Source: a virus. Taken from it: a DNA stretch of 64,000 nucleotides. The translations under genes were made by a program, and so were the position numbers. Position 1 is the first letter of the stretch. Each line of letters opens with the position of its first letter. The notes beneath the pieces are model-generated. The model did not search any database and was not told the DNA's origin. It saw only the letters and a program-made list of their open reading frames with translations. Below are positions 1-64,000 of the stretch, piece after piece. The DNA is taken from IMG/VR virus record IMGVR_UViG_3300020027_000004, positions 17,986 to 81,985 of that record. One strand, written 5' to 3'.

Positions 1-52
1 GCCTCGCGTGCGGCACGGACTCGTCAGTCGGTTGCATCGCTGGAGTGCGGTC

Positions 53-335
53 GTGAGCCGATGGACGTGCATCGATTGCGGCGACACGAGCGATGACGAG
101 GACGCCGACTGCTCGTGCGATGACACCTGCACCGAGCACATCGAGACGATCAAGCGGCTGCGCGCCGAGATCGTCTCGCTCCGAACTAGACGGGATGAGC
201 TACTCGCAACCATCGTTCGCGTCACGAACGAGACCCCGTTCCCCGATGAGGTGTTGGGAGTCGCAGCGCGCTGCGATGCTCGCCGAGATAGGGAGCCTGC
301 GAGCGCAACTGGCGGACGCGGGGCGCTCGCGATGA
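53..335 (+). pseudogene. Small CxxC/coiled-coil protein with an apparent frameshift near 255
   Basis: The GTG53 frame reads protein-like to PFPDEVL; the protein-like tail WESQRAAMLAEIGSLRAQL lies in another frame and ends at 335 in an ATGA overlap with the next gene. Confidence 0.45.
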
Positions 336-619
336 GCGGTTCGCTACCAACCGCAGCGTGCTCGAGGTGCGGCGGGACCGGGATCATGGTGCTGCCGCGG
401 CGCGCTGCTGCCACGTTCGATCACGTGACGAACGAGTGGCAGACCACCGATGTGATTCGCCTCGCGGTCGATCCGCACCTCTCCATCCCTGGCATCACCC
501 AGCGCCTCTACCGGCTCGTGGCGATGGGCGCGATCGAACGGCGCTATCCGTACGGCAGCTCACCTCGCGGGAAGCATCGCCAGTGCGAGTGGCGGAGGAT
601 TCAAACGACGTGCGGATGA
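332..619 (+). CDS. Hypothetical protein, CxxC plus possible winged-helix DNA-binding segment
   Basis: ATG332 overlaps the upstream stop; CSRCGG motif; ITQRLYRLVAMGAIERR resembles a wHTH. Confidence 0.5.
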   Translation: MSGSLPTAACSRCGGTGIMVLPRRAAATFDHVTNEWQTTDVIRLAVDPHLSIPGITQRLYRLVAMGAIERRYPYGSSPRGKHRQCEWRRIQTTCG

Positions 620-680
620 GCGCGCGAATCACAGGATTTCAACAGCGGCTGTCCCGTCGGAAAACACCGGAGTTATTCAC

Positions 681-1124
681 ATGCGGATCTTGAGCTTCAG
701 CCAGCCCTGGTGCTGGGGCATCTTCAACGCGTCGAAACGGATCGAGAACCGCAGCTGGCTCCCTCCGATCGAGTGCATCGGCCAGCGGTTCATCATCCAC
801 GCCGCGAAGTCATGGGATGCCGATGCGATCGGGTTCTTCCTCCGGCTCGGGCTGGACGGGTTCCCCGGTCGCAAGGATCTCTATCCGAGCGCGTGCGTGG
901 TCGGTGTCGCGACCATCACGCGGTGCGTGACGAAGGTGGACACGCTGCCGCCCGATCAGCACCGGTGGTATTTCGGTCCGTGCGGGTGGCTCCTCGAAGA
1001 CGTGCGCGAGCTGGCCGCCGACGATCGCATACCGTGGAAGGGAGCGCAGGGTCTCCGCCACGCCACACCCGAGCTCGTCGAGCGGGTCAACGCGGTGTTG
1101 CCGCGCGCGAGGATCTGCGCGTGA
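681..1124 (+). CDS. ASCH domain protein
   Basis: Signature LSFSQPW..GIF..SKRIENRSW...FIIHAAK...GxQG. Confidence 0.9.
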   Translation: MRILSFSQPWCWGIFNASKRIENRSWLPPIECIGQRFIIHAAKSWDADAIGFFLRLGLDGFPGRKDLYPSACVVGVATITRCVTKVDTLPPDQHRWYFGPCGWLLEDVRELAADDRIPWKGAQGLRHATPELVERVNAVLPRARICA

Positions 1125-1411
1125 AGACCCGCGAGCAGATTCTCGAGAAGCAACGCGCGAACTCGAAGGCTCGCCGCGCTGAGCTCGCTGGCGATGGCTG
1201 GTGTCTCAACAATCGCGCGCACGGGCTCGCGACCCACGGCAAGCTGTGCCGCAAGTGCCGCGCGAAGCACCGCAAGGTGCCGCTCGAGATGGTGTCGGAG
1301 GTGATTCCGCGGCCGCCAGCGACAGCAACCGAGGTGCAGGAGTTCGTGTACGAGTCGGATCTCGAGGATGCGTTCGTGGCCATCAACGTGCGCGTGCGTG
1401 GTGCAGCGTGA
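1121..1411 (+). CDS. Hypothetical Cys/His-containing protein
   Basis: GTGA overlaps at both ends; CxxxxxH...CxxC. Confidence 0.55.
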   Translation: MKTREQILEKQRANSKARRAELAGDGWCLNNRAHGLATHGKLCRKCRAKHRKVPLEMVSEVIPRPPATATEVQEFVYESDLEDAFVAINVRVRGAA

Positions 1412-2037
1412 GCGATTCGGCGGCGTCGATTCTCGACGATCGCGCGCTCACGAAGGAGGAACGCGAGGCGATCGCCGACGAGCCGAGGCGTGGCGTCTGG
1501 ATCGAATCGCACAACGGATTCGTGATCGGCGACGGGCGCCCGCTCACCCAGCACGAGACTGATTGCACGATCGTCCGCGAGTTGCTGCGCTCCGCCAAAT
1601 GGCGCGATGTCTTCGCGCACGAGGAGAACTCGCTCGCCATCGTCGAGCCCTGGCTCCACCAGATTCGGCTCGACGCAGAGGCGGGGCACCGAGAGCGCCA
1701 GAAAATGGCCGGGTTCCCGCGCGGCAATCCAGAGAAGCGCTACGTGGTTCCTAGTCAGCAGCGTTGTGGGCTGCATTCGGATGACTTGATCCGACTGCTG
1801 AGCTTCCGCGTGTGGGGAAATCGCGATCGCGACCTCGGAAAGACTCTCGCGGTCATTCTCGGGGTGGCGCGTTCGGGCGCAGGCGCCAGCGCTGGCGAGA
1901 TCGTGCGGTCGATGCATGATTTCTGCCGTCAGGCTGATCTTGCCGAGGCGGAGAACATGGCGGAGACGTTCGCCGTTCTCGCGCCAGCGATCGTCGAGAT
2001 CGATCGGTTCGGCGCCCGCTTCTACGACTGGCCGTAG
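1408..2037 (+). CDS. Hypothetical protein
   Basis: GTGA overlap with the previous gene; protein-like composition. Confidence 0.6.
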   Translation: MSDSAASILDDRALTKEEREAIADEPRRGVWIESHNGFVIGDGRPLTQHETDCTIVRELLRSAKWRDVFAHEENSLAIVEPWLHQIRLDAEAGHRERQKMAGFPRGNPEKRYVVPSQQRCGLHSDDLIRLLSFRVWGNRDRDLGKTLAVILGVARSGAGASAGEIVRSMHDFCRQADLAEAENMAETFAVLAPAIVEIDRFGARFYDWP

Positions 2038-2200
2038 TTCGCGACCGGCACGATCCCCGCTGATCTCCGGACGCTCCGGACCACTCCCGAACGTCACCCC
2101 GATGTGCGAGGGTGGCGGCTGGAAGCAATCCGGACCCCGAAAACTCGGACGGCCCCCAAGCAACGAGGGGCCGGTGACTTCGATTAGGAGGATCGACTCG

Positions 2201-2647
2201 ATGACCGTATCCCATCGCCCTGACACCGCAACGCCGACCCCGCGGCGCCTCAAGTTCTCCCAGCCGGATCCCGAGCCTCGCTCCAGCTCTCGCGCGCGCC
2301 GTCCGCCTCGAGACCCCTCGAAGCCAAAGGGGCCAAGCCCCGAGGAGGCCCAGGCTGCCGCCAAGATCGCGCGCGCTGCGCGGGGCGAGCGGTTCAAGGT
2401 CCCGCCCTGGGAGCGGCCGCGGTTGCCGCACGGAGCTCGGTTCGAGCTCGACTATGACGCGGAGGCGATCCGCTGGTCGGGAACCCTCACGGCGGGCGGG
2501 ATCACGGTGGCCGGAGACTCCGGCTCGGTGATGAATCTCATGTCCGCGCTGGACGAGAAATACCGCTTCAAGGCGGCATCCGTCGCGTCAGCATCGAGGG
2601 GCGGCACGCCGGCGCCGAGCGACACATCCGATCCCGAGGTGCGGTGA
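2201..2647 (+). CDS. Hypothetical protein
   Basis: AGGAGG Shine-Dalgarno upstream of ATG2201; stop overlaps the next start. Confidence 0.6.
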   Translation: MTVSHRPDTATPTPRRLKFSQPDPEPRSSSRARRPPRDPSKPKGPSPEEAQAAAKIARAARGERFKVPPWERPRLPHGARFELDYDAEAIRWSGTLTAGGITVAGDSGSVMNLMSALDEKYRFKAASVASASRGGTPAPSDTSDPEVR

Positions 2648-3189
2648 TGCGGAAGGCGAGCCACATCGAGCGCCTGCTTTTGGCCGCGCTTCAGCAGTCG
2701 ATGGCCGGGGATAATTTCGTCGATGTGACGAACGAGTGGGACACGCCCATCAGATTCGAGGCGGACGAACTCGGGCGTTCATGGCCCAAGGAGGATTCCC
2801 CGTTTTACGGGGTGGTGAACTCGTGGGAAACCGCGTTGCTCCGCCAGGCTACCATCGTCGGATACGACGCCGATGTCTTGATCTGGAGCACTGCGGTGAC
2901 GCTGGTCATCGAGTGTGATGGAAGGGAATTCCACGAGAGGACGGTTCAACAGGCGTCGTACGATCGCGCACGTGATCGGGCGCTGCTTCGAGTTGGAGTC
3001 GATGCGGTCATTCGATTTACCGGTAGCGACATCGTGCGGGACGCGAATTCCTGCGCGCGCGAGAGTCGGGAAACCTTCGAGACCATCGTTTCCAAACGTG
3101 ACGCGATGCGGGCGCATTGGGAGGGCTTTGCCACCATAGCGACCATCCGGACGGTGTCCGAAAGGCTGAAGCGTCGGGGTGTGGGATGA
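2644..3189 (+). CDS. DUF559/Vsr-like PD-(D/E)XK endonuclease
   Basis: YDADVLI...LVIECDGREFH...DRARDRAL...VIRFTGSDI pattern. Confidence 0.85.
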   Translation: MMRKASHIERLLLAALQQSMAGDNFVDVTNEWDTPIRFEADELGRSWPKEDSPFYGVVNSWETALLRQATIVGYDADVLIWSTAVTLVIECDGREFHERTVQQASYDRARDRALLRVGVDAVIRFTGSDIVRDANSCARESRETFETIVSKRDAMRAHWEGFATIATIRTVSERLKRRGVG

Positions 3190-4574
3190 CGCGCTATCGC
3201 AAGATCGAAACCGCGATGTGGTGCGACCGCCGATTCCGCGCGCTCACCGCGCCACCGCCCAACGCGCGGGACCTCTGGATTTACCTTCTGTGCGGGCCGC
3301 GAACCACCATCTTTCCCGGGGTCGTGGTCGCCACCGAGGCGGTCATCGCGGATGATCTCCGGTGGTCAGTGAGCGGCCTTCGTGGCGCATGGGCGGAAAT
3401 TGAGTCGCACGGGATGGCGGTCGCTGACTGGGAGGCTGGCGTCATCCTCCTTCCGAAGGCACTTCAGGATGGCGCTGGTTTGCCACGCGAGAGCGCCAAG
3501 CCAGGTTCGCCGAACCAGCTTCGGCACTGGGCTAGAACGTGGGTCGAAGTGCCGGAGTGCGATCTCAAGTGTGGGTACTTGGATCAGCTTCAACGGTTCG
3601 CCGAATCGCTGGACGCTAATCGCTCCGATGACGAAAAACCCTATACAAACGCATTTCTGAACTCGTTCGAGACGAGTCTCAGACGAGTTCGAGACTCGTC
3701 CCCGACGAGTAGGGGGACTCGTCCTCGACCCGCGCGCGATCCTGATCCTGATCTCTCCCCTGTTTTAGGGGGTGGGGTTTCGGGGTTTTGGTCTCCGGAT
3801 CTCGGCGTTCCGGAGCCTCCGGATCCCCACGGCGATCGGTCGGATGATCTCGTACACGACCGTACACATAGCAGGCCTACGGTGACCCAGGGTACAATTA
3901 CAGGGTCACATGGTAACGGGGAACACATAGCCGAGGTCGAGCCGTCGCATGCACCGGTGCCTACTGCCGTACCGGTACCGTACACCGGTAGTTTCGCGCA
4001 GGAGCGCTCGGAACCTGACCCCGGCAATCCCGCGGGGAAATCCGGAAACGCGCTCCTGGGGCAAACCAGAGGCCTCTCCGTGCAAGCCAGCGATGCCGCT
4101 CCGGATCCCGAGGTCATGGCGCGGAGGGCTCTGGTACACGGGTTCCCAGCGCGGGTGAACGCGCTGCGGGTGGCGGTGGCTGCCGCGCGCAAGGTATCTC
4201 CTGGTCGGCCGGTGTCTCTCATGGGCCGGGGCGAGGTGGAGCTCATGGCCCGGCTTCGCGAAAGCGTGGACCCAGCTGGCGACTTGGAGCACGTGCTCGA
4301 GATAGCCGCAGCCGAGGCACGGACCCCACGCGGTCAGCTGCGGTGGCTGTCCTGGTCGCTGGCCGAGCCGAAGTCGTGGGCGCTCTTGCTGGCCACCACG
4401 GCCGCCGACGTCGCGGACCGCGCCGAACGCGAGCGGCTCCAGGCCGAGCGCGACGAGCGGCGCAAGCCACGCGACGTGTTCGCCGAGATCGACGCGGCCT
4501 TTGAGCGGCAGTTTCCTGGCGAGAGTGGCAATGTCGATGGTTGTCAGACTGGCGATGTAGTTTCCGCGAAATGA
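3186..4574 (+). CDS. Phage replication initiator (lambda O/replisome organiser-like)
   Basis: N-terminus RYRKI..AMWCD..FRAL....RDLWIYLL; central low-complexity PDPDL linker containing repeats; followed by a loader-like gene. Confidence 0.7.
   Translation: MTRYRKIETAMWCDRRFRALTAPPPNARDLWIYLLCGPRTTIFPGVVVATEAVIADDLRWSVSGLRGAWAEIESHGMAVADWEAGVILLPKALQDGAGLPRESAKPGSPNQLRHWARTWVEVPECDLKCGYLDQLQRFAESLDANRSDDEKPYTNAFLNSFETSLRRVRDSSPTSRGTRPRPARDPDPDLSPVLGGGVSGFWSPDLGVPEPPDPHGDRSDDLVHDRTHSRPTVTQGTITGSHGNGEHIAEVEPSHAPVPTAVPVPYTGSFAQERSEPDPGNPAGKSGNALLGQTRGLSVQASDAAPDPEVMARRALVHGFPARVNALRVAVAAARKVSPGRPVSLMGRGEVELMARLRESVDPAGDLEHVLEIAAAEARTPRGQLRWLSWSLAEPKSWALLLATTAADVADRAERERLQAERDERRKPRDVFAEIDAAFERQFPGESGNVDGCQTGDVVSAK
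3661..3723. repeat. Putative origin iterons (GACGAGT/ACTCGTC, six copies)
   Basis: Copies at 3661 (one mismatch), 3671, 3682, 3694, 3704 and 3717 in mixed orientation, 10-13 bp apart, just after an AT-richer stretch inside the initiator gene. Confidence 0.55.
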
Positions 4575-5227
4575 CTCCCTCCGAAGCGAGAGACGTAGTC
4601 AAATTCTTAATGGCCGGATACCCGACACAACGCACGTTCATGAGCGCGACGGACATCGACGGGATGCTCGCGTTCTACGTCGCGGGGCTTGTGGACCTCG
4701 ATGCCGCACCGACGCGCGCGGCCATCATCCGGCTCTCGCGCTCGGCGAAGAAGATCCCGACGGTGGCGGAGATTCGCGCGGAGGTCGTCGGCGTGCTCGC
4801 GCGCGGAGCTCGTCGCACCGGGCTCGAAGCCTGGGGCGAAGTGCTCGCGGCGGTCTCGAAATACGGCTCGCATCGCTGGCCCGGGATCGATTTCCAGTGG
4901 GGTGACCCGGTGGTCGCGCGCGTGGTCGCGGCGTTGAACTGGAGCGACATCTGCGCGAGCGAGGCCACCACGATGGTCGCGACGCGCGCACGGTTCATCG
5001 ACGCGTACGAGGCCATCGCGAAGGCCGAGCGCACCGAGGCGCAGGCATCCAACGGCGCCCGCAACGCACAACTCCAGCGCGCCGAGCTCGCACCGGCGCC
5101 AGCGCGCCACGAGCTCGAGCAACGTCGCGAGCCCGACGAGCCGGAGGACATGGGGCGGTTGCTCAAGCTCGTGATGGAGGAGGGGTTCGAGAAGGCGAGC
5201 GAGACGCTCAAGCGCGGTGGTGGATGA
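4571..5227 (+). CDS. Replicative helicase loader/inhibitor (SPP1 G39P-like)
   Basis: MTPSEARDVVKFLMAGYP...PTVAEIR...AWGEVLAAVSKYG pattern, directly downstream of the initiator. Confidence 0.75.
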   Translation: MTPSEARDVVKFLMAGYPTQRTFMSATDIDGMLAFYVAGLVDLDAAPTRAAIIRLSRSAKKIPTVAEIRAEVVGVLARGARRTGLEAWGEVLAAVSKYGSHRWPGIDFQWGDPVVARVVAALNWSDICASEATTMVATRARFIDAYEAIAKAERTEAQASNGARNAQLQRAELAPAPARHELEQRREPDEPEDMGRLLKLVMEEGFEKASETLKRGGG

Positions 5228-5385
5228 GCGACACCCGCACACGCGTCCCGTGCTCCGGTTGTCGTCGAGCGATCGTTATTCCTCCATGGCGCGAGCGTTC
5301 GTTCCCTCGTTCGGAGCGTTGGTGTATCGCGTGCTCCGGGTTCACGCCACGCGATCTACGCAACGCGTTCGTTGGGAAGCGATGA
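5224..5385 (+). CDS. Small zinc-finger protein (53 aa)
   Basis: Read directly from the sequence: MSDTRTRVPCSGCRR...WCIACSG; ATGA overlaps at both ends. Confidence 0.5.
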   Translation: MSDTRTRVPCSGCRRAIVIPPWRERSFPRSERWCIACSGFTPRDLRNAFVGKR

Positions 5386-5621
5386 GCGAGGCTGACAGCA
5401 AGCGGCTTCGGTACCTCTTGCACGAGGTCGGGATCACGCTCGACGAGCCCACGCCAGGTCGAGCACCGCAAGAGGCCACCGAGGAGCGCATCGACCGCGA
5501 CGAGATACGTCGTATCTTGATCGAGCGCGGCGCTCCGGACGATGCTTCCACGGATTGGCTGGTCGATAGCTGTCCGAGCATGGCAGCCGCGCGCGCGTTC
5601 ACACCACCGAGGAGAATCTGA
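5382..5621 (+). CDS. Hypothetical protein
   Basis: ATG5382 overlaps the previous stop. Confidence 0.5.
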   Translation: MSEADSKRLRYLLHEVGITLDEPTPGRAPQEATEERIDRDEIRRILIERGAPDDASTDWLVDSCPSMAAARAFTPPRRI

Positions 5622-5968
5622 TGGACGGACACTCGAAGGAATCGATGGCCACGTTGCGCAACATGCGCGAGGAGATCGATCACGTGCTCATCGGTCACCA
5701 GGACAGCACCGGGATGGATTGCTCGATCGATCTTGGCTATCCCGAAGGCCATCACTGTTGCTACACGTGCAACCGCGTGGGCGCGATGCTCGCGGCGTGG
5801 CGGAAGGAAACCAGCGACGATCCGCTTCCGACGCCCACTCCGATCCAGTTCGACACGCCACCATGGATCGAAACGATCAACCGAACCGAGCGGAAGGTGA
5901 CGGCAGTGGAGGAGTTGTGTACCGAGATGCTTCGCGAGTTCGCGTTGCGCAAGGCCACCGGCCGGTGA
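5621..5968 (+). CDS. Hypothetical protein
   Basis: TGATG coupling; HHCCYTC motif. Confidence 0.6.
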   Translation: MDGHSKESMATLRNMREEIDHVLIGHQDSTGMDCSIDLGYPEGHHCCYTCNRVGAMLAAWRKETSDDPLPTPTPIQFDTPPWIETINRTERKVTAVEELCTEMLREFALRKATGR

Positions 5969-6504
5969 GCGAGGTGTTCGCGTTCGTTCCGGTCACTCGG
6001 CGTTGGCGCGCGTCTCCGACCGCGAAGCGCGCGCAAGGTGCACCAACGCTGCGATGGCTTCGCTCGGCCGCCAAGCGCTGGTCGCATCCGGCATCGTTCT
6101 CTCCCTCCATCATGTGGAACCGCTGGGGTCCAGCGCACGAGCTCGGACATGTGCTCGTTGCTGGCGATGACGATGGTCGCTACCACTTCGCCTACGGGCT
6201 CTGCGGCATCGAAACATGCGACTGCACCAACGAGTGGTGTCTCGTCGTCGAGTGCGCCTCGATGATCATCTCTCGCGCGCTTCTCACCGCAGCCGGTTAC
6301 CCGGACGTGGCCGAACTCGAGCATCGCCAGACCGAAGGCGTGGAGTTCGTGGTGCTTCATCGCCGGCGAGCTCGCGCGTTGCTCAAGCGCATCGGGCTAT
6401 GGCCTGTGCCCGTCACGATCTTGGATCTGGAGAGCGCTCTCGAACGGCGATGTGCGCCAGCGCCCGCTGACGGAAACCTCACCGAGCCTACAGGGAACAC
6501 ATGA
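5965..6504 (+). CDS. Hypothetical protein with HExxH (AHELGH) metallopeptidase-like motif
   Basis: AHELGHVLVA plus a downstream Glu (VVECAS). Confidence 0.5.
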   Translation: MSEVFAFVPVTRRWRASPTAKRAQGAPTLRWLRSAAKRWSHPASFSPSIMWNRWGPAHELGHVLVAGDDDGRYHFAYGLCGIETCDCTNEWCLVVECASMIISRALLTAAGYPDVAELEHRQTEGVEFVVLHRRRARALLKRIGLWPVPVTILDLESALERRCAPAPADGNLTEPTGNT

Positions 6505-6932
6505 CAGCAGCGAACAAGATAAACGGCCACCATGCACCGATGCCCGCACAAGCCAAGCAACACGATCAAGATACGCCATCCTGGATCACGCGGTTGTTGC
6601 ACGACGATCCCGAGGGATGGTGCCGCTTGCGTGGATTGCAAGCGATGCTCGCGTTACCGCCGACGAACCAGCGCCGGCGCGTCGTGGAAGTCGAGGTGGA
6701 GCGCGGGGTCTGGGAACCAATCGACGAGCTCAGTATCGATCCCGAGCATCTCGTGCTCGCACAGTCAGGGGCGGAACTCGCGCACATCGCTGGCGAGCTC
6801 ATGGCGCGCCGTGCACGCCTCGAGTGGCGAATCGTTCCGAGCTCGGGGATCCCGCAATGGCGCATGGCCGCGCGCGGGGTGCGTGAGCACTTCGCCGACT
6901 ACCGCGATCCGACGCGCGAGGCTGGGCCCTGA
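6501..6932 (+). CDS. Hypothetical protein
   Basis: Coupled ORF in the operon. Confidence 0.6.
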   Translation: MTAANKINGHHAPMPAQAKQHDQDTPSWITRLLHDDPEGWCRLRGLQAMLALPPTNQRRRVVEVEVERGVWEPIDELSIDPEHLVLAQSGAELAHIAGELMARRARLEWRIVPSSGIPQWRMAARGVREHFADYRDPTREAGP

Positions 6933-7486
6933 TGTCCTCGAACGCGCAGCGGCATCTGACTCGGGTCGAGGCCGCGAAGCAACGCGCGGCGATCGCAGCG
7001 GAGGCGCGGCGCAAAGAGCGAGCGGATGCGAAACGCTCTGCCATTCGCGCGCTCATCGATCCGTTCCGCGAGCACGCGAGCATCGTGCTCGATGCACTCC
7101 TAGCCGACCAGGACGAGAACGGTCGGCGAGATGTCGCCGCGCTTCACGATGACATCGATAATTTGATCGATGTTGCTTTGCGGCATGCACGCGAGCGCTT
7201 TCCTCAGAGCCGATTCGAAACCGCATACATGTGGCGCGGTCGCGGTGGCGGATTCGGTGACGAGCGCGGCGATGTCTACTGCCGCTTCTGCGGCGAGCTC
7301 CAGCTCCCGAACATGCGGCGCACTAACGCATGGCGCAAGCGCGGCACGTTCAAGGAGATGCCGTGGACCCACCTGGCCATCTGCGCGCTGAAACACCTCG
7401 CGTTCGATCTTGATGTCGTCACGCCAGGAACGATGAAGCTACCGATCGACTCGCTCCCCAACCTCGAACCGAACGAGAGCCCATGA
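6932..7486 (+). CDS. Hypothetical protein (coiled coil plus CxxC)
   Basis: Coupled ORF; YCRFCG...H..IC. Confidence 0.6.
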   Translation: MSSNAQRHLTRVEAAKQRAAIAAEARRKERADAKRSAIRALIDPFREHASIVLDALLADQDENGRRDVAALHDDIDNLIDVALRHARERFPQSRFETAYMWRGRGGGFGDERGDVYCRFCGELQLPNMRRTNAWRKRGTFKEMPWTHLAICALKHLAFDLDVVTPGTMKLPIDSLPNLEPNESP

Positions 7487-8067
7487 ACCGAGAACGCCTG
7501 ATCGAGATCGCACGCGCGAGCGCCAAGGCCAAGCCACAGAGCTACTACGCCGAGCCGTTCGAGCCGCACGAATGGGTCATCGACGCGATGCTTGGAGCGA
7601 TGAAGGAGGCGGCAGCGTTCATCGAGACCGAGCTCCGCGCATCCGGTAGAGCATACGCGCGCAAGCTGGTAGATGAGGCGGCCGCGGATTCAAGCGTGGT
7701 GGGTGCGATACGCCTTGCTCACGAGCAAGTGACGAAGGAGCGCGAACGCGAACGCGCCGCGAAGGATGCCGCGTACCACGAGCGGAACCAGTGCGTGGCC
7801 GCGCTCGTCACGATGGCCACGATGCTCGGCTGGCGCCACGGCCTCGGACTTCACGACGAGTCGGATGCGAGTTGGGACCGCGAGTGGATGCACATCGTGT
7901 TCATCGACCTGCCGACGGGCCAGGTGTCGTGGCACATCCACGATCGCGGGCTGCCGATGTTCCAGCACCTGAAGCCGTATCCCGGCACATGGGATGGCCA
8001 CACCACCGACGAGAAGTATCAGCGGCTCGCCAAGCTCGAGGCGTGGCGCAGGGAGACCGCAGGATGA
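7483..8067 (+). CDS. WDGH-motif phage protein
   Basis: AYHERN...VFIDLPTGQVSWHI...WDGHTT.EKYQRL, a widespread phage family pattern. Confidence 0.75.
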   Translation: MNRERLIEIARASAKAKPQSYYAEPFEPHEWVIDAMLGAMKEAAAFIETELRASGRAYARKLVDEAAADSSVVGAIRLAHEQVTKERERERAAKDAAYHERNQCVAALVTMATMLGWRHGLGLHDESDASWDREWMHIVFIDLPTGQVSWHIHDRGLPMFQHLKPYPGTWDGHTTDEKYQRLAKLEAWRRETAG

Positions 8068-8192
8068 TGGAGCGTCAGGGCGAGGAGCTGCGGCCGCTCG
8101 CGCGAAGCGGGTGGCACGAGAGGCGTCCGGAACAGATCGCGATCGCGCCCTCTGAGCTGCGGGGCGCCTGGCTCGCGTGGTGCGCGAGGCAC

Positions 8193-8432
8193 TCACGACT
8201 CGTCCGCCTTCTTTGCGCCGGCCTGCAACCGAGCGCGCCTCGCAAGTAGCGCCTTGTCGGGTGTCGGCGGCAGCCGCTCTCCACGAAGCGTGGCGTCGCG
8301 AATATCCTCAAGCGTCCTCGCGATACGACCCAGGCGAGACACCGTCATGGCCGACCAGATGATCCAGAGGATCCAGCTGGTGAACATGAGGGCGCCAATC
8401 ACGAGGCCGACGCCGAAACCGATTGTCATCAC
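8193..8432 (-). CDS. Small single-pass membrane protein
   Basis: Hydrophobic N-terminal 30 aa; start overlaps the resolvase stop. Confidence 0.6.
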   Translation of the reverse strand: MMTIGFGVGLVIGALMFTSWILWIIWSAMTVSRLGRIARTLEDIRDATLRGERLPPTPDKALLARRARLQAGAKKADES

Positions 8433-9085
8433 GACCGCACCGCCCGTTGAGTGCTTCGTCGCTTGGTGCTGGTGGGTCCCATGGCTTGCTTCACTCCACC
8501 CTCCGGGTTGTTCGCGTCAGCCGCGCGCAGCCGCGCGACGCCGACGGTACAGCGCAGTTCCTTTGCGATCGTTGACCACGACTTGCCTTGACGCCGCAAC
8601 TCGATGACAGCCGCCGATGAGGGACCGTTCACCGGAGGCCGGCCGAGCCGTTTCCCCGACCGACGAGCGCGATCAAGTCCGAGCATGGTGCGCTCCCGAA
8701 TCAGCGTGCGCTCGAACGTTGCAACACCCGCGAGCACGGTGAGGATCAGGCCGCTGATTGCATCGCCGCCAGGCTTCACGTCGATTCCCTGCGAGGTCGC
8801 GACGAAGCGCACGCCAGCGTCCTTGAGCGCCTCGATGTTCGCGAGCACATCGAGAGTTGAGCGTCCCCAGCGATCCATCTTCCACACCGCGACCGCATCA
8901 ATCTCTCCCTTGCGGGCAGCTTCGAGCACGCGCTGGAGACCTGGGCGACCGTTCCACGCACCGCTCGCCGACTCCTCGATACACAGCGCCACGACTCCAC
9001 CGTGACGGTCGACCCACGATTCAAGTTCTGCCCGAGCGAGACCCTGATCTTGGTCGAGCGTGGATACGCGGTGGTAGATCGCCAC
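8429..9085 (-). CDS. Small serine recombinase (resolvase/invertase family) with C-terminal HTH
   Basis: AIYHRVST catalytic Ser motif, ESASG...RPGLQR, VWKMDRWGRS, FERTLIRERT..GL..AR..GKRLGRP; GTG start at 9085 chosen from the upstream AGGGGG. Confidence 0.92.
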   Translation of the reverse strand: MAIYHRVSTLDQDQGLARAELESWVDRHGGVVALCIEESASGAWNGRPGLQRVLEAARKGEIDAVAVWKMDRWGRSTLDVLANIEALKDAGVRFVATSQGIDVKPGGDAISGLILTVLAGVATFERTLIRERTMLGLDRARRSGKRLGRPPVNGPSSAAVIELRRQGKSWSTIAKELRCTVGVARLRAADANNPEGGVKQAMGPTSTKRRSTQRAVRS

Positions 9086-9278
9086 ACGTATCGCCCCCCT
9101 TGTAGAAAACGGGGGGTCAATGCGGGTGCCCTGTACTGCCCGCTTCCGGCGATTTGCGGCCATGGGCATAGCTTGTCAAATACGGTCGGTTATTACAAGA
9201 CCGCCCGAGCGGGCGGGATCAGACCGGCAGCGGGGTGGGAGTTGCAATCCGGATTGGAATATGGGCATATGCCCACGC

Positions 9279-9899
9279 ATGAAGTCAACGTGGGTAACGA
9301 CAGCGGCTGCGGCGGAGATTTTGGGCCTTCAGGTCGTTCGCGTGCAGCAACTCGACGAACACCTACGGCCGGAACGAGTCGACGCTGGCGCGACCCGGCC
9401 GGATGGGATCCGCATCTACCGCCGGGACGTGATCGAGGCATACGCGAAGGCCCGCGCCGATGGTGCAGGACATCGTCAGCTTCGATGCGACGCGAGCGAT
9501 CCCAGAGCCGACAAGCGGGACGAGGAAGATCTCAACGCCATGCAGCTCCATCGGCGGATCGCCGAGTACTACCGGTCGGTGGGCAACGACGAAGCTGCGA
9601 TCGAGGCCGACGAGGTCGTGTTCAAGCTCGAGCGCGACGTCGCGGCTCGCGGAATCGCAGCTCAGCAAGAACTCGCCGCTCACGCGCAGCTGGTCGCGCA
9701 GCTCGAAGAGTTGGGTGTCGAGCTGAGTGCCGAGCAGCTGAAGCGAAGCTCGCGATACCTGCAAGGTCGGCTCGAGGATCGAGCACGCGTTGCGATCGCT
9801 CAGCCTGATCCAGGCGCTCCCGCCGCACCTGACGTTCCCCGGCACCGGGTGCGCCTCCGGCGTCGAGGGCGGCCGCGCGGTGTCGCTCGCGAGCGCTGA
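9279..9899 (+). CDS. MerR/excisionase-like HTH protein
   Basis: WVTTAAAAEILGL...V.QL....L.P.R...G.RIYRRDVI; the C-terminus may be out of frame. Confidence 0.6.
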   Translation: MKSTWVTTAAAAEILGLQVVRVQQLDEHLRPERVDAGATRPDGIRIYRRDVIEAYAKARADGAGHRQLRCDASDPRADKRDEEDLNAMQLHRRIAEYYRSVGNDEAAIEADEVVFKLERDVAARGIAAQQELAAHAQLVAQLEELGVELSAEQLKRSSRYLQGRLEDRARVAIAQPDPGAPAAPDVPRHRVRLRRRGRPRGVARER

Positions 9900-10007
9900 G
9901 CGGCGAGTCGTCGTCCGCGCTGGTATCCGAATGCTCGCGACCATCGACGCGATCAACTCGCCGCGATGCGCGAGTACGTAGCAGCCGAGCGCAACAATCA
10001 TCGCCGG

Positions 10008-10643
10008 CTAGGGCATGTCGATCACGAGCCAGCCGGGCTCGTTGTGGTTCGGTCCGCCGAGCCAGCCGTGCATCCGCTGCGGAGACCCAATACCGATCGA
10101 TGGCGTGACCACGATGTCCGGTAGCGTGCCCGTGCGCGTCCATCCTGGGCCATTGCTTGCCGGGCCGTCGATCAGCCACTCGCCCGCTGGCGTCTTGCAC
10201 ACGATGGATTCTCGCGGCCCGTTCCGCTGATATCCGTCGATGTCGTTGAACGAGCCAGAGTCGTATAGAGCGCCCGCTGGCGCGTTGCTGATGGTCACGA
10301 GCTCGCCGGTATCGCTGCGCTTGTAGAGGCGCGAGCGGCTCTCCTGGCGCGCGTCATCGGCGCGGAACACGAAGCCGCACACGCACCGTTCCGGCCATCG
10401 CGCATCGTCGATCGACACGGTCTTGCCCGTGTGGTCTCCGTCGAGCGATGACTCGATGGTCCCGCGCTCACGCCCGATCGAGATCTCCGCATCGTGATGG
10501 TTCCAGGTAACGACGTCTCCGCCGGGGTAGCGCGGCGCCGTCCGACCGCATGGCCCGGTGTCGCCATCCAATGCGAATCGACGGAGACTGAGCAAGATCT
10601 CGTCAGTGGACGTGAGCAGGAAACAGCGGATGCGTGACGGCAT
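10008..10643 (-). CDS. Hypothetical Zn-binding protein with DUF6527-like C-terminus
   Basis: CVCG motif; C-terminal WTRTG.LP.I.VTPSI......HGWL pattern. Confidence 0.5.
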   Translation of the reverse strand: MPSRIRCFLLTSTDEILLSLRRFALDGDTGPCGRTAPRYPGGDVVTWNHHDAEISIGRERGTIESSLDGDHTGKTVSIDDARWPERCVCGFVFRADDARQESRSRLYKRSDTGELVTISNAPAGALYDSGSFNDIDGYQRNGPRESIVCKTPAGEWLIDGPASNGPGWTRTGTLPDIVVTPSIGIGSPQRMHGWLGGPNHNEPGWLVIDMP

Positions 10644-10696
10644 GCCAGAGAGTAGCGCGATCCCCTGATGTCAGAGCGCGCTACGATGATGCCGCT

Positions 10697-10969
10697 ATGG
10701 CTACAAAGCTCGAGCTATCCACCACCCAAGTAAACTGGCGCCGCGCCGCCATCACCGGCAAGGCATTCACGAGCGCACACGTGACGTGCCGTTTTGCCGA
10801 CCTCCTCGATCCCGAGTTTCGGGCCTGGATTATCCAGGTGCGCTCGCGCATCGAGGCCGGTGGCGAGTTCAAGATCCAGATCCCGCCCACGGACGCGGAC
10901 GACATCATCAAGTCAAAACTGTTTGCGCCCGCCGCCGAACTTGAGATGGATGCCGTCAGACCGGTTTGA
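10697..10969 (+). CDS. Hypothetical protein
   Basis: Protein-like ORF that restarts the plus-strand operon. Confidence 0.6.
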   Translation: MATKLELSTTQVNWRRAAITGKAFTSAHVTCRFADLLDPEFRAWIIQVRSRIEAGGEFKIQIPPTDADDIIKSKLFAPAAELEMDAVRPV

Positions 10970-11847
10970 TACACCTGAAGCGGATGACGAAGGCTGAGCG
11001 TATCACCCGAGCACAGGCCGAGTTGATGTGCCCGGTGGTTCCCCGGACGGCCCACGAGCACAACCTCGTTGCACTGTGGTGGGATCTCGAGTCGATGCGC
11101 GATGGCAATCCGCTGTGCTCGTTGAGCGCGATGAAGATGGCCGACAGGTTGCGCGCGCGATCCGTGATGGTCGCCACGAAGTCAGAGAGCAGGGTGGCCG
11201 TATGCCGGTGATCCTGGCGCGTGTGTGGTGCACGCTCGTCGGTCACAAGTGGCGCGTGCTCGCGGTCAACGCGGAGCTCGCGGGCTCGGACCCGCTCGTC
11301 GGAACGTTCGCGCTGTGCCTCCGGTGTCCAACCGTCTGGGATGACCTCGAAGGCCAGCGAACGGTAAGGACAGAGCGATGAGTGACATTCTCGATCTCGA
11401 GGTGTGGATCAAGCGCAAGCGCATCAGCGACTGCACCCACGCTGCTGCCGATGTGGACGAGGCTGCGGCCTCGCTCACGTGCCAGTTCTGTGGTGTCGAG
11501 CTCGATCCGTGGTGGTTCCTGCGCAAGATGGCGCGCGATCTCTCTGTTGCGAAGTTCACGCTCCACCAAGCCAACAAAGAGGCGAAGCGACTGGCCGAGG
11601 AGATCGACGAACTCACGCGCCAACGGAACAACCTGCGCGCGCAGATTCGGCGGGCCGAGCGATGAGCCGCGAGCTCGTCAACTTCCTCGGGTGGTGCGTG
11701 ATCCGCGGGGTTGTGTTCGTCATGCTCGATCGTGCGCTGGTGCACGACGCGGAGACATCGTTCGCATTCTGGTGCGCGTTCTCGCTCGTGGACCTCGTGC
11801 GCATCACGGATGGTGCGGTGGACCGCCACCGCGAAAGGGATCGCTGA
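10966..11847 (+). other. Run of four small coupled hypothetical CDS (10966-11211, 11208-11381, 11378-11665, 11662-11847)
   Basis: Successive NTGA overlaps; 11378-11665 has CxxC plus a coiled coil; 11662-11847 is hydrophobic. Confidence 0.55.
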
Positions 11848-12098
11848 TGAGACAACCGCGACAGCAAGCAAACGTTGGCGATGTCTTCGGGCGACTTACC
11901 ATCATCGCGATCGTACGTCTCCCACCGCACAGCCACCCGCTTTCAGCAAGGCGGCTTACCGAATTGCTGGTGTTGGAGATTCGCGGCCGGTTCGATCATG
12001 GGCAACGGAGCTCGACCGCGATCGCGAAGTGGATGGGGATCGACAGATATCTCGTTCGCGCCGTGCTCGAAGGCCGGTCATGGGTGGATGTCCAATGA
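11847..12098 (+). CDS. Internally deleted HNH-endonuclease-like protein (termini only)
   Basis: GDVFGRLTII and EIRGRFDHG...IAKWMGI..V..V..GRSW match both ends of 19588-20229; no HNH core. Confidence 0.55.
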   Translation: MRQPRQQANVGDVFGRLTIIAIVRLPPHSHPLSARRLTELLVLEIRGRFDHGQRSSTAIAKWMGIDRYLVRAVLEGRSWVDVQ

Positions 12099-12382
12099 GG
12101 ATGAGCATTCGCCAATTGCACGAGACGGCATATCGGAAGCGGATGGGGATGGTCGGCGTGCTTTCCGTTTGTATCTGCGCATTCCCCGTCGTCAAAGAGG
12201 AGACCGGTACCGAGCACAGCAAGCACTGCCCCGCGCACCAGATGATCCTGGCCCAGCGCGAACTCGCCGCAGGTGAGTCGTCAATCGTGATCGATGAGGC
12301 CATCGCAGAAGCCTCATCGTTCGAGGTCGAGCGCTTGAGCAACCTCGTGGGCAAGCGGCGCAAGGCGAGGACGGCACCATGA
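12095..12382 (+). CDS. Hypothetical protein
   Basis: Coupled; CIC...H..HCP. Confidence 0.55.
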   Translation: MRMSIRQLHETAYRKRMGMVGVLSVCICAFPVVKEETGTEHSKHCPAHQMILAQRELAAGESSIVIDEAIAEASSFEVERLSNLVGKRRKARTAP

Positions 12383-12738
12383 TCCGCACGTGGATGGTGG
12401 AGATGGCCGTGGTCACGGTGGTCTTGGCGACCGTCGCGATCGCGAGCGGAGGTGGAGCGGTCGAGCTGCTCGGCGCGACCGCTGTGGTGCTCACGTTCGG
12501 GCACGCGCAAGTAGCTGAGCGACTCGCAGAACGTGATGCTGCGCGTGTGCGCCCGAGCGTCGCCTGCCATCGCTGGGCTGTGCGCTACCTGCTCGCCAAG
12601 GAGACCATGTGGTGCGCATACTTCGTGATGCACCGCTCGTGGTCAGCGCTCGCCGGCGTCGGCTTGTTCCTCGCGTACCCGGCGTGGCGGCGATGGTGGC
12701 GAGCCCGGCATCCGCTCGCAAGAGTCGAGGTTGCGTGA
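12379..12738 (+). CDS. Membrane protein
   Basis: Three to four hydrophobic segments. Confidence 0.7.
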   Translation: MIRTWMVEMAVVTVVLATVAIASGGGAVELLGATAVVLTFGHAQVAERLAERDAARVRPSVACHRWAVRYLLAKETMWCAYFVMHRSWSALAGVGLFLAYPAWRRWWRARHPLARVEVA

Positions 12739-13765
12739 GCGGGCGAGAGGAACGCGCGGCGATCATCCGGGCTGCGCACCTGGAACCGATCCCTGAGGGT
12801 GTGCTGGTTTGGTGTGGCGGCCTAGGATCTGCCGTGCACAACGAGCGGCTGCCATCGCTCAAGATGGCCATCAACGAGGCGAAAGTGTCTCTCGCGTGGC
12901 GCGAGTGGCGAAGACTTCGCCGCGGCGGACCACCATGAGCGCACGTGTTCGCGAACGCCGCGCAGCAATCGCGCGGCTCGTGGCATCGGCGGAGGTCGAG
13001 GCGACCGAGGGAGCGAGCTACGTGATCGTGTTCATCGGCGGTCTGAGCCAGCCCGTCCACCACGATGTTGATGGGTTCGTTCAGCGTCCATCGTTCGCGG
13101 TCCGCGTCAACGCCACGAAGGTCGCGCTCGCGTATCGAAGCCTGCGGCCGCGCCAAATCATGACGGGTGGTCTTGCGCGCGTTGGAGGCGTGATTGCGAT
13201 CTACCCACGCTCGTTGTCATACCTCGACGGTATCTAGGGACCTATGACCGAACGCCTGACCGATGAGGAACGCAACGCCACCGTTTCATTCTGCGTCACG
13301 TGCTTCGCCGACTCGCTCGATGGATCGTGGGGCTCCGGCGTACTCGATGGCGGCCACTGCCTCAACTGCGGTGCTGGCGGCGGAACCGTCGAGATGAAGC
13401 GCTGGCAGGTGGAGGAGATTCGCCGGAACGCGAGCTGGGTCGGCCGGCGCTACTACCCGAGCTCGGAAGATCGCGAGCTCGCGCAAGAGCGGCTGTCCCT
13501 CCTTGCGCTCGTGCCGAAGTTCGTGGGGCGGAGCGCGAAGCAAGACACCAAGCATCCCCAAACGTGGTGGGTCACCCAACGTACGCCGACCGGACACCCG
13601 CTCGAAACTCGGTCGGTGTCGCAAGCCTTCACCGCCAACTCTGCGGATGAGGCGCTCGACTTCTCGCGGCTGAGCTCGTTGCCGTACGTGTCCCCGTCTG
13701 CGTTCGGCGATGCAGACGATGCTGCGACCGCATCGGGTGCACGCGATGGCGGAGGACCTCCGTGA
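12735..13765 (+). other. Three small coupled hypothetical CDS (12735-12938, 12935-13237, 13244-13765)
   Basis: Overlapping start/stop codons; the last has two CxxC motifs. Confidence 0.55.
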
Positions 13766-14277
13766 CGGAGCCACCGCGCGAGATGATCGATATCGCCGTG
13801 TCCATGGCGCGGAAATCTCCGTGCGCCAATAGCAAGCGGGGCGCGGTCGTGTTCGACCCGAAGGCGATCAGCGGTAGGGACGGGCATCCGGTGGTCTTCG
13901 GCGTTGGCTACAACGGCGCGCCGCTCGGTCGGTGCGATGCATCGCCCGAGTGCATTCGCGACTGCGCGAAGCGATGCGTTCATGCTGAAGCCAGAGCGCT
14001 CCGCTCCCTTCGGGAATCGCCCGCCAGCGACGACATCGACCGATACGACATGCTCCACGTGAAGATCGGAGACCATGGCTACCTAGTGGCCGGTGGTGGC
14101 CCATCGTGCTGGCAGTGCTCGCGGGAGATCTTGGAGTCGGGAATCGCGGGGATGTGGCTCTTCGAAATCAGGGCGCCGCTCCCAGGGCGAAGTGATCCAT
14201 CGGAGGTCTGGGTTCGCTACACCCCGCTGGAGTTCCACCAGGCCACGCTCAAGGCGTGCGGGATCTACGATCCGTGA
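13762..14277 (+). CDS. dCMP deaminase-like (cytidine deaminase superfamily)
   Basis: A..SPC...KRGAV...GYNG, CVHAE and PSCWQC zinc-binding motifs. Confidence 0.88.
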   Translation: MTEPPREMIDIAVSMARKSPCANSKRGAVVFDPKAISGRDGHPVVFGVGYNGAPLGRCDASPECIRDCAKRCVHAEARALRSLRESPASDDIDRYDMLHVKIGDHGYLVAGGGPSCWQCSREILESGIAGMWLFEIRAPLPGRSDPSEVWVRYTPLEFHQATLKACGIYDP

Positions 14278-14347
14278 GCGACATCCAGATCCCAGACCCG
14301 CTGGAACTACGCGTGCGCCAGCTCGAACACCAACAGCCGGAGAGACC

Positions 14348-14560
14348 ATGAGCAAGAGACCAGATCTCGCGAGCGTTCCCGATCACATCCACGTGGTGGT
14401 GTGGCGAGAACCGAGCGTGGTGCTCGGCGTGGAGGGCGTGTTCGAGCGGAGCCAGGTGATCCGCCGAGCGTCGTGCTCGCAGTGCGGGTGGAGCGGTCGG
14501 TACTGGGATGGCGACCCGATTCCACCGTGCCCGAACTGCGACCCGAAACCGGGGGCATGA
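14348..14560 (+). CDS. Small zinc-ribbon protein
   Basis: CSQCGW...CPNC; GGAGA upstream of the ATG. Confidence 0.5.
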   Translation: MSKRPDLASVPDHIHVVVWREPSVVLGVEGVFERSQVIRRASCSQCGWSGRYWDGDPIPPCPNCDPKPGA

Positions 14561-15378
14561 TGCTCGGTCTCATCCGCAAGCGACACGAAGGGCCGGGCTG
14601 GATCGTGATGTCCGAACTTGCGAACGGCACGGGCTCGAATGTCAGCCGCCACGCCGATGCGGTGGCGCTGGGAATCTGGCCGAGCCGCGGCTACGAGCTC
14701 CATGGTTATGAGATCAAGTGCTCTCGAGGAGACGTCCAGAAAGAGATCAACGACCCCCGCAAGGCCGATGCGGTTGGCAAGTACTGCGATTTCTGGTGGC
14801 TCGTGGTTTCCGACATCAAGATCATCGACGGCATCACGCTCCCATCAACGTGGGGCGTGCTCACGCCAAAGAACCGCGTGCTCCGTGCCGTCACCAAGGC
14901 GCCGAAGCTCAAGCCGAAGCCGGTTGATCGCGCGTTCGTCGCTGCGATGATCCGCAACGTGACCAACTCTTGGGTGCCGAGCCACGAGCACAACGCGCTT
15001 AAGGAGAAGCAACGCGACGAGCTCAAGGCCGAGCTCGAGCGCGATCGCCAGTACGTGGCCGGCAATGCCGAAATGGAGAACCGGCGGCTCCAAAGCCAGA
15101 TCGAGGCCTTCGAGAAGGCATCCGGCGTGAAGCTGGACGCGTGGCAAGCGGGACAAATCGGCGAAGCCGTCAAGCTCGCGCTGGAGGCTCGCGGCGTGAC
15201 GGGCGAGGAAGCATCGAAGCGTCGGGCGCAGTATCTGGACAACACCGCCGGTCACCTCGAGCACGTTGCGCGCAACGCACGCGATGCTGCGAAGGCGATC
15301 CGCGAGATGACGGATGCCGATGACCAGCGCGAGCTGCCGCTCGACATGGTGCCGCGCATCGGCGGCCTTCACGGATGA
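14557..15378 (+). CDS. PD-(D/E)XK nuclease-fold protein (MmcB-like) with coiled-coil C-terminus
   Basis: ADAVALGIWPSRG..LHGYEIK.SR.D...E...P.K......CD.WWLV. Confidence 0.75.
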   Translation: MMLGLIRKRHEGPGWIVMSELANGTGSNVSRHADAVALGIWPSRGYELHGYEIKCSRGDVQKEINDPRKADAVGKYCDFWWLVVSDIKIIDGITLPSTWGVLTPKNRVLRAVTKAPKLKPKPVDRAFVAAMIRNVTNSWVPSHEHNALKEKQRDELKAELERDRQYVAGNAEMENRRLQSQIEAFEKASGVKLDAWQAGQIGEAVKLALEARGVTGEEASKRRAQYLDNTAGHLEHVARNARDAAKAIREMTDADDQRELPLDMVPRIGGLHG

Positions 15379-15572
15379 GCGCTTGGGTGCGAAGGCCGGA
15401 CGGCGGATGGGCGCACGCTCCGCGGTTCAAGGTGGTGATCAACCGTGTGATGCGAGCGCTCCAAACTCGCCGGCGGCCAACGAGGCTTTGGGTGCTCGTC
15501 ACGGTTTGCGATGTAACCACCGACCCGCCAACCGCCATCGGATACCGGTTCGGGCGCGTGCTGCACCTGTGA
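15375..15572 (+). CDS. Hypothetical protein
   Basis: ATGA overlap with the previous gene. Confidence 0.45.
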   Translation: MSAWVRRPDGGWAHAPRFKVVINRVMRALQTRRRPTRLWVLVTVCDVTTDPPTAIGYRFGRVLHL

Positions 15573-15590
15573 TGCGGTACAAGATCCCGT

Positions 15591-15815
15591 ATGGGAGCAA
15601 GATTCGAGATTCGGTCCGACAAGAGCGGACAGCCCTACTTCGTGCTCATCTCGAGCAACGGCAAGGTGCTGGTCAAGAGTGAGTCCTACGCCTCGAAAGC
15701 GATGTGCCAACGCGGATACACCGCAGTGAGGCGATACGCACCGAAGGCCACCGTCGTGGACGTGACGGCTCGTGCTACGAGGACAAATGCGAAGTCGAAG
15801 AAACGAAGCCGCTGA
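15591..15815 (+). CDS. YegP/DUF1508 family protein
   Basis: FEI..DKSGQ.YF.L.SSNG.VL..SESY.SK..C..G..AV...AP. Confidence 0.88.
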   Translation: MGARFEIRSDKSGQPYFVLISSNGKVLVKSESYASKAMCQRGYTAVRRYAPKATVVDVTARATRTNAKSKKRSR

Positions 15816-15818
15816 CAC

Positions 15819-16382
15819 TTGGGGGCGTGCGTGATCGCGCTCCTGCTCGGGTGGATCTTGTCGCTCGCATCGGATGCGGAGGCGCTACGCCGGACGGCGC
15901 CGGCGTACCTGTCGTACGCGGCCGCGGTGGAACATGTCGCGGCTGCAGACCTGGCGGGCCTCGCGTTCGATGTCGATCCGGTCTTGCTCCTCTCAATTTC
16001 ACACCACGAATCGCGCTACCGGCACGACACCATCACTCCAGAGCGCGGAGGGAAATTCTCCTGCGGAGCAATGACTCCAATTCCAACATACGACCGCGCC
16101 GCGTGCGCGCGAGCTCGAGCCTCGGTGCTCGCGAGCTACCTCGCCGGAGCTCGCCATCTCCGCGAGTGGCTCGATACCCCGAGGTGTCGCGGCGGTACCG
16201 GTTGCGCATCGCTCGGCTACGCCGGGGGCTACCGGCTGATCAAGCGGTGCGCTCGGGGGCCGGTGGTTCGGAAGCGCGGAGCTGCTCAGCGCGACATCTG
16301 CCGCACGCCGGAGGTGTTCGAGCACCGCGCCGCGCTCATCCGCCGCGAGCGAGCGCGAGCTCGAACCGGGGCCGGTGTGTGA
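15819..16382 (+). CDS. Lytic transglycosylase (SLT-like) with N-terminal signal/TM
   Basis: VDP.LLLSI..HESRY catalytic-Glu motif, G.M/GxMQ-like segment, L.GY.GG. Confidence 0.7.
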   Translation: MGACVIALLLGWILSLASDAEALRRTAPAYLSYAAAVEHVAAADLAGLAFDVDPVLLLSISHHESRYRHDTITPERGGKFSCGAMTPIPTYDRAACARARASVLASYLAGARHLREWLDTPRCRGGTGCASLGYAGGYRLIKRCARGPVVRKRGAAQRDICRTPEVFEHRAALIRRERARARTGAGV

Positions 16383-16705
16383 ATTTCCGGATCCGATTCG
16401 GATCCGTTTTCTTGCCGCCGGATTTCTGGCTTAACGTCATCCCCATACCCGAGGTGGGTTGCTGGCTCTGGATGCGCCACGTCAACCCGAAGGGTTACGG
16501 CACGCACGGCCGCCGAGCTCGCTACTCGAGATCGCGCCTTGTGCACCGCTACACGTTCGAGATCTTCGTAGGCCCGGTCCCGTCCGGTCATGAACTCGAT
16601 CATCACGGGTGCCAGGTGCGGCTATGCTGCTACCCAATGCACCTCGAGCCCGTGACGCACGCGGAGAATGTTCGGCGATCGATCGCAACGAGGCGCGCGG
16701 CGTGA
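16379..16705 (+). CDS. HNH endonuclease
   Basis: GCWLW......GYG...VHR..FE.FVG.VP.G.ELDH..C..R.C..P.HLE.VT..EN.RR. Confidence 0.9.
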   Translation: MNFRIRFGSVFLPPDFWLNVIPIPEVGCWLWMRHVNPKGYGTHGRRARYSRSRLVHRYTFEIFVGPVPSGHELDHHGCQVRLCCYPMHLEPVTHAENVRRSIATRRAA

Positions 16706-17593
16706 GCGCGCCGGGGAACCTCTACGAGCACCATGGCCGCTCGCAGAGCATCAACTATTCATCTGCGATGCGATTCCGACGTGAGATCGCGGATGGCGTG
16801 GAGTGCCTCGTCGACACGGAGACTGGTCGCGTGTTCTCGGGTGGCGAGTTGGTTCGCGTGGTGGCGGATGGTCCGATCGTTGGAGTGTCCGTGGGCCACA
16901 TCATCATTGATGATCCGTGCGGTGAACCGTGAGGCTCGGCCGCTATCCGATGCGTCGGCTCGCATGGCGTGACGCGGCCACCGGAGCGGTTGGCTACGCG
17001 GTGATCCGCATCGACGAGCTCTTACCCGGCGTGCGCACCGAGTCGCTGATCATCGATGACGTGGTGGAGATGGACATCTCCGTGCGCAGTGTCGGACCCG
17101 GGGACGGCGGTCTTGGCGTCATCGTCACTGCGCACGAGGTATCGTGACCTCGCCAGCGCATGAGCTCCTGCGGTTGTTCCGCGGCATGGAGGGTGCCGAA
17201 CAGCTCGCACCGTTGATCGTCGATGAGGAGGGTGGCTCCAAGTCGGGGTTCGATGTGGTGACGCTGCGCGTGCTGGCAGCATGGATGATGACCTCGCATC
17301 GGTGGACCGAGCCGAAGGGCGCGCCACCGGACGGCGGGATGCCCACCGCGAGCTCGTGGTCGTGGCTCTGGAGCTCGTACAAGATGGACGTCGGCGGGGT
17401 GGCGGCGGGCGCGGATACGACGCGCGAGGTCGCGCGCGAGCGGCTCGAGGTGCTTCGTCACAACCGTTTGGTGTACCCGGATGGCTCGTGCACGCGGTTC
17501 CTCCTGGCCGCCGTGCGCGTACACGTGGGGAAGCGCCTCAATCCGTCGGGAAAGCGCAAGGAGAAGGCCAAGGAGCCCACCGAGGCAAACTAG
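16702..17593 (+). other. Three small coupled hypothetical CDS (16702-16932, 16929-17147, 17144-17593)
   Basis: GTGA overlaps; protein-like composition. Confidence 0.55.
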
Positions 17594-17638
17594 CTACCCC
17601 ATCGCTGCCCTACACGTTTTGGCACTCCGGACGATCCA

Positions 17639-17986
17639 TTGAGCATGAACATCCTGCTCATCGAAGACGACGCCGCCCTTCAGATGATGACCAGCCGGTG
17701 GCTCCGCCGCGTGTATCCACACGCGGTGGTGACCGTGGCCGGCTCGGTCGCGGAGGCGCTGGATCTCCTGGGTGATGGTTCGTTCGATCTTGTGGTGAGC
17801 GACTTCGACCTGGGTGACGCGACGGGTGCGGATGTCGTCGCGTGGATGCATGACCATCGCCCCGAACTCGTGGCGCGCCTGGTGTTCTTCTCCGGTAACT
17901 CTGCCGCTGGCGAGCTCGGCCGCCCCCATGCGATGAAGCCGTGCACGATGGACGAGTTCCGCGCGGTTCTCGCTGTGGTAGGTTGA
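17639..17986 (+). CDS. Stand-alone response-regulator receiver (CheY-like) protein
   Basis: ILLIEDD, DLVVSD (phospho-acceptor Asp), FFSG and MKP motifs all present. Confidence 0.9.
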   Translation: MSMNILLIEDDAALQMMTSRWLRRVYPHAVVTVAGSVAEALDLLGDGSFDLVVSDFDLGDATGADVVAWMHDHRPELVARLVFFSGNSAAGELGRPHAMKPCTMDEFRAVLAVVG

Positions 17987-18099
17987 AGATTCCCTGCCAG
18001 GGGTTTCGCAATGGTCGGGCGCCTCATCGAATGGTCGATGGGGCGTTCGGCTTTTCGGAGTCGTCGCACGGCGCCGCGCGGTCATGATAGCGTTCGCCC

Positions 18100-18333
18100 A
18101 TGTCCTGGAACATCTCGCTCGGTGGCACCAAGGCGGAAGTGCTCAAGGGTCTGGCCGAGAAGCGGCTGAATCCCGAGGCACCTGACCACGCGCAATTCGA
18201 GGCCGCGAAGGCGCTCATCGTCGGCGAGGTCGAGGCGGTGGAGGATAGCCGACCGAGCGTCAACGTGTCGGCCTACGGTCACGTGGGCGGGCCCGAATCG
18301 GCGCGCCAGCTCTCGATCTCGATCAACAGCTGA
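18100..18333 (+). CDS. Hypothetical protein
   Basis: TAGCGT -10-like hexamer 6 nt before the ATG. Confidence 0.65.
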   Translation: MSWNISLGGTKAEVLKGLAEKRLNPEAPDHAQFEAAKALIVGEVEAVEDSRPSVNVSAYGHVGGPESARQLSISINS

Positions 18334-18548
18334 TCGTCTTCGCAACGCTCGGCCACCGAGGGCCGGTTCAATGCCGGCGCGGTGCGCGATTTGTCCGGGG
18401 GCGCGATCCCAGTTAGGACGCCAGCCGAGCAACCAACGCCAAGACCGCTCGCGATCGCGCCGCGAGCGGTCACCTTGTCAGCGTGCTGCGGTAGCGTGCT
18501 CGTCATGCACAAGCAATTGCCGAGGACCCGGAGAACCAGGAGCCAGTC

Positions 18549-18839
18549 GTGAGGTTTCGCAAGAAACCAGTCGTGGTCGAGGCATTCCAGTTCTCCTCGC
18601 CAGAGAGCGCGCGGCAAATCGTCGAGTGGAGCGCTGGCGCGGTGAAGATGGGCACCGAGATCCGCAACCACTCGACCGAGCATCCCGATGGCTTCGACTA
18701 CCCATGCCTGTTGGTCGCGACACGCGAAGGAACGATGACAGCGAGCGTCGGTGATTGGGTTGTGAAAGGAATCCGGGGCGAGTTCTATCCCGTGAAGCCG
18801 GACATCTTCGAGATGACCTACGAAGCGGTGATCGGATGA
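18549..18839 (+). CDS. Conserved phage protein (PGDYG-like family)
   Basis: FRKKPVVVEAFQ...TREG.M.A..GDWVVKG..GEFYPVKPDIF..TYE. Confidence 0.8.
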   Translation: MRFRKKPVVVEAFQFSSPESARQIVEWSAGAVKMGTEIRNHSTEHPDGFDYPCLLVATREGTMTASVGDWVVKGIRGEFYPVKPDIFEMTYEAVIG

Positions 18840-19591
18840 GCCACACGCGCAGCGCGATCAAGCGCGCGGTCGAGGAGTGGGAAGGTGGCGACCCGAGGAA
18901 GGCGCACGCCACTCTCGATCAAGTGATGGGGGATCCGTTCTTCGTGCGTGAGATCAAGATGGCGAACGTGCCGCGCGATTTCATGGCTGCGTTCTTCGCA
19001 GTGAGCGGCTCCGAGTCCGAGGGTTTCAAGCTCACGCTTCGGCCGGTGTCATCATGAGGGATGTCGAGTTCCGCGGCTCCAGCGATGACACGTTCGGCTG
19101 GTACGAGCCGAAGACGAGACGGGGCGATGATCACGACGACTGCGCGAACTCCAAGCTCCGCTCGTTCCTCGTGGACTCACCATCAACTGGCAAGGTGATC
19201 GTCGCCGGTGTCTACGGCAAATGTCCGGGCGCCACCTGGGCGGTCGGGATGTCGCCAGCCGATGAGGACGTTCCGCTACCACCATGGGCGGTGCGTCCCG
19301 TGTGGAGCGTCGATGGCTACACCACCGTGTTGCATCTCGAGGTTCCGGACGACACCACGATCACGCTCGTCTCGATCGATGGCGAGAAGCCGGAGAGCGA
19401 AGATGGGTGACCTCCTCAAGATGCAGTGGCGCGTTGGCCGGAAGCTCGGCCGCACGATCTACGCGCAGCTCTATCCCGAACCGAGTGATGACGACGTTTT
19501 GATCGGGATGTTCGATTCTCCGCGGCTCGCCGCGGAATGCGTCCGCTCGCACAACGCAGTTCTGGAAGCGGCCGGGGCGGTTTACGGATGA
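18836..19591 (+). other. Three small coupled hypothetical CDS (18836-19057, 19054-19410, 19403-19591)
   Basis: Overlapping start/stop codons; F.GSSDDTFG and WRVGRKLGRTIY are recurrent phage patterns. Confidence 0.6.
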
Positions 19592-20229
19592 AGGCGATAG
19601 ATATCGAACTCGGCACCCGGAAAGGTCGACTCGTGATTGTGGCGCGGGCTGGCATCTCCGATGCCGGGGCCGTGCTTTGGAAAGCGGCATGCGACTGCGG
19701 TCGTGATGCAATCGTAATCGGGTACGCGTTCATGCGAGGAGCGTACGTTTCTTGTGGGTGCGAGAAGGCGCAACGAGCTGGGGATCGAACGCGCACTCAC
19801 GGGCAAAGCAAATCCAGGACGTACAAGTCATGGCTCATGATGTGGGATCGATGCAGAAGGCCGGGAAACAACCGATTCGCGTCTTACGGAGGCCGCGGGA
19901 TCACGGTCTGCGAGCGCTGGCGGACCTTCGATAATTTCCTCGCGGATATGGGCGAGCGCCCCGATGGAACATCGATCGACCGCTTCCCGAACCGCGATGG
20001 CAACTACGAGCCGGGAAATTGTCGATGGGGCACATCAACCGAGCAAGCGAGAAACAGAAGCGACAACATCGCGAGTCACGATCTCATCCAAGAGATCCGC
20101 GGTCGCATAGAGCACGGAGAATCAAATCGCTCGGTCGCTCGTCGGATGGGGCTCCAGGAAGCATATGTGTCAGCGGTGGTCCATCAACGAATATGGGCAG
20201 ACTCCTCGCCGTCGACTCGCGACAGGTAG
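19588..20229 (+). CDS. HNH homing-endonuclease-like protein with C-terminal HTH
   Basis: G.R.GRL.IV, W...CDCG, SCGC, YGGRGITVCERW..F.NFLADMG.RP.G.SIDR......GNYEPGNCRW.T..EQ.RNR. Confidence 0.9.
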   Translation: MKAIDIELGTRKGRLVIVARAGISDAGAVLWKAACDCGRDAIVIGYAFMRGAYVSCGCEKAQRAGDRTRTHGQSKSRTYKSWLMMWDRCRRPGNNRFASYGGRGITVCERWRTFDNFLADMGERPDGTSIDRFPNRDGNYEPGNCRWGTSTEQARNRSDNIASHDLIQEIRGRIEHGESNRSVARRMGLQEAYVSAVVHQRIWADSSPSTRDR

Positions 20230-20319
20230 AGCCGCGAGCTCGCCGGACCGCCACCGGGAACGAAGCGGCGCGGAGCCGCTGGGGCTCACTACGTTCCCGA
20301 TGGCGAGAATCACTGGTAG

Positions 20320-20490
20320 CTACGGCTTCGCCTTGTCGAGCTCGCGCTGCCGCTCGTTCTCACGTTCGCGTGCTTCGCGCTGTTCGCGGCGTTGTTCCTC
20401 CGCGGGGTCGTTCGTTTGGATCGGTCCCGGCTCACGCTCCGGGTGAGCGGGGTCTGGATTCGGCTGGTTCTGGTTCGGTGGGTTCGGCAT
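20320..20490 (-). CDS. Small P/N/Q-rich, charged hypothetical protein
   Basis: MPNPPNQNQPNP...EEQRREQREARERE; N-terminus resembles 24058-24600. Confidence 0.45.
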   Translation of the reverse strand: MPNPPNQNQPNPDPAHPEREPGPIQTNDPAEEQRREQREARERENERQRELDKAKP

Positions 20491-20857
20491 GGGCGGAGAT
20501 TGTTGCAACGCCCACACCGCCGAACTCGAGCATGGGTATCGCCCGGTTGCTGCGCGCTCAGCGTGCGGTGGCGCTCGTGCTGTCACATCCGCGCGCTACC
20601 ATCGGCGCATGGCTGAGGTTGCGATCGCCCGCGTTAGAGCTCCGTGGCGCATCCCAGGCCCCGGGATGCGTGTGAGTCGATGAGCACCGAGGAGGTGAGC
20701 GACATCCTTGCAGCCGATGGTAACGATGGCTGGTATTGGTCGATGCACTACCTGTTCGCGTGCATTCGCCTCACGGTGCGCCAGCAATCGCGCAACGCGG
20801 TGACCGGCAAGCCGTCGCCGAGGACCTAAGCGACGCATTGATCTTGATCTGGTAGGG

Positions 20858-21394
20858 TTGATCGAAGTCGTGACCCGAGAGAAGTCGAAGAACCCCAAGA
20901 CCGGCCGAAGCGGGCCATCGAATCGGGTGCTGGTCGCGATGAAGTTAATTAGCGAGATGCGGTACGGCCAGGCGCGCGTTGCGCTGATGGAGCAATTCGG
21001 CATCGCGCGCACCACCGCGACGAACGATCTCACCGAGGCCACGCGGTTGCTCGGCGAGGAACTCGAGACGCAGAAGCCGTATCTCGCCGGCGTGCTCGTC
21101 AATCGACTCCTCCGCGTGATGGATCGCGCGGAAGCGAAGGGGAAGGACATCGCGGCGGTCCGCGCTGCTGAAGCAGTGGCGAAGATCGCCGGCCTCATCG
21201 TCAACGAGCACGGCACCAACATCAACGTAATCGGTGGGAACAACGTTTCTATCGAGCAGCTCGCTCACGTCAAGGTCCTCCAGATGACGCAGCCGCAACG
21301 CATGCACCGCGAGCAAGAGCTGGCCGCGCGAGAGGCCGCATTGCTGGGAGCGTCGAGCGAGCCGAGCGAGCCAAGCGAAGGCGATGGCAATTGA
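20858..21394 (+). CDS. terS: Putative terminase small subunit
   Basis: HTH-like N-terminus, helical core, immediately upstream of and overlapping TerL. Confidence 0.6.
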   Translation: MIEVVTREKSKNPKTGRSGPSNRVLVAMKLISEMRYGQARVALMEQFGIARTTATNDLTEATRLLGEELETQKPYLAGVLVNRLLRVMDRAEAKGKDIAAVRAAEAVAKIAGLIVNEHGTNINVIGGNNVSIEQLAHVKVLQMTQPQRMHREQELAAREAALLGASSEPSEPSEGDGN

Positions 21395-23915
21395 AACGCT
21401 GCCGCTCTCCGATGAGGAGCGCGCCGAGCTCGAAGCGCTACGAGCTCACCGAATGCAGGCGGAGACGTTCCGCGAGTTTGTGCGGCGGTACGCTCCGCGG
21501 TTCTGGCCGGTGCCGCGACACCTCGCGCCGCTCTACAACCTGATCGAACGCACTCGCTTCGAGCGTGTTTTCGCGTGCGTGTCGATGCCACCTCGCCACG
21601 GAAAGCGACTTGCCCACGACACCCCGATTCTGACGCCGGAGGGCTGGCGAACACACGGAGATCTAGCGGTCGGAGATGACGTGTTCGCGCCGGACGGCTC
21701 GGTCACGAAGGTGTCCGAGGTGTTCGCCGATGGTGCGTGTGATCTACTAATCACGTTCGATGATGGAGAGCGTTTCGTTACCCATGGCGAGCATCAGTGG
21801 AGCGTTCTTCGCCGAGGCGGGAAAGCTGAGGAGGTCATCGACACCAACGCGATGATCGAGTCTGGTCTCCAGGCCCGCGACGGGGAGAAGTGGCGATATC
21901 GGTTCTCGGTCCGTTACACCGAACCACTGCAAGGCGTTGAGCGGTCGCTACCGTTTGATCCGTACGTGCTCGGTTACTGGCTCGGCAACGGAACCACTGG
22001 AATCGCGAAGGTCACCGCCGGGCCTGATGATGCGCCACACGTGATCAATCAGCTGAGCGCTAGGGGCGCCATGCTCGGTCCGCGCTTCGTGCATTCGGCC
22101 ACACGGTGCGTGACCCAGACGATCCGCAATGCCCCAGCGTGGACCGACAAGCGGATCCCAGTGGAGTATCTGACGGCATCTCTCGCTCAACGTCGAGCGC
22201 TCATGGCTGGGCTCGTCGATAGCGATGGGCACGTCGAACGCGAGACCGGTCGCGTTCGTTACGTCACCACGCTCCCAGATCTCGCGCGTGATGTGGAGGT
22301 GCTCGTCTCCTCGCTCGGCTACCGACCTAGCGCCACCACGCAAGCCCCCCACACCGGCTTCGCTCAAGGCCGCGACGTCATCGGTCGCCTAGATGTCCAC
22401 ACGGTTCAGTGGACTCCGCATGACGGGGAACCGCCCGGGACGCTGGAGCGAAAGCGCTTCGCCAAGGTCGGAGTTCGGCGCAGACGATCAATCATCAGCA
22501 TCGAACGCACCACGCCGGTTCCTGGGAAGTGCATCCAGGTGGAGCACCCGGATCATCTCTATCTCGTGGGCGAGCGGCTCGTTCCGACGCATAACAGCCT
22601 CACGCTAATGCTGGCGCTCGCCTGGCGGATCATGCTCGATCCGGTCTCGCGAAACTTCTACACGAGCTACGGACAGTCGCTCTCTAACGATGCAGGACGC
22701 AGCGTGCGCGGCATGATGCAGGAGCTCGGCGTCCCGCTCGACCGCAGCTCGAGCGCGATCGATTCGTGGAGCACGACCTACGGTGGCGGACTGCGAAGCA
22801 CCGCGCTCGGCGGTCCCATCACCGGCAAGGGATGCAACGGCGGCCTGATCGTTGTCGACGACATCATCAAGGGCTGGAAGGCAGCGCGCTCGAAGCTCAC
22901 GCGAGACGAGGCCTACAATTACATTGTGAATGACGTGATGTCGCGCCTCGAGGGCGGCTCGAGCATCATCCTCGTCGGTACGCGCTGGGATGAGGATGAT
23001 CCGATCGGCCGGATCATCCGCGATGGTCTCGGCAAGCGGAAGTGGGAGATCATCAACATGCCGGCGATCCACGACGCCTCTGGCGAACCGATCGACGAGC
23101 AGATCTACCCGGAGCTGGCGATGCCGCTCTGGGACACGATCGACGAGGCGCATCCGAACAGCCCGGCTGCGGCACTCGAGCACTACGCCGACATCAGAGC
23201 TCGAAACGAGTTCACGTGGTGGGCACTGATGCAGGGCATCCCTCGGTCCGAGGCCACGCGACTCTTTGGCGACCCCGCACGCTTCACGATGCCGCTCGAC
23301 TGGAAGGGGAAGCGCTCCGTGCTCTGGCTCGATCCGGCCGCGAGCGCCAAGACCTCGGCAGACTTCGGCGCGCTCGGCGCGTTCGCTGGCGATGGCTACG
23401 GTCCCAAGGCACGGATGTTCATCAACGAGATCGGGAAACGGCGCGTGTCGATCCCGCAGATCACCCGCGAGGCGCTCGCGTGGCAGAAGCGTTACAAGCT
23501 ACCGCTGGGCGTCGAGGCCATCGGGGCCTTCGAGGCGATTCCCGCGATCATGCGCGAGACCGAGCCGGACCTCGACGTCATCGCTCAGAACAGCGTGATC
23601 GGCGACAAGTTCACGCGCGCTCTCGGCGTCTCTGGTGCGTGGAACAACGGACGCGTGCTCGTGCCGATGGGCATCGACGCTAACGGCCACGCGATCGTCA
23701 CTACGGATCGCTACTCGTGGAAGAACCTCGACGGGTCCATCCAAGCCGTTCCGGTCGGCGGAGTGGAGTGGGTCCCGGACTACATTCGGGTCATGAAAGC
23801 GTTCACGGGCGTCGATGGCGGCGAGGATGATGTGGTCGATATCAGCGCGCACGCGTGGAACTACCTCCACGGCATCGGTGACGACATCGCGCGCTGGGAA
23901 GCGCTATCTCGTTGA
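21384..23915 (+). CDS. terL: Terminase large subunit, intein-containing
   Basis: Walker A MPPRHGK/S split by an intein; GGPITGKG...LIVVDD Walker B; TRWDEDD; C-terminal nuclease LDPA...D and DDVVD. Confidence 0.95.
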   Translation: MAIETLPLSDEERAELEALRAHRMQAETFREFVRRYAPRFWPVPRHLAPLYNLIERTRFERVFACVSMPPRHGKRLAHDTPILTPEGWRTHGDLAVGDDVFAPDGSVTKVSEVFADGACDLLITFDDGERFVTHGEHQWSVLRRGGKAEEVIDTNAMIESGLQARDGEKWRYRFSVRYTEPLQGVERSLPFDPYVLGYWLGNGTTGIAKVTAGPDDAPHVINQLSARGAMLGPRFVHSATRCVTQTIRNAPAWTDKRIPVEYLTASLAQRRALMAGLVDSDGHVERETGRVRYVTTLPDLARDVEVLVSSLGYRPSATTQAPHTGFAQGRDVIGRLDVHTVQWTPHDGEPPGTLERKRFAKVGVRRRRSIISIERTTPVPGKCIQVEHPDHLYLVGERLVPTHNSLTLMLALAWRIMLDPVSRNFYTSYGQSLSNDAGRSVRGMMQELGVPLDRSSSAIDSWSTTYGGGLRSTALGGPITGKGCNGGLIVVDDIIKGWKAARSKLTRDEAYNYIVNDVMSRLEGGSSIILVGTRWDEDDPIGRIIRDGLGKRKWEIINMPAIHDASGEPIDEQIYPELAMPLWDTIDEAHPNSPAAALEHYADIRARNEFTWWALMQGIPRSEATRLFGDPARFTMPLDWKGKRSVLWLDPAASAKTSADFGALGAFAGDGYGPKARMFINEIGKRRVSIPQITREALAWQKRYKLPLGVEAIGAFEAIPAIMRETEPDLDVIAQNSVIGDKFTRALGVSGAWNNGRVLVPMGIDANGHAIVTTDRYSWKNLDGSIQAVPVGGVEWVPDYIRVMKAFTGVDGGEDDVVDISAHAWNYLHGIGDDIARWEALSR
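21606..22595 (+). mobile_element. Intein (330 aa) with LAGLIDADG endonuclease, class-3 WCT signature, Arg at position 1
   Basis: Block A RLAHDTPILTPEGW, block B HGEHQW, YVLGYWLGNG and LMAGLVDSDG motifs, block F KCIQV, block G PTHN/S. Confidence 0.92.
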
Positions 23916-23990
23916 CTCATTGATGCCTTGAACAAGATGAGCTGGGAGCGCTAGACTCGCGAAGTCACGTTCTCTCTTCGGTGTGGGAAT

Positions 23991-24028
23991 GCCCCCGGTG
24001 GTCGCCATCCACCGGGGGCTCTGTTTTT
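23991..24028 (+). terminator. Intrinsic terminator after terL
   Basis: GCCCCCGGTGG-7 nt loop-CCACCGGGGGC followed by TCTGTTTTT. Confidence 0.8.
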
Positions 24029-24057
24029 CGGCATCGCGTGTGTATGCTGTCCTCACC

Positions 24058-24600
24058 ATGCCGAATCCGAACCGCCCGAACCAGCCCAACGCTCCGACTC
24101 CACCCGCACGCACCGCTGAAGGGACCGCGCCACATGGCTCGGCCACCGATGACTCCAGCCCGCCCGATGCCAAGACCGTATTGGCTGGTGCACCGGGTTC
24201 GGCGCATGGCTCGCCAACTCCGCTGGCGAGCGCCACGCGTCCCGCCAGCCAAGCGCCCACGCGCGAGCACCGGACCGAGGATGCCCCGCGGCCGAAGGTG
24301 GTTTACCAGGCGATGCGCGGCGCGCATCGCGAGTTCGCTCAGCAAGCGTTCGAGGACTACTCCGCGAACGCTGATGGCAAGACGCACGACGGGAAGCAGA
24401 TCCCGAACTTCAACGGGCTGACCGATTCGGTTCGTGACAACTGGGCCGCAGCGGTTCGCGGTCCCGTCGAGCGCATCGAGATGCTCGATGCCGAGATCGA
24501 AGGGTTGCGTACGCAGGTCGCAACGCTCCAGCGCGAAGCGAAGATCTCGAAGAAGCCGTGGCAGGATCGCGAGAAGCCCGAGCCCGAGCGCCGCGGCTAG
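24058..24600 (+). CDS. Hypothetical protein (Pro-rich N-terminus, C-terminal coiled coil)
   Basis: ATG24058 after TATGCT; AYEDY...DGK....F..L...RDNW.AA-like pattern. Confidence 0.65.
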   Translation: MPNPNRPNQPNAPTPPARTAEGTAPHGSATDDSSPPDAKTVLAGAPGSAHGSPTPLASATRPASQAPTREHRTEDAPRPKVVYQAMRGAHREFAQQAFEDYSANADGKTHDGKQIPNFNGLTDSVRDNWAAAVRGPVERIEMLDAEIEGLRTQVATLQREAKISKKPWQDREKPEPERRG

Positions 24601-24646
24601 ATCGAACGCGCGCGGGGATGTCGGCGCCGAGTGGTAGGGTGAGTCC

Positions 24647-26215
24647 ATGTCCTGGCTCACGAGCTTCTTCACTCGCTCGCCCGCAGTATCTCCGCAAGCG
24701 GTCGCCATCGATGCGGCAGTAAACGCGCTGCCGCGCGCCGCGCGAAACGATGCGTGGGCGAACCTGATCACTGCGATCGGCACGTCTCGCGACAAGAGCA
24801 CCGCATCCGAGTTCCGCCTCAAGGTGGTGACGGATATCGAGGCGAAGCAGCGGTGGCGCGGTGACGACATCGCGAAGAAGGTGATCGAGTCGAAGCCCCG
24901 CGATCGCATGCGGCGCGGGTTCGAGCTCGACCTCGGAGACAAGGAGATGTCCGAGGCGGTTTGCTCGATGTTCGAAGATCTGCGGCTCAATTGGTTCTTT
25001 GCCAGAGCTGGCATGTTCGAGAACGCACTCGGTGGGGCCGCGCTGTTCCCGGTGATCAACGATGCGCGCTCCCACGAGGAGCCCATCAACGAGAAGGGCA
25101 TCCCGAAGATCTCCCACTTCAAGCTGTTCGAGCCACGCGAGCTCGAGCCCTTCAAGTACTACGACGAGGACGCCGCGCATCCGAAGTTCAACCAGGTGGA
25201 GTTGTGGCGCACGCGAGCGACCACCCTCCGCGGAGGGCGTGCGAACAAGAGCGGCCTCGTCATCCACGAGTCTCGGCTCGTGATCTTCCCGGGAATCATC
25301 GTCGGTAACGATGATCAGGAGGGATGCTCGCCGGGGTTCGGCGACAACATGATGACCCTGGTCGATACAGTGCTCTCGCAGTTCGGGATGTCGTGGGGCG
25401 CGCTGGTGCTCCTCATCCAAGAGTTCTCGCAGGGCGTGTATCGGATGAAGGGGCTCAAGAGCGTGCTCGATTCCGATCGCGATGATCTCTATCAGAAGCG
25501 CGTCATCAACATGGACATCGCGAAGTCGATTCTCCACGCGCTGGTGATCGACATGGACGACGACTTCAAGCGAGACACCGTATCGCTTGCGGGCATTGCT
25601 GACGTCTTCATCCAGATGATGGTGCGCGTCTCCGCTGCTGCCGATCACCCGATGACGCGGCTGTTTGGAATCTCGCCCGCTGGCTTGAACGCGACCGGAG
25701 AAAGCGACCTCGAGACGTGGGATGACAAGGTGGAGGCATGGGGCGACGAACACATGCCGCAGTTCGAGCGGATCATCCGGCTCGGGCTCCTCTCGCACGA
25801 TGGTCCAACGAAGGGCAAGGAGCCCGACGTGTGGTCAGCGAAGTTCCGCCCGATGCGGCAGATGTCCGAGAAGGAGCAGGCCGAGCTCCGCGGCGTGGTC
25901 GCCGAGACCGATGAGCGATACATCAACGCGGAGGTGGTGTCTCGCGAGGAAGTGGCGAAGTCACGGTGGGGTGGCGACACCTGGTCGATGGAGATGTCGA
26001 TCGACTGGGGTGCGCGCAAGCGGCAAGAGATGGCCGCGGATCCCGTCGTCCCGAATCCAGATATGGAACCGACGATCGAGATCGTGGACCCGAACATCGC
26101 CGGATCGAACGTGGGGACGGTCCCTGATCCAACGACGGGAACCGACCCGAAGGCCAAGCCGAAGCAACCGACGAACGGCGCGCGCTCACCCGAACGGATG
26201 AACTCGGCGGAGTAG
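24647..26215 (+). CDS. Portal protein (DUF1073 type)
   Basis: D.W.NL.T.IG..RDK; IHESRLV.F.G; P.TRLFG.SP.GLNATGESD; position after TerL. Confidence 0.9.
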   Translation: MSWLTSFFTRSPAVSPQAVAIDAAVNALPRAARNDAWANLITAIGTSRDKSTASEFRLKVVTDIEAKQRWRGDDIAKKVIESKPRDRMRRGFELDLGDKEMSEAVCSMFEDLRLNWFFARAGMFENALGGAALFPVINDARSHEEPINEKGIPKISHFKLFEPRELEPFKYYDEDAAHPKFNQVELWRTRATTLRGGRANKSGLVIHESRLVIFPGIIVGNDDQEGCSPGFGDNMMTLVDTVLSQFGMSWGALVLLIQEFSQGVYRMKGLKSVLDSDRDDLYQKRVINMDIAKSILHALVIDMDDDFKRDTVSLAGIADVFIQMMVRVSAAADHPMTRLFGISPAGLNATGESDLETWDDKVEAWGDEHMPQFERIIRLGLLSHDGPTKGKEPDVWSAKFRPMRQMSEKEQAELRGVVAETDERYINAEVVSREEVAKSRWGGDTWSMEMSIDWGARKRQEMAADPVVPNPDMEPTIEIVDPNIAGSNVGTVPDPTTGTDPKAKPKQPTNGARSPERMNSAE

Positions 26216-26219
26216 CTCG

Positions 26220-27143
26220 GTGCTCGAACTCCAGACGCTCATCCACACCGATGCCGATGATGCTGCCAGCACGGTGGCGGCATACGCGGCGATGGGCATG
26301 GTCAGCCCGCGTCGCGTCGTGCCCGCCGGCGCGTATCCCATGCGGTTGGAGGAGGAGTACGCCGGTCGCATCCTCGACATCGCAACCGCGACGCACAACC
26401 AGCTCGCGCCGTTGCTCGAGGTGATGCCGGGCCTGCTCGCTCGCTCGCGGCTGAGCCTCGACTCTGCGAACCGCGTTGACGCTGGCGAACCGAAGTTCGC
26501 GCGCGCGCTCGTGGAGCAAGCTCGCACGCGTGTTCGCCAGGGCATCACGAGGGAGCAACACGAGCAACTCGCCGCGTACTACGGCGGCCGCACCAGCGCG
26601 GTGCAACGCGCGACACTCGCGCGGCAGCTGAAGGCCGGGCTTGGCATCGACATCCCGATCAGCGATCGGCGGACGCCGGAGATCCTCGAGTACTTCACGA
26701 ACGAGAATGCCGAGCTCATCACCTCGATCCCGGAGCAATACCTCTCCGACGTCGCGTCGCTCACCGCGCGCGCGTTCACCAACCGGATGTCACCGGATAC
26801 GTTCGCGGCCGAACTCCTTGCGCGATACGACATCACCGAGAACCGCGCGCGCTTCATCGCACGAGATCAGATCGGCAAGCTCCACGGTCAACTCGCCGCG
26901 TATCGCCAGAGCTCGCTCGGGATCACGCACTACTTCTGGATCGATCGTCGAGACAACCGCGTGCGACCAGCGCATCGCGCTCGACACGGGAAGCGATTCG
27001 CCTACGCGAAGCCACCGAAGGGGGGGCACCCAGGTGAGGACTTCGGCTGCCGATGCGTGAACCGCCCCGATCTTTCGGCGGTGATCGAGCGCATCAATGC
27101 GATGCGTCCTCCTCGGCAGCCGACCATCCGCGCTCGTCGATAG
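26220..27143 (+). CDS. Minor head morphogenesis protein (Mu gpF/SPP1 gp7 family)
   Basis: RARFIARDQIGKL...Y.W....D.RVRP.H....GK.F......G.HPGEDF.CRC. Confidence 0.9.
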   Translation: MLELQTLIHTDADDAASTVAAYAAMGMVSPRRVVPAGAYPMRLEEEYAGRILDIATATHNQLAPLLEVMPGLLARSRLSLDSANRVDAGEPKFARALVEQARTRVRQGITREQHEQLAAYYGGRTSAVQRATLARQLKAGLGIDIPISDRRTPEILEYFTNENAELITSIPEQYLSDVASLTARAFTNRMSPDTFAAELLARYDITENRARFIARDQIGKLHGQLAAYRQSSLGITHYFWIDRRDNRVRPAHRARHGKRFAYAKPPKGGHPGEDFGCRCVNRPDLSAVIERINAMRPPRQPTIRARR

Positions 27144-27230
27144 CTAGGGGTCGGAGCATCGCCGCACGCTAGCCCTAGCGTGTCGGCACTTGTGCACGTG
27201 GATCCGCCCTGTTAGGGTGGCCACAGATCA

Positions 27231-28679
27231 GTGAGGGTCGCTCGCACCGACATTGGAACGCTCCGCAAGCCGGAAATCACCGCTCAGGGATTTTTGAAGG
27301 TGGAGGGGTACGCGAGCAAGGCCGGCGTGTTCGTGTACCACCGCGGCGATGGGACCGAGGTCCGCGAGCTCCGGCCGCGTGACGAAGTGTTCTCGCTGAA
27401 GGCGCTCAGCAGCTACGAGGGCGCGCCGCTCACGCTCCACCATCCGAGCGAGAAGGTCACCGCGAAGAACGCGAAGCGCCACTCCATCGGCACGGTGCTC
27501 CAGCCCGCGCGCCGCGATGGCGATCACGTTGCGGTGACGATGATGATCTGCGATGCCGATGCGATCGAGGCCGCGAAGCGAGGCACTTCGCAGCTCTCGA
27601 GCGGCTACACGGTGGAGATCGAAGACAAGGCCGGAATCGATCCCGAGTTCGGCCGCTACGATTGCGTCCAGCGCAACATCGAGATCAACCACCAGGCGCT
27701 CGTTGATCGTGCTCGAGCTGGCGACACCGCGCGCATCCGGCTCGATCGCGCTGATGACGGCTACATGATCGGAGCGGCGGTGCTCACGTCCATCGTGGAT
27801 GGTCACCAGCACTCGCTCGACATGAGCGACACCCGCAACGGCATCGGGTCCACGTCGTGGGCGAACTCCGAAGGTTCGGAGAGCGGCCACTCACACGAGT
27901 GGGTCCGTAACACGGACGGTTCGATCGCGATCGCGGTCAACGAAGGCCACACGCACACGCTTCTCTCCGCCAGCGACAAGACCGACGGGCGTTCCAAGCC
28001 CACCAAAACGAAAGGACAGGGTATGCCGCCCGACAAGTCGAAGTCGAACAAGACCGACGCAACGCCGAACCTGGAGAATATCCTCCAGGCGGCGAAGGTC
28101 GAACTCGCCACGGTCCGCACGCGCGCGGACTCGGCGGAGGCCGAACTGGCCAAGCAACAGACCCGCGCGGACGTGGCGGAGGGCCAGGTGGTGGAGCTCC
28201 GCAAGCTGCTCGAGGACGCGCAGGCGGATCGCAACGATGTTGCGGCAGCCGAAGAGCGCGCCGCGCAGATCCGCGTTCTCGAGGACGAGAAGAAGGAGCT
28301 CCAGGAGAAGCTCGATGCCGCGAACGACCCGGAGGCGATGCGCCTCGCGGTGAAGGCGCGCGTCTCGCTCGAGCGCATCTCGGGCCCCGTCCTCAACCTC
28401 GACTCGATGGACGACATGACCGACCGCGAGATCATGATCGCCACCCTCGAGAAGTGCGGCCGCAAGGATCTCGCGGACGAGCCGGACGCGAAGATCGCCG
28501 GCCGGTTCTCCGAACTGATGTCGAATCGGTCTTCGAACCAGAAGGAGCTCGACAAGCTCATTCTGTCGGCGAAGAAGCCCGAGCCGCGCAGCGACGTTCG
28601 GAGCAAGCGCGAGGAGTACCTCGAGAAGCAGAACAACAGCTGGAAGCCCGCGCAAGGCTCCACGCAGAAGGGGGCGTAA
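27231..28679 (+). CDS. DUF2213 prohead protease/scaffold
   Basis: GFL.V.G..SK.GVF.Y; PLTL.HP; QLSSGY; NH.A.VDRARAG; C-terminal coiled-coil scaffold. Confidence 0.88.
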   Translation: MRVARTDIGTLRKPEITAQGFLKVEGYASKAGVFVYHRGDGTEVRELRPRDEVFSLKALSSYEGAPLTLHHPSEKVTAKNAKRHSIGTVLQPARRDGDHVAVTMMICDADAIEAAKRGTSQLSSGYTVEIEDKAGIDPEFGRYDCVQRNIEINHQALVDRARAGDTARIRLDRADDGYMIGAAVLTSIVDGHQHSLDMSDTRNGIGSTSWANSEGSESGHSHEWVRNTDGSIAIAVNEGHTHTLLSASDKTDGRSKPTKTKGQGMPPDKSKSNKTDATPNLENILQAAKVELATVRTRADSAEAELAKQQTRADVAEGQVVELRKLLEDAQADRNDVAAAEERAAQIRVLEDEKKELQEKLDAANDPEAMRLAVKARVSLERISGPVLNLDSMDDMTDREIMIATLEKCGRKDLADEPDAKIAGRFSELMSNRSSNQKELDKLILSAKKPEPRSDVRSKREEYLEKQNNSWKPAQGSTQKGA

Positions 28680-28684
28680 GCGCC

Positions 28685-29203
28685 ATGCCGCAGACTTCGA
28701 TCACGCCGGAAGGCCAAGCGTTCGCCGGAATGCTCGCCGATGCCGGCTACAAGGACACCGTCACCGGTGTCAACCTCGAGGCCTCCGCAGAGATGCGGTT
28801 CGGCATCGCGGTGAAGCAGCACGCCACGAAGAAGGATGGCGCGCAGCTCATCACCGCCGTCACATCGCGGCTCAAGGGCATCGTCCAGCACAACCACTGG
28901 TTTGCGAAGCCGGAGGAGCTCGGCGATATCGGTCTCAAGCCGAAGACGACGCTCGGTCTTCTCCGCAAGGGGAGGATCTGGGTGCCCGTCGAGGCACAGC
29001 CGGCCGCGCTCACCGACGAGGTGCACGTGCGGGCCGTCGCCTCGGGCGGCAACACGATCATCGGTGCGTTCACGCCGACCGCGGAAGCGGACGCGACGAT
29101 CGACATCACTCCGTTTGCTTCCTGGGTGGACCTCGGTTCGAGCGGTATCGCTTGCATCGAAGTCGACTTCCCGAACTCGGCGCTCGCTACGGCGGACGCG
29201 TAA
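28685..29203 (+). CDS. Head decoration/cement protein
   Basis: Lies between scaffold and capsid; AFAGMLAD...FG.AV...LRKGRIWV pattern. Confidence 0.75.
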   Translation: MPQTSITPEGQAFAGMLADAGYKDTVTGVNLEASAEMRFGIAVKQHATKKDGAQLITAVTSRLKGIVQHNHWFAKPEELGDIGLKPKTTLGLLRKGRIWVPVEAQPAALTDEVHVRAVASGGNTIIGAFTPTAEADATIDITPFASWVDLGSSGIACIEVDFPNSALATADA

Positions 29204-29239
29204 CCCGAGCCCGCAGGACGCAGGAAGGAACCACCGACC

Positions 29240-30208
29240 ATGCCACCGACCTCTGCAACGAATCTCCGCCTGGACGCTCAAGACAGCGTCTGGCTCCGCC
29301 GCGAGCTCGAGTTCATCGAGGGCGAGACCTACGATCAGATCTTCCCGGAAAACCGGGGACGTTCGATCATCCCGACCCAGGGGAACATCCCCGACTGGGC
29401 CAAGATCTTCACCTGGCGAGAGCGCTCCGCGTTCGGCAAGGCGAAGATCGTCAGCAACATGTCCGACGACATCCCTCGCGTGGATGTCGCTCGCACCGAG
29501 CACTCGAAGACGATCAAGGTCATCGCCGACGCATACGGCTATGACATCTTCGACATCAAGGCCGCGATCGCGACGGGCATCCGCCTCGACGCCGACAAGG
29601 CGATCCAGGCGCGCCGCGCGATCGAGACCGAGACCGATCGCATCCTCGCGGTCGGCGACGTCGATCACAACCTCAACGGGCTGCTGACGCTCGATACCGT
29701 CGGCTCGATCACGCCGACGGTCGCCACCACCAAGACGGGTGGCGGAACGAACTGGAGCGCTGCCGCGACAGCGAAGGAGATCTCGAACGACATCACCAAG
29801 CTGATCAACGCGATCCTGACGAAGCTCCAGGGGGCGCACAGCACGCCGATGTTCCAGAAGTTCCGCATCGTGATGCCCGATGCGAACTACCTCCAGCTCA
29901 TCTCGCGGACGATCGGAGTCGACGAGAACAAGTCGCTCCTGTCGTACGTGATGATGAACCCGTACATCGAGAGCATCGTCCCGTGGTGGCGCACGGTCGG
30001 TGCAGCCGCGAACGGCGTGGACGATCGCATCGTCGCGTTCCCCGCCGACAAGGCGGTTGTGGCCGGCATCGTCCCGATGGAGTTCTCGCCCCAGGAGCCG
30101 GAGAAGCGGAATCTCGAGTACGTGGTGGATTGCGTCGCGACGTGCGGCGGCGTGGTCAGCCGATACCCGATGGCGATCGGCTACATGGACGCAGTGGACG
30201 TGGTCTAG
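29240..30208 (+). CDS. Major capsid protein (DUF2184/encapsulin-like HK97 fold)
   Basis: L.RELE.IE...YD..FP; G.AKI.....DDIPRVD; GG......P.A.GYMD. Confidence 0.92.
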   Translation: MPPTSATNLRLDAQDSVWLRRELEFIEGETYDQIFPENRGRSIIPTQGNIPDWAKIFTWRERSAFGKAKIVSNMSDDIPRVDVARTEHSKTIKVIADAYGYDIFDIKAAIATGIRLDADKAIQARRAIETETDRILAVGDVDHNLNGLLTLDTVGSITPTVATTKTGGGTNWSAAATAKEISNDITKLINAILTKLQGAHSTPMFQKFRIVMPDANYLQLISRTIGVDENKSLLSYVMMNPYIESIVPWWRTVGAAANGVDDRIVAFPADKAVVAGIVPMEFSPQEPEKRNLEYVVDCVATCGGVVSRYPMAIGYMDAVDVV

Positions 30209-30212
30209 CTGT

Positions 30213-30240
30213 ACGCGTCGTTCGTCGACGAGCGACGCGT
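30213..30240. terminator. GC-rich hairpin between capsid gene and tRNA (terminator or processing stem)
   Basis: ACGCGTCGTTCGT-CG-ACGAGCGACGCGT; only a weak U tract follows. Confidence 0.5.
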
Positions 30241-30246
30241 TCTCAC

Positions 30247-30322
30247 TGCGGGCAAGAGAAACGGTAACTCGCCAGGCCCATAACCTGGAGACACCCGGTT
30301 CGATTCCGGGGCCCGCTACCCA
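30247..30322 (+). tRNA. tRNA-Met(CAU), initiator-like, atypical
   Basis: Cloverleaf: acceptor TGCGGGC/GCCCGCT (1:72 mismatch), D arm GAG/CTC, anticodon arm CCAGG-CCCATAA-CCTGG, T arm CCCGG-TTCGATT-CCGGG. Confidence 0.85.
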
Positions 30323-30339
30323 ACGTAACTAGGAGCCAC

Positions 30340-30903
30340 ATGTCGATCCTCGTCCCCATCTTCGATGGCATCGGCCCAACCCGGATGGTGGTGGGGGAGG
30401 ATGCTGCCGATTTTGGCGTCGAGCTCGAGGTCGGAAAGATCTACGTGTACACCGCCACCGTGGCCTCTTACGTGAGGCAAGGGCGCTCGGTCGCGGTCGT
30501 GGCGAGCGTCAATCCCACAGCGGACACGTTCACGTTTGCCGCGCCGCACGCGTGGCTCACCGGCCACGGACCGACCCGGCTCACGAACTCGGGTGGCGCG
30601 TTGCCAGGTGGAACCGACAACGCGACGAACTACTGGACGATTCGCGTGAGCGACACGGAGCTGGCGCTGGCGAGCTCCAAGGCGAACGCCGAAGCCGGAA
30701 CGAGGGTCCCGCTTTCGAGCGCTGGAACGGGCACCCACTCGCTCCTGGATGACGCCGGTCCGAGCCAGGGCTCGCTCTACCTACCGGCCGGGCAATCGAT
30801 GCCGATCGTCGGCAGCGTTTACGGCCGGCGACTGTCCGCGGTGCGCCTCGGTGACGAGGATGGCGAGGCCACTCTGACCGCAGCGACCGTCTATCCGGGC
30901 TGA
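30340..30903 (+). CDS. Virion structural protein (small beta-barrel appendage domain)
   Basis: H...TG.GP.RLT.SGGALPGG.....NYW.I......ALA.S..NA.AG....L.S.GTGTH module typical of phage fibre proteins; structural-region position. Confidence 0.6.
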   Translation: MSILVPIFDGIGPTRMVVGEDAADFGVELEVGKIYVYTATVASYVRQGRSVAVVASVNPTADTFTFAAPHAWLTGHGPTRLTNSGGALPGGTDNATNYWTIRVSDTELALASSKANAEAGTRVPLSSAGTGTHSLLDDAGPSQGSLYLPAGQSMPIVGSVYGRRLSAVRLGDEDGEATLTAATVYPG

Positions 30904-30911
30904 GGGAATCA

Positions 30912-31328
30912 ATGAGCAAGTCAGACACCCTCGAACAGCAACTCCTCGAAGCCATCTTCAAGGATCCATCGTTCACCGCGCTCGGATCGATCACGCTTGG
31001 CGCGAACCTCTACCTCGCGCTCCACACCGCCGATCCCGGAGATGCAGGGACCCAGGCCACCAGCGAGATCGTATACACGGGCTACGCGCGCGCAGCTGTC
31101 GCGCGCGGCGCGGGGTTCACCCGCACCGGATCATCGGTTTCTCCAGCCGCGGATGTCGTGTTCCCTGGTTCGACTTCCGGTGGCGTGACGGCCACGCACT
31201 TCAGCGTCGGCATCGCGAGCTCGGGTGCAACCGCGATCCTGTACTCGGGGGCGCTGAGCCCGACGATCGCGATCGTGAACGGAGTCTCGCCAGTCATCGA
31301 CAGCGCGACCACCATCGCCGAGGACTAA
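30912..31328 (+). CDS. Small fibre-associated structural protein
   Basis: LYLALHTADPGDAG....E..Y.GYAR.AV......V.FP...G....TH..V......IL..GAL pattern. Confidence 0.75.
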   Translation: MSKSDTLEQQLLEAIFKDPSFTALGSITLGANLYLALHTADPGDAGTQATSEIVYTGYARAAVARGAGFTRTGSSVSPAADVVFPGSTSGGVTATHFSVGIASSGATAILYSGALSPTIAIVNGVSPVIDSATTIAED

Positions 31329-31331
31329 CCG

Positions 31332-32270
31332 GTGAGCCTGTGGGGCAACATGGGGCGGTGGGGGCGGTGGGGCGATTGGGGAGCCGGCCTATCGACGCCG
31401 CACGTGCGGAGCGAGTCACGCGGTGACGTGCAAGGCCAAGCGACCGTCACCGGGGTTGGCGGTGCGCTCGCGCAGGGAGTAGGTGGAGCTGCCGGAGTCA
31501 CCACACTCTCCGGCGTGGGCGATGCATTGGTGCTCTACGCGAGCGACGCGCTTAGCGGCCGGCCGGTGCCCTCGAATGCAACGCAGTGGGCGGCCTTCAT
31601 CGCGCGCCACTCCCTGTCGCTCGCGGTGCCGAACTATCTGCACCTCTGCCAAGAGCCAGGCGGTGACCTCGCCGATGCGATCGGAGCACTCACGCTCACG
31701 GCTTCGGGCACCGTGCAGTATTCCAAGCCAGCCACGGGGTGGTCTCGCGTTGGCGTCGGCGGAAACGGCGTGATCGGCGAGTTCACCCACGCGGTCGGTC
31801 CGACGCCATCGACCACGAGCATCGCGCGCTTCTATTGGATCGCGATCGACATCGGCTCCGGTGCCGATTTTGCGATCCGCAGTGCGGGCGCGAACGGCAC
31901 CAACATCAACAATTGGGGCCTGGGCGTGTTGCGAACCTCCGGCGTCGAAGCGTTCCGGATCCGCGGTCCCGGTGGCCAGCTCGATACGAGCGCTCTCTCG
32001 GTCTACGAGAGCGTGCATCCGATCCTCGTCGTAAATGACATCGCGAACACTAGGCTGCGGTTCTACTCGGGCCAGGAAAAGTTGTCGCCCACCTACGGCG
32101 TGGCCAGTGCGACCACGAGATACGGGATTGGCGGTGTCGGTGGCTCTACCTTCGGACCGATCACCGTCCTCTACGAGTGTGGGTGGTCTGGCGCTGGCGC
32201 GGAGATCAGCGACGCGAACGCCAAGGCTTTCATCGAGTCTATGAAAGGAACCTCCGTTCCATGGTCATGA
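31332..32270 (+). CDS. Virion protein with putative LamG/concanavalin-like domain
   Basis: Shares the SG..VP....QWA......P...H.CQ....L.D.IG motif with 42268, 44268 and 54930. Confidence 0.55.
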   Translation: MSLWGNMGRWGRWGDWGAGLSTPHVRSESRGDVQGQATVTGVGGALAQGVGGAAGVTTLSGVGDALVLYASDALSGRPVPSNATQWAAFIARHSLSLAVPNYLHLCQEPGGDLADAIGALTLTASGTVQYSKPATGWSRVGVGGNGVIGEFTHAVGPTPSTTSIARFYWIAIDIGSGADFAIRSAGANGTNINNWGLGVLRTSGVEAFRIRGPGGQLDTSALSVYESVHPILVVNDIANTRLRFYSGQEKLSPTYGVASATTRYGIGGVGGSTFGPITVLYECGWSGAGAEISDANAKAFIESMKGTSVPWS

Positions 32271-34300
32271 GCCACGCTGAGACGCTCGCTGCCGCGAAGG
32301 CCATCGGCGCGAGTTCGGGTGGCGACATCATGACGGTGGGTTGTCGCGCGACAGCGAACGATGGTTACTTCGGTCACTTCGTGCACGACGCTTCCGATAG
32401 CGTGAGCACGTTCCCATCGGATGGGCTCGGATTCGTCGATGCGATGAACCGACGGTGGAAGCGTCTCTATGACGACGTGAAGAACGCACGGTGGTTCGGA
32501 GTGCGTAACGATGACGTCGCGGCCGACACCGCTCTCAGCGACGCGCTCAACTCCGGCGGCAAGTTGATAGTGCCGCGAGGCACGTATCGCGTCACCACGC
32601 CGATCGTTGTGGCGTCCTCGGTGGAGATCGTCGGCTGCGGACCAACGCGTACGATCTTCAAGCCGGATCTCGGGATCGCAGGGGGCGGTGCAACGGCATT
32701 CTCCATGCTCGCCAACCACATCACGGTGCGTGATCTTGGCGTGGTCGGAACGGGGATAACGATGTCGCCGATCACGTCCTCGCGCCACGCGTTCGTGAGC
32801 GGCTCGGGGAGCGTATTCGCGCATCACCGTTACAAGAACATTGGCTTCACGGATTGGTCATACACAGACGGCAAGATCGTGTACGACAACAAAGCGGTTG
32901 CCCATTGCATATACGCGCAGTGGATGGACGACGTTCTCGTCGAGGATTGCTATCTGGACCGCTGCACCGGAGCGTTTTTCATCGCGAAGAACAGCACCGA
33001 CATTTCGGTCCAACGCAATCAGATCAAGAGCGCTGGATGGTACCCGGTCCACCTTCGTACCGATGTCGTCGGCTTCGATGTCGGGCACAACCATATCGAT
33101 ATGTCGGGCCTGCCAAGCGGTGCGATGTGGGGTGCAGGCGTCGACCTCATGAGCAACGAAGGCGCGAACAACGGACCGATCAAGGAAGGCGCTATCCACG
33201 ACAACCGTTTTTCTGGTTACTTCGCGTATGGCGCGGTGATTCGGATCGCAAGCGCGGAGAACGTGCATTGCTTCCGCAACCGGTTCCGCGATCTGAAGAT
33301 CGGGTCGTGGGTTGTCGGCATCGGGACCCTCAGCGTGATCCGCGTGGTGACGCGCGGCACCGACGAGTTTGGATTCATGCCGCCATGCGGCGACGTCCAC
33401 ATCTACGAGAACGACATAGACGCGCCGGAGGCAACCGACCCCGCCGGTAACTACGTCGGAATCTACGCGAGCAACGACTGGCATACCGTGCGAGATCCAC
33501 TCCGTGGCCTATGGATCAATCGCAACGAGGTGAGGTCGATCGACGAGGCTCACTACTTCGACAACGCAGTGATCGTTCACGGTGTCCGTGGCGGGATCGA
33601 GGACGTGTGGATCGAGGACAACCTGCTCATCTCGAAGACTCGAGCAGGATCGATCGGCTCTGGCGCGCTGGCGATAGCTGCGTTCGATGACGCTGGACGT
33701 GTGATGAAGGTGCGTGTTGGTGGCAACACGCTTCGAGACATCGGCACGCCGATCAACACGGCCAACCTAGCGATCGGAATCGGCGCCGGGGTTGACGATA
33801 TCGTGTTCACCAAGCCGAACATCATCGAGAACTATTTCGATGGGGTGCGCATGCTCGCTGCGACGGCGCCGAATACAGCCGGAGCTAACATCTACGGTCA
33901 GTATGACCAGGTGTTCAAGAACATGAACCCGGCTGGAAAGCTCGTCCGCGTCAACTCCGGTAGCTACGCTGATAGATCCGATCTCATCGCCACCGAAGCA
34001 GAGTTGCTGGACAGGTTCTCCGTCATCAACACCAGCGGACTCAAGCGCGCCGGACTCATGGTCCTCCTGTCGGAGCCACCTTTTCAGGTTGCGATCGCCT
34101 CGGGTCCGACGAACATCGCTCCTTGGTATCAGTCGAGCGGCAACCAACTCGGAGTGACGCCGGCCATCGCCAGCGAGAGCAAGGTCACCACGGAATCGCC
34201 GAGAGTCGTGATGGCCAGTAAGCAGGCTGCGGCAGACCTCAAGAGCTCGGTCCCCGATGCCGAGTTGGCCAGCGTGACCCCGAAGGCGACGATCCGCTAA
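32267..34300 (+). CDS. Right-handed parallel beta-helix protein (tailspike/depolymerase-like)
   Basis: NARWFG...DD...DT.AL..ALN.GG.L.VP.GTYRVT.PI pectate-lyase-3-like start, followed by repeated I.DN/V.RN beta-helix rungs. Confidence 0.85.
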   Translation: MSHAETLAAAKAIGASSGGDIMTVGCRATANDGYFGHFVHDASDSVSTFPSDGLGFVDAMNRRWKRLYDDVKNARWFGVRNDDVAADTALSDALNSGGKLIVPRGTYRVTTPIVVASSVEIVGCGPTRTIFKPDLGIAGGGATAFSMLANHITVRDLGVVGTGITMSPITSSRHAFVSGSGSVFAHHRYKNIGFTDWSYTDGKIVYDNKAVAHCIYAQWMDDVLVEDCYLDRCTGAFFIAKNSTDISVQRNQIKSAGWYPVHLRTDVVGFDVGHNHIDMSGLPSGAMWGAGVDLMSNEGANNGPIKEGAIHDNRFSGYFAYGAVIRIASAENVHCFRNRFRDLKIGSWVVGIGTLSVIRVVTRGTDEFGFMPPCGDVHIYENDIDAPEATDPAGNYVGIYASNDWHTVRDPLRGLWINRNEVRSIDEAHYFDNAVIVHGVRGGIEDVWIEDNLLISKTRAGSIGSGALAIAAFDDAGRVMKVRVGGNTLRDIGTPINTANLAIGIGAGVDDIVFTKPNIIENYFDGVRMLAATAPNTAGANIYGQYDQVFKNMNPAGKLVRVNSGSYADRSDLIATEAELLDRFSVINTSGLKRAGLMVLLSEPPFQVAIASGPTNIAPWYQSSGNQLGVTPAIASESKVTTESPRVVMASKQAAADLKSSVPDAELASVTPKATIR

Positions 34301-34596
34301 TCGTCGCCGAGCTGCGGCTCGACGACCCACACGAGCCCGCTGATCGTCTGAACCTTGCCGGTATCGTCGGTCACCACCAATTGGCCTCGATGATGGCCGG
34401 CCTGATCGAGATCGCCGGCTTCCCAGATGCGTCGCGCACTCGTGGCGCCGATAACCTCGAGCGCAACCATCGAGATGGTTCCGTCTGGCTTCTGCCACCG
34501 CAATTGCACGCTCGCCGCATCCATCAACGAACCCTCTGCGGCAGCTGTGATTTCCATCGGCGGGGAGGTGTCTCCGCGGGTGGGGCTGTAGCTCAT
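34297..34596 (-). CDS. BppU N-terminal-like single Ig domain protein
   Basis: RGDTSP......LRWQKPDG....W.AGDLD.AG...G...VT...GKVQT; own -10 element 6 nt upstream. Confidence 0.6.
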   Translation of the reverse strand: MSYSPTRGDTSPPMEITAAAEGSLMDAASVQLRWQKPDGTISMVALEVIGATSARRIWEAGDLDQAGHHRGQLVVTDDTGKVQTISGLVWVVEPQLGDD

Positions 34597-34632
34597 GTGT
34601 TGAGTCTATCGTGCATGCGGTAGGATTGTGCC
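34597..34632. promoter_or_regulatory. Back-to-back leaderless promoters
   Basis: Minus strand TAGACT-6 nt-ATG(34596); plus strand TAGGAT(34621-34626)-6 nt-ATG(34633). Confidence 0.6.
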
Positions 34633-35019
34633 ATGGCCGCGATCCTATGGAGCGATGTGGTGGCGCTCGACGCCGAACTCGCAGGCGTCTCGGCTGCAGC
34701 GCAGGCCCTCTTTCTGGCGTGGGCGAACGAGGAGCTGGAAGTCTCGAACTTCCGGCTCGGAGAGATCGACCCGAAGCTCAAGCTCGCGCGCGCGTTCCTC
34801 GCGGCGCACTTCGGTCGGCTCTGGTTCGATAACGCGGACGATGACGGCACCGCCGGACCCATCAAGTCGAAGACGATCACCAGCGACAGCATGACCGTGA
34901 CATACGGCAACGATGGCTCGAGCGCGACCACTGAGGAGTCGCTGGCTAGCACCGAGTGGGGGAATGCGTATCTGTTCGTGATGCGTGCGCAGCCCACGCG
35001 CGCGGGGTTCACGACCTGA
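34633..35019 (+). CDS. Head-tail adaptor (DUF4054-like)
   Basis: LFLA.A.......G.....A..FLAAHF; GPI.SK......V.Y; L.ST.WG..YL. Confidence 0.85.
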   Translation: MAAILWSDVVALDAELAGVSAAAQALFLAWANEELEVSNFRLGEIDPKLKLARAFLAAHFGRLWFDNADDDGTAGPIKSKTITSDSMTVTYGNDGSSATTEESLASTEWGNAYLFVMRAQPTRAGFTT

Positions 35020-35438
35020 TGACGACCGTGCTCGGCATCGACTGGGCCGCCGACATGGCCGAGGTGTTCGGGGGTGACATCTACGATGCGACCTTCGTGC
35101 GCTTCGGCGTGGGCACGTACGACGACGAACATCCATCGGGCCCGACGAACCCAACCCCAGCGACGTACACCGCGAAGGGTCGCGCCTCGAGCTACAAGAA
35201 ACGCTATGTCGATGGCGAGCTCATCATCAAGGGCGACTACCGCGTGATGTTGCTGCGGGGAACGATCAAGACGTCGCCAGCGGCCGCGGTATCGGATGTG
35301 ATGCCGAATGTCGGATCGACCGTGACCATCCCACCACCTGGCAAGGCGGTAGCGGAGCTCGGCACCGTGGTTGGAATCGAGGCAGTCACCGAAGCATTCA
35401 TCACGCTCCAGGTGCGTGGGAGCTCGAGCCAGACCTGA
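35019..35438 (+). CDS. Head closure/head-tail joining protein
   Basis: Position; Y...Y.DG.LI..GDYRV pattern. Confidence 0.7.
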   Translation: MTTVLGIDWAADMAEVFGGDIYDATFVRFGVGTYDDEHPSGPTNPTPATYTAKGRASSYKKRYVDGELIIKGDYRVMLLRGTIKTSPAAAVSDVMPNVGSTVTIPPPGKAVAELGTVVGIEAVTEAFITLQVRGSSSQT

Positions 35439-35878
35439 TGGGAAACGCGGCGCAAATCGGGCGCGAGCTGCGCGCGGAGTTGAGCAAGACGATCCGAGAC
35501 GTCATGCTCCTGGCCGCGGACAACCTGATGAACGCAACCCCGGTGGACACGGGCCACGCCTCGAGCAACTGGGTGCTCTCGCTCGGGTCGCCATATACCG
35601 GCATCGATGGATCGCGCCAGGCGGTCTCAACGGTGGAACAGGATCGCGGCATCGATGCGGTGACGGGCTACGACATCGGCCGCGATGGTCCGATCTACCT
35701 CCGAAACAACGTGCTCTATCTCCAGTTTCTCGATCAGGGCCACAGCCAGCAAGCGCCCGCCGGCTTCGTCGGTCAAGCGTTCATGGCAGCATCGCGCCGA
35801 GCTCCACACGGGCGCAAGACGAGCACGAAGAAGATGCTGCGCTCGATGGCTCGGAGCGCGTACGTGAAGACCTACTGA
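35438..35878 (+). CDS. Neck protein (HK97 gp10-like)
   Basis: TPVDTGHA.SNW; IYL.NNV.Y...L..GHS.QAPAGFV. Confidence 0.85.
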   Translation: MGNAAQIGRELRAELSKTIRDVMLLAADNLMNATPVDTGHASSNWVLSLGSPYTGIDGSRQAVSTVEQDRGIDAVTGYDIGRDGPIYLRNNVLYLQFLDQGHSQQAPAGFVGQAFMAASRRAPHGRKTSTKKMLRSMARSAYVKTY

Positions 35879-35879
35879 C

Positions 35880-36320
35880 ATGACGCAAGACGAGGCATCG
35901 GATCAGATCTTCAAGCGCTGGCGGGCGATGTGGCCATCGCTGTCCGGTGACGTGCCCTACTCGCTCGACAACATCATCACGCCGGATGCGTATCCGCACG
36001 CGCGCGTGGCGATCGTTTCGCTCGACTCGAACCCGTACACGATTGCGAGGTCCGGCAACGCGAAGGTTGAGCGTGAGGGTCTCATCCAGGTGATGCTCCA
36101 CGGACAGGTCGGCATCGGCCGGCGCGAGCTCGATCTCCTGGCCAATCACGTACGCGCCATCTTCGAGCGCAAGCGATTCGGGGGAAGCCCTGGGTCAGCG
36201 TTCGCGGAGGGGATCGTCACCACCCAAACATCCACGTCTGAGCTCCGCCGCGATCGCGAGAGCCCGCACGTCTGGATCCTCACCGCGTCAACGGATTTCC
36301 GGTTCTACGACCGGGGATGA
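35880..36320 (+). CDS. Tail terminator
   Basis: Position before the tail tube; G.I.V.L....G.G......LA..V..IF pattern. Confidence 0.75.
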   Translation: MTQDEASDQIFKRWRAMWPSLSGDVPYSLDNIITPDAYPHARVAIVSLDSNPYTIARSGNAKVEREGLIQVMLHGQVGIGRRELDLLANHVRAIFERKRFGGSPGSAFAEGIVTTQTSTSELRRDRESPHVWILTASTDFRFYDRG

Positions 36321-36353
36321 TAGATTCGCCCCAACCGCAAGGAGCCCCAGACG

Positions 36354-38171
36354 ATGCTCGTTCTAACCGACGGTACCAACCTCTCAGTGGTCGAAGAAAC
36401 CACCCTCGGGGCCCCCACGCCACCCACTACAAACTGGCTCACGCTCGAGCCGAACAGCTACGGCAATTACGGGCCGGCGTACAAGAAAGAGCCGCGAGCT
36501 CCGATCACGAAGCACTTGCAGAGGGTCGGACGCCCGATGCTCGTGGACGAGGACTCGGCGATCCCATTCGAGGGCGACATCACCAAGAACATGATCGACG
36601 CGTTCGCGTCGGGCGTCTATCGCGTGGTGCCGAAGCATTCGGGCGGAACCGGCCAAAGCAAGTTCCCGGTGTCGGCGGTGACCGCGACCGGCTACACGGT
36701 TCCCGGGCTCGGCAACTTCGCGGAGCGCACACTGATCGTGGCGCGCGGCTTTCGCAATCCGCTGAACAACGGTCCCAAGATGGTGGGCCCCGGATCGACG
36801 CTCACCGAGACCAAGACCGCCGGCCTTGTGATCGAAGCGTCGCCACCGGCGAACGCGGAGATCGAGGTGGTCGGATGGCGCGGGGCTCCCAGCGATCTGG
36901 CGCTCGATGCCGATGGCAACATGACATCCGTCGCGGTCAACTTCACCCAACGCGGGCTCAACCAGTATCAGTGGGTCTACATCGGCGATCCAAACGAGGA
37001 TCTCCTTGGCTTCGATACGGTCGAGTTTCAGGGCGCGGCTCGGCTGTTCGAGATCGCCGCGAACAAACTCACATTCGATCGACGGAGTTGGTACGTGGAC
37101 CGCGGCGAGCTCGACCTCGATACGGTGACCGCGAACGTGGACACGATCATCCAGGCGCGAGATCGCGGGGCGGCGGTGTTCGTCGAGTTCATCAACGATG
37201 CGGTTGCCGCTGCTGGCACCATCGAGGATGACGAGCTCACCAACACGGTCACCATCCACTTCAAGAGCTCGGTTACGGCCACGACCGTGGCGCAGGTCGA
37301 AGCGCTGATCGCCACGTCCACGCTGATCGAGGTGCAGACCGCGGGAACGGGTGCGACGTCGCTCGCCGCTGGCGATGTCTTGGCTCCGACCCAGCTCGGG
37401 TTCGTGGCCGATGGCGCCGATGCTGGAACCGGCAAGACGATCGACATCTACTACACGCGTTGGTGGCGCAACGTGCACGGCCAGCACGATGACTTTATCC
37501 CGGTGTCCTACGCGTTCGAGATGATGTATCCGAACCTCGGGGCATCCGGCGAAGACAAGTACGAGTACCTGCTCGGCAACATGATCGACGAGTGGGTCTG
37601 GAACATCCCGCTGACCGCGAAGGCTACGATCAATGCGAGCTTCATCGGCACGCACACGCAAAAGCCGACGGTGACGCGCAAGACGGGACCGGCGTCGGCA
37701 ATCGAGCCGAACGCCAACGCCGGCGTGTCGACGGCCACCGACATCCAGCGGCTTCGCATCAGCGACGCGGACGAGCTCGGAGTAGCCTCCGATCTTCAGA
37801 GCCTGAAGATCACCATCAAGAACAACGTCTCGCCACAGAAGCAGCTCGCGCGGCTCGGCGCGGGTCACATGAACTACGGTTCGCAAGATGTGAGCGTGGA
37901 GACCGAGATCATCTTCACGGATGACGAGCCGATCCTCGCAGTGGTGGACAACCGCCCATGCAACCTGGATGTGCTGGTGCGAAACGACGACTTCGGCGCG
38001 CTGATCGACATCCAGGCGATGACGTTCGACACCACCGATCGCAAGCTCGAGAAGAACAAGAGCATCATCCTCACCTCGAAGACCACCGGCTACATGGACA
38101 ACCTGTCGGGCTCGACCGGATCGCTCTCGATGTTCGGCTATCTGCCGCGGTTGCCGGACGTCACCGAATAG
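36354..38171 (+). CDS. Major tail tube protein with internal accessory domain
   Basis: EE.T.G, PI.K..QR, TR...NV, Y.FE..Y, G.MID, I...KNNVSP motifs; about 105-aa insert at 37100-37420. Confidence 0.85.
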   Translation: MLVLTDGTNLSVVEETTLGAPTPPTTNWLTLEPNSYGNYGPAYKKEPRAPITKHLQRVGRPMLVDEDSAIPFEGDITKNMIDAFASGVYRVVPKHSGGTGQSKFPVSAVTATGYTVPGLGNFAERTLIVARGFRNPLNNGPKMVGPGSTLTETKTAGLVIEASPPANAEIEVVGWRGAPSDLALDADGNMTSVAVNFTQRGLNQYQWVYIGDPNEDLLGFDTVEFQGAARLFEIAANKLTFDRRSWYVDRGELDLDTVTANVDTIIQARDRGAAVFVEFINDAVAAAGTIEDDELTNTVTIHFKSSVTATTVAQVEALIATSTLIEVQTAGTGATSLAAGDVLAPTQLGFVADGADAGTGKTIDIYYTRWWRNVHGQHDDFIPVSYAFEMMYPNLGASGEDKYEYLLGNMIDEWVWNIPLTAKATINASFIGTHTQKPTVTRKTGPASAIEPNANAGVSTATDIQRLRISDADELGVASDLQSLKITIKNNVSPQKQLARLGAGHMNYGSQDVSVETEIIFTDDEPILAVVDNRPCNLDVLVRNDDFGALIDIQAMTFDTTDRKLEKNKSIILTSKTTGYMDNLSGSTGSLSMFGYLPRLPDVTE

Positions 38172-38274
38172 TCGGCGCGGCCGCGCTGGCTACCGCCTGA
38201 TCGAAGGCGGTTCCGAGGAGCCCCTGGGCTCACCGGCAAGCGGCGCCCACAAAAGCTACCGCTCGACACCGAGG

Positions 38275-38309
38275 CGGCCACCCGTGCACAGGGTGGCCGT
38301 TCTCCTTTT
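38275..38309 (+). terminator. Intrinsic terminator after the tail tube gene
   Basis: CGGCCACCC-7 nt-GGGTGGCCG followed by TTCTCCTTTT. Confidence 0.7.
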
Positions 38310-38360
38310 CGGAACGCGTCGCACGGCGCCGGCGGGACGCGACCCGTCGCTCCGAGCAGC

Positions 38361-38654
38361 TCAGCCGCGCTTCCAAACATCGAGCGCAGCGGTGAAGGCT
38401 GCCAGCGCGAGCTCGCCGCGAGGAGCGATACGATACGGACGCCGCGGCGGACCGCTCTCGCCTGCGGGCGTCGGGGCGTTGCGGACCACCACCAACCCCT
38501 TCTCCTCCATGCGCCCGAGAAGCACATAGATTGCGTTCTTTGAGAGAACGCCGCGCGACCGCTTCACGAGCTCGAGCCCGTAGAGATCTCCGGTCGTCAA
38601 CTGCGTTAGAACGATCCGCTCCGATGTGCTCAAGCTAGGTGGAATGCCGCGCAT
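38361..38654 (-). CDS. PadR-family winged-helix transcriptional regulator
   Basis: L..L......YGLEL.......L....IY.LL.RME.KGLV...GPPRR.Y.I...G..AL. Confidence 0.88.
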   Translation of the reverse strand: MRGIPPSLSTSERIVLTQLTTGDLYGLELVKRSRGVLSKNAIYVLLGRMEEKGLVVVRNAPTPAGESGPPRRPYRIAPRGELALAAFTAALDVWKRG

Positions 38655-38678
38655 CTAACGCCACGCTAGCATCTAACG
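38651..38678. promoter_or_regulatory. Direct repeat GCATCTAACG x2, putative PadR operator
   Basis: Copies at 38651-38660 and 38669-38678 span the PadR start codon and flank a TAGCGT -10-like hexamer. Confidence 0.5.
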
Positions 38679-38738
38679 GCAGGACAGACATGGCGATACA
38701 GGATCGACAGGATCGATTCGACGTGCGATTGCTCGTGC

Positions 38739-39176
38739 ATGGCATTCGGCAAGATTCGCAACGCGGGTCTGATTCCCGGCAAGACCGTTCCGCTCGTCCT
38801 CAACATGTTGCCAGGCGAACCGGTGGTGAATGTCGAGCACCTCGGCACGTCCAACACGAGCTTCATCAACGATCAGGTTGCGAGGGCAAGCCACCACAAG
38901 GCGGTGACGAGAACTGCGTCCACTGGCGCGCCGATGTCCGAACTCGAGCGCGAGCGAGTAGACCGCGAAAATCGCGAGTTCATCATCAAGCATGTCATCC
39001 GCAAGCTGGAGGCGAAGCACGACGACGGACGTGATGCGACCGATGCAGATATCCCGGAGTTCGTGCAGAGCCTGCCGCCGGATGTCGTGACCACGATTCT
39101 CGTGTTCGCATTCAACGCGGAGAACTTCCGCGAGCGCGTCATCGAGAGCGCGCCGAAGGCTCTCGCGGAAAAATAG
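38739..39176 (+). CDS. Tail assembly chaperone (G-like)
   Basis: Between tail tube and tape measure; ends GCG GAA AAA TAG. Confidence 0.8.
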   Translation: MAFGKIRNAGLIPGKTVPLVLNMLPGEPVVNVEHLGTSNTSFINDQVARASHHKAVTRTASTGAPMSELERERVDRENREFIIKHVIRKLEAKHDDGRDATDADIPEFVQSLPPDVVTTILVFAFNAENFRERVIESAPKALAEK

Positions 39177-39583
39177 TTGCCCGTCTCGACTGGGAGTCGG
39201 AGGCCGGCGACATCCGCCGGTCGATCGAGCAGGGCAAAAAGAAGAAGCCACCGCGGAAGCCGACCGCCGACCAAGTAGCATTCCTCGAGTCCGAGCCGGA
39301 ACTCGATGGTGGATGCTTGATCATTACGCGCGCTTACCGCGAGCTGTCGACGTGCCGCAGCTACGGAATGGGCATCGGGCCGATACCTTGGTGGTGCATG
39401 GTAGCGTGGTGCGACTGGAACGATCTCGACCGCGACATCGCCGAACACCTGATCACAGTCATCATGATCGTCGACAACGAGATCGTTAGCCGCGCAGCCG
39501 CTCGAGCGAAGGCTCGACATCCGGCCACCGGCCAAGAGAAGCCACCTGCGCCACCGCGAGCGGTGAGGAGGCGACCGAGATAG
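38739..39583 (+). CDS. Tail assembly chaperone G-T fusion via -1 frameshift at G GAA AAA (39167-39173)
   Basis: The -1 frame is open from 39173: IVARLDWE...AYRELSTCRSYGMGIGPIPWW to 39583. Confidence 0.75.
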
Positions 39584-39585
39584 CC

Positions 39586-42264
39586 ATGTCGTTCGACTTT
39601 CAAATCAAGGCTGACCCGTCGCAGGCCATCGCGGCATCGAAGCAACTCGAAGACCGGCTTCATGGCATCGAAACGAAGGCAACCGCAACCGGACGCGCTG
39701 TTGATGGTGCGTTCAAGACGCAGGCGTTTCGCGATGCATCTGGCCGCTTCCTTGCGACATCGGTATCGGTATCCTCATTGCGTACTGGCGTCCAGAACGC
39801 TGCGGTTGCTTCCGAGGTGTACAACGCGCGGCTCCGCGCCAGCGTGGTGCACTCGCAGCAGCTGGCCCAGCAAACGAGCGCGCTGGAGAAAGGGTTCGCC
39901 CAACTCGCGGAGCAGCTCCAGCGCGAAAAGGACATGCTCGACACCATCCACGGGCCCGCGCTTCGTCATCAGCAAGACCTGATGACGCTCGATGCACTCT
40001 ACCGCCGTGGTTCGATCTCCGCGCGCGAGCTTGTGGAGCAACAGCGCAAGCTGATGGTGGGCCGGTTCGGCTCTGGCGGACCTGCGGGCATCGCGCCGGC
40101 GTTCACCAACGATGCAGCCGCATCCGCTGGTCGTAACCCGTTCGGCGGTGGAGCCTTCGCTGGAGCTGGCGCATCGGTGAGCTCGCTCGCTGCACCGGTG
40201 GCGGTGGCCGCTGCAACGATCAAGGTCGCGGAACTCGCTGACGACTACCAGGCGCTCCAGAATCGTCTCCGCGGCGTGTCCGATGGTGAGGACCAGGTGG
40301 CGGCCGCGATGTTGCGCGCGCACGACATCGCAGGCACGACATACCAGAGCACCGCCACCGTCGTGGAGGCGTATGCGTCGATGAAGAACGCCACCGAGGA
40401 CATCGGTTTGACGAGCGCACAGACCTTCGTTCTCGTCGAGAACCTCGGCAAAGCCGTTCGCGCCGGCGGACGCGACGGAGCCACCTCTGCGGCTGGCATG
40501 ATGCAATTCACGCAAGCGCTCCAGAGCGGCCGGCTCGGCGGTGACGAGTTCCGGTCGGTGATGGAGAACCTGCCCGGTGTCGTCGAGGTGCTCACGAAGG
40601 GGCTAGGTAAGACGAAAGCCGAACTCCGCCTGATGGCCGAGCAAGGGCTCATCACCGACAAGGTGCTGGTCAAGCTTTTCCTCGAGTCGAACGCGGGTCT
40701 GGACTCGGTGAACAACCGCCTCACCAAGATGCGACCGACGATGTCTCAGGGGTGGCAGGGGCTCAAGAACGACGTTACCGGCTGGGTCGGCGAGGCGTTC
40801 CAGTGGGCCGATGACAAGTTCAACGCGGCCAACATCGCAACTCTTGAGTATTGGCGCGGTGAGGCCGAGCGCGTGAACAAGGCAATCGCCGAACTCACCG
40901 CCACCGAACGAGCTCGGTGGCTCTCGATGGGACAGGGTACCGAGCAGGAGCGAGTGGCGGCTGGCGTGGTGGTCGATGCGATCGATCTCGAGGTTCGCTC
41001 GCTCGAATTGCTCGACAATAAGTCGGTCGATGTCGTGCTCCGGCTCATCCGTCTGAAGGCTCAGCACAACGAGGCCGCAAAGGAGATGGCCACGGCCAAG
41101 GCGGCCGCGGACAAATTCGCCAAGTCGCTACAAGATCTGCTCAAGTTCGGCGATGCCGCAGCGCCGAGTGTCACCAAGGGGATGGACACAATCGCCGCTG
41201 GCATCGAGGCCACGAACCAGGTGGTTGGCAACTGGACATCATCCTTGCGCGGCGCGACCGGCGAGCTCTCACGCGAGGGGAAGTTACTCAAGGAGATCGA
41301 GGGCCCGCTCAAGGAGTACACGGCGAACACCGCCAGCCTCGAAGGCTTGCTCGAGCGCGGCCGCATCACCGCATCGCAGTATGACGCGCAACTCCGCAAG
41401 CTGATCGATACGTACGCTGGCAGCGAGATTCGTCAGCTTCTCGATTTTTCGACGAAGCCGGTGCAGATGATCTCCACCGCGAAAGGCAACGTGCCGCGCG
41501 CCTCGTTCGAGGCGGACCAGCGGACCACGCGCGAATCCGACGCGAAGGTCGATGAGATCTTCACGGACACCTCGTGGCAAGCGCAGGCGGTCCCGCAGTT
41601 CCAGGCCATCAACGCCGAAGTCAACGCGATGGGAGACGCCGCCGGTCGCGTGTTGAACGTGCTCTCGCAGAACAACGAGCAAACCACGCTCTGGCGCCTG
41701 AAGATGGAGTCACTCGGCGAGACGTTCGATGAACGTGTGGTGCGTGGTGTCGAGGGTGGTCTAAACAAGATCTGGGCGGACGTTTCCGACGTGAGCGGCC
41801 AGGTCGAATCGATGATGGTCGGAGCGTTTGGCAAGATCGAGGACTCGATCGTTGGGATGGTCACCACTGGGAAGTTCGAGTGGAAGGGCATGGTCGATCA
41901 GATGCTGCAAGACCTCACTCGTCTTGCTCTGCGCCAGCTCATCATGTCCGGTCTCAACGCTACCGGGATCATGCCAGCGCTTTCGTTCGGTGGCGCGCAT
42001 GCGACTGGCGGTAGCTACACCGTTGGCGGCTCGGGCGGCAGTGATTCACAGCCGGTGCTGTTCCATCTCACGCCAGGAGAGCGCGTCGACTTCACGCCCA
42101 AGGGTGAATCGCCGGGTGGCGGTGGCTCGACGAGCAACACGACGATCATTCAGTTCGACAAGCGCGACCTGCTGCCGTTCCTAAACACCCCGGACGGCAA
42201 GCGCGAGCTCCACAGCTTCGTTCGCTCCAACCCGGCCATGATTCGCTCGCTGATCGGGAATTGA
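39586..42264 (+). CDS. Tape measure protein
   Basis: Tape-measure domain (LQNRLRGV, QFTQALQSGRLGGDEFRSVMEN), Ala-rich helical body, lambda-type C-terminus and GGSYTVGG..G.DS end. Confidence 0.95.
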   Translation: MSFDFQIKADPSQAIAASKQLEDRLHGIETKATATGRAVDGAFKTQAFRDASGRFLATSVSVSSLRTGVQNAAVASEVYNARLRASVVHSQQLAQQTSALEKGFAQLAEQLQREKDMLDTIHGPALRHQQDLMTLDALYRRGSISARELVEQQRKLMVGRFGSGGPAGIAPAFTNDAAASAGRNPFGGGAFAGAGASVSSLAAPVAVAAATIKVAELADDYQALQNRLRGVSDGEDQVAAAMLRAHDIAGTTYQSTATVVEAYASMKNATEDIGLTSAQTFVLVENLGKAVRAGGRDGATSAAGMMQFTQALQSGRLGGDEFRSVMENLPGVVEVLTKGLGKTKAELRLMAEQGLITDKVLVKLFLESNAGLDSVNNRLTKMRPTMSQGWQGLKNDVTGWVGEAFQWADDKFNAANIATLEYWRGEAERVNKAIAELTATERARWLSMGQGTEQERVAAGVVVDAIDLEVRSLELLDNKSVDVVLRLIRLKAQHNEAAKEMATAKAAADKFAKSLQDLLKFGDAAAPSVTKGMDTIAAGIEATNQVVGNWTSSLRGATGELSREGKLLKEIEGPLKEYTANTASLEGLLERGRITASQYDAQLRKLIDTYAGSEIRQLLDFSTKPVQMISTAKGNVPRASFEADQRTTRESDAKVDEIFTDTSWQAQAVPQFQAINAEVNAMGDAAGRVLNVLSQNNEQTTLWRLKMESLGETFDERVVRGVEGGLNKIWADVSDVSGQVESMMVGAFGKIEDSIVGMVTTGKFEWKGMVDQMLQDLTRLALRQLIMSGLNATGIMPALSFGGAHATGGSYTVGGSGGSDSQPVLFHLTPGERVDFTPKGESPGGGGSTSNTTIIQFDKRDLLPFLNTPDGKRELHSFVRSNPAMIRSLIGN

Positions 42265-42267
42265 CCC

Positions 42268-43164
42268 ATGGCGATCGACACTGACGCGACAAGCGGTAAG
42301 GGCGTGCCGAGCTCGGGCTCGCAATGGGCCGAAGCACTAGCTCGGCTGTCGAGCCCGCTCCATCACTGGGATTGCCAGGATACGGCGAGTCCGCTGGTCG
42401 ACTCGATCAATGCGGCTGACCTAGCGTGGGGCGGTGCAACGGCTGCGTATCAGAAGACGATTCCCGGATGGACCCGCAAGGGAGTCGGCTACGGCAGCGG
42501 CAGTGCGGGTGGGTGGGTCGGAACTGGCGTTGGCACTGATCCATCACTCGGCGATGACGGCTCCGGCCCGGGCTCGGTGCTGATCTTCATGCTCGGTCGC
42601 CAGCGTATCACCGGGCCGCCCGCTGGAGGATTCGATCCACCCGGCGGTTTCTCGCCACCGGATGCCTATTCGTACTCCGTCATCTACAGCAACCTTTGGC
42701 TTTCGGTCGGCACCATCACCGCCAGCTTGACCAACAGCCAAACGAGATATCGCGTGGTCTCGGGCGGAGTTTCGAAAGTCGTCCTCGCGACACCGGACGA
42801 CTCGCACGCCGATGATGCTGTCCACGCGTTCTTGATGCAGGCCCGTGAGCTAGATGTGAACTCGGTTGAGATCTCGCTCGATACGGATCTCGTCAGTCTC
42901 GAGGTGCAGGCCGGGACGGCGCCGAGCCCCGTGCAACTCGATGCCGTGAGCTCGTTCACGCTTCAAGCGAATCACGAGATCGGGGGGCCTATCAACTTCG
43001 ATTACCTTGATTGCTGGATCTGGCGAGGCGTTGCTCCGCTCGATGCTGACGAGCGCAACGACTTGCTCGTCACGCTCGGCTATCGAACTCCATCTGTGGG
43101 TGGAAGCGGGACGGTGATAGGCTCGCGCGTGATTGGGTCTCCCCTCATCAGGAAGCATCGATGA
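42268..43164 (+). CDS. Tail-associated protein, paralogue of the N-terminus of 44268-47216
   Basis: MAIDTDATSGK...SQWAEALARLSSPLHHWDCQD aligns by eye with the first ~290 aa of 44268. Confidence 0.7.
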   Translation: MAIDTDATSGKGVPSSGSQWAEALARLSSPLHHWDCQDTASPLVDSINAADLAWGGATAAYQKTIPGWTRKGVGYGSGSAGGWVGTGVGTDPSLGDDGSGPGSVLIFMLGRQRITGPPAGGFDPPGGFSPPDAYSYSVIYSNLWLSVGTITASLTNSQTRYRVVSGGVSKVVLATPDDSHADDAVHAFLMQARELDVNSVEISLDTDLVSLEVQAGTAPSPVQLDAVSSFTLQANHEIGGPINFDYLDCWIWRGVAPLDADERNDLLVTLGYRTPSVGGSGTVIGSRVIGSPLIRKHR

Positions 43165-44258
43165 TAATCAAGCTCGCGGATACGGTTCGGTTCTGCTTCG
43201 GCACCTCGGATGCTGCCGGAGTGGCGACCGACGCGGACTCCACGCCGAGCGTGGTCGTGCTCGAGCAGGGAACCGCTCTCGGCTACTCGCCGACGGTCAC
43301 GAACATCGCCACCGGGCTCTATGAGGTAGCGATCGAGTGCTCTGGTGCCAACGGTTTCGACGCCGAGAAGGAATACAGCGCCTACGCCGAAGCGATCGTT
43401 GGCGGTGACACCGGCCGTGATGGCATCGGCTCGTGGCGTGTCGTCGCGGAGGACCTCGCCGACGTCTTGGCGCGCGTCACGAGCGTTCGAGCTGGGTACC
43501 TCGACAATCTCAACGTGGGTGGGGCGCTCGCGAGCTCAGCCGAGGTGCTGGCGATCCAGAACAACACCCGTGTGTCGCGCAGCGTGCCCGACCGCATCGC
43601 CATCCCGAACGCGGGCTCGCGCACCTACCGCGTGGAGATCATGCTCTACGATGATGCCGGCAACATGGAGGCCCCGGACTCGGCTCCCACGATCGCGCTC
43701 GTTAACCAGGCCGGCACGAGTCGCACCTCGAGGCTCGACAGCACGACGATGGCTCTCATCGCCCCTGGCCACTACCGATCGATCTACACGTCAACCGCGG
43801 GCGATGCGGTGGAGCAACTCCTGTGGACGTTCTCCGTGCTCGAAGGTGCGGTGACGCGCCTCTACCCCGCGGCGTCATCGGTCGAGGCGGAGGCGAGCTC
43901 GGCGCCGAGCGTCAACGTCACCCAGTGGAACGGTACCGCGGTTGCGGCTCCGACCGTCGCCGGCATCCCGAAGGTGGAGCTCGCATCGATGGCGACGGAT
44001 GCGATCAGTGCTGCTGGTGTGAGCGCAGCCGCGGTGACGAAGATCGCCACCGGTATCTGGGCTGCGGTGAGCGAAGGCTCCGCGACCTACGGCGATTCGA
44101 TCCGGTATCTCGCCGGTGTCGTCGGCGGGAAGGTTCAGAACTTCCTCACCGGCACGCTCGTGTTCAAGAGCCCGTTCAATCCGGCCAAGACCCGCGCCAC
44201 CGTCACGTGTGACGAGACCGGACGCTTGAGCTCGACGCCAGGCGACCTCACGCCATAG
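43161..44258 (+). CDS. Tail-associated structural protein with two Ig/BppU-like modules
   Basis: Two D..P.V.V...G.....T....G.Y modules; VNV.QW.G and R...T.D..G.R C-terminal patterns. Confidence 0.6.
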   Translation: MIIKLADTVRFCFGTSDAAGVATDADSTPSVVVLEQGTALGYSPTVTNIATGLYEVAIECSGANGFDAEKEYSAYAEAIVGGDTGRDGIGSWRVVAEDLADVLARVTSVRAGYLDNLNVGGALASSAEVLAIQNNTRVSRSVPDRIAIPNAGSRTYRVEIMLYDDAGNMEAPDSAPTIALVNQAGTSRTSRLDSTTMALIAPGHYRSIYTSTAGDAVEQLLWTFSVLEGAVTRLYPAASSVEAEASSAPSVNVTQWNGTAVAAPTVAGIPKVELASMATDAISAAGVSAAAVTKIATGIWAAVSEGSATYGDSIRYLAGVVGGKVQNFLTGTLVFKSPFNPAKTRATVTCDETGRLSSTPGDLTP

Positions 44259-44267
44259 GAGAGCGCG

Positions 44268-47216
44268 ATGGCGGTCGATGAAGACTCAACCTCGGGCAAG
44301 CTGACGCCAGCGGATGGCTCGCAGTGGGCGGAGTTGTTGGCGCGGCTCGGTTCGCCGCTGCATCACTGGGGATGCCAAGACGTGGGGAGCCCGCTCGTCG
44401 ACTCGATCGGCGGCGGTGACCTCACGTGGGTCGGTGGCGCCGGTGACGCATACCAGAAGATCATTCCGGGATGGACGCGCAAGGCGTGTGGATATCTCGC
44501 TCCGGGTCCAGCGCCATTCGGCGACTGGCGCAATACCGGTCTGGGCGATCCGTCAATCGACGATGACGGCACCGGCACGGGATCCGTGCTGATCTTTCTC
44601 GTCGGACGCCAGCGGGTGAGTTCGCCTCCGGCGGGCGGGGTTTACGGGCCGTTCGTGCCTCGTGACAACTACTCCTACATGCTGAGCTACGCCGGCTGTG
44701 AACTGTCTGCTGGCACGACAACCATCACCGGGACGAACAGCCAGACGCGATACCGAGCGCGCGTGACCGGCGCTGGATCGACGGCAGACGGGATTATCCT
44801 TGAATCCCCCGACGGCTCACACGCTGATAACAACGTGCATGCGTTCCTGATGCAGGTGCGCGAGTTGGACGCAAGCTCGATCGAGATCTCGCTGGACACG
44901 GATCTTGTCTCGCTTGTGGCGCAAGCCGGCTCACCGGGTGCGGGCGCGCTCACGCTCTCGGGCGCTAGCACGCTCATCCTGCCCGCCTACCGTGAGGACG
45001 GCGGACCGGTCAACTTCGATTTCCTCGATGTCTGGATCTGGCGCGGCGAAACGCCGCTGACGCCCGAGGAACGAATCCAGCTCCTCACGGATCTCAAGTG
45101 GCGTGAGGCGTACATCCCGCCCGGTCTCCGACCGCTCTACTGGGGCCCGATGTTCCCCGACGCGCGTGGACCGATGTTCACTGCGCCAGCGTCGCCAGCA
45201 ACGCTTGCGCTATCTGGGCTCGGGCTCTCCAGCGATGCCCTGGTCAACGCGACGATCCGAGCTCGTGCCGCGGGCCCGGCCGGCAACAATATTCGGATCA
45301 CGTTCGATCCGGTCTACGCATTCGGCGATGAGGTCGAGGAGAACATCGGTGGCGACATCGACGTGATCGCTCACTTCGATGGCGACACGGCTACGGCCGG
45401 ATCGGTGGCGTCGATGATCAACGGTCAATCGACACTCGTGGAGATCGTTGGTACGTGGAGCCCCGACGAGGCGATGAGCACCGATGACTCGTTCTCGGAG
45501 GTTCATCTCGAGGGAGGCCAAGATGCGCGCACGCGCGGGCCCCTCGCGTTCTGGGGACCGCACTTCCCGGATCGTCCTGGCGGCCCTGGCGAGGTCGAGG
45601 AGTTCATCCCGGGCACCGGGCCGGCTGGCGTGGCTACGTTCGCGCTTCAGCTCGAGGACGCGACGCTCCAGCTCACGTGGATCACCAACGTGTTCAAGTC
45701 GTACTCCGGTTTGGAGCGGCGTGCATCGAACCTCGACGATCCGAAGCAGGTCTATTCGGGAAGCACTTATCTGCTCGGGGATGACGCGCTCGAGATTCGC
45801 AACCAACTAGCCCGCTACGCTGCGCTCGGGTCTCCGTTCCTGCTCGGGCTTCCGTTCGAGGAAATCATCATCGAGGGGCCTGGCGAGGATGACGCGCCAC
45901 GCTCGTTCCGCGTGAGCGCCGATGCGCTGGAGCTCCTCGACTGGGCCAACCCTGGTCAGCGCGTTGTGGTCATGAGCGCGGATGGCTCGGAGTTCGTCGA
46001 GGCCGTGCTCCAGGCGGCCGAAGACGACACCATGTGGCTCGATCTCGAGCTCGGCGAGCTGGGGCGCTACGGCAGCCGCGTCCAGCCCGCCGTTGCGGTC
46101 TACCTCGAGCCGCAGCAGGGCTTCACGCGGTGGCCGCATCCATCGGATCGCGTCGAGCAATGGAACATGACCTCTCGCGCGGCGCTATTCGGGTTCCTCC
46201 GAGCGGCTCTGCCCGCTGAGCTGTCGCTCGAGGACCCGGTAACCGTGTCGTCGGCGATGCAGAACGTGGTTCTCAAGGCGCGATCGCCAGGAGTCGCTGG
46301 TAACGACATCACGGTGGAGTTCAATAACGACGCGCTCACCGGAGATGGCGAGCTCCAGGAGGACACGGTTGCCAAGACGGTCGTGGTCAAGTTCCTAGAT
46401 GGCGACACGACCGTCCAGATGATCGCCGACCTCATCAACGTGGGCTCCTCGCTGATCCGCATGACCGGCACGTGGCTGGATGACGGCTCGGGGGACAGCT
46501 TCCCGCAAGCGGCCGAGGATCAGTTCGGGCCGACCAACCTCGCCGGCGGAACCGACGAATCGCCAGCGACGATGGGCGTCGGCGTCCTCCTCAAGCGCTG
46601 GCCGAACGACAACCGCATCATCTGGGATCGCGGCATCGACATGGACGCCACGGTCGCGGACTCGATCCAGGCGATGAACGAGATCGTGGATCTCGGTGGC
46701 GCGCCGATCAGCATTGGTATGGCCGAGGTCCCCGACTGGGGGCGGCAACTTGCGATGAGCCGCAGCAACGATGCCGAACAGTGGCAATGGCTCAAGGCGT
46801 TTCTGTTCGCGGTGCGAGGCCGCCAGCGCTCGTTCTGGGTGCCTTCGTTCCGCAACGATCTGTTTGCGCTGTCGGACGGGCCTGGTGGAACCGGAGTCGG
46901 AGAAATCACCATCGACTCGACGCACGGAGACTTCTTCTTCTGGTGGCCGACCCGCAAGATGATTCAGATCGAGCAGGATGAAGGGTTCTCGTACGTCGAG
47001 ATCATCAATGCCGTGGACAACGGTGACGGCACCATCACATGCACGATCCGACCTGGCATCTTCCTCGACCCGCCGGGCCCACCGCTGCCGCCCGCGTCAC
47101 CGATCACCTCGATCTCGTGGATGGAGCTTTGCCGTCTCGAGCGCGATGAGGTGTCTATCCAGTTCAAGAACGCTGGCTTCATCGCGCGGTTCATCGCCCG
47201 TGGGGTGCAGCAATGA
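44268..47216 (+). CDS. Distal tail protein with appended domains
   Basis: L.W.T.V..S.SG.ERR..L...P; WLKAFL..VRGRQRSFWVPS distal-tail motifs; precedes the BR0599-type hub. Confidence 0.7.
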   Translation: MAVDEDSTSGKLTPADGSQWAELLARLGSPLHHWGCQDVGSPLVDSIGGGDLTWVGGAGDAYQKIIPGWTRKACGYLAPGPAPFGDWRNTGLGDPSIDDDGTGTGSVLIFLVGRQRVSSPPAGGVYGPFVPRDNYSYMLSYAGCELSAGTTTITGTNSQTRYRARVTGAGSTADGIILESPDGSHADNNVHAFLMQVRELDASSIEISLDTDLVSLVAQAGSPGAGALTLSGASTLILPAYREDGGPVNFDFLDVWIWRGETPLTPEERIQLLTDLKWREAYIPPGLRPLYWGPMFPDARGPMFTAPASPATLALSGLGLSSDALVNATIRARAAGPAGNNIRITFDPVYAFGDEVEENIGGDIDVIAHFDGDTATAGSVASMINGQSTLVEIVGTWSPDEAMSTDDSFSEVHLEGGQDARTRGPLAFWGPHFPDRPGGPGEVEEFIPGTGPAGVATFALQLEDATLQLTWITNVFKSYSGLERRASNLDDPKQVYSGSTYLLGDDALEIRNQLARYAALGSPFLLGLPFEEIIIEGPGEDDAPRSFRVSADALELLDWANPGQRVVVMSADGSEFVEAVLQAAEDDTMWLDLELGELGRYGSRVQPAVAVYLEPQQGFTRWPHPSDRVEQWNMTSRAALFGFLRAALPAELSLEDPVTVSSAMQNVVLKARSPGVAGNDITVEFNNDALTGDGELQEDTVAKTVVVKFLDGDTTVQMIADLINVGSSLIRMTGTWLDDGSGDSFPQAAEDQFGPTNLAGGTDESPATMGVGVLLKRWPNDNRIIWDRGIDMDATVADSIQAMNEIVDLGGAPISIGMAEVPDWGRQLAMSRSNDAEQWQWLKAFLFAVRGRQRSFWVPSFRNDLFALSDGPGGTGVGEITIDSTHGDFFFWWPTRKMIQIEQDEGFSYVEIINAVDNGDGTITCTIRPGIFLDPPGPPLPPASPITSISWMELCRLERDEVSIQFKNAGFIARFIARGVQQ

Positions 47217-48040
47217 CAACGCTTCTCGAGGACGCGCAAAGCGTCGAGAACTCGAACCCGCGCGAGGGCTACGAGATCAAGCATGGGACCACCGTCTATC
47301 GCATCGCGAGCGGATCTCGAAACGAACTGATCGGCGGCAACGTCTACCAGTCCTATCCGGCGATGCGCGGCTCCTATGGGGTGGCAGCGATCGGGCACAC
47401 CGGAGACCTCGAGCTGAAGCTACCGACGTCGCATCCGCTGGTACAGCGGTGGTACGCGAACGGCATTCCGCCAAGGCTCGTGCTTGTCACCGCGTGGCGC
47501 AAGCAACAGCGCAGTGGGGAGGCCGAGCGATTCTTCCTCGGACAAGTCGAGTCGATCTCCGTGGACGGCCACATCGCTAGCTTGCTGATCCCGTCGCTCG
47601 TGAGCGGTGCGCTCAAACGACCGCTGCCGATGCTCACCGTCGGCAAACTCTGCCCTCACGTCCTCTACGATGCGCAGTGCCGAGTTCCCCGTGCTGACTT
47701 CCGAGTTGTCACCGCCGTCACGTTGAGCGATGGCGACCTGGTGCGCGTGGCGAGCATGGCCGGCAAGCCAGACGGATGGGCAGACATCGGCGAGCTTGTG
47801 CACGTGCCATCTGGCGAGCGCATGACCATCCGATCGCAGATCGGAAACGACATCCACATCCAGCTCCCGATCTTCGAGCTCGGCGCCGGTGATGCGGTCG
47901 AGGTCTACGCCGGGTGCCCTCGAGACATCCTTACTTGCGATGACAAGTTCGACAACCGCCAGAATTTCGGCGGCCTCCCCAGCCTCCCCACCGTGAATCC
48001 GCTGATGCCAAATGGCTTCGGCGTGTGGACCAGCGAGTAG
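47213..48040 (+). CDS. Baseplate hub (DUF2163 plus BR0599 family, Fe-S cluster Cys motif)
   Basis: CPHVLYD.QC.V; GD.V.VYAGC......C..KF.N..NFGG.P.LP. Confidence 0.92.
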   Translation: MTTLLEDAQSVENSNPREGYEIKHGTTVYRIASGSRNELIGGNVYQSYPAMRGSYGVAAIGHTGDLELKLPTSHPLVQRWYANGIPPRLVLVTAWRKQQRSGEAERFFLGQVESISVDGHIASLLIPSLVSGALKRPLPMLTVGKLCPHVLYDAQCRVPRADFRVVTAVTLSDGDLVRVASMAGKPDGWADIGELVHVPSGERMTIRSQIGNDIHIQLPIFELGAGDAVEVYAGCPRDILTCDDKFDNRQNFGGLPSLPTVNPLMPNGFGVWTSE

Positions 48041-48042
48041 CC

Positions 48043-49602
48043 GTGGCTATCATCGAAGGAATCTCGATCGGCATCCTCGTCGGACAGTACGTCTATCACC
48101 GATGGAAGGGGGGCGACGACAATCCGACTCCAGCGAAGGAGATCCAGCTCGCGCGCGTCGATGAGGGTGCCCCGTACGCTCAAATTTACGGCCGATGCCG
48201 CATCCGTCAGCCGATCTTGGCGTGGCACTCGTCTCCACAGTTCACCTGGCACGAGTTCGATGAGGGCGTGATTGAGACGCTCTACGCGATGGACATGTTT
48301 TTCGTGCTCGGGTTTCCGATGCGCGATGGGGCGCGCAACAAGATCCACGGCCTCTGGCTTGGCGAGCTCGCTATGCCACCGTATGAGTACTCCGTTCCGC
48401 CGCTCTACACACCAGCCGAGTCGTTCGACGAGTTGACAGGCGATGGTGGGTACGAAAGATCCACGAGGGTGCTGGCCGTTGTTCGCCAGGACGGATCCCG
48501 CGCCTTCGGTGGGGAGATCGAGTTCCTCAGAGGTGGCGAGGCGCAGGAACTCGTGAATGACGCGGGCGTCGCTGTGACGCTTGCTGGCGAGAAGATGTTG
48601 GCGAACGGAGTGCCGGCCGCGTCGATCCCGGGCTACCGCGGGATGATGTGCATTCTGCTGACCCAGCATGCGATCGATCTAGATCCGAACGTTGCGGCCG
48701 ACTTCATTCCGGAGCGATTCGTGATCGGTCCATCACCGCAGGTGCCAGCGGTCTCCGTCGAGGCCAGCTCGTACGCCTTCCCGTGGCTCACCAACCTCGA
48801 GAGCCATACATTGATCGGCGATGATGCGAACCCGGCTGACGTCATCTACGACATCCTTTGGAACACCCGAGCTCGGCTCGGTCTGCCGCTCGAGCGCATC
48901 GACCGTTTCTCGTTCGAGCTGGCTGCGATTCAGCTAAAGGCGGAGAGCCATGGCTACTCCCTAGCTATCGAGGATTCGCGACCGGCCGAAAAGATCATCG
49001 AAGACATCCTCATCCAGATCGATGGCGTGGTGTACGAGGATCCGCGCGACGGAAAGATCAAGATCCGTCTCGTCCGCGGCGACTACGATCCGAGCGCGAC
49101 GTTGCACATCACGCGCGACAACTGCGACGAACTCAAGATGGCGGCCAGCCGCGGGTGGTCGAACATCACGAACAAGATTCGCGTGGCGTTCGAGAACCGT
49201 CAAAACGCCTACCGAGATGACTCAGCGACCGCGCAAAATCAGGCGAACGCTGGCGGAGCGGACGCTGGCGAGCTCGTCATCCAGGCACCCGGCTGTAAGA
49301 CGATGACACTAGCGCGCGAGATCGCGGCACGCGAGTTGAGCGCGACATCGCGGCCGATCGCGAAGTGCAGCGCCTACGTCAACTCCGACTTCTATTACAC
49401 GGTGGTGGGTGACGTCGTGCGAGTGACGTGGCCGGAGATCGGGTGGTCTGAGATGTTGTTCCGGGTGGCCGATGTCGATCGGGGTACCAACGAGAACGGC
49501 AAGATTCGGCTCGACTTGATCCAAGATTTTTTCTACGTCCGCCGCGGCGTGTTGAACCCGATCCCTCCGCTACCGCCGTTCCCCGAAGGGCCGTTCGGCT
49601 AG
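48043..49602 (+). CDS. Tail tip/central tail protein (Phage-tail_3-like)
   Basis: EG.PY..IYGR.RI..P..AW; PGYRG; DANPA..IYDIL; I.DIL..IDG.VY.DP..GK..IRL.R.DY. Confidence 0.85.
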   Translation: MAIIEGISIGILVGQYVYHRWKGGDDNPTPAKEIQLARVDEGAPYAQIYGRCRIRQPILAWHSSPQFTWHEFDEGVIETLYAMDMFFVLGFPMRDGARNKIHGLWLGELAMPPYEYSVPPLYTPAESFDELTGDGGYERSTRVLAVVRQDGSRAFGGEIEFLRGGEAQELVNDAGVAVTLAGEKMLANGVPAASIPGYRGMMCILLTQHAIDLDPNVAADFIPERFVIGPSPQVPAVSVEASSYAFPWLTNLESHTLIGDDANPADVIYDILWNTRARLGLPLERIDRFSFELAAIQLKAESHGYSLAIEDSRPAEKIIEDILIQIDGVVYEDPRDGKIKIRLVRGDYDPSATLHITRDNCDELKMAASRGWSNITNKIRVAFENRQNAYRDDSATAQNQANAGGADAGELVIQAPGCKTMTLAREIAARELSATSRPIAKCSAYVNSDFYYTVVGDVVRVTWPEIGWSEMLFRVADVDRGTNENGKIRLDLIQDFFYVRRGVLNPIPPLPPFPEGPFG

Positions 49603-49605
49603 CGG

Positions 49606-49962
49606 CTAGCGAGCGAACGCTGGACGGCACGGGCCGACAGGGATCCCATCGGCATCGATGGTGCCGATTTCCTCCCAGCACTCGGCGGACTCGATGGTCG
49701 GCTCGCACGCCTCAAGCTCGTCGATCGGCTTGTACTCGGCGTTGCAGTCGGTCACAGCGCACACCTTGGAGACGACCTGAGCCTCGCAGGACTCGCGCGT
49801 GACACCCTGGGTGTTGCAGTCGCCGATCCATCGATGGCACCAGCTGTCCGCCCAGAACTCAGTGGCTTCGCGAACGGTGACCACGCCACCAGAGCCGGTG
49901 GCTTCGAGTTTCGAGCAACCGACCGAGAGGAGAGCGACAACCGCGAGGGCTACGAGCTTCAT
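49606..49962 (-). CDS. Cys-rich lipoprotein
   Basis: MKLVALAVVALLSVG-C signal with variant lipobox; eight further Cys. Confidence 0.75.
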   Translation of the reverse strand: MKLVALAVVALLSVGCSKLEATGSGGVVTVREATEFWADSWCHRWIGDCNTQGVTRESCEAQVVSKVCAVTDCNAEYKPIDELEACEPTIESAECWEEIGTIDADGIPVGPCRPAFAR

Positions 49963-50126
49963 GCTCTGCAGGTTCGTCCGGAGTGGCTCGGTGTGTAGGG
50001 GTCCTGTGGGGTAGCCGTGTCGATTCCTTTGGCTCCGAGTGCCGGCTGTGGCCTAACTATGCGCGGATCCTAGCGTGGGGTGCCTTCCGGATTAGCGGCG
50101 GGGTACACTGTTTACCGTAGTCCCCG

Positions 50127-50723
50127 ATGCCGTACCCGTCGCTTCCACCGCAGCGTCCCCGCTCGTCGATGCTTTGCGCGTTCATGTCGCATCCGATCGG
50201 CCCGGCCAAGGACGCGAACGAGTACATCGCGCGGCAGAACAACATTGCGAACGCGAACGAGTGGATGCGCTTCCTCGTCACCCACACCCCGTGGGCGATC
50301 GTCTGCCCGTCGCTGACGTTCCTGACCTCGCTTGAGAAGGACATCGACGGGCTAGCTGGCGCGCGGCAGATGCGTGATCAGTTCTCGATCCTCGGCCGCT
50401 GCGATTTCCTCGTCGAGGTCGGGTGGCTTTCGCCGCACATGGGCGACTTGCGGCGCATCGCAGATCGCAATCACCAGCCGCACATCGATTTGACGTTCAT
50501 GGGAAAGAGCCCACCATGGGCGCTCGAGCGCGCGGCGGACGTGATCATGGAACACGCGCGCATGACCTCGTCGATCATGCCCCGGTCACCGTGGATGCCA
50601 CCGCTCGCGAGCGAAGACATCCTAGCGCTGCGCTCAGCCGAGGAGTTGCTCGTCGCGTCGCCGAACCATCCTGACGCGCTCGCGGTGGTCCGCACCATCC
50701 TCAACGCGGCGGCTCGCAAGTGA
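50127..50723 (+). CDS. DUF4406/DUF1937-like (nucleoside deoxyribosyltransferase fold) protein
   Basis: FMSHP.G......N...A..W...L.......AI.CP; IL.RCD......W.S..M.. Confidence 0.6.
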   Translation: MPYPSLPPQRPRSSMLCAFMSHPIGPAKDANEYIARQNNIANANEWMRFLVTHTPWAIVCPSLTFLTSLEKDIDGLAGARQMRDQFSILGRCDFLVEVGWLSPHMGDLRRIADRNHQPHIDLTFMGKSPPWALERAADVIMEHARMTSSIMPRSPWMPPLASEDILALRSAEELLVASPNHPDALAVVRTILNAAARK

Positions 50724-51322
50724 GCGCTGCCGAGCCGCCACCGAAGAAGCCGGGCAATCCAGCGTTACGCGGAACGCATCGTGATCATCATGACTACAGC
50801 GCCTTGAAGACTGCGCCAGGCGGCGTTCCGGTGCTCCCCAAGCCGGAGTCATGGGACGACTTGAAGACTGGTGTCAGCGAGCCGAGCATGCCGACCTTCC
50901 CGCGCACTATCACCGCCGAACAGGTGGGACAGACGGTGGTCGCGCTCGACAACCGCAGCCAACGCAACCTCAACCTGACCGTCGAAGCCATCAAGGTATC
51001 CGACGAGACGCTCCTCGAGGTGCAGCGGGCCAAGGCGGACATCGACCGGCTCGATCGCGCGGTTTTCGAGCTCGGGACGCGGGTCAACTCGAAGCTCGAT
51101 GCGTTCGTGATCGCGCTGATCAAGGAGCGCGAGATCGAGGTCGACATCAACGCGAAGAAGACGATCCACGAGATGGACCTCGCCACGAAAAACAACGACG
51201 CGTTGATCGAGGAGGATCGCAAGCGGCGAGACCACCGGCGATGGCTCGTCGTGAAGTTAGTGGGGCTGCTACTCCTGCTCGTCGGCGTGTACGTCGCGGG
51301 CGGCAAGGGGCCATCACTCTGA
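50720..51322 (+). CDS. Coiled-coil protein with C-terminal TM (lysis-module membrane protein)
   Basis: Heptad-rich centre; WLVVKLVGLLLLLVGVYVAG TM near the C-terminus. Confidence 0.6.
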   Translation: MSAAEPPPKKPGNPALRGTHRDHHDYSALKTAPGGVPVLPKPESWDDLKTGVSEPSMPTFPRTITAEQVGQTVVALDNRSQRNLNLTVEAIKVSDETLLEVQRAKADIDRLDRAVFELGTRVNSKLDAFVIALIKEREIEVDINAKKTIHEMDLATKNNDALIEEDRKRRDHRRWLVVKLVGLLLLLVGVYVAGGKGPSL

Positions 51323-51454
51323 CCCTCGCGGGTCCCGGTGCGATCTCGCGGCCATCTCTTTCCGCGAGCTCAAGCTGAGCTGTGCGCCGCCATCCATTCG
51401 GCGAACAACTGACGGGCCGGGCCTCCGTCGTACAAGGGTGAAGCGGTCGAGTGT

Positions 51455-51530
51455 TGGGTGCAGGAAAAACCGGAATCGAACCGGCTGGTTTGCTTTACAA
51501 GAGCAACGCTCCACCTTGGAGCATTTGGGC
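51455..51530 (-). ncRNA. tRNA-Thr(UGU)-like element with disrupted acceptor stem
   Basis: Minus strand GCCCAAAT-GCTC CAAGGTG GAGC-G-TTGCT CTTGTAA AGCAA-ACCA-GCCGG TTCGATT CCGGT-TTTTCCTGC-ACCCA. Confidence 0.7.
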
Positions 51531-51651
51531 GTGTTGGCACCCGACGGATGACCGTCTCAGCGCCATAGAAAGCAGACCAACGGCCGGCTGTCAAGATCAA
51601 CCGGATCGACCAGGGATCGCCGTCCGGATTGGACCGTGCGACACTGCGGGG

Positions 51652-52452
51652 ATGGAAGCGGTCGCCAAGTTCTTCTCCTCGACTCGAGCCCTCCTCGCGC
51701 TCGTGGTCCTTGTCTCAGCATCGGTGTTCGTGGTGACCGGTCACCTCGAGATCGCGAAGTGGGTGGACTTTACGCAGACCGTTTTCGCGGTCTACGTCCC
51801 CTCGGAGACGGTTGCTGTGCTCGGCGCGTCTTACCTCGCCTCGAAGGAGCGGCGCGCTCCTGTCGAAGCGGAGACGGCCAAGAACAACGCTGCGGCCGCT
51901 GTGGCTACCGCTTCCCTGGCTCCGGCTGTGGTCGCACCGCCGGTGATCGTGCAAATGCCGCCACCGGCTCCGGCGCCAGGGACCACCACGACCACCACCA
52001 CGCCGGGCTTCGTGGTGCGCGAGCTCGTGGCGTCGATCGCAGTGATCGCGATGGTATTTGGGTTCGTGGCTGGCACGGCGATGGTGCTCGCCTCCGGCTG
52101 CGGTCCCAAGAGCAGGATGGTTCTCGGAGACATCATCGACTGCACCAAGCCGAACACGAAGGCGCTCGTAGACGAGTTCGCACCGGTGCTCGATCAGGTG
52201 CTCGTTCGCGCGACCACCGGAGACGGCTCGATCGATTGGGCCAGCGTCAAGGATGCAACCAAGAGCTTCGGCATGGAGACGGGCGGATGCGTGCTGAGCA
52301 CGGTGATCGCTCGAGCGCTCAAGCCGACGACCGATCAGGGTGGGAGCTCGCCGGTGCACGCGAACGCGGATGATCTGCGGCGCGGGTTCGAGGAGATTCG
52401 CGCGTCGCAGCTCGAGGGCAAGCGCTTCAAGACGGTCGCTGGCGAGCTCTAG
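51652..52452 (+). CDS. Holin-like membrane protein fused to a lipoprotein-like periplasmic domain
   Basis: N-terminal TMs, Pro/Thr linker, a further TM ending VLASG-C, two-Cys periplasmic domain; directly upstream of the endolysin. Confidence 0.6.
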   Translation: MEAVAKFFSSTRALLALVVLVSASVFVVTGHLEIAKWVDFTQTVFAVYVPSETVAVLGASYLASKERRAPVEAETAKNNAAAAVATASLAPAVVAPPVIVQMPPPAPAPGTTTTTTTPGFVVRELVASIAVIAMVFGFVAGTAMVLASGCGPKSRMVLGDIIDCTKPNTKALVDEFAPVLDQVLVRATTGDGSIDWASVKDATKSFGMETGGCVLSTVIARALKPTTDQGGSSPVHANADDLRRGFEEIRASQLEGKRFKTVAGEL

Positions 52453-52454
52453 CG

Positions 52455-53339
52455 ATGGCGATCCAGTGGAACGGCATTCTGTTTGGCGGGGTCTATCACC
52501 AGGTGCCCGGTCTCCGTGTCGCTTCGCCTGGTCCGGGACAGGAGAAGTGGATCTCCCTCTCGCCTCGAGACTACGAGCCGCGCTCCACGAGCTGGATCCG
52601 GATGATCACGCTGCATTCGACCCAGGGCAAACATCCAACGCCCACGATTCCGGGCGCTGGCAAGGGCGGGACCGCGCATGCCACCGCCGATTTCTGGCGT
52701 GACGATCCGCGGCACAGCGCGGCGCAGATCATCGTCGATGACAACCGCGATGTGTTCGTTCTCTGCGACCTGAAGAAGATCGAGGCGTATCACGCCAGCA
52801 CGGTCAACCCATTCAGCATCGGCATCGAGCAACGCCAGCGCCCGAGCGATGGCGGGATCTTCGAGGCGACATACCAAGCGACGATGGCTCTCGTGCCCGT
52901 GCTCTGCAAGCTCGCGCGGATGCCGCTCCAGCACGCGCGCCGCTCCTACAACGGCTCGATCATCAAGAGGCTTCTGTACGGCGGCCAGGTCGAAGAACGC
53001 AAGTGCGTTGGAATCTTCGGTCACCGTGACAACGCGTGGGACTTCGAGAAGCGTACGAGCACGCGCGGGCGCGGCGATCCCGGAGATGAGGTCTACCGGC
53101 GCCTCGAAGCGATCGGCAGTGAGGGCTTCGACTACGACGCCTACGAGGACATCACCACCTGGCAGCCGCGACAGCAGTACATGAACACGCTCGGCGAGAA
53201 GCTCGACAAGCGAGCTCGCGGCGGAAACCTTCCGCTCGATCAGTTCGATGGCGTGTGCGGCCCGGGGACCTACGGCGCGATGGAGCGCCACGGGTTCGCG
53301 AATGGCCACGCGATCGACCGCGCGATCGCGAACGGCTAG
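52455..53339 (+). CDS. Endolysin, N-acetylmuramoyl-L-alanine amidase with PG-binding tail
   Basis: ITLHST, SAAQIIVD, AYHA...N..SIGIE, IFGHRD...DPG; C-terminal DG.CGP.T..A. Confidence 0.9.
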   Translation: MAIQWNGILFGGVYHQVPGLRVASPGPGQEKWISLSPRDYEPRSTSWIRMITLHSTQGKHPTPTIPGAGKGGTAHATADFWRDDPRHSAAQIIVDDNRDVFVLCDLKKIEAYHASTVNPFSIGIEQRQRPSDGGIFEATYQATMALVPVLCKLARMPLQHARRSYNGSIIKRLLYGGQVEERKCVGIFGHRDNAWDFEKRTSTRGRGDPGDEVYRRLEAIGSEGFDYDAYEDITTWQPRQQYMNTLGEKLDKRARGGNLPLDQFDGVCGPGTYGAMERHGFANGHAIDRAIANG

Positions 53340-53563
53340 GGCCGCTTTAGCGCGACCGATCGATCTGTCTTGGTACGGGCGCGAGAAACGTTCCCGCCAG
53401 CGTCAACTCGCTGGAGTTCCGTGAGCGCGTGGATCAGGTCAGGTAGGTCGGCCATCTGGAACTCGAGGACCACCGGCGATGGTCCTTTCGTCGCGATCGT
53501 GATGCGTCCAAGTGCATCACGCTTGACGAGGATCGAGCCGACTTCGACGGTGACAACCTCCAC
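53336..53563 (-). CDS. Small hypothetical protein
   Basis: TAACAT 7 nt before GTG53563; the protein-like part of the long ORF 53336-54130. Confidence 0.5.
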   Translation of the reverse strand: MEVVTVEVGSILVKRDALGRITIATKGPSPVVLEFQMADLPDLIHALTELQRVDAGGNVSRARTKTDRSVALKRP

Positions 53564-53759
53564 GATGTGGATGTTAGCAGACGCGTGCCACCGCTGCGAC
53601 GCGCAAGAGCGCACACCGTCTGTTCGCCTCACGCTCGCGAGCACATTCCCCGGACCCGCATCGTCGCGACGGCGCACATGTCGCGTCGAGCTCGATGGCG
53701 GCATCAAGATCGGCGACGAGTTGGCGCTCGACATCGGCGCCGGCGTGCTCGTCGATTGA

Positions 53760-54094
53760 TCAGCGGAGTCAACGGGCTCTCGAGGAACCACGCCTCTCGC
53801 CACCGGTCGCGCACCGGCGCGTCGGTACGCGTCCCAATCGTGGCCCGGCATTAGCTCGTCCACGAGCCAGGTCCATGCCGGATCGTCTACATCGATGACA
53901 ATCACGACGAAAGCATCGGCACCCTTCTCGCGGCAGCGATCGGCCAGTCGTGTGACCGAACCATCCGCCTTCACGAGCTCGAAGAACGTGCGCCGCTCGA
54001 TGTCGGTGATGCCAAGCGAATCGCGCGGGCAGTAGGCGATCGGCTCGCCCGATTCGTTGACGTAGACCTCACGTGCGTCCTTGGGAGGCTTCAT
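53760..54094 (-). CDS. Hypothetical protein (true 3' end uncertain)
   Basis: MKPPK...LMPGHDWDAYR..G..PVARGVV is protein-like; the frame becomes Ser/Thr/Pro-rich below ~53760. Confidence 0.5.
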
Positions 54095-54933
54095 GGTGGT
54101 GGTTCTCCTGTCTCGATGGTCTCCTGCCACAGCGCATCGTCCCGAGCCTGCTCGTTGTCAGCGAGCGCCTCGAGCCGCTTGGAAGCCTCCGCGAGGCGAG
54201 ATGTCGTGCGTCGACGAGCGGACACGGGCGGAGCCGTAACGATGTCCTCGAACGGTAGGTGCAGCACCGGGCTCAGTGGCGGGTTCGCGTTCCGGCCGCC
54301 GAACTCCTCCCACGCACGCATCACGGCGCCCGAGCCGGGAAAGTGATCCACCAGGTAGTCACCCGCCGCAGCGCCGAGCTGGAGGAACACCCACTCGCAG
54401 AACGGCGCGGGCTTCATCCCGACGAGCGCACCGGGGTGGCTGTGCTGGCGACCGCCCCAGATCAAAACGTCGTCGAGGGCCTCGTTACAGTTGCGCTTGA
54501 CCGGCCGACCACCGTAGATGATCACCGGCTCGTAGGCGTTGCGAGCTCGCCACGAGTCGCCGGCGCGTGACCCTTTCACCCAGATGGAAACGCGAACCTC
54601 GGACGGGCAGAGCAAGAGCACATCGCGCAGCGCAGCGGCCGAGGTGCAAAGCGCCCAACCGTCTGGGGTCTCGCCCATCATGCGGTCGATGAGCTGGCGG
54701 TGGTCGACCTCGCCCGCGAACGTCTCCTCGCCCGCGTAATACTTCCGCGCCAGCCCGGGATACGGCGGATCGCTGAACCCGAACCGGAGAGGCGTCGCAC
54801 CGGCAGCGGCGCCGGCTGGCGCGATGCGGAAGCGGTGGCGCGCTTGGCGGCATGCCTTCGAGCACGTCTCCGCATCCTTCCGCGCGTGCGACGGGATGGG
54901 CTCGGCGCACCACGCGCAGCGGCGATCGCTCAC
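54091..54933 (-). CDS. Amino (N6A/N4C) DNA methyltransferase-like protein with N-terminal zinc finger
   Basis: CAWC...CSKACRQ; SDPPY motif IV; HPG.KP; DHFPGSG motif I (beta order). Confidence 0.8.
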   Translation of the reverse strand: MSDRRCAWCAEPIPSHARKDAETCSKACRQARHRFRIAPAGAAAGATPLRFGFSDPPYPGLARKYYAGEETFAGEVDHRQLIDRMMGETPDGWALCTSAAALRDVLLLCPSEVRVSIWVKGSRAGDSWRARNAYEPVIIYGGRPVKRNCNEALDDVLIWGGRQHSHPGALVGMKPAPFCEWVFLQLGAAAGDYLVDHFPGSGAVMRAWEEFGGRNANPPLSPVLHLPFEDIVTAPPVSARRRTTSRLAEASKRLEALADNEQARDDALWQETIETGEPPP

Positions 54934-56129
54934 GAATGCTCGCCGAGTCCGAGCATGTCCCGCGCACGAGCAAGCGAACACGCTCGACAAACGTCAGTCC
55001 CTCGGGCTTGCGCGTGTTCGCCATCACCGTCAAACGACGCATCGCATCGGGCGCACCACGGAGGTTGCGGTGGACTCGAGCGGACGCCGTCGCGCCGAGC
55101 GCCGTCGCGCCGAGGAATCTGGATATCGACGAACACGAAGCCAGCCGGCGCTGTGGCGTTCTCGATCCCGACGCAGTGCCCGATGATGGTTTCGCCATCA
55201 AGAGCAGGTCTCACCGTGCTCGAGTCGACGAGCGCCACTCCGCGCCAGTTACTCAACTCGTGCCAGTGCTGGACGCTAGCCAACATCCGAACCCGGCCTC
55301 CGGTCTGCGCGAGGAGAACATCGCGCAGGATCTGATCGCTCGGCGTTCCGTCGCCATCTTGCGAATGCCATGTGTGAGTCGGCGACCCGAGCCTTGAGAT
55401 GACGCCCTCCCACTCGGCACGCCGCGGAACGCCTTTTCCGCTGGTCTCATCGAACTCGATCTTGCGGATCGGATGCACCCACAGCCCCGGATCGCGCTCG
55501 CCATCGTGGAGAGGGATGCATGCCTCCTCGCGCTCGGCCAAACACGCATCGCACTTGCGCACCATCGCGGCCTGAGGGAGCGTGACAGCAACACCGTTGC
55601 GCTTCTGAATCTCCTGCGAGCGCTCGGCGAATCGCACGCTCAGCAGTTCGGCGGTTTGAACCATCTCATCTTCCCACGTGCCCTCGTCGAGCCGGACATC
55701 GAGTGCGGCAGGGAAAAGGATCCGCAGTGTCCACGCGACCTCGCCGATTCCACTGGCGTCGCAGGGCTCGCTTTGCTTGCCGATTCGCATCTTGCCGATT
55801 CCGCGATAGAGGTGATCGGCAAGACGTGCAGCGACCATCCACCGAGGATCGGTGCGGCCGACCGCGTGCTCGAGTTGGCATGGGTCGAAGTTCTCGCGCA
55901 CCGGACGATCGTCACTGGGCCCGCGTTGCCCCTCGAACTCCACGCGCACGTACACCGGGCCATTGCGCTGCGACCATTCCTGAACAACGCCCAGCGCGCC
56001 CGCTGCGATGCGCACGTGACCGGTGCCGTGCGTTTCGCGCGTGCGCACCTGGTCGCCGGGCTTGAACGCGTCGATGACGTGGCGATAGCCGCACCGACGA
56101 CACGGTTCGGCTGAGATTTCGCCGCTCAT
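54930..56129 (-). CDS. Mosaic hypothetical protein containing a copy of the tail-protein motif
   Basis: CxxC, SH3-like segment, FDETSGKGVP...W...ISRLGSPTHTWHSQD, C-terminal CxxC pairs. Confidence 0.6.
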   Translation of the reverse strand: MSGEISAEPCRRCGYRHVIDAFKPGDQVRTRETHGTGHVRIAAGALGVVQEWSQRNGPVYVRVEFEGQRGPSDDRPVRENFDPCQLEHAVGRTDPRWMVAARLADHLYRGIGKMRIGKQSEPCDASGIGEVAWTLRILFPAALDVRLDEGTWEDEMVQTAELLSVRFAERSQEIQKRNGVAVTLPQAAMVRKCDACLAEREEACIPLHDGERDPGLWVHPIRKIEFDETSGKGVPRRAEWEGVISRLGSPTHTWHSQDGDGTPSDQILRDVLLAQTGGRVRMLASVQHWHELSNWRGVALVDSSTVRPALDGETIIGHCVGIENATAPAGFVFVDIQIPRRDGARRDGVRSSPPQPPWCARCDASFDGDGEHAQARGTDVCRACSLARARDMLGLGEHS

Positions 56130-57624
56130 GGTTCGCGGTCCTGGATCTGGTAGCGCTTGCCGATGTCGCGCAGACGTTGCCATGCTGGACCGTCGGTTTT
56201 TGGATCAGGGATGGTAGCGAGCGCGCACGCTTCCCACAGGTCAGAACGGAGGAACTGGATCTCTTGCGCGAGGCCGAAGATGATGAGGTGGAGATCGCGG
56301 TAGGAGTCGATTCGGTCCACGCGATCGAGCGGCACCATCAACCGGCGGAGGAACGGGTCCAGTGGGAACTCCTCATCGTTGCGCACGGCCTCGATGATCT
56401 GCTCTGCGAGCTCGCGGCGGGTGCGACGGTCCGCATCGTTCGGCAGCGTCTCGCTACCCATGGCGGAGCCTCGGAGGAACCTTGGATCGGTTGTAGACCT
56501 CGCGTGCGATCACGAACGAGTGAAAGTGCTTTCCGCGCAGCCACTCGACGATCGCGCGATACCCCGGGTTCCCGTTCGCCTCGAACGCGTCGATCGCGGT
56601 CCACCACGCCTCGAGTGACTCGGTTTCGAGGAGCACTCCCTTGCAGTGCGGGCAGCACGGAATTCCGTTCGGGAACGCAGCGGCCTCGGAGATCGAGCCC
56701 CACCAGGCGCACGAGAAGCCGGAGACAATTCGGGTGTCAGCCATGCGTAATCTCCGCGGTTGCGTCCGCTAGCTGATCGAGGAGGTGACCGTTGATGCCG
56801 TCTTGCTCGCGCCACTCGTGGCCGATCTGGTAGGCAACCACGATGATGCGAGTGATGCGGTTGAGCGCATCGTCGTCGCCCATACGGACCTTGACCATGA
56901 GGTCTAGCATCGCTGCGGATCGCTGTTCTGGTGTCGTCGGCATCAAATCTCCTCGGGGTCGAACTTGAACTGCAGCGGCGCTAGCGCTTGTGGCTTGAAG
57001 AGCGATGAGCATCCGCGTGCTCCAGGAATGCATCGGCATCCCGGTATGCGGTAGAGCTTCGCGCCTCCAGCCTCCGCGGCCTTCATCCGCACGAACGCTT
57101 GCACGGCGTTGAGATTGAAGCCTCGCAATCCTTCATCGGTGGTGGCATCGAGCTCGACGGTCCACAGCACCTCGGTTTTGCCATCATGCTCCACCGCGAT
57201 GATTCGATCTCCGAGTCGGAGATCCTTCGCTTCGCACGGCATCTCGCTACTCCTCGATCAAGCGATACGCGGTCGCACGTGCAACGCCGCTGAGGCATCG
57301 TGCATCCCTCGCGAAGTAGCACGCATCGGCGCGCTCGTCCCGCCGGCCACCGCCGCACAAGTCGAGATTGCTCTGCTCGAGCTCGGCGAGAACGCGGCTC
57401 GCGATCGCCTCGTTCCAGCCGCGGCGCGCGAGCTCGGTGCTGTAGCTGTTGATGCGCGCTTCGTAGAGCCCGCACCAGGTGCGCCGGCGCTTGTCGAGTT
57501 GGGCCTTGCCGTGCCGCGCATTGCGCTCGTCGTCGCAGTGCTGGAGACCGACGATGATCCCAACGGAGCCAGCGACAACCACCAGCATCACGAGAATGTC
57601 GAGGGGCCAGGGGAGGCGGTTCAT
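56126..57624 (-). other. Five small coupled hypothetical CDS (56126-56461, 56454-56744, 56737-56943, 56943-57242, 57247-57624)
   Basis: Overlapping or abutting starts and stops; 56454-56744 has CCPHC; 57247-57624 has an N-terminal TM. Confidence 0.6.
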
Positions 57625-58757
57625 CGGGTTATCTCCAGCTTCTCGGGCGAACCGGGGTTCGGCAACACCGAACCGTCCGGATGGAAATACTTGTTCACGA
57701 ACATCGGCTTCATCGGAGGACCGTTGCGCTCCTTGTGGTAGGCGATCGCGACGTCGCGGAACTCGTCGGAGATCCACGTCACGTGTAGAAGTTCGGGGGC
57801 CGCACCGCGATCGCTCATCCGATACTCGAACATCCCGTGTCGGCGGAGACCGTTGAGGCCGATGCATTCCTGGAGCACGCGGATGCTCTTACCGGGGAGA
57901 ACACCGCGGGGCGCGTCGCGGCCGTTTCCGCTCGCGCGCGGCGACACTGGAATGCGCTCGTCGATGCTCTTGCGACCATCGAGATCGCCGTGACCCATGT
58001 GGTGGAGCCGCGTGGCCTTCAGTCGCTTGAGCTTGTCGGCCATCACGGCTTTGTAGTCGTCAACGTGATGGCCCTTGTTCACATCGTAGCCGCGCCACAT
58101 CTGGAGCATCTGTGCGTCGGTCGTGGTGACGTTGGGGAGGTTCTCGCGGATGTCCTGGAAGCTCGATTCAACCTGGCGACGCAACACGGAGATGATGTCG
58201 ATCTTCTGCGCCTTGTCGCTCTTCACATCGGCGTTCGCCTCACCCTTGACCGTGGCGCTCGTGCGTTGCTTGCCGAAGCTGAGGATCTGCTTCTGCGCCT
58301 CTGCGAGAGCGGCATCGGGCGTGGAACGCACCACCTGGAGGATCGAAGGCGTGGCGCGGATCCCAGCATCGAGAAGCGCGTTCTCGTCCACGGCCTTCAT
58401 CCATGCCACTGCGGCCTTGAGTGCGTTCCCTCCGACGAACGCGATGACGTCGATCACCACCACCGCCATCACCGAGAGGTCTTGCTCCTTGCGGAGCAAC
58501 TCGTCGGTTCGCAGCTCCGACAGCGCCGCAGTGCAGTTCTTCGAGGCTTCCGCGAGGCGGCCGATCCACAGCGCGAATAGGTTGGAGCGTTGCTGTGGCG
58601 AGAGAAAGAACCCGGGGCCGGTGGGGTTGGTGCCGTAGTCGATCGCGCCGGCGCCATGCGACGCTTGCGGTTGTGTCGCCTTGCCTGGTGCCGGCGCGGC
58701 CGGAGCTGGCGCTGGCGCCGGGCCTTTGCCGGGCGCTTGCTTCGCGCTGGCGGGCAT
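57621..58757 (-). CDS. Hypothetical protein with Pro/Ala-rich N-terminus and central hydrophobic helix
   Basis: Long open frame with strong coding composition. Confidence 0.7.
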   Translation of the reverse strand: MPASAKQAPGKGPAPAPAPAAPAPGKATQPQASHGAGAIDYGTNPTGPGFFLSPQQRSNLFALWIGRLAEASKNCTAALSELRTDELLRKEQDLSVMAVVVIDVIAFVGGNALKAAVAWMKAVDENALLDAGIRATPSILQVVRSTPDAALAEAQKQILSFGKQRTSATVKGEANADVKSDKAQKIDIISVLRRQVESSFQDIRENLPNVTTTDAQMLQMWRGYDVNKGHHVDDYKAVMADKLKRLKATRLHHMGHGDLDGRKSIDERIPVSPRASGNGRDAPRGVLPGKSIRVLQECIGLNGLRRHGMFEYRMSDRGAAPELLHVTWISDEFRDVAIAYHKERNGPPMKPMFVNKYFHPDGSVLPNPGSPEKLEITR

Positions 58758-58777
58758 GAACGGCCACCCCGGCACGG

Positions 58778-59173
58778 CTAGATCCTCTCCCCGACGCCGA
58801 GCCACTTCTCACCGCAGCGGTGCGGCTTGTCCTCGATGATGCCGAAGTAGACCACCGGCTCAGGCTTGGAAGGATCCACCGAGACAACGACGCGATACGC
58901 GTCACCGAGGCCACGCCAGAACCCGATCCACCGCTTGCCATCGCGAACCACCTCTCGAGCGTCGTACGTCTCGCCATCGAACAGCATCCACATCCGGCCA
59001 CCGCGGAGCGTGATCTCGGGATGCGTGCCGAGGAACCGCCACACACGCGCACGGAGTGCTTCGTTGCTGCACGCTGGCGATGGAACGAACTCGCCCTTTG
59101 ATGGCAGGAGCCGGATGGTGTCCGCGTGCGCCGATGTCGCAAGCGCGATCAACAAGATGATGGTTGCCTTCAT
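58778..59173 (-). CDS. Secreted hypothetical protein
   Basis: Sec signal MKATIILLIALATSAHA-D; two Cys. Confidence 0.7.
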   Translation of the reverse strand: MKATIILLIALATSAHADTIRLLPSKGEFVPSPACSNEALRARVWRFLGTHPEITLRGGRMWMLFDGETYDAREVVRDGKRWIGFWRGLGDAYRVVVSVDPSKPEPVVYFGIIEDKPHRCGEKWLGVGERI

Positions 59174-59186
59174 GGTGTTCGCCTTT

Positions 59187-60209
59187 CTAGATGTGGCAGT
59201 CGAGCATCACGACGTGATCACGCTGGTCTCCGCTGCGAAGCCACTCGATGAACTCGCGATCGTAACGATCACGGTCATCAAGCGAGGCGCCGTGCATCGC
59301 CCACCAGCCCATCTCGGCAGGCTCCGTCCACACGGTGTTCCCCCACCCATCGCCGCGTTCGACACGCGCCCACGCGCGGAGCGGGTGACAACGCGAGGCG
59401 AAGCGCGTGTGGAAATCCTCCTCTGTGATGCGGTCATCCCAGAGGTCCAATACCTCGAGCGCATCCTGGCGTTTCTGTTTCTCGACGCGATAGCGCGTGC
59501 GTTGCTCTTCGGTGAGCGCATCGGCCTTGACGCATTGGAGGACTCCGAAGTCATTGGCGGCATTACGTGCATCGAACTCCCAGAACGCGTCCGCCTTGTC
59601 GCCGGAACCACCAGTGCGAATCCGCGAGATCTGCCCCCACGCTTTGCCAAGCCGTTCCTTGGTCAGAACGGCGACACGATCGCCGTCGAGCTCGTCGATG
59701 CGAGCACAATCGGTATCACCAACGCGAGCAGGAATTCGCTTGTCGAGGGGCCTCCAGTAGTCCCACTTCTTATTTGGGTTCTCCCAACGCCCGAACCGGT
59801 TCTTGATAGGGTCCCGACCCTTGTGGCCTTCGTAGTCGGCTGCGTAGTCCTCGAGGGTTGCGTAGAGCGTGCGGAACGGGATTTCGATGCGTCGCAGGTT
59901 ATCGGGTGCGTGATGCGTTCCCGTTCCCACACCGAAGGAACCCGGCACGCGAAACATCTCGTCCCAAGGACGCACGAGCCGCGCGTCCTTGCGCTCGCCG
60001 ACCTTGACGCGAACCCACTCCTCGGCATCGTTCTCGTAGTTCTGTCGGAGCTCGTCCTCCGCGTCATCGAACTCCATGAACTCCACCGGGCATTCGCCGG
60101 TGCACGCGTGCTCTTGGTAGGGCTCCATGATGGAGTTCAGCTCGACGGATAGGGCGGAGGCGGTATCGAACCGCGATGGGATGCGAACGAGAACAGAGAA
60201 GTGCGTCAT
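59187..60209 (-). CDS. Conserved phage hypothetical protein
   Basis: MTHFSVLV...PYQE...NPNKKWDYW...EPAEMGWW...LDCHI pattern. Confidence 0.75.
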   Translation of the reverse strand: MTHFSVLVRIPSRFDTASALSVELNSIMEPYQEHACTGECPVEFMEFDDAEDELRQNYENDAEEWVRVKVGERKDARLVRPWDEMFRVPGSFGVGTGTHHAPDNLRRIEIPFRTLYATLEDYAADYEGHKGRDPIKNRFGRWENPNKKWDYWRPLDKRIPARVGDTDCARIDELDGDRVAVLTKERLGKAWGQISRIRTGGSGDKADAFWEFDARNAANDFGVLQCVKADALTEEQRTRYRVEKQKRQDALEVLDLWDDRITEEDFHTRFASRCHPLRAWARVERGDGWGNTVWTEPAEMGWWAMHGASLDDRDRYDREFIEWLRSGDQRDHVVMLDCHI

Positions 60210-60228
60210 CTGATGATCCTTGCGTTGG

Positions 60229-61146
60229 TTACGAGTCGAATCCGAAGACGATGCGTGTGAGCGCGGCGGCATCCAGTGCCTCGCTTCTGAGCCGCGCGAC
60301 ATCAGGACGCGTGGTCGGTTTCGCGATCCAGCCAAGGCCATCCGGGCGAGCTCCGTGCTCCGCCTCAAGCGCGTCAAGCGCTACGGTCTTCGCGGTGGCG
60401 TAGTCGTGGCCGAGGATCGGCTCGACGAACTCGTGGAGCCAGCCAAGGAAATCCGGACAAGCATCAGCGGCCGACTCGAACCACTCGACTCGAACGATCG
60501 GTGTCTCGGTCATCGCGTAGCCGTTGGATGGCTTGCCTCGACGGACGAGTTCGTGTGCTTGCTCGATGGTGAGCATCGTACCGTTCCGTCCCTGGCAGTA
60601 TGCGTTGGGCGGTTTCTTGCCGCCGCATCGCTCCATCCACTCGACATACGAATCGTTCAGATAGGTGTCCCCGTCGGGGAACACCGGGATGATGCCGGTG
60701 AGTCGGCCGCCTTGTGTCCAATCGAACGTGAGGATCTCAGCGATGGTGAACCACGATTCCGAGTGGTCCCAGCTCGCGCACTTCTGAACCGTCGGCGAGA
60801 GATCCGGTGGCTCGCCTCGGGGCTCGGCGATGCGCGGCATCGATGACTTCCGCACCGCCAACGCGCGACTACTCGCGCTGGCCGGAGGCCCCGCGGGAAA
60901 GCGATGGCTGGGTTGATCCGTCCTGGGGCCCGGGCCGCTCGATGCGCGGCTACGATGGCGGATTTCAGAAGTGCTACGACTGCGATGGCAAGGGAGAGGG
61001 CTGCGATCAATGCATGGAAACCGGCCGTAACCTTCGCTGGTACGGGAACCGGAACTACGAACTCTTCGGCGTCCTGGCTGGCGTTCGAGGCAATGCCAGG
61101 CGTTGTCGCGCTTCTGCTCGATGTAAAGATGCACATCCGTCCCCAT
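60229..61146 (-). CDS. Conserved phage hypothetical protein carrying an internal inverted segment
   Basis: MGTDVHLYIE start and IAEPRG.P.D.S...HSESW.T..E.L.FDW body; the expected middle (RNYELFGVLAGVR) is on the opposite strand. Confidence 0.7.
   Translation of the reverse strand: MGTDVHLYIEQKRDNAWHCLERQPGRRRVRSSGSRTSEGYGRFPCIDRSPLPCHRSRSTSEIRHRSRASSGPGPRTDQPSHRFPAGPPASASSRALAVRKSSMPRIAEPRGEPPDLSPTVQKCASWDHSESWFTIAEILTFDWTQGGRLTGIIPVFPDGDTYLNDSYVEWMERCGGKKPPNAYCQGRNGTMLTIEQAHELVRRGKPSNGYAMTETPIVRVEWFESAADACPDFLGWLHEFVEPILGHDYATAKTVALDALEAEHGARPDGLGWIAKPTTRPDVARLRSEALDAAALTRIVFGFDS
60863..61111. repeat. Imperfect inverted repeat bounding a 249-bp inverted segment
   Basis: Left GCGCGAC(60863-60869)..CTGGC(60878-60882); right GCCAG(61095-61099)..GTCGCGC(61105-61111). 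Confidence 0.65.
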
Positions 61147-61148
61147 AA

Positions 61149-61418
61149 CTACGCGGTCCGTTTCTGTCGCTGGAGTACTCGCGACGGGTTGATCGTTGCT
61201 GCGAGTTCGCGGATGGCGCGGAGCTTGTGCGCCGCGCGAGCGTCCTCGGTGCGCACCACGATGAGATCGCCGAACGCGATGCGCTCACGCGAGCGGTGAG
61301 GTTCGCGGTGCTGACCCGAGCTCGTGGTGCATGGGGCGCAGAACGCGGCCTCGCATTCTGGGCACTCGGGGAGCTTGCGCACGCGCGCGTTGAGAAGATG
61401 GTTGGGTGTGTGGCTCAT
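61149..61418 (-). CDS. Small zinc-binding protein
   Basis: CPECEA...C...G...H..R. Confidence 0.6.
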   Translation of the reverse strand: MSHTPNHLLNARVRKLPECPECEAAFCAPCTTSSGQHREPHRSRERIAFGDLIVVRTEDARAAHKLRAIRELAATINPSRVLQRQKRTA

Positions 61419-61741
61419 CCGTCACCGCCGATCGCTACCGCTTCCTTGGGGTAGCCGTTCGAGCGCGCCCATAGCTCGAGCGCCAGGCGCACCAGCTTGC
61501 TCTTGGCGATGCCCTCGCTCTCGAGAATGCGGTCCACCGCATCGCGCGCTGCGACCGGCATCGAGGTGGAGAACACCGTCTGAGGCTCGCCGGCGGAGTG
61601 GACGTCCTCGCCGCCCTTGCGTCGCTCCTCGAGGACCGCGATCCGTCGAGCCAGATACTTCGGATCGTACGAGAGGGGGACGCGGCCCGTCAGCCTTTGG
61701 AGCTGGGCTCGGAGCGAATCGACGTCTGGTTTCTTGCTCAT
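61415..61741 (-). CDS. Ribbon-helix-helix (CopG-like) DNA-binding protein
   Basis: TVFSTSMP...RDAVDRI...EGIAKSKLVR.ALE.W. Confidence 0.7.
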   Translation of the reverse strand: MSKKPDVDSLRAQLQRLTGRVPLSYDPKYLARRIAVLEERRKGGEDVHSAGEPQTVFSTSMPVAARDAVDRILESEGIAKSKLVRLALELWARSNGYPKEAVAIGGDG

Positions 61742-62760
61742 GGCTTCCTTGTATCTTGAGGCGCTGACACCGGCTTCACGACCGCATCAACGATGCGCTC
61801 GATGAGGATCACCTGTTGGCCGGGATGAATGCCGGAGCCTTTGAGGATAGGCGCGAGCTCGACACCGACGCGCCATATCGCTTCGGTGCGCTCGGCATCC
61901 GACCAGGTGCGGAGCGAGCTATCCGCGTCGGTAACGAACCGAATGGGGTAGGCCGCCCGCTCGGCCCGGATCACCGCGAGTTTCGCCTCGATCTCTGCGC
62001 GCATCTCCGGCGGAGGATCTACCATCATGAACGCGTGGCAACGCCCGCAGTATCGTTGCTCGATGTCGTTCGCGTTGTGCGATACCGCGCCACACTTCGG
62101 GCACGTGAACGATGGCTCCGGCTCGGTCGCCACGCCGGGCTGCGGAGTGCAACCGCAACCGCAGACCTCAGCGAGCTTGAGCCGTGCCTCGTAGCTCAGC
62201 GTCCGGATCACGCGAGCGAGCGAGTAGGCGGCCACGTCCGTACGGTGCGCTGCCGCGCTGATGCACCGGTCGATCGCGAGGTCGCTCCAGTCGGAGTCAT
62301 CGAGCACCGTGTGGAGCGTTCCGCCGGTGCCATTGCCGGGCATCGCGAGGAACTCCGCCACGAGCGGGTCAACGCCGATCCATCCGTCGAGCGCGCGATG
62401 CCTTGTGGCGATTTCCTGGGTGAGCGCCTCGCACCGGCGCGCGAACCCAGCGATGTAGATCCGCGCGAGCATGACCGGTTCGCCGTGCACGGGAATCAGC
62501 GCCACGCGCTTCGCCATGTCACTGGCAAGCAAGCCAGCGAGTTGGCGCATCGTGATCGCATCGAACGAGATCGAGCGGCTGCCGAGCGCCAGGTGATCGC
62601 TCGCCAACGCGCCAGGGTTCTGGCTCGTCCACATCGTGCCGAGGTGGTTCGAGAGCGCAACGTAGAGGCTCTCTCGCGTCTCGCCCACGAGCTCGCCGGT
62701 GTCTACGACATCGCTGATCTTGTAGCGCTCGTCATGTAGTGGTGGTGGCTCGGTGGTCAT
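61738..62760 (-). CDS. Mosaic hypothetical protein with zinc ribbon
   Basis: GG.LH.VLDD segment; FTCPKCG..S.N.ND....YCGRCH. Confidence 0.65.
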   Translation of the reverse strand: MTTEPPPLHDERYKISDVVDTGELVGETRESLYVALSNHLGTMWTSQNPGALASDHLALGSRSISFDAITMRQLAGLLASDMAKRVALIPVHGEPVMLARIYIAGFARRCEALTQEIATRHRALDGWIGVDPLVAEFLAMPGNGTGGTLHTVLDDSDWSDLAIDRCISAAAHRTDVAAYSLARVIRTLSYEARLKLAEVCGCGCTPQPGVATEPEPSFTCPKCGAVSHNANDIEQRYCGRCHAFMMVDPPPEMRAEIEAKLAVIRAERAAYPIRFVTDADSSLRTWSDAERTEAIWRVGVELAPILKGSGIHPGQQVILIERIVDAVVKPVSAPQDTRKP

Positions 62761-63988
62761 CGTTTTGCCTTCGGTGGTTTGAGGTAGTGGTTGATCACGG
62801 TGCGGATGGCGTGGACCGCTTCCGTGCTGGCGGCGGTGAGGTGGCCGAGCTCGTAGGCCGCGGTGCTCTCCGTCTTGCCGGTGGCGATCGCGGCGGCTTG
62901 CCCCTTGTCTGGGGCGGACTCCAGATCGTTCGCGATGCGCTCAAGGAGCACGCGGGCCGATTGGACGTCGCGTGCGTTCATCGGCGCCACCGCATGCGCT
63001 CCAACATGAGCGACTCCAGCGGGGTGAGCCGCTCTTGCTCGGTGCGCGCGTGCGTGTGGCAACGCTCGATGATGACCATCGGCGGTTCGTCGAGCGGAAC
63101 CACATCGCCGTGACGGTCGTGCGTGTAGTGCTGCCGCTTCACTTGACGCCTCGCGCGTTGAGGATCTCGGCGCATTGGGCGCGGGCTACCCATTCGCCGG
63201 CGAATATCAGCGGTGGTCTCGTCTACTCGAAAGGTCAGCGCAACGAGACACGCGTCTAGTAGTTCTCTCGCTTCCTTGCCGAGCGTCCCAATCTGCTCGT
63301 CGGTGATCGTGTCGGCGGTGAGCTTCACGAGTGCACGATCTTGATGCGGATGTTCATGTAAAGAACACCATCCTCAGGGTCGTGGCTCATCTCGCACGTT
63401 GTGAGTGCATCGATGATGTGCGCGCCAACCACTGCGGGCGAACCATTGACCGTGAGAAGTTCGTACACGGCATCGCTCTGTCCAGTGGACATCGCGATCG
63501 ACGCGTCCTCGATGGTGATCCTGCGGCGCGCACCCATTAGCGCACGATCTCCGTGTAGCCGAGTTCTGCGCAGTGCGAGAACGCGCGCGCCTCGGTGCGG
63601 AAGTAGTGCACGAAGCCGGTCCCCACGTTGTTGTGGATCTCGGAAACGGTGAACCGTCCGAACTTGTTGTCGCGGTCGATCACGAGCTTGTAGCGCGATG
63701 GCACGTTGTCCGCATCGTTGGGCTTGTAGGCCACGGCGATCTTGGTGCTGCGCGGCTTGGTGATCACGAGGCCACCGCCGGAACCTGAAGCACTCTGCCG
63801 TGGGGATAGGCGCTCTGGCGAACGTTGTATGCCTGGATCTCGACGATGCCAGCCGTGGTGATGCGGAGAGTCTGGCGGCTGACCACCTCGACGAGCCCGG
63901 CCTTGAGGCAACGGCGCATGTGGGTTGCCGAGGTGGGCTCGATGCGGTTCGGGAACTCCACGCGACCATCCGCCATCCGGGCGAGCAC
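62757..63988 (-). other. Run of small coupled hypothetical CDS (62757-63062, 62978-63328, 63325-63537, 63537-63767, 63764 to beyond 63988)
   Basis: Overlapping start/stop codons on the minus strand; the last probably starts outside the window. Confidence 0.55.
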
Positions 63989-64000
63989 CCAGATGTTGAG

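Follow-up and report, generated by a model that had tools for sequence, protein, structure and literature searches.

The window analysed here comprises 64,000 nucleotides of a viral contig of 88,002 bp (64% GC, approximately 91% complete). The element under study lies antisense to its neighbours in the 329-nt gap 51323–51651, 58 nt upstream of the start codon of a holin-like gene. The gene upstream of the gap (50720–51322, plus strand) encodes an orphan protein of 163–200 residues with one C-terminal hydrophobic helix, a putative membrane anchor, for which no counterpart was found in related lysis loci. Downstream, the gene at 51652–52452 (plus strand) encodes a holin-like membrane and lipoprotein-like protein, conserved among related phages in the position before the amidase. 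Its product gave no Pfam or PHROG match and is presumed to be a holin from its position and hydropathy. It is followed by a gene for an Amidase_2 endolysin (52455–53339, plus strand; PF01510, E-value 3.4e-9; PHROG endolysin). The original prediction had placed the element inside the lysis module. It does adjoin this cassette, but at its edge, in the gap just upstream of the holin-like/amidase pair. In three relatives (L251, L113 and L114), the lipoprotein-like C-terminal half of the 51652–52452 product is encoded by a gene of its own (about 135 residues) before the amidase, and in three others (L118, L122 and L126) it is fused to an N-terminal membrane part.

The terminase and capsid of the phage gave matches at about 33% identity. 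As regards a possible role of the element in codon supply, ACA is rare among the threonine codons of the phage (120 of 1920, as counted in a crude set of called ORFs). The sole other tRNA of the genome is a tRNA-Met(CAU) at 30247–30318 on the plus strand, which displays A8-A9, C33 and a U1xU72 mismatch. Met tRNAs with the same C32-C33 loop were also observed in L268 and L273.

The three inner arms of a tRNA were all located on the minus strand as originally described, with the conserved loop bases present and in the normal order of D, anticodon and T. The D arm (51508–51522) consists of a 4-bp stem and an additional C14:G21 pair, and exactly the same arm is present in Gly, Tyr, Lys and Thr tRNAs of phages that are intact. 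The anticodon arm (51490–51506) carries UGU at 51499–51497, and both bases of the threonine anticodon identity, G35 and U36, are thus present. Its 17 nucleotides are identical to those of intact tRNA-Thr(UGU) genes in five Actinomycetota genomes (L165, L167, L183, L201 and L206) and in one viral contig (L001). A 4-nt variable loop and a canonical T arm follow (51469–51489, the T arm proper being 51485–51469), of which 17 of 18 nt are common to the phage's own tRNA-Met. The T hairpin is followed by five U.

Covariance model analysis gave a match to Rfam RF00005 of 29.0 bits, for a gathering score of 29, and the alignment was restricted to model positions 5–66. The corresponding E-value was 0.0046 in a 5-kb search and 1.9e-5 in a genome search. 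ARAGORN did not call the element, even at the relaxed setting -ps85. The same letters were found in three further assemblies of the phage (L098–L100), which may share reads or site, and an assembly error was therefore rejected. The tRNA-like sequence is real and is derived from a threonine tRNA gene. Its core is that of a normal phage-type tRNA-Thr(UGU).

Position 9 had been reported as missing from this core. A shift of the register by one base, however, places C1 at 51531 and restores an A8-U9 linker, which is also found in intact tRNAs: the same 15-nt D arm is preceded by A-U in intact Gly and Tyr phage tRNAs (L016, L053 and L058). In the shifted register the 5' side of the element has normal length, the T stem is succeeded by three extra U, and the 1-nt linker known from pyrrolysine-type tRNAs is not needed. 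Among 161 viral tRNAs, A8-U9 occurs in 7 and a 4-nt variable loop in 52. The combination of A8-U9 with C14:G21 is thus a recurrent one in phage tRNAs that are intact, and the unusual positions of the core are normal for one class of these. Viral tRNAs without U8 carry a Watson-Crick 14:21 pair in 12 of 27 cases vs 20 of 113 for the others (Fisher p 0.005, the sequences being non-independent), a co-occurrence noted for intact tRNAs of the arrays in L016, L053, L058, L084 and L101. Such sequence patterns suggest that the U8-A14-A21 core contact may have been replaced recurrently in phage tRNAs.

The acceptor stem is broken, as the original prediction had claimed. The 5' strand reads C1 G2 C3 C4 C5 A6 A7 followed by the A8-U9 linker (51523–51531), with positions 4–6 unpaired. 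The 3' strand (51455–51468) consists of the three extra U and a segment ending with G70 C71 A72 C73 CCA, and its middle part has no pairing to the 5' strand. Counted from C1, the ends give C1xA72, G2-C71, C3-G70, the unpaired C73 and an encoded CCA at 51457–51455, at a distance of 11 nt from the T stem where 8 is normal. When every ungapped 7-bp register next to the T stem was tried, the best one paired at 4 of 7 positions with a 1-nt linker, or at 3 of 7 with a 2-nt linker. By comparison, all seven pairs are present in 151 of 162 viral tRNAs called in the fetched loci by ARAGORN, a program that favours paired stems. Breakage of the acceptor only was also rare among 184 cores collected without any acceptor requirement, the other 10 low scorers being by eye almost all mis-parsed intact tRNAs.

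The residual acceptor of 3+2 bp proposed previously exists on paper only, with pair probabilities of at most 0.07, and a version with 2+2 pairs costs 4 kcal/mol over the arms alone in the energy model. In the same model the D hairpin extends into the acceptor and anticodon stems, and the cloverleaf is therefore not the predicted minimum. These calculations show that the acceptor cannot form and is predicted to be open. Regarding aminoacylation, N73 and CCA are not found at the correct distance from the T loop. Of the bacterial threonine determinants G1-C72, C2-G71, G4-C69 and G5-C68, the pairs 4-69 and 5-68 are absent, and the first two can be drawn only in a register without CCA. The claim that the RNA is non-chargeable is supported, in that it would not be expected to be charged as it stands.

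The flanks of the element were analysed for signals of expression and for structure. A perfect TTGACA (-35-like) is present on the minus strand at 51589–51594 and is one of only four in the 88 kb, both strands included. No consensus -10 box was detected at 16–18 nt from it and the promoter scan found no full site; transcription would start near 51560–51558. Another perfect TTGACA is located at 9179 on the minus strand, outside called ORFs and near a serine-recombinase cassette.

A possible long closing stem on the minus strand joins 51558–51550 to 51448–51440, and the minimum free energy of the span 51558–51440 is -41.7 kcal/mol. This leader-trailer duplex was evaluated post hoc at P about 0.007 and is equalled in 4 of 211 real tRNAs. 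A 6-bp outer helix (GGGTGC/GCACCC) can indeed form as predicted, with its 5' strand at 51537–51542 pairing with 51461–51456 and burying the CCA, but taken alone it is not clearly above chance (P 0.02–0.16; 26 of the 211 real tRNAs have one). Its pair probability is 0.99 in the span 51558–51440 and 0.31 with a start at 51566, where a 5-bp leader hairpin (51543–51556) takes the same bases. A slightly longer 5' end extends this hairpin, which then captures the 5' strand of the outer helix; a start 4–8 nt further upstream already favours it. Alternatively, 51545–51538 can pair with 51453–51446 over 8 bp. A 7-bp direct repeat was also recognised on the minus strand, with one copy (51531–51537) ending just before the G at 51530 and the other (51451–51457) starting at the CCA; its P value is about 8e-4 by a genomic null, with 1 case in 211 real tRNAs, again post hoc. 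The fold of the element has a z-score of about -3, while the entire 245-nt region shows no more structure than shuffled sequences do (z -1.2). Taken together, the original observation holds for the arms and the broken acceptor, and is not confirmed for the missing position 9, the acceptor pairs and the outer helix taken alone.

Two further structural candidates were discarded. The outer helix as a displaced acceptor would need inserts of 11 and 6 nt, besides being near chance when taken alone. The other candidate was a second decayed tRNA around 51385–51325: the stretch 51385–51323 (minus strand), downstream of the element, contains a D-arm-like sequence and two GC-rich hairpins, but it has no T loop and no Rfam signal, and with a z-score of -1.1 it is no more stable than shuffled sequences.

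Related loci were searched at the DNA and protein levels. DNA patterns run against IMG/VR, JGI metagenomes and GTDB brought up no further element whose acceptor is broken, and blastn against phages (INPHARED) and plasmids (PLSDB) revealed no homologue; all matches were to intact tRNAs or fragments of them, or were due to chance. A search of six genomes around a Myxococcota MAG was also empty, which carries no weight. Searches anchored on the amidase, capsid, tail and holin proteins retrieved relatives at 30–52% identity, with the exception of one holin fragment in SRR5688572, which at 86% identity is the closest relative. As no close relative is among the sequences retrieved, the missing homologues mean little. 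A tRNA-like element upstream of the holin/amidase pair was found in 0 of 12 fetched loci with a related amidase; nearly all of these have a holin/lipoprotein homologue adjacent to the amidase, and 4 have a full-length holin homologue. A complete relative of 53 kb contains no tRNA at all. The element is absent from related lysis loci and is therefore a lineage-specific insert rather than a conserved part of the cassette. In the course of these searches, a tRNA-like gene with an apparent insert in the anticodon loop, missed by ARAGORN, was noticed with the same sequence in L260 (about 9770–9880, plus strand) and L262 (about 2236–2345, minus strand).

The origin of the parts was examined by comparing the body and the 3' end of the element with intact tRNAs. 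The body is that of a threonine tRNA. The 3' strand closes with 11 nt found unchanged at the 3' terminus of intact phage tRNA-Met(CAU) in five contigs (L257, L266, L268, L273 and L282), and a shorter form of this end terminates many Leu tRNAs, while 0 of 32 matches were called Thr. The search pattern was built from the element itself, without a control for how frequently any such heptamer would match, and no parental locus was found. The five Met(CAU) tRNAs appear to end with A72, C73 and CCA, C73 replacing the usual A73. The phage's own tRNA-Met and the element share the leader end (CAC) and a 7-nt trailer.

These data are best explained by a tRNA-Thr(UGU) gene of the phage that stood alone with its own promoter, was inactivated recently and may be chimeric, a reading that we consider probable. 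Recent decay was one of the options put forward originally. In favour of this reading are the match of the core to intact tRNAs, the Met- and Leu-type 3' end, the unstable acceptor pairs, the failure to find a homologue or a Ro60 partner, the absence of the element from related lysis loci, and the replacement mode of the phage anti-nuclease tRNAs tested so far. The ancestor would have been a working replacement tRNA, encoded antisense in the late region behind a host-type promoter, and may have resembled the phage Thr(UGU) tRNAs that offset tRNA nucleases of the Toprim/OLD type. One or two local events could have destroyed its acceptor. The simplest would be a crossover in the near-universal T arm, joining the Thr body to a Met- or Leu-type 3' end, plus slippage in the U run; alternatively, 3–4 acceptor bases may have been rewritten locally. 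If transcribed, the resulting RNA would be poorly processed and uncharged, with no selected role. Since neither an intact orthologue nor a donor was found, we only infer decay and chimerism. The flank duplex and the 7-bp repeat are not explained by a T-arm crossover, and the rarity of breakage confined to the acceptor likewise speaks against this reading.

The original prediction had reasoned that random decay should hit all arms, and had proposed a mimic among other options. If two tRNA genes cross over within the T arm, however, the inner arms stay perfect, as they would after a local rewrite, and damage restricted to the acceptor therefore needs no selection. Of the earlier interpretation, non-chargeability and recent decay are retained, while selection for mimicry can no longer be argued from arm-selective damage: the intact arms do not demonstrate it. 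A recent loss would account for the perfect -35 box and the intact core, but so would continued selection. Since a tRNA gene in antisense orientation requires a promoter of its own, the TTGACA is as compatible with a gene broken recently as with a mimic. Read as a pseudogene, the element illustrates neatly how a single event can break the acceptor alone in a phage tRNA, and matters little beyond this.

The strongest competitor, although rather unlikely, is a functional non-chargeable tRNA mimic. It would be an RNA of about 119 nt starting near 51558, whose closing stem buries the CCA and displays the three inner arms to ThrRS, to a nuclease or modifying enzyme acting on tRNA, or to a host Ro60. 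The flank features are the best case for it: the closing stem begins at the presumed start, the outer helix is almost fully formed in exactly that span, few real tRNAs have as good a flank duplex, and the fold z-score, the rare -35 box and the pairs of all arms, which are intact, point in the same direction. Anticodon-loop mimics are moreover bound by ThrRS, as known for the thrS operator (PMC9976931). Against the mimic stand the failure to find a homologue or covariation, the sensitivity of the outer helix to a start a few nucleotides upstream, the poor -10 box and the unremarkable score of the 245-nt region, besides the absence of a GNCGAA motif, of a Ro60 gene and of a YrlA match. An RNA clamped in this way and independent of a phage Ro60 would titrate ThrRS or a defence nuclease specific for Thr(UGU), a proposal that we regard as equally doubtful. 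The decoy for anticodon nucleases suggested at the outset goes against the tested cases, in which the tRNAs opposing P2-OLD and PARIS act by replacement (PMC12445682, PMC11464382). The element offers no CNG target to P2-OLD, and competition did not explain the rescue in that system (PMC12445682). In the literature searched, no description was found of an uncharged tRNA-Thr(UGU) mimic closed by a leader-trailer stem that hides the CCA. If true, the mimic would be an anti-defence tRNA of the decoy type, unlike the replacement-type phage tRNAs directed against OLD and PARIS.

An inserted tRNA copy or recombination scar appears improbable. Here, an 80-nt tRNA-derived segment would have entered an 8-bp hairpin by retro-insertion or an att-like event, generating a 7-bp target duplication, and would have been inactive ever since. 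The position of the direct repeat, interrupted from G 51530 to the CCA, agrees with this, and removal of the segment lets 51545–51538 and 51453–51446 close the 8-bp hairpin. The pattern is post hoc, though, and when the empty site was reconstructed, its minimum free energy structure did not contain this hairpin. The acceptor of a copied mature tRNA would be paired at first, the searches revealed no empty site, and the -35 box is left unexplained. A related amidase locus offers a parallel: in L116 (10880–10965, plus strand), and also in L117, a tRNA-Leu(CAG)-like 3' segment lies between the amidase gene and that of a tyrosine integrase, and is probably an att site. No tyrosine integrase (PF00589), however, was found in the 91%-complete genome of our phage, and the neighbours of the element are lysis genes, which does not fit a tRNA-derived attP, attL or attR site.

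Marginally less credible still is a cis-acting or antisense regulator of lysis timing, in which late read-through would meet transcription from a leftward promoter, a terminator or processing site being provided by the hairpins or by the T hairpin with its U run. The antisense orientation close to the holin-like start codon and the five U after the T hairpin are compatible with such a role, but the terminator scan at the element was negative, related lysis cassettes lack the element, and an anticodon loop faithful to tRNA would be unnecessary. An atypical working tRNA, charged despite its internal loop or trimmed and refilled by templated 3'-5' addition by a Thg1-like host enzyme, is the least likely reading of all: the encoded CCA, two terminal G-C pairs and the G35 and U36 remain, but the residual acceptor pairs are unstable, the threonine acceptor determinants are partly present in one register, which lacks CCA, and missing in the other, and by the ruler geometry of RNase P and the CCA enzyme the 3' strand is 2–3 nt too long.

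The element was also compared with known RNAs. YrlA-type Y RNAs of bacteria and phages (RF02553; PMC4201824) resemble it by their tRNA-like D and T arms, possibly within a closing stem. They differ in that the element has a true anticodon arm and the normal order of D, anticodon and T, where these RNAs have T arm, loop-closed acceptor and D arm. Neither a match to RF02553 nor the GNCGAA motif in the 5' strand was detected, and none of TROVE (PF05731), vWA_Ro60 (PF25045) and DUF2828 (PF11443) was found in the 91%-complete phage record. The identity as a Y RNA was therefore rejected.

Several intact tRNAs share parts with the element. The phage tRNAs of L016, L053 and L058 have the identical 15-nt D arm and A8-U9 linker, and the five actinobacterial tRNA-Thr(UGU) the identical 17-nt anticodon arm, but both groups possess 7-bp acceptors. 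The five phage Met(CAU) tRNAs, which have a 1:72 mismatch and are related to the phage's own gene at 30247–30318, share the 11-nt 3' end with C73 and CCA, and that of L257 also the 5' start C1-G2-C3. The element differs from them at positions 4–6, by the three extra U after the T stem and by its UGU anticodon.

Among the phage tRNAs with a demonstrated anti-defence role, the tRNA-Lys of T5 neutralises PARIS as a non-cleavable replacement (PMC11464382); it shares with the element that it is a phage tRNA of a type targeted by a nuclease, and differs as it is a working tRNA and not a decoy. P2-OLD destroys the isoacceptor tRNA-Thr(UGU) (PMC12445682). Phage-encoded tRNA-Thr(UGU), such as that of phage 21 and others, rescues the toxicity of P2-OLD by replacing the host tRNA, for which charging and decoding of ACA are needed rather than competitive inhibition (PMC12445682). 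The element resembles these rescuing tRNAs in its UGU anticodon, its phage location and the lack, in the anticodon stem, of the paired CNG motif at which P2-OLD cuts. It differs in having no acceptor helix, and since it lacks an acceptor, decoding by the element is unlikely. By analogy, its intact ancestor may nevertheless have belonged to the same type of P2-OLD rescue.

Follow-up and report, generated by a model that had tools for sequence, protein, structure and literature searches.

Does a phage gene whose middle is encoded on the opposite strand represent a reversible switch, or a gene broken by a single event? The question is raised by a minus-strand open reading frame in an uncultured soil phage. 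The DNA analyzed (the window, 64,000 nt) comprises bases 17986-81985 of a linear 88,002-bp IMG/VR virus record, which has a GC content of 64% and a completeness of 91% (CheckV estimate), and the public runs that contain DNA of this phage are soil metagenomes only. The ORF opens with MGTDVHLYIEQKRDNAW, and family sequence returns at PRIAEPRG, reading PRIAEPRGEPPDLS...WDHSESWFTIAEILTFDWTQ...IVFGFDS. Of the family protein, the N-terminus and the C-terminal two thirds are both retained, and the 83 codons between these pieces are rich in Ser, Arg and Pro. A sequence-only reading of this stretch had described these codons as antisense-like and had proposed a switch, reversible and of the ON/OFF or two-isoform kind, possibly operated by the phage's serine invertase, with a one-off template-switch event or an assembly or amplification chimera named as alternatives.

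The gene belongs to a widespread phage protein family, PHROG 10141, for which no function is listed in that resource. The family comprises 6,176 cluster representatives at E ≤ 0.001 and 1,000 at E ≤ 1e-30, and is found in phages of Paenibacillus, Aeromonas, Caulobacter, Mycobacterium, and others, where the annotation is always hypothetical; no Pfam model matches it. The fold of the family was judged on an AF2 model of one homolog, P0003 (pLDDT 75), which had no match in the PDB by Foldseek, reached a best Z of only 2.2 by VIA-align, and matched uncharacterized AFDB clusters only. The invariant residues D4, H6, E10, R, Y, R, D, H, and D-W hint that the family may be enzymatic. As a comparison set, we used seven homologs of 227-331 aa, ∼31% identical. 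The motif order in 7/7 of these is MGTDIH - (PFWGP, Cys-rich loop) - RNYxxFAxLAxVRN - IAEPRG - WDHSESW - FDWTQ - VFGFDS, and the alignment bears out the order (MGxDxH, RNYxxFxxLAxVR, IAEPRG) that had been claimed for the family beforehand. The Cys-rich insert is absent from many family members, and no recurrent truncation at IAEPRG was seen among the best 150 family representatives.

The part of the family sequence that the minus-strand ORF lacks is found on the other strand of the same DNA. The plus strand at 60861-61112 translates as ...GWVDPSWGP...CYDCDGKGEGCDQC...WYGNRNYELFGVLAGVRGN, and this reading is 48% identical to homolog P0003 over 64 aa (E 1e-13), whereas the minus-strand reading of the same middle bases shows no likeness to this homolog (E 2.2). 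Against the PHROG 10141 profile, the minus ORF covers positions 59-177 and the plus ORF covers positions 25-66. A six-frame search with a profile of the seven homologs placed hmm 20-96 on the plus strand at 60849-61091, and the two flanking matches, hmm 1-26 and 111-266, on the minus strand (positions in Table 1). Plus-strand coding was also flagged by a codon-usage scan, at 60855-61140 within a minus-strand block. The protein-like middle on the plus strand, and the antisense-like character of the minus-strand codons that lie between a family start and its resumption, are thus as the sequence-only reading had described them.

Scored against the seven-homolog profile, the current ORF reached 133.0 bits in two pieces (hmm 1-26 and 111-266), with hmm 27-110 missing, and it fails to give a whole-length collinear match. 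Re-inversion in silico at the inner repeat (60878-61099) gave 182.0 bits, and at the outer repeat (60863-61111) 179.8 bits, in each case as a single match over hmm 1-266. An open frame of 305 aa, with the motifs in the expected order, is left by re-inversion at either repeat, as had been predicted. Because the current ORF matches the profile in two pieces and the restored ORF matches in one, the gene is a disrupted member of the family. The family-invariant residues (G2, D4, H6, E10, W, R-x-Y..F..L..V-R, A..R-G-x-P-x-D, H, D-W, FGFDS) are all but one present across the three pieces, the lone exception being the N of VRN (here VRGN), and the R-x-Y..V-R block is located on the strand opposite to the rest of the gene. 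The inversion measures 249 bp by the outer repeat edges, 222 bp by the inner-repeat edges, and 212 bp as unique interior. In short, a conserved phage gene has had its middle turned around between short inverted repeats, and the family architecture returns once that piece is turned back. The structural side of the sequence-only reading is upheld by profile and restoration alike; the functional switch built on it found no support here, for reasons given below.

Table 1. Positions in the window of the disrupted gene, its pieces, and the repeats at the two breakpoints.
Feature	Position	Strand	Remarks
Disrupted PHROG 10141 gene	60229-61146	-	Single open 305-aa frame; original start codon kept
N-terminal piece, not moved: MGTDVHLYIEQKRDNAW	61096-61146	-	Holds family-invariant G2, D4, H6, E10, W17; hmm 1-26 at 61063-61146
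Right breakpoint repeat, GCCAG-N5-GTCGCGC	61095-61111		Reverse complement GCGCGAC-aacgc-CTGGC
Inverted unique segment	60883-61094	+	Encodes family middle: PSWGP, Cys-rich loop, RNYELFGVLAGVRGN helix
Left breakpoint repeat, GCGCGAC-tactcgcg-CTGGC (GCGCGAC-N8-CTGGC)	60863-60882		Small hairpin GCGCGA-ctac-TCGCGC inside
C-terminal piece, not moved: IAEPRG...WDHSESW...FDWTQ...IVFGFDS	60229-60840	-	hmm 111-266 at 60232-60834

Inverted microhomology of a few bases is present at both breakpoints, with GCGCGAC and CTGGC at each end, exactly where these repeats had first been noticed. The two blocks are 7 bp and 5 bp long, and the spacers between them differ by 3 bp (8 nt in the left arm, 5 nt in the right arm). 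An equally good inverted match occurs in 0.3% of random 26-nt window pairs at the same spacing, and in 11% when 66-nt windows are used, and the repeats are meaningful only because they coincide exactly with breakpoints that were set independently by protein homology. In the 88-kb genome, no further copy of the breakpoint motif was found, the two breakpoint sites being the sole matches. The sum (a+b) is divisible by 3 at both candidate exchange points, and the reading frame is therefore kept. The inner exchange sets the family-invariant Trp at its normal distance from the start and scores slightly above the outer exchange; judged from homologs at ∼31% identity, the exact crossover would fit either repeat. 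The breakpoint sites contain no repeat of the recombinase type (typically 11 bp or more, with equal geometry in both arms), and no 26-bp dyad of the Hin/Gin/Cin type.

Short repeats and a hairpin at the left site might mark a replication-slippage hotspot, at which the segment would flip back and forth without a dedicated enzyme, leaving both orientations in the population at low frequency. Microhomology at both ends and the 6-bp hairpin are what such a hotspot would display, and the repeats are intact after the inversion, so that reversal is possible in principle. However, the hairpin at the left site (z -0.9), like the hairpin or cruciform potential of the breakpoints in general, is no better than in shuffled sequences, spontaneous exchange at 5-7 bp repeats is rare, and the second orientation was not seen in contigs and unitigs at ∼2-10x depth. 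We regard recurrent, non-programmed flipping as very improbable.

That both orientations are open had been offered as a sign of a switch. The current orientation is indeed stop-free, yet this is a result that chance alone gives about once in six. The sense codons TTA, CTA, and TCA, which become in-frame stops when read antisense, make up 0.84% of codons in the well-supported ORFs of the genome, and because they are scarce at 64% GC, from 50% (calculated) to 57% (empirical) of 83-codon stretches are still open after an in-frame flip. A random inversion would thus give a full-length ORF in ∼1 of 6 cases (0.50-0.57 stop-free × 1/3 in frame), and the stop-free current orientation is unremarkable. 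The start codon of the gene sits 2 nt past the stop of the upstream gene, and flips that keep translational coupling in such a tightly packed operon may survive preferentially.

The consequences for the protein were examined by modeling the current ORF in AF2 with 12 homologs. In this model, residues 25-100 have a pLDDT below 50, and the N-terminal strand and C-terminal domain are as in the family model. The inversion removes the helix bearing the invariant R, Y, F, L, V, and R, and because the stretch that takes its place is predicted to be disordered, it offers no plausible second isoform. The model thus points to a present state that is most likely a null rather than an alternative protein.

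Since the record is a metagenome assembly, an assembly or amplification artefact was also weighed, in which the true DNA would be collinear and the junctions would be the product of chimeric reads or of an assembly error at the repeats. Foldback chimeras formed at inverted repeats yield junction sequences identical to those seen here. Against this, three assemblers returned the same order from the source library (the IMG/VR record, an 88,007-nt ENA MEGAHIT contig, and a 6,455-nt Logan contig), and the Logan contig, at a depth of 9.9, covers the whole region in the inverted state, with no collinear contig beside it. Misassembly at the repeats is also not expected, because 5-7 bp is far below any assembler's k-mer, and too short to confuse a de Bruijn graph. 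Moreover, two runs from a second sample with a different study code (X2 and X3) contain the same clone at ∼2-3x, and unitigs from this sample match both junctions exactly. Over the junctions, these are 151-nt unitigs from X2: one (61050-61200) spans the right junction, reaching 45 nt into the segment and 89 nt beyond it, and the other (60846-60996) crosses the left junction, extending 32 nt beyond the inner repeat and only 17 nt beyond the outer; an X3 unitig (60708-60870) abuts the left junction. Each has 0 differences. Because both junctions are reproduced in a second sample, a single-library artefact is very unlikely, and the chimera that the sequence-only reading had kept as an alternative is largely excluded by the three assemblies and the second-sample unitigs, which leaves an artefact of either kind extremely improbable.

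No restored, collinear, or strand-changing joint was found in the contigs and unitigs of three runs from two samples, at ∼2-10x and with contigs dropping minority variants, so that a small share of restored molecules may have escaped notice. In both samples the prevailing orientation is the one lacking the motifs. The inverted orientation is apparently fixed in the two soil samples that contain the phage; since these possibly come from related sites, fixed here means fixed in that clone.

We looked for the same locus in other phages. No close relatives of the phage were found in GenBank phages (DNA and protein), IMG/VR (protein), or GTDB genomes, and a degenerate pattern for WYGNRNYELFGVLAGVR, searched on either strand, found no near relative in JGI metagenome contigs. 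Because no close relative was found, the ancestral state is taken from the homologs at ∼31% identity. Family members at 29 IMG/VR loci and one other (L002) are collinear on one strand in 30/30 cases, among relatives no closer than about 35% identity in the collections searched, and strands are mixed only in this window. Comparison with related phage loci, which the sequence-only reading had envisaged, thus gave no second inverted example, and, with one orientation in all assemblies, the inversion has the appearance of a singular event, as a spontaneous origin would have it. The codon-usage strand scan, used to look for other intragenic flips in the genome, re-found the target; the other strong short opposite-strand block that was checked, 38361-38654, is not an inversion. 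That block is a 97-aa minus-strand ORF within a plus-strand structural block, a normal stand-alone reverse gene, whose product looks by sequence alone like a small winged-helix (PadR-like) regulator.

Under a programmed intragenic inverton, the segment would be flipped back and forth between an active and a recoded or inactive state by the phage's own serine recombinase or by an invertase of the host. The phage encodes one enzyme of this kind, a 246-aa small serine recombinase (8429-9169, minus strand), which is the sole site-specific recombinase in the record. It matches PF00239 (E 1e-33) and PHROG 125 'DNA invertase' (E 2e-43), reaches no cut-off in NCBIfam, and has Gin as its nearest solved relative; its gene is 52 kb away from the inverted segment. 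No tyrosine recombinase was found in the record. The serine recombinase gene is antisense to neighboring genes, and a 25-nt inverted repeat (22/25; 8823-8847 and 9932-9956) has one arm within it and the other 763 nt upstream of the gene start, which by rough estimate is borderline above chance.

Among classical invertases, those of the Mu G segment (Gin), the P1 C segment (Cin), and Salmonella (Hin) use 26-bp dyad sites within longer repeats, which measure 34 bp in Mu. In these systems the invertase gene lies beside the segment, inversion needs an enhancer, and the exchange is between alternative tail-fiber C-termini, each of them functional. The locus studied here resembles them in that the phage encodes a small serine recombinase related to Gin and in that the crossover lies within coding sequence, but dyad sites of 26 bp, an adjacent invertase, an enhancer, and tail-fiber C-termini are all absent at 60863-61111. 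Intragenic invertons of the 'recoding' and 'premature stop' types have been described in Bacteroides and other bacteria, where their definition requires that reads from one population show both orientations and that inversion depend on an invertase, and where the thiC repeat is 11 bp (Chanin et al., 10.1101/2023.03.11.532203). As in the 'recoding' type, our segment lies wholly within the coding sequence, is flanked by inverted repeats, and recodes residues without a stop; unlike the Bacteroides examples, it was seen in one orientation, has a 7+5 bp repeat with unequal spacing, and showed nothing to tie it to a recombinase. Putative invertons have also been reported on metagenomic viral contigs (TPMM, PMC13501310), the example considered here having 14-bp repeats and reads in support of both orientations. 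The present case shares with these a candidate inversion in a viral coding sequence from metagenomes, but is without 14-bp repeats and without read support for both orientations.

Given such precedents, with repeats as short as 11 bp in Bacteroides, a programmed inverton would account for inverted repeats placed exactly on the breakpoints, for two open orientations, for three pieces all free of decay, and for the invertase-like recombinase. It fits poorly with the only orientation seen being the motif-less one (in contigs and unitigs at ∼2-10x, with minority variants dropped), and with 7+5 bp repeats whose 8- and 5-nt spacers misfit a fixed-geometry site and whose motif is unique in the genome. 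The breakpoint repeats are also unlike the only strong inverted repeat of the phage, the recombinase gene is 52 kb off when those of Gin, Cin, and Hin lie beside their segments, a tyrosine recombinase is missing from the record, and 0/30 related loci are inverted. As noted above, an open frame is a ∼1-in-6 chance result, and the recoded part is predicted to be disordered. A reversible switch operated by the phage serine invertase, as the sequence-only reading had imagined it, therefore draws no support from the single orientation, the poor sites, the distance, or the disorder, and we consider a programmed inverton unlikely.

A more specific version would have a reversible 'recoding' inverton with unusually short 7+5 bp sites, acted upon by the distant phage serine recombinase or a host enzyme, through which the population hedges between active and inactive or altered forms of a widespread early protein; this we consider quite unlikely. 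A maintained switch would also be consistent with the lack of decay and with a geometry that keeps the frame and adds no stops. Nevertheless, a recent neutral or mildly deleterious mutation accounts equally well for the lack of decay, the frame-keeping geometry, and the presence of an invertase-like gene.

The strongest inverted repeat in the window is found elsewhere, at 57007-57040 and 57855-57888, where arms of 34 nt are complementary at 33/34 positions and are separated by 814 nt. Its 25-nt core occurs in only those two places, with 0 occurrences expected by chance, and a weaker third copy (19/23) is located at 62933-62955. The right arm is in-frame sense in a 394-aa minus-strand ORF (57621-58805), where it codes for SIRVLQECIG with 78 aa left before the stop, and the left arm is an antisense copy close to the 3' end of a 99-aa ORF (56943-57242). 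The segment between the arms (57041-57854) takes in the final 78 codons of the 394-aa gene, a 125-aa gene at 57247-57624, and the first part of the 99-aa gene, and its flip would put a 24-aa junk tail on the 394-aa protein. No PHROG matches and no close relatives were found for this region, and its repeat arms show no likeness to the breakpoint repeats at 60863-61111. The repeat may form a genuine inverton on which the phage serine recombinase acts, or it may have arisen recently as a templated inverted copy. It has the proportions of a classical inverton such as the Mu G segment, with its 34-bp repeats, and it is a better inverton candidate than 60863-61111 and a far better candidate as an invertase substrate.

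Returning to the inverted gene, we favor an inversion that happened once, and recently, at short inverted repeats, whether by illegitimate recombination or by a template switch in replication, and that disabled a dispensable gene; to this explanation we assign a probability of roughly 0.78. The one-off template-switch event, which the sequence-only reading had listed as an alternative, is thus the best reading of the locus. A single spontaneous inversion of ∼220-250 bp would have occurred within a non-essential phage gene, by exchange at pre-existing short inverted repeats, the 7-bp GCGCGAC and/or the 5-bp CTGGC, during illegitimate recombination or by template switching in replication. The core helix (R-N-Y..F..L..V-R-N) and the Cys-rich loop would thereby have been exchanged for ∼76-83 antisense-derived residues, unstructured and rich in Ser, Arg, and Pro. 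Symmetric phase, together with the rarity of stops in the antisense of GC3-rich codons, would have left the frame open, and the open frame would also keep translational coupling with the neighboring genes. Because a conserved helix and the Cys-rich loop are replaced, the gene product is most likely inactive, and because none of the three pieces shows decay, the inversion is probably recent.

Comparable inversions are known: those in the lac region of E. coli occur at 12-23 bp repeats, and quasi-palindrome template switching takes place in bacteria and phages. Template switching in replication has its own literature (e.g., PMC10766183). Our case is like spontaneous short-repeat or template-switch inversions in having two breakpoints, a segment inverted in place, inverted microhomology at each junction, and one orientation, with no dedicated enzyme needed. 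It differs from the classical E. coli inversions in that its repeats are shorter (7 and 5 bp), the phage is an uncultured one from soil, and the frame happens to stay open, and the mechanisms are likened by sequence alone.

As a static mutation, the inversion has mainly practical value. A frame-preserving inversion in GC-rich DNA can produce a full-length-looking ORF, or a truncated gene call, that hides a disrupted member of a family. Here, the public gene call for the C-terminal piece is P0001, a protein of 203 aa that starts at an internal Met, and 308 nt at 60841-61148 are without a called gene in the annotations of the ENA and Logan contigs; the short call and the gene-less stretch show how such inversions slip past annotation. 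The locus also provides a worked negative example for the calling of invertons by sequence alone, in which dual open frames and a distant recombinase are weak evidence. Were it nonetheless a true switch, the range of intragenic invertons would grow to include phage early genes, a modest rather than a categorical advance given the literature of 2023-2026. Read as a static mutation, it indicates that the persistence of this phage in soil does not depend on the conserved PHROG 10141 gene.
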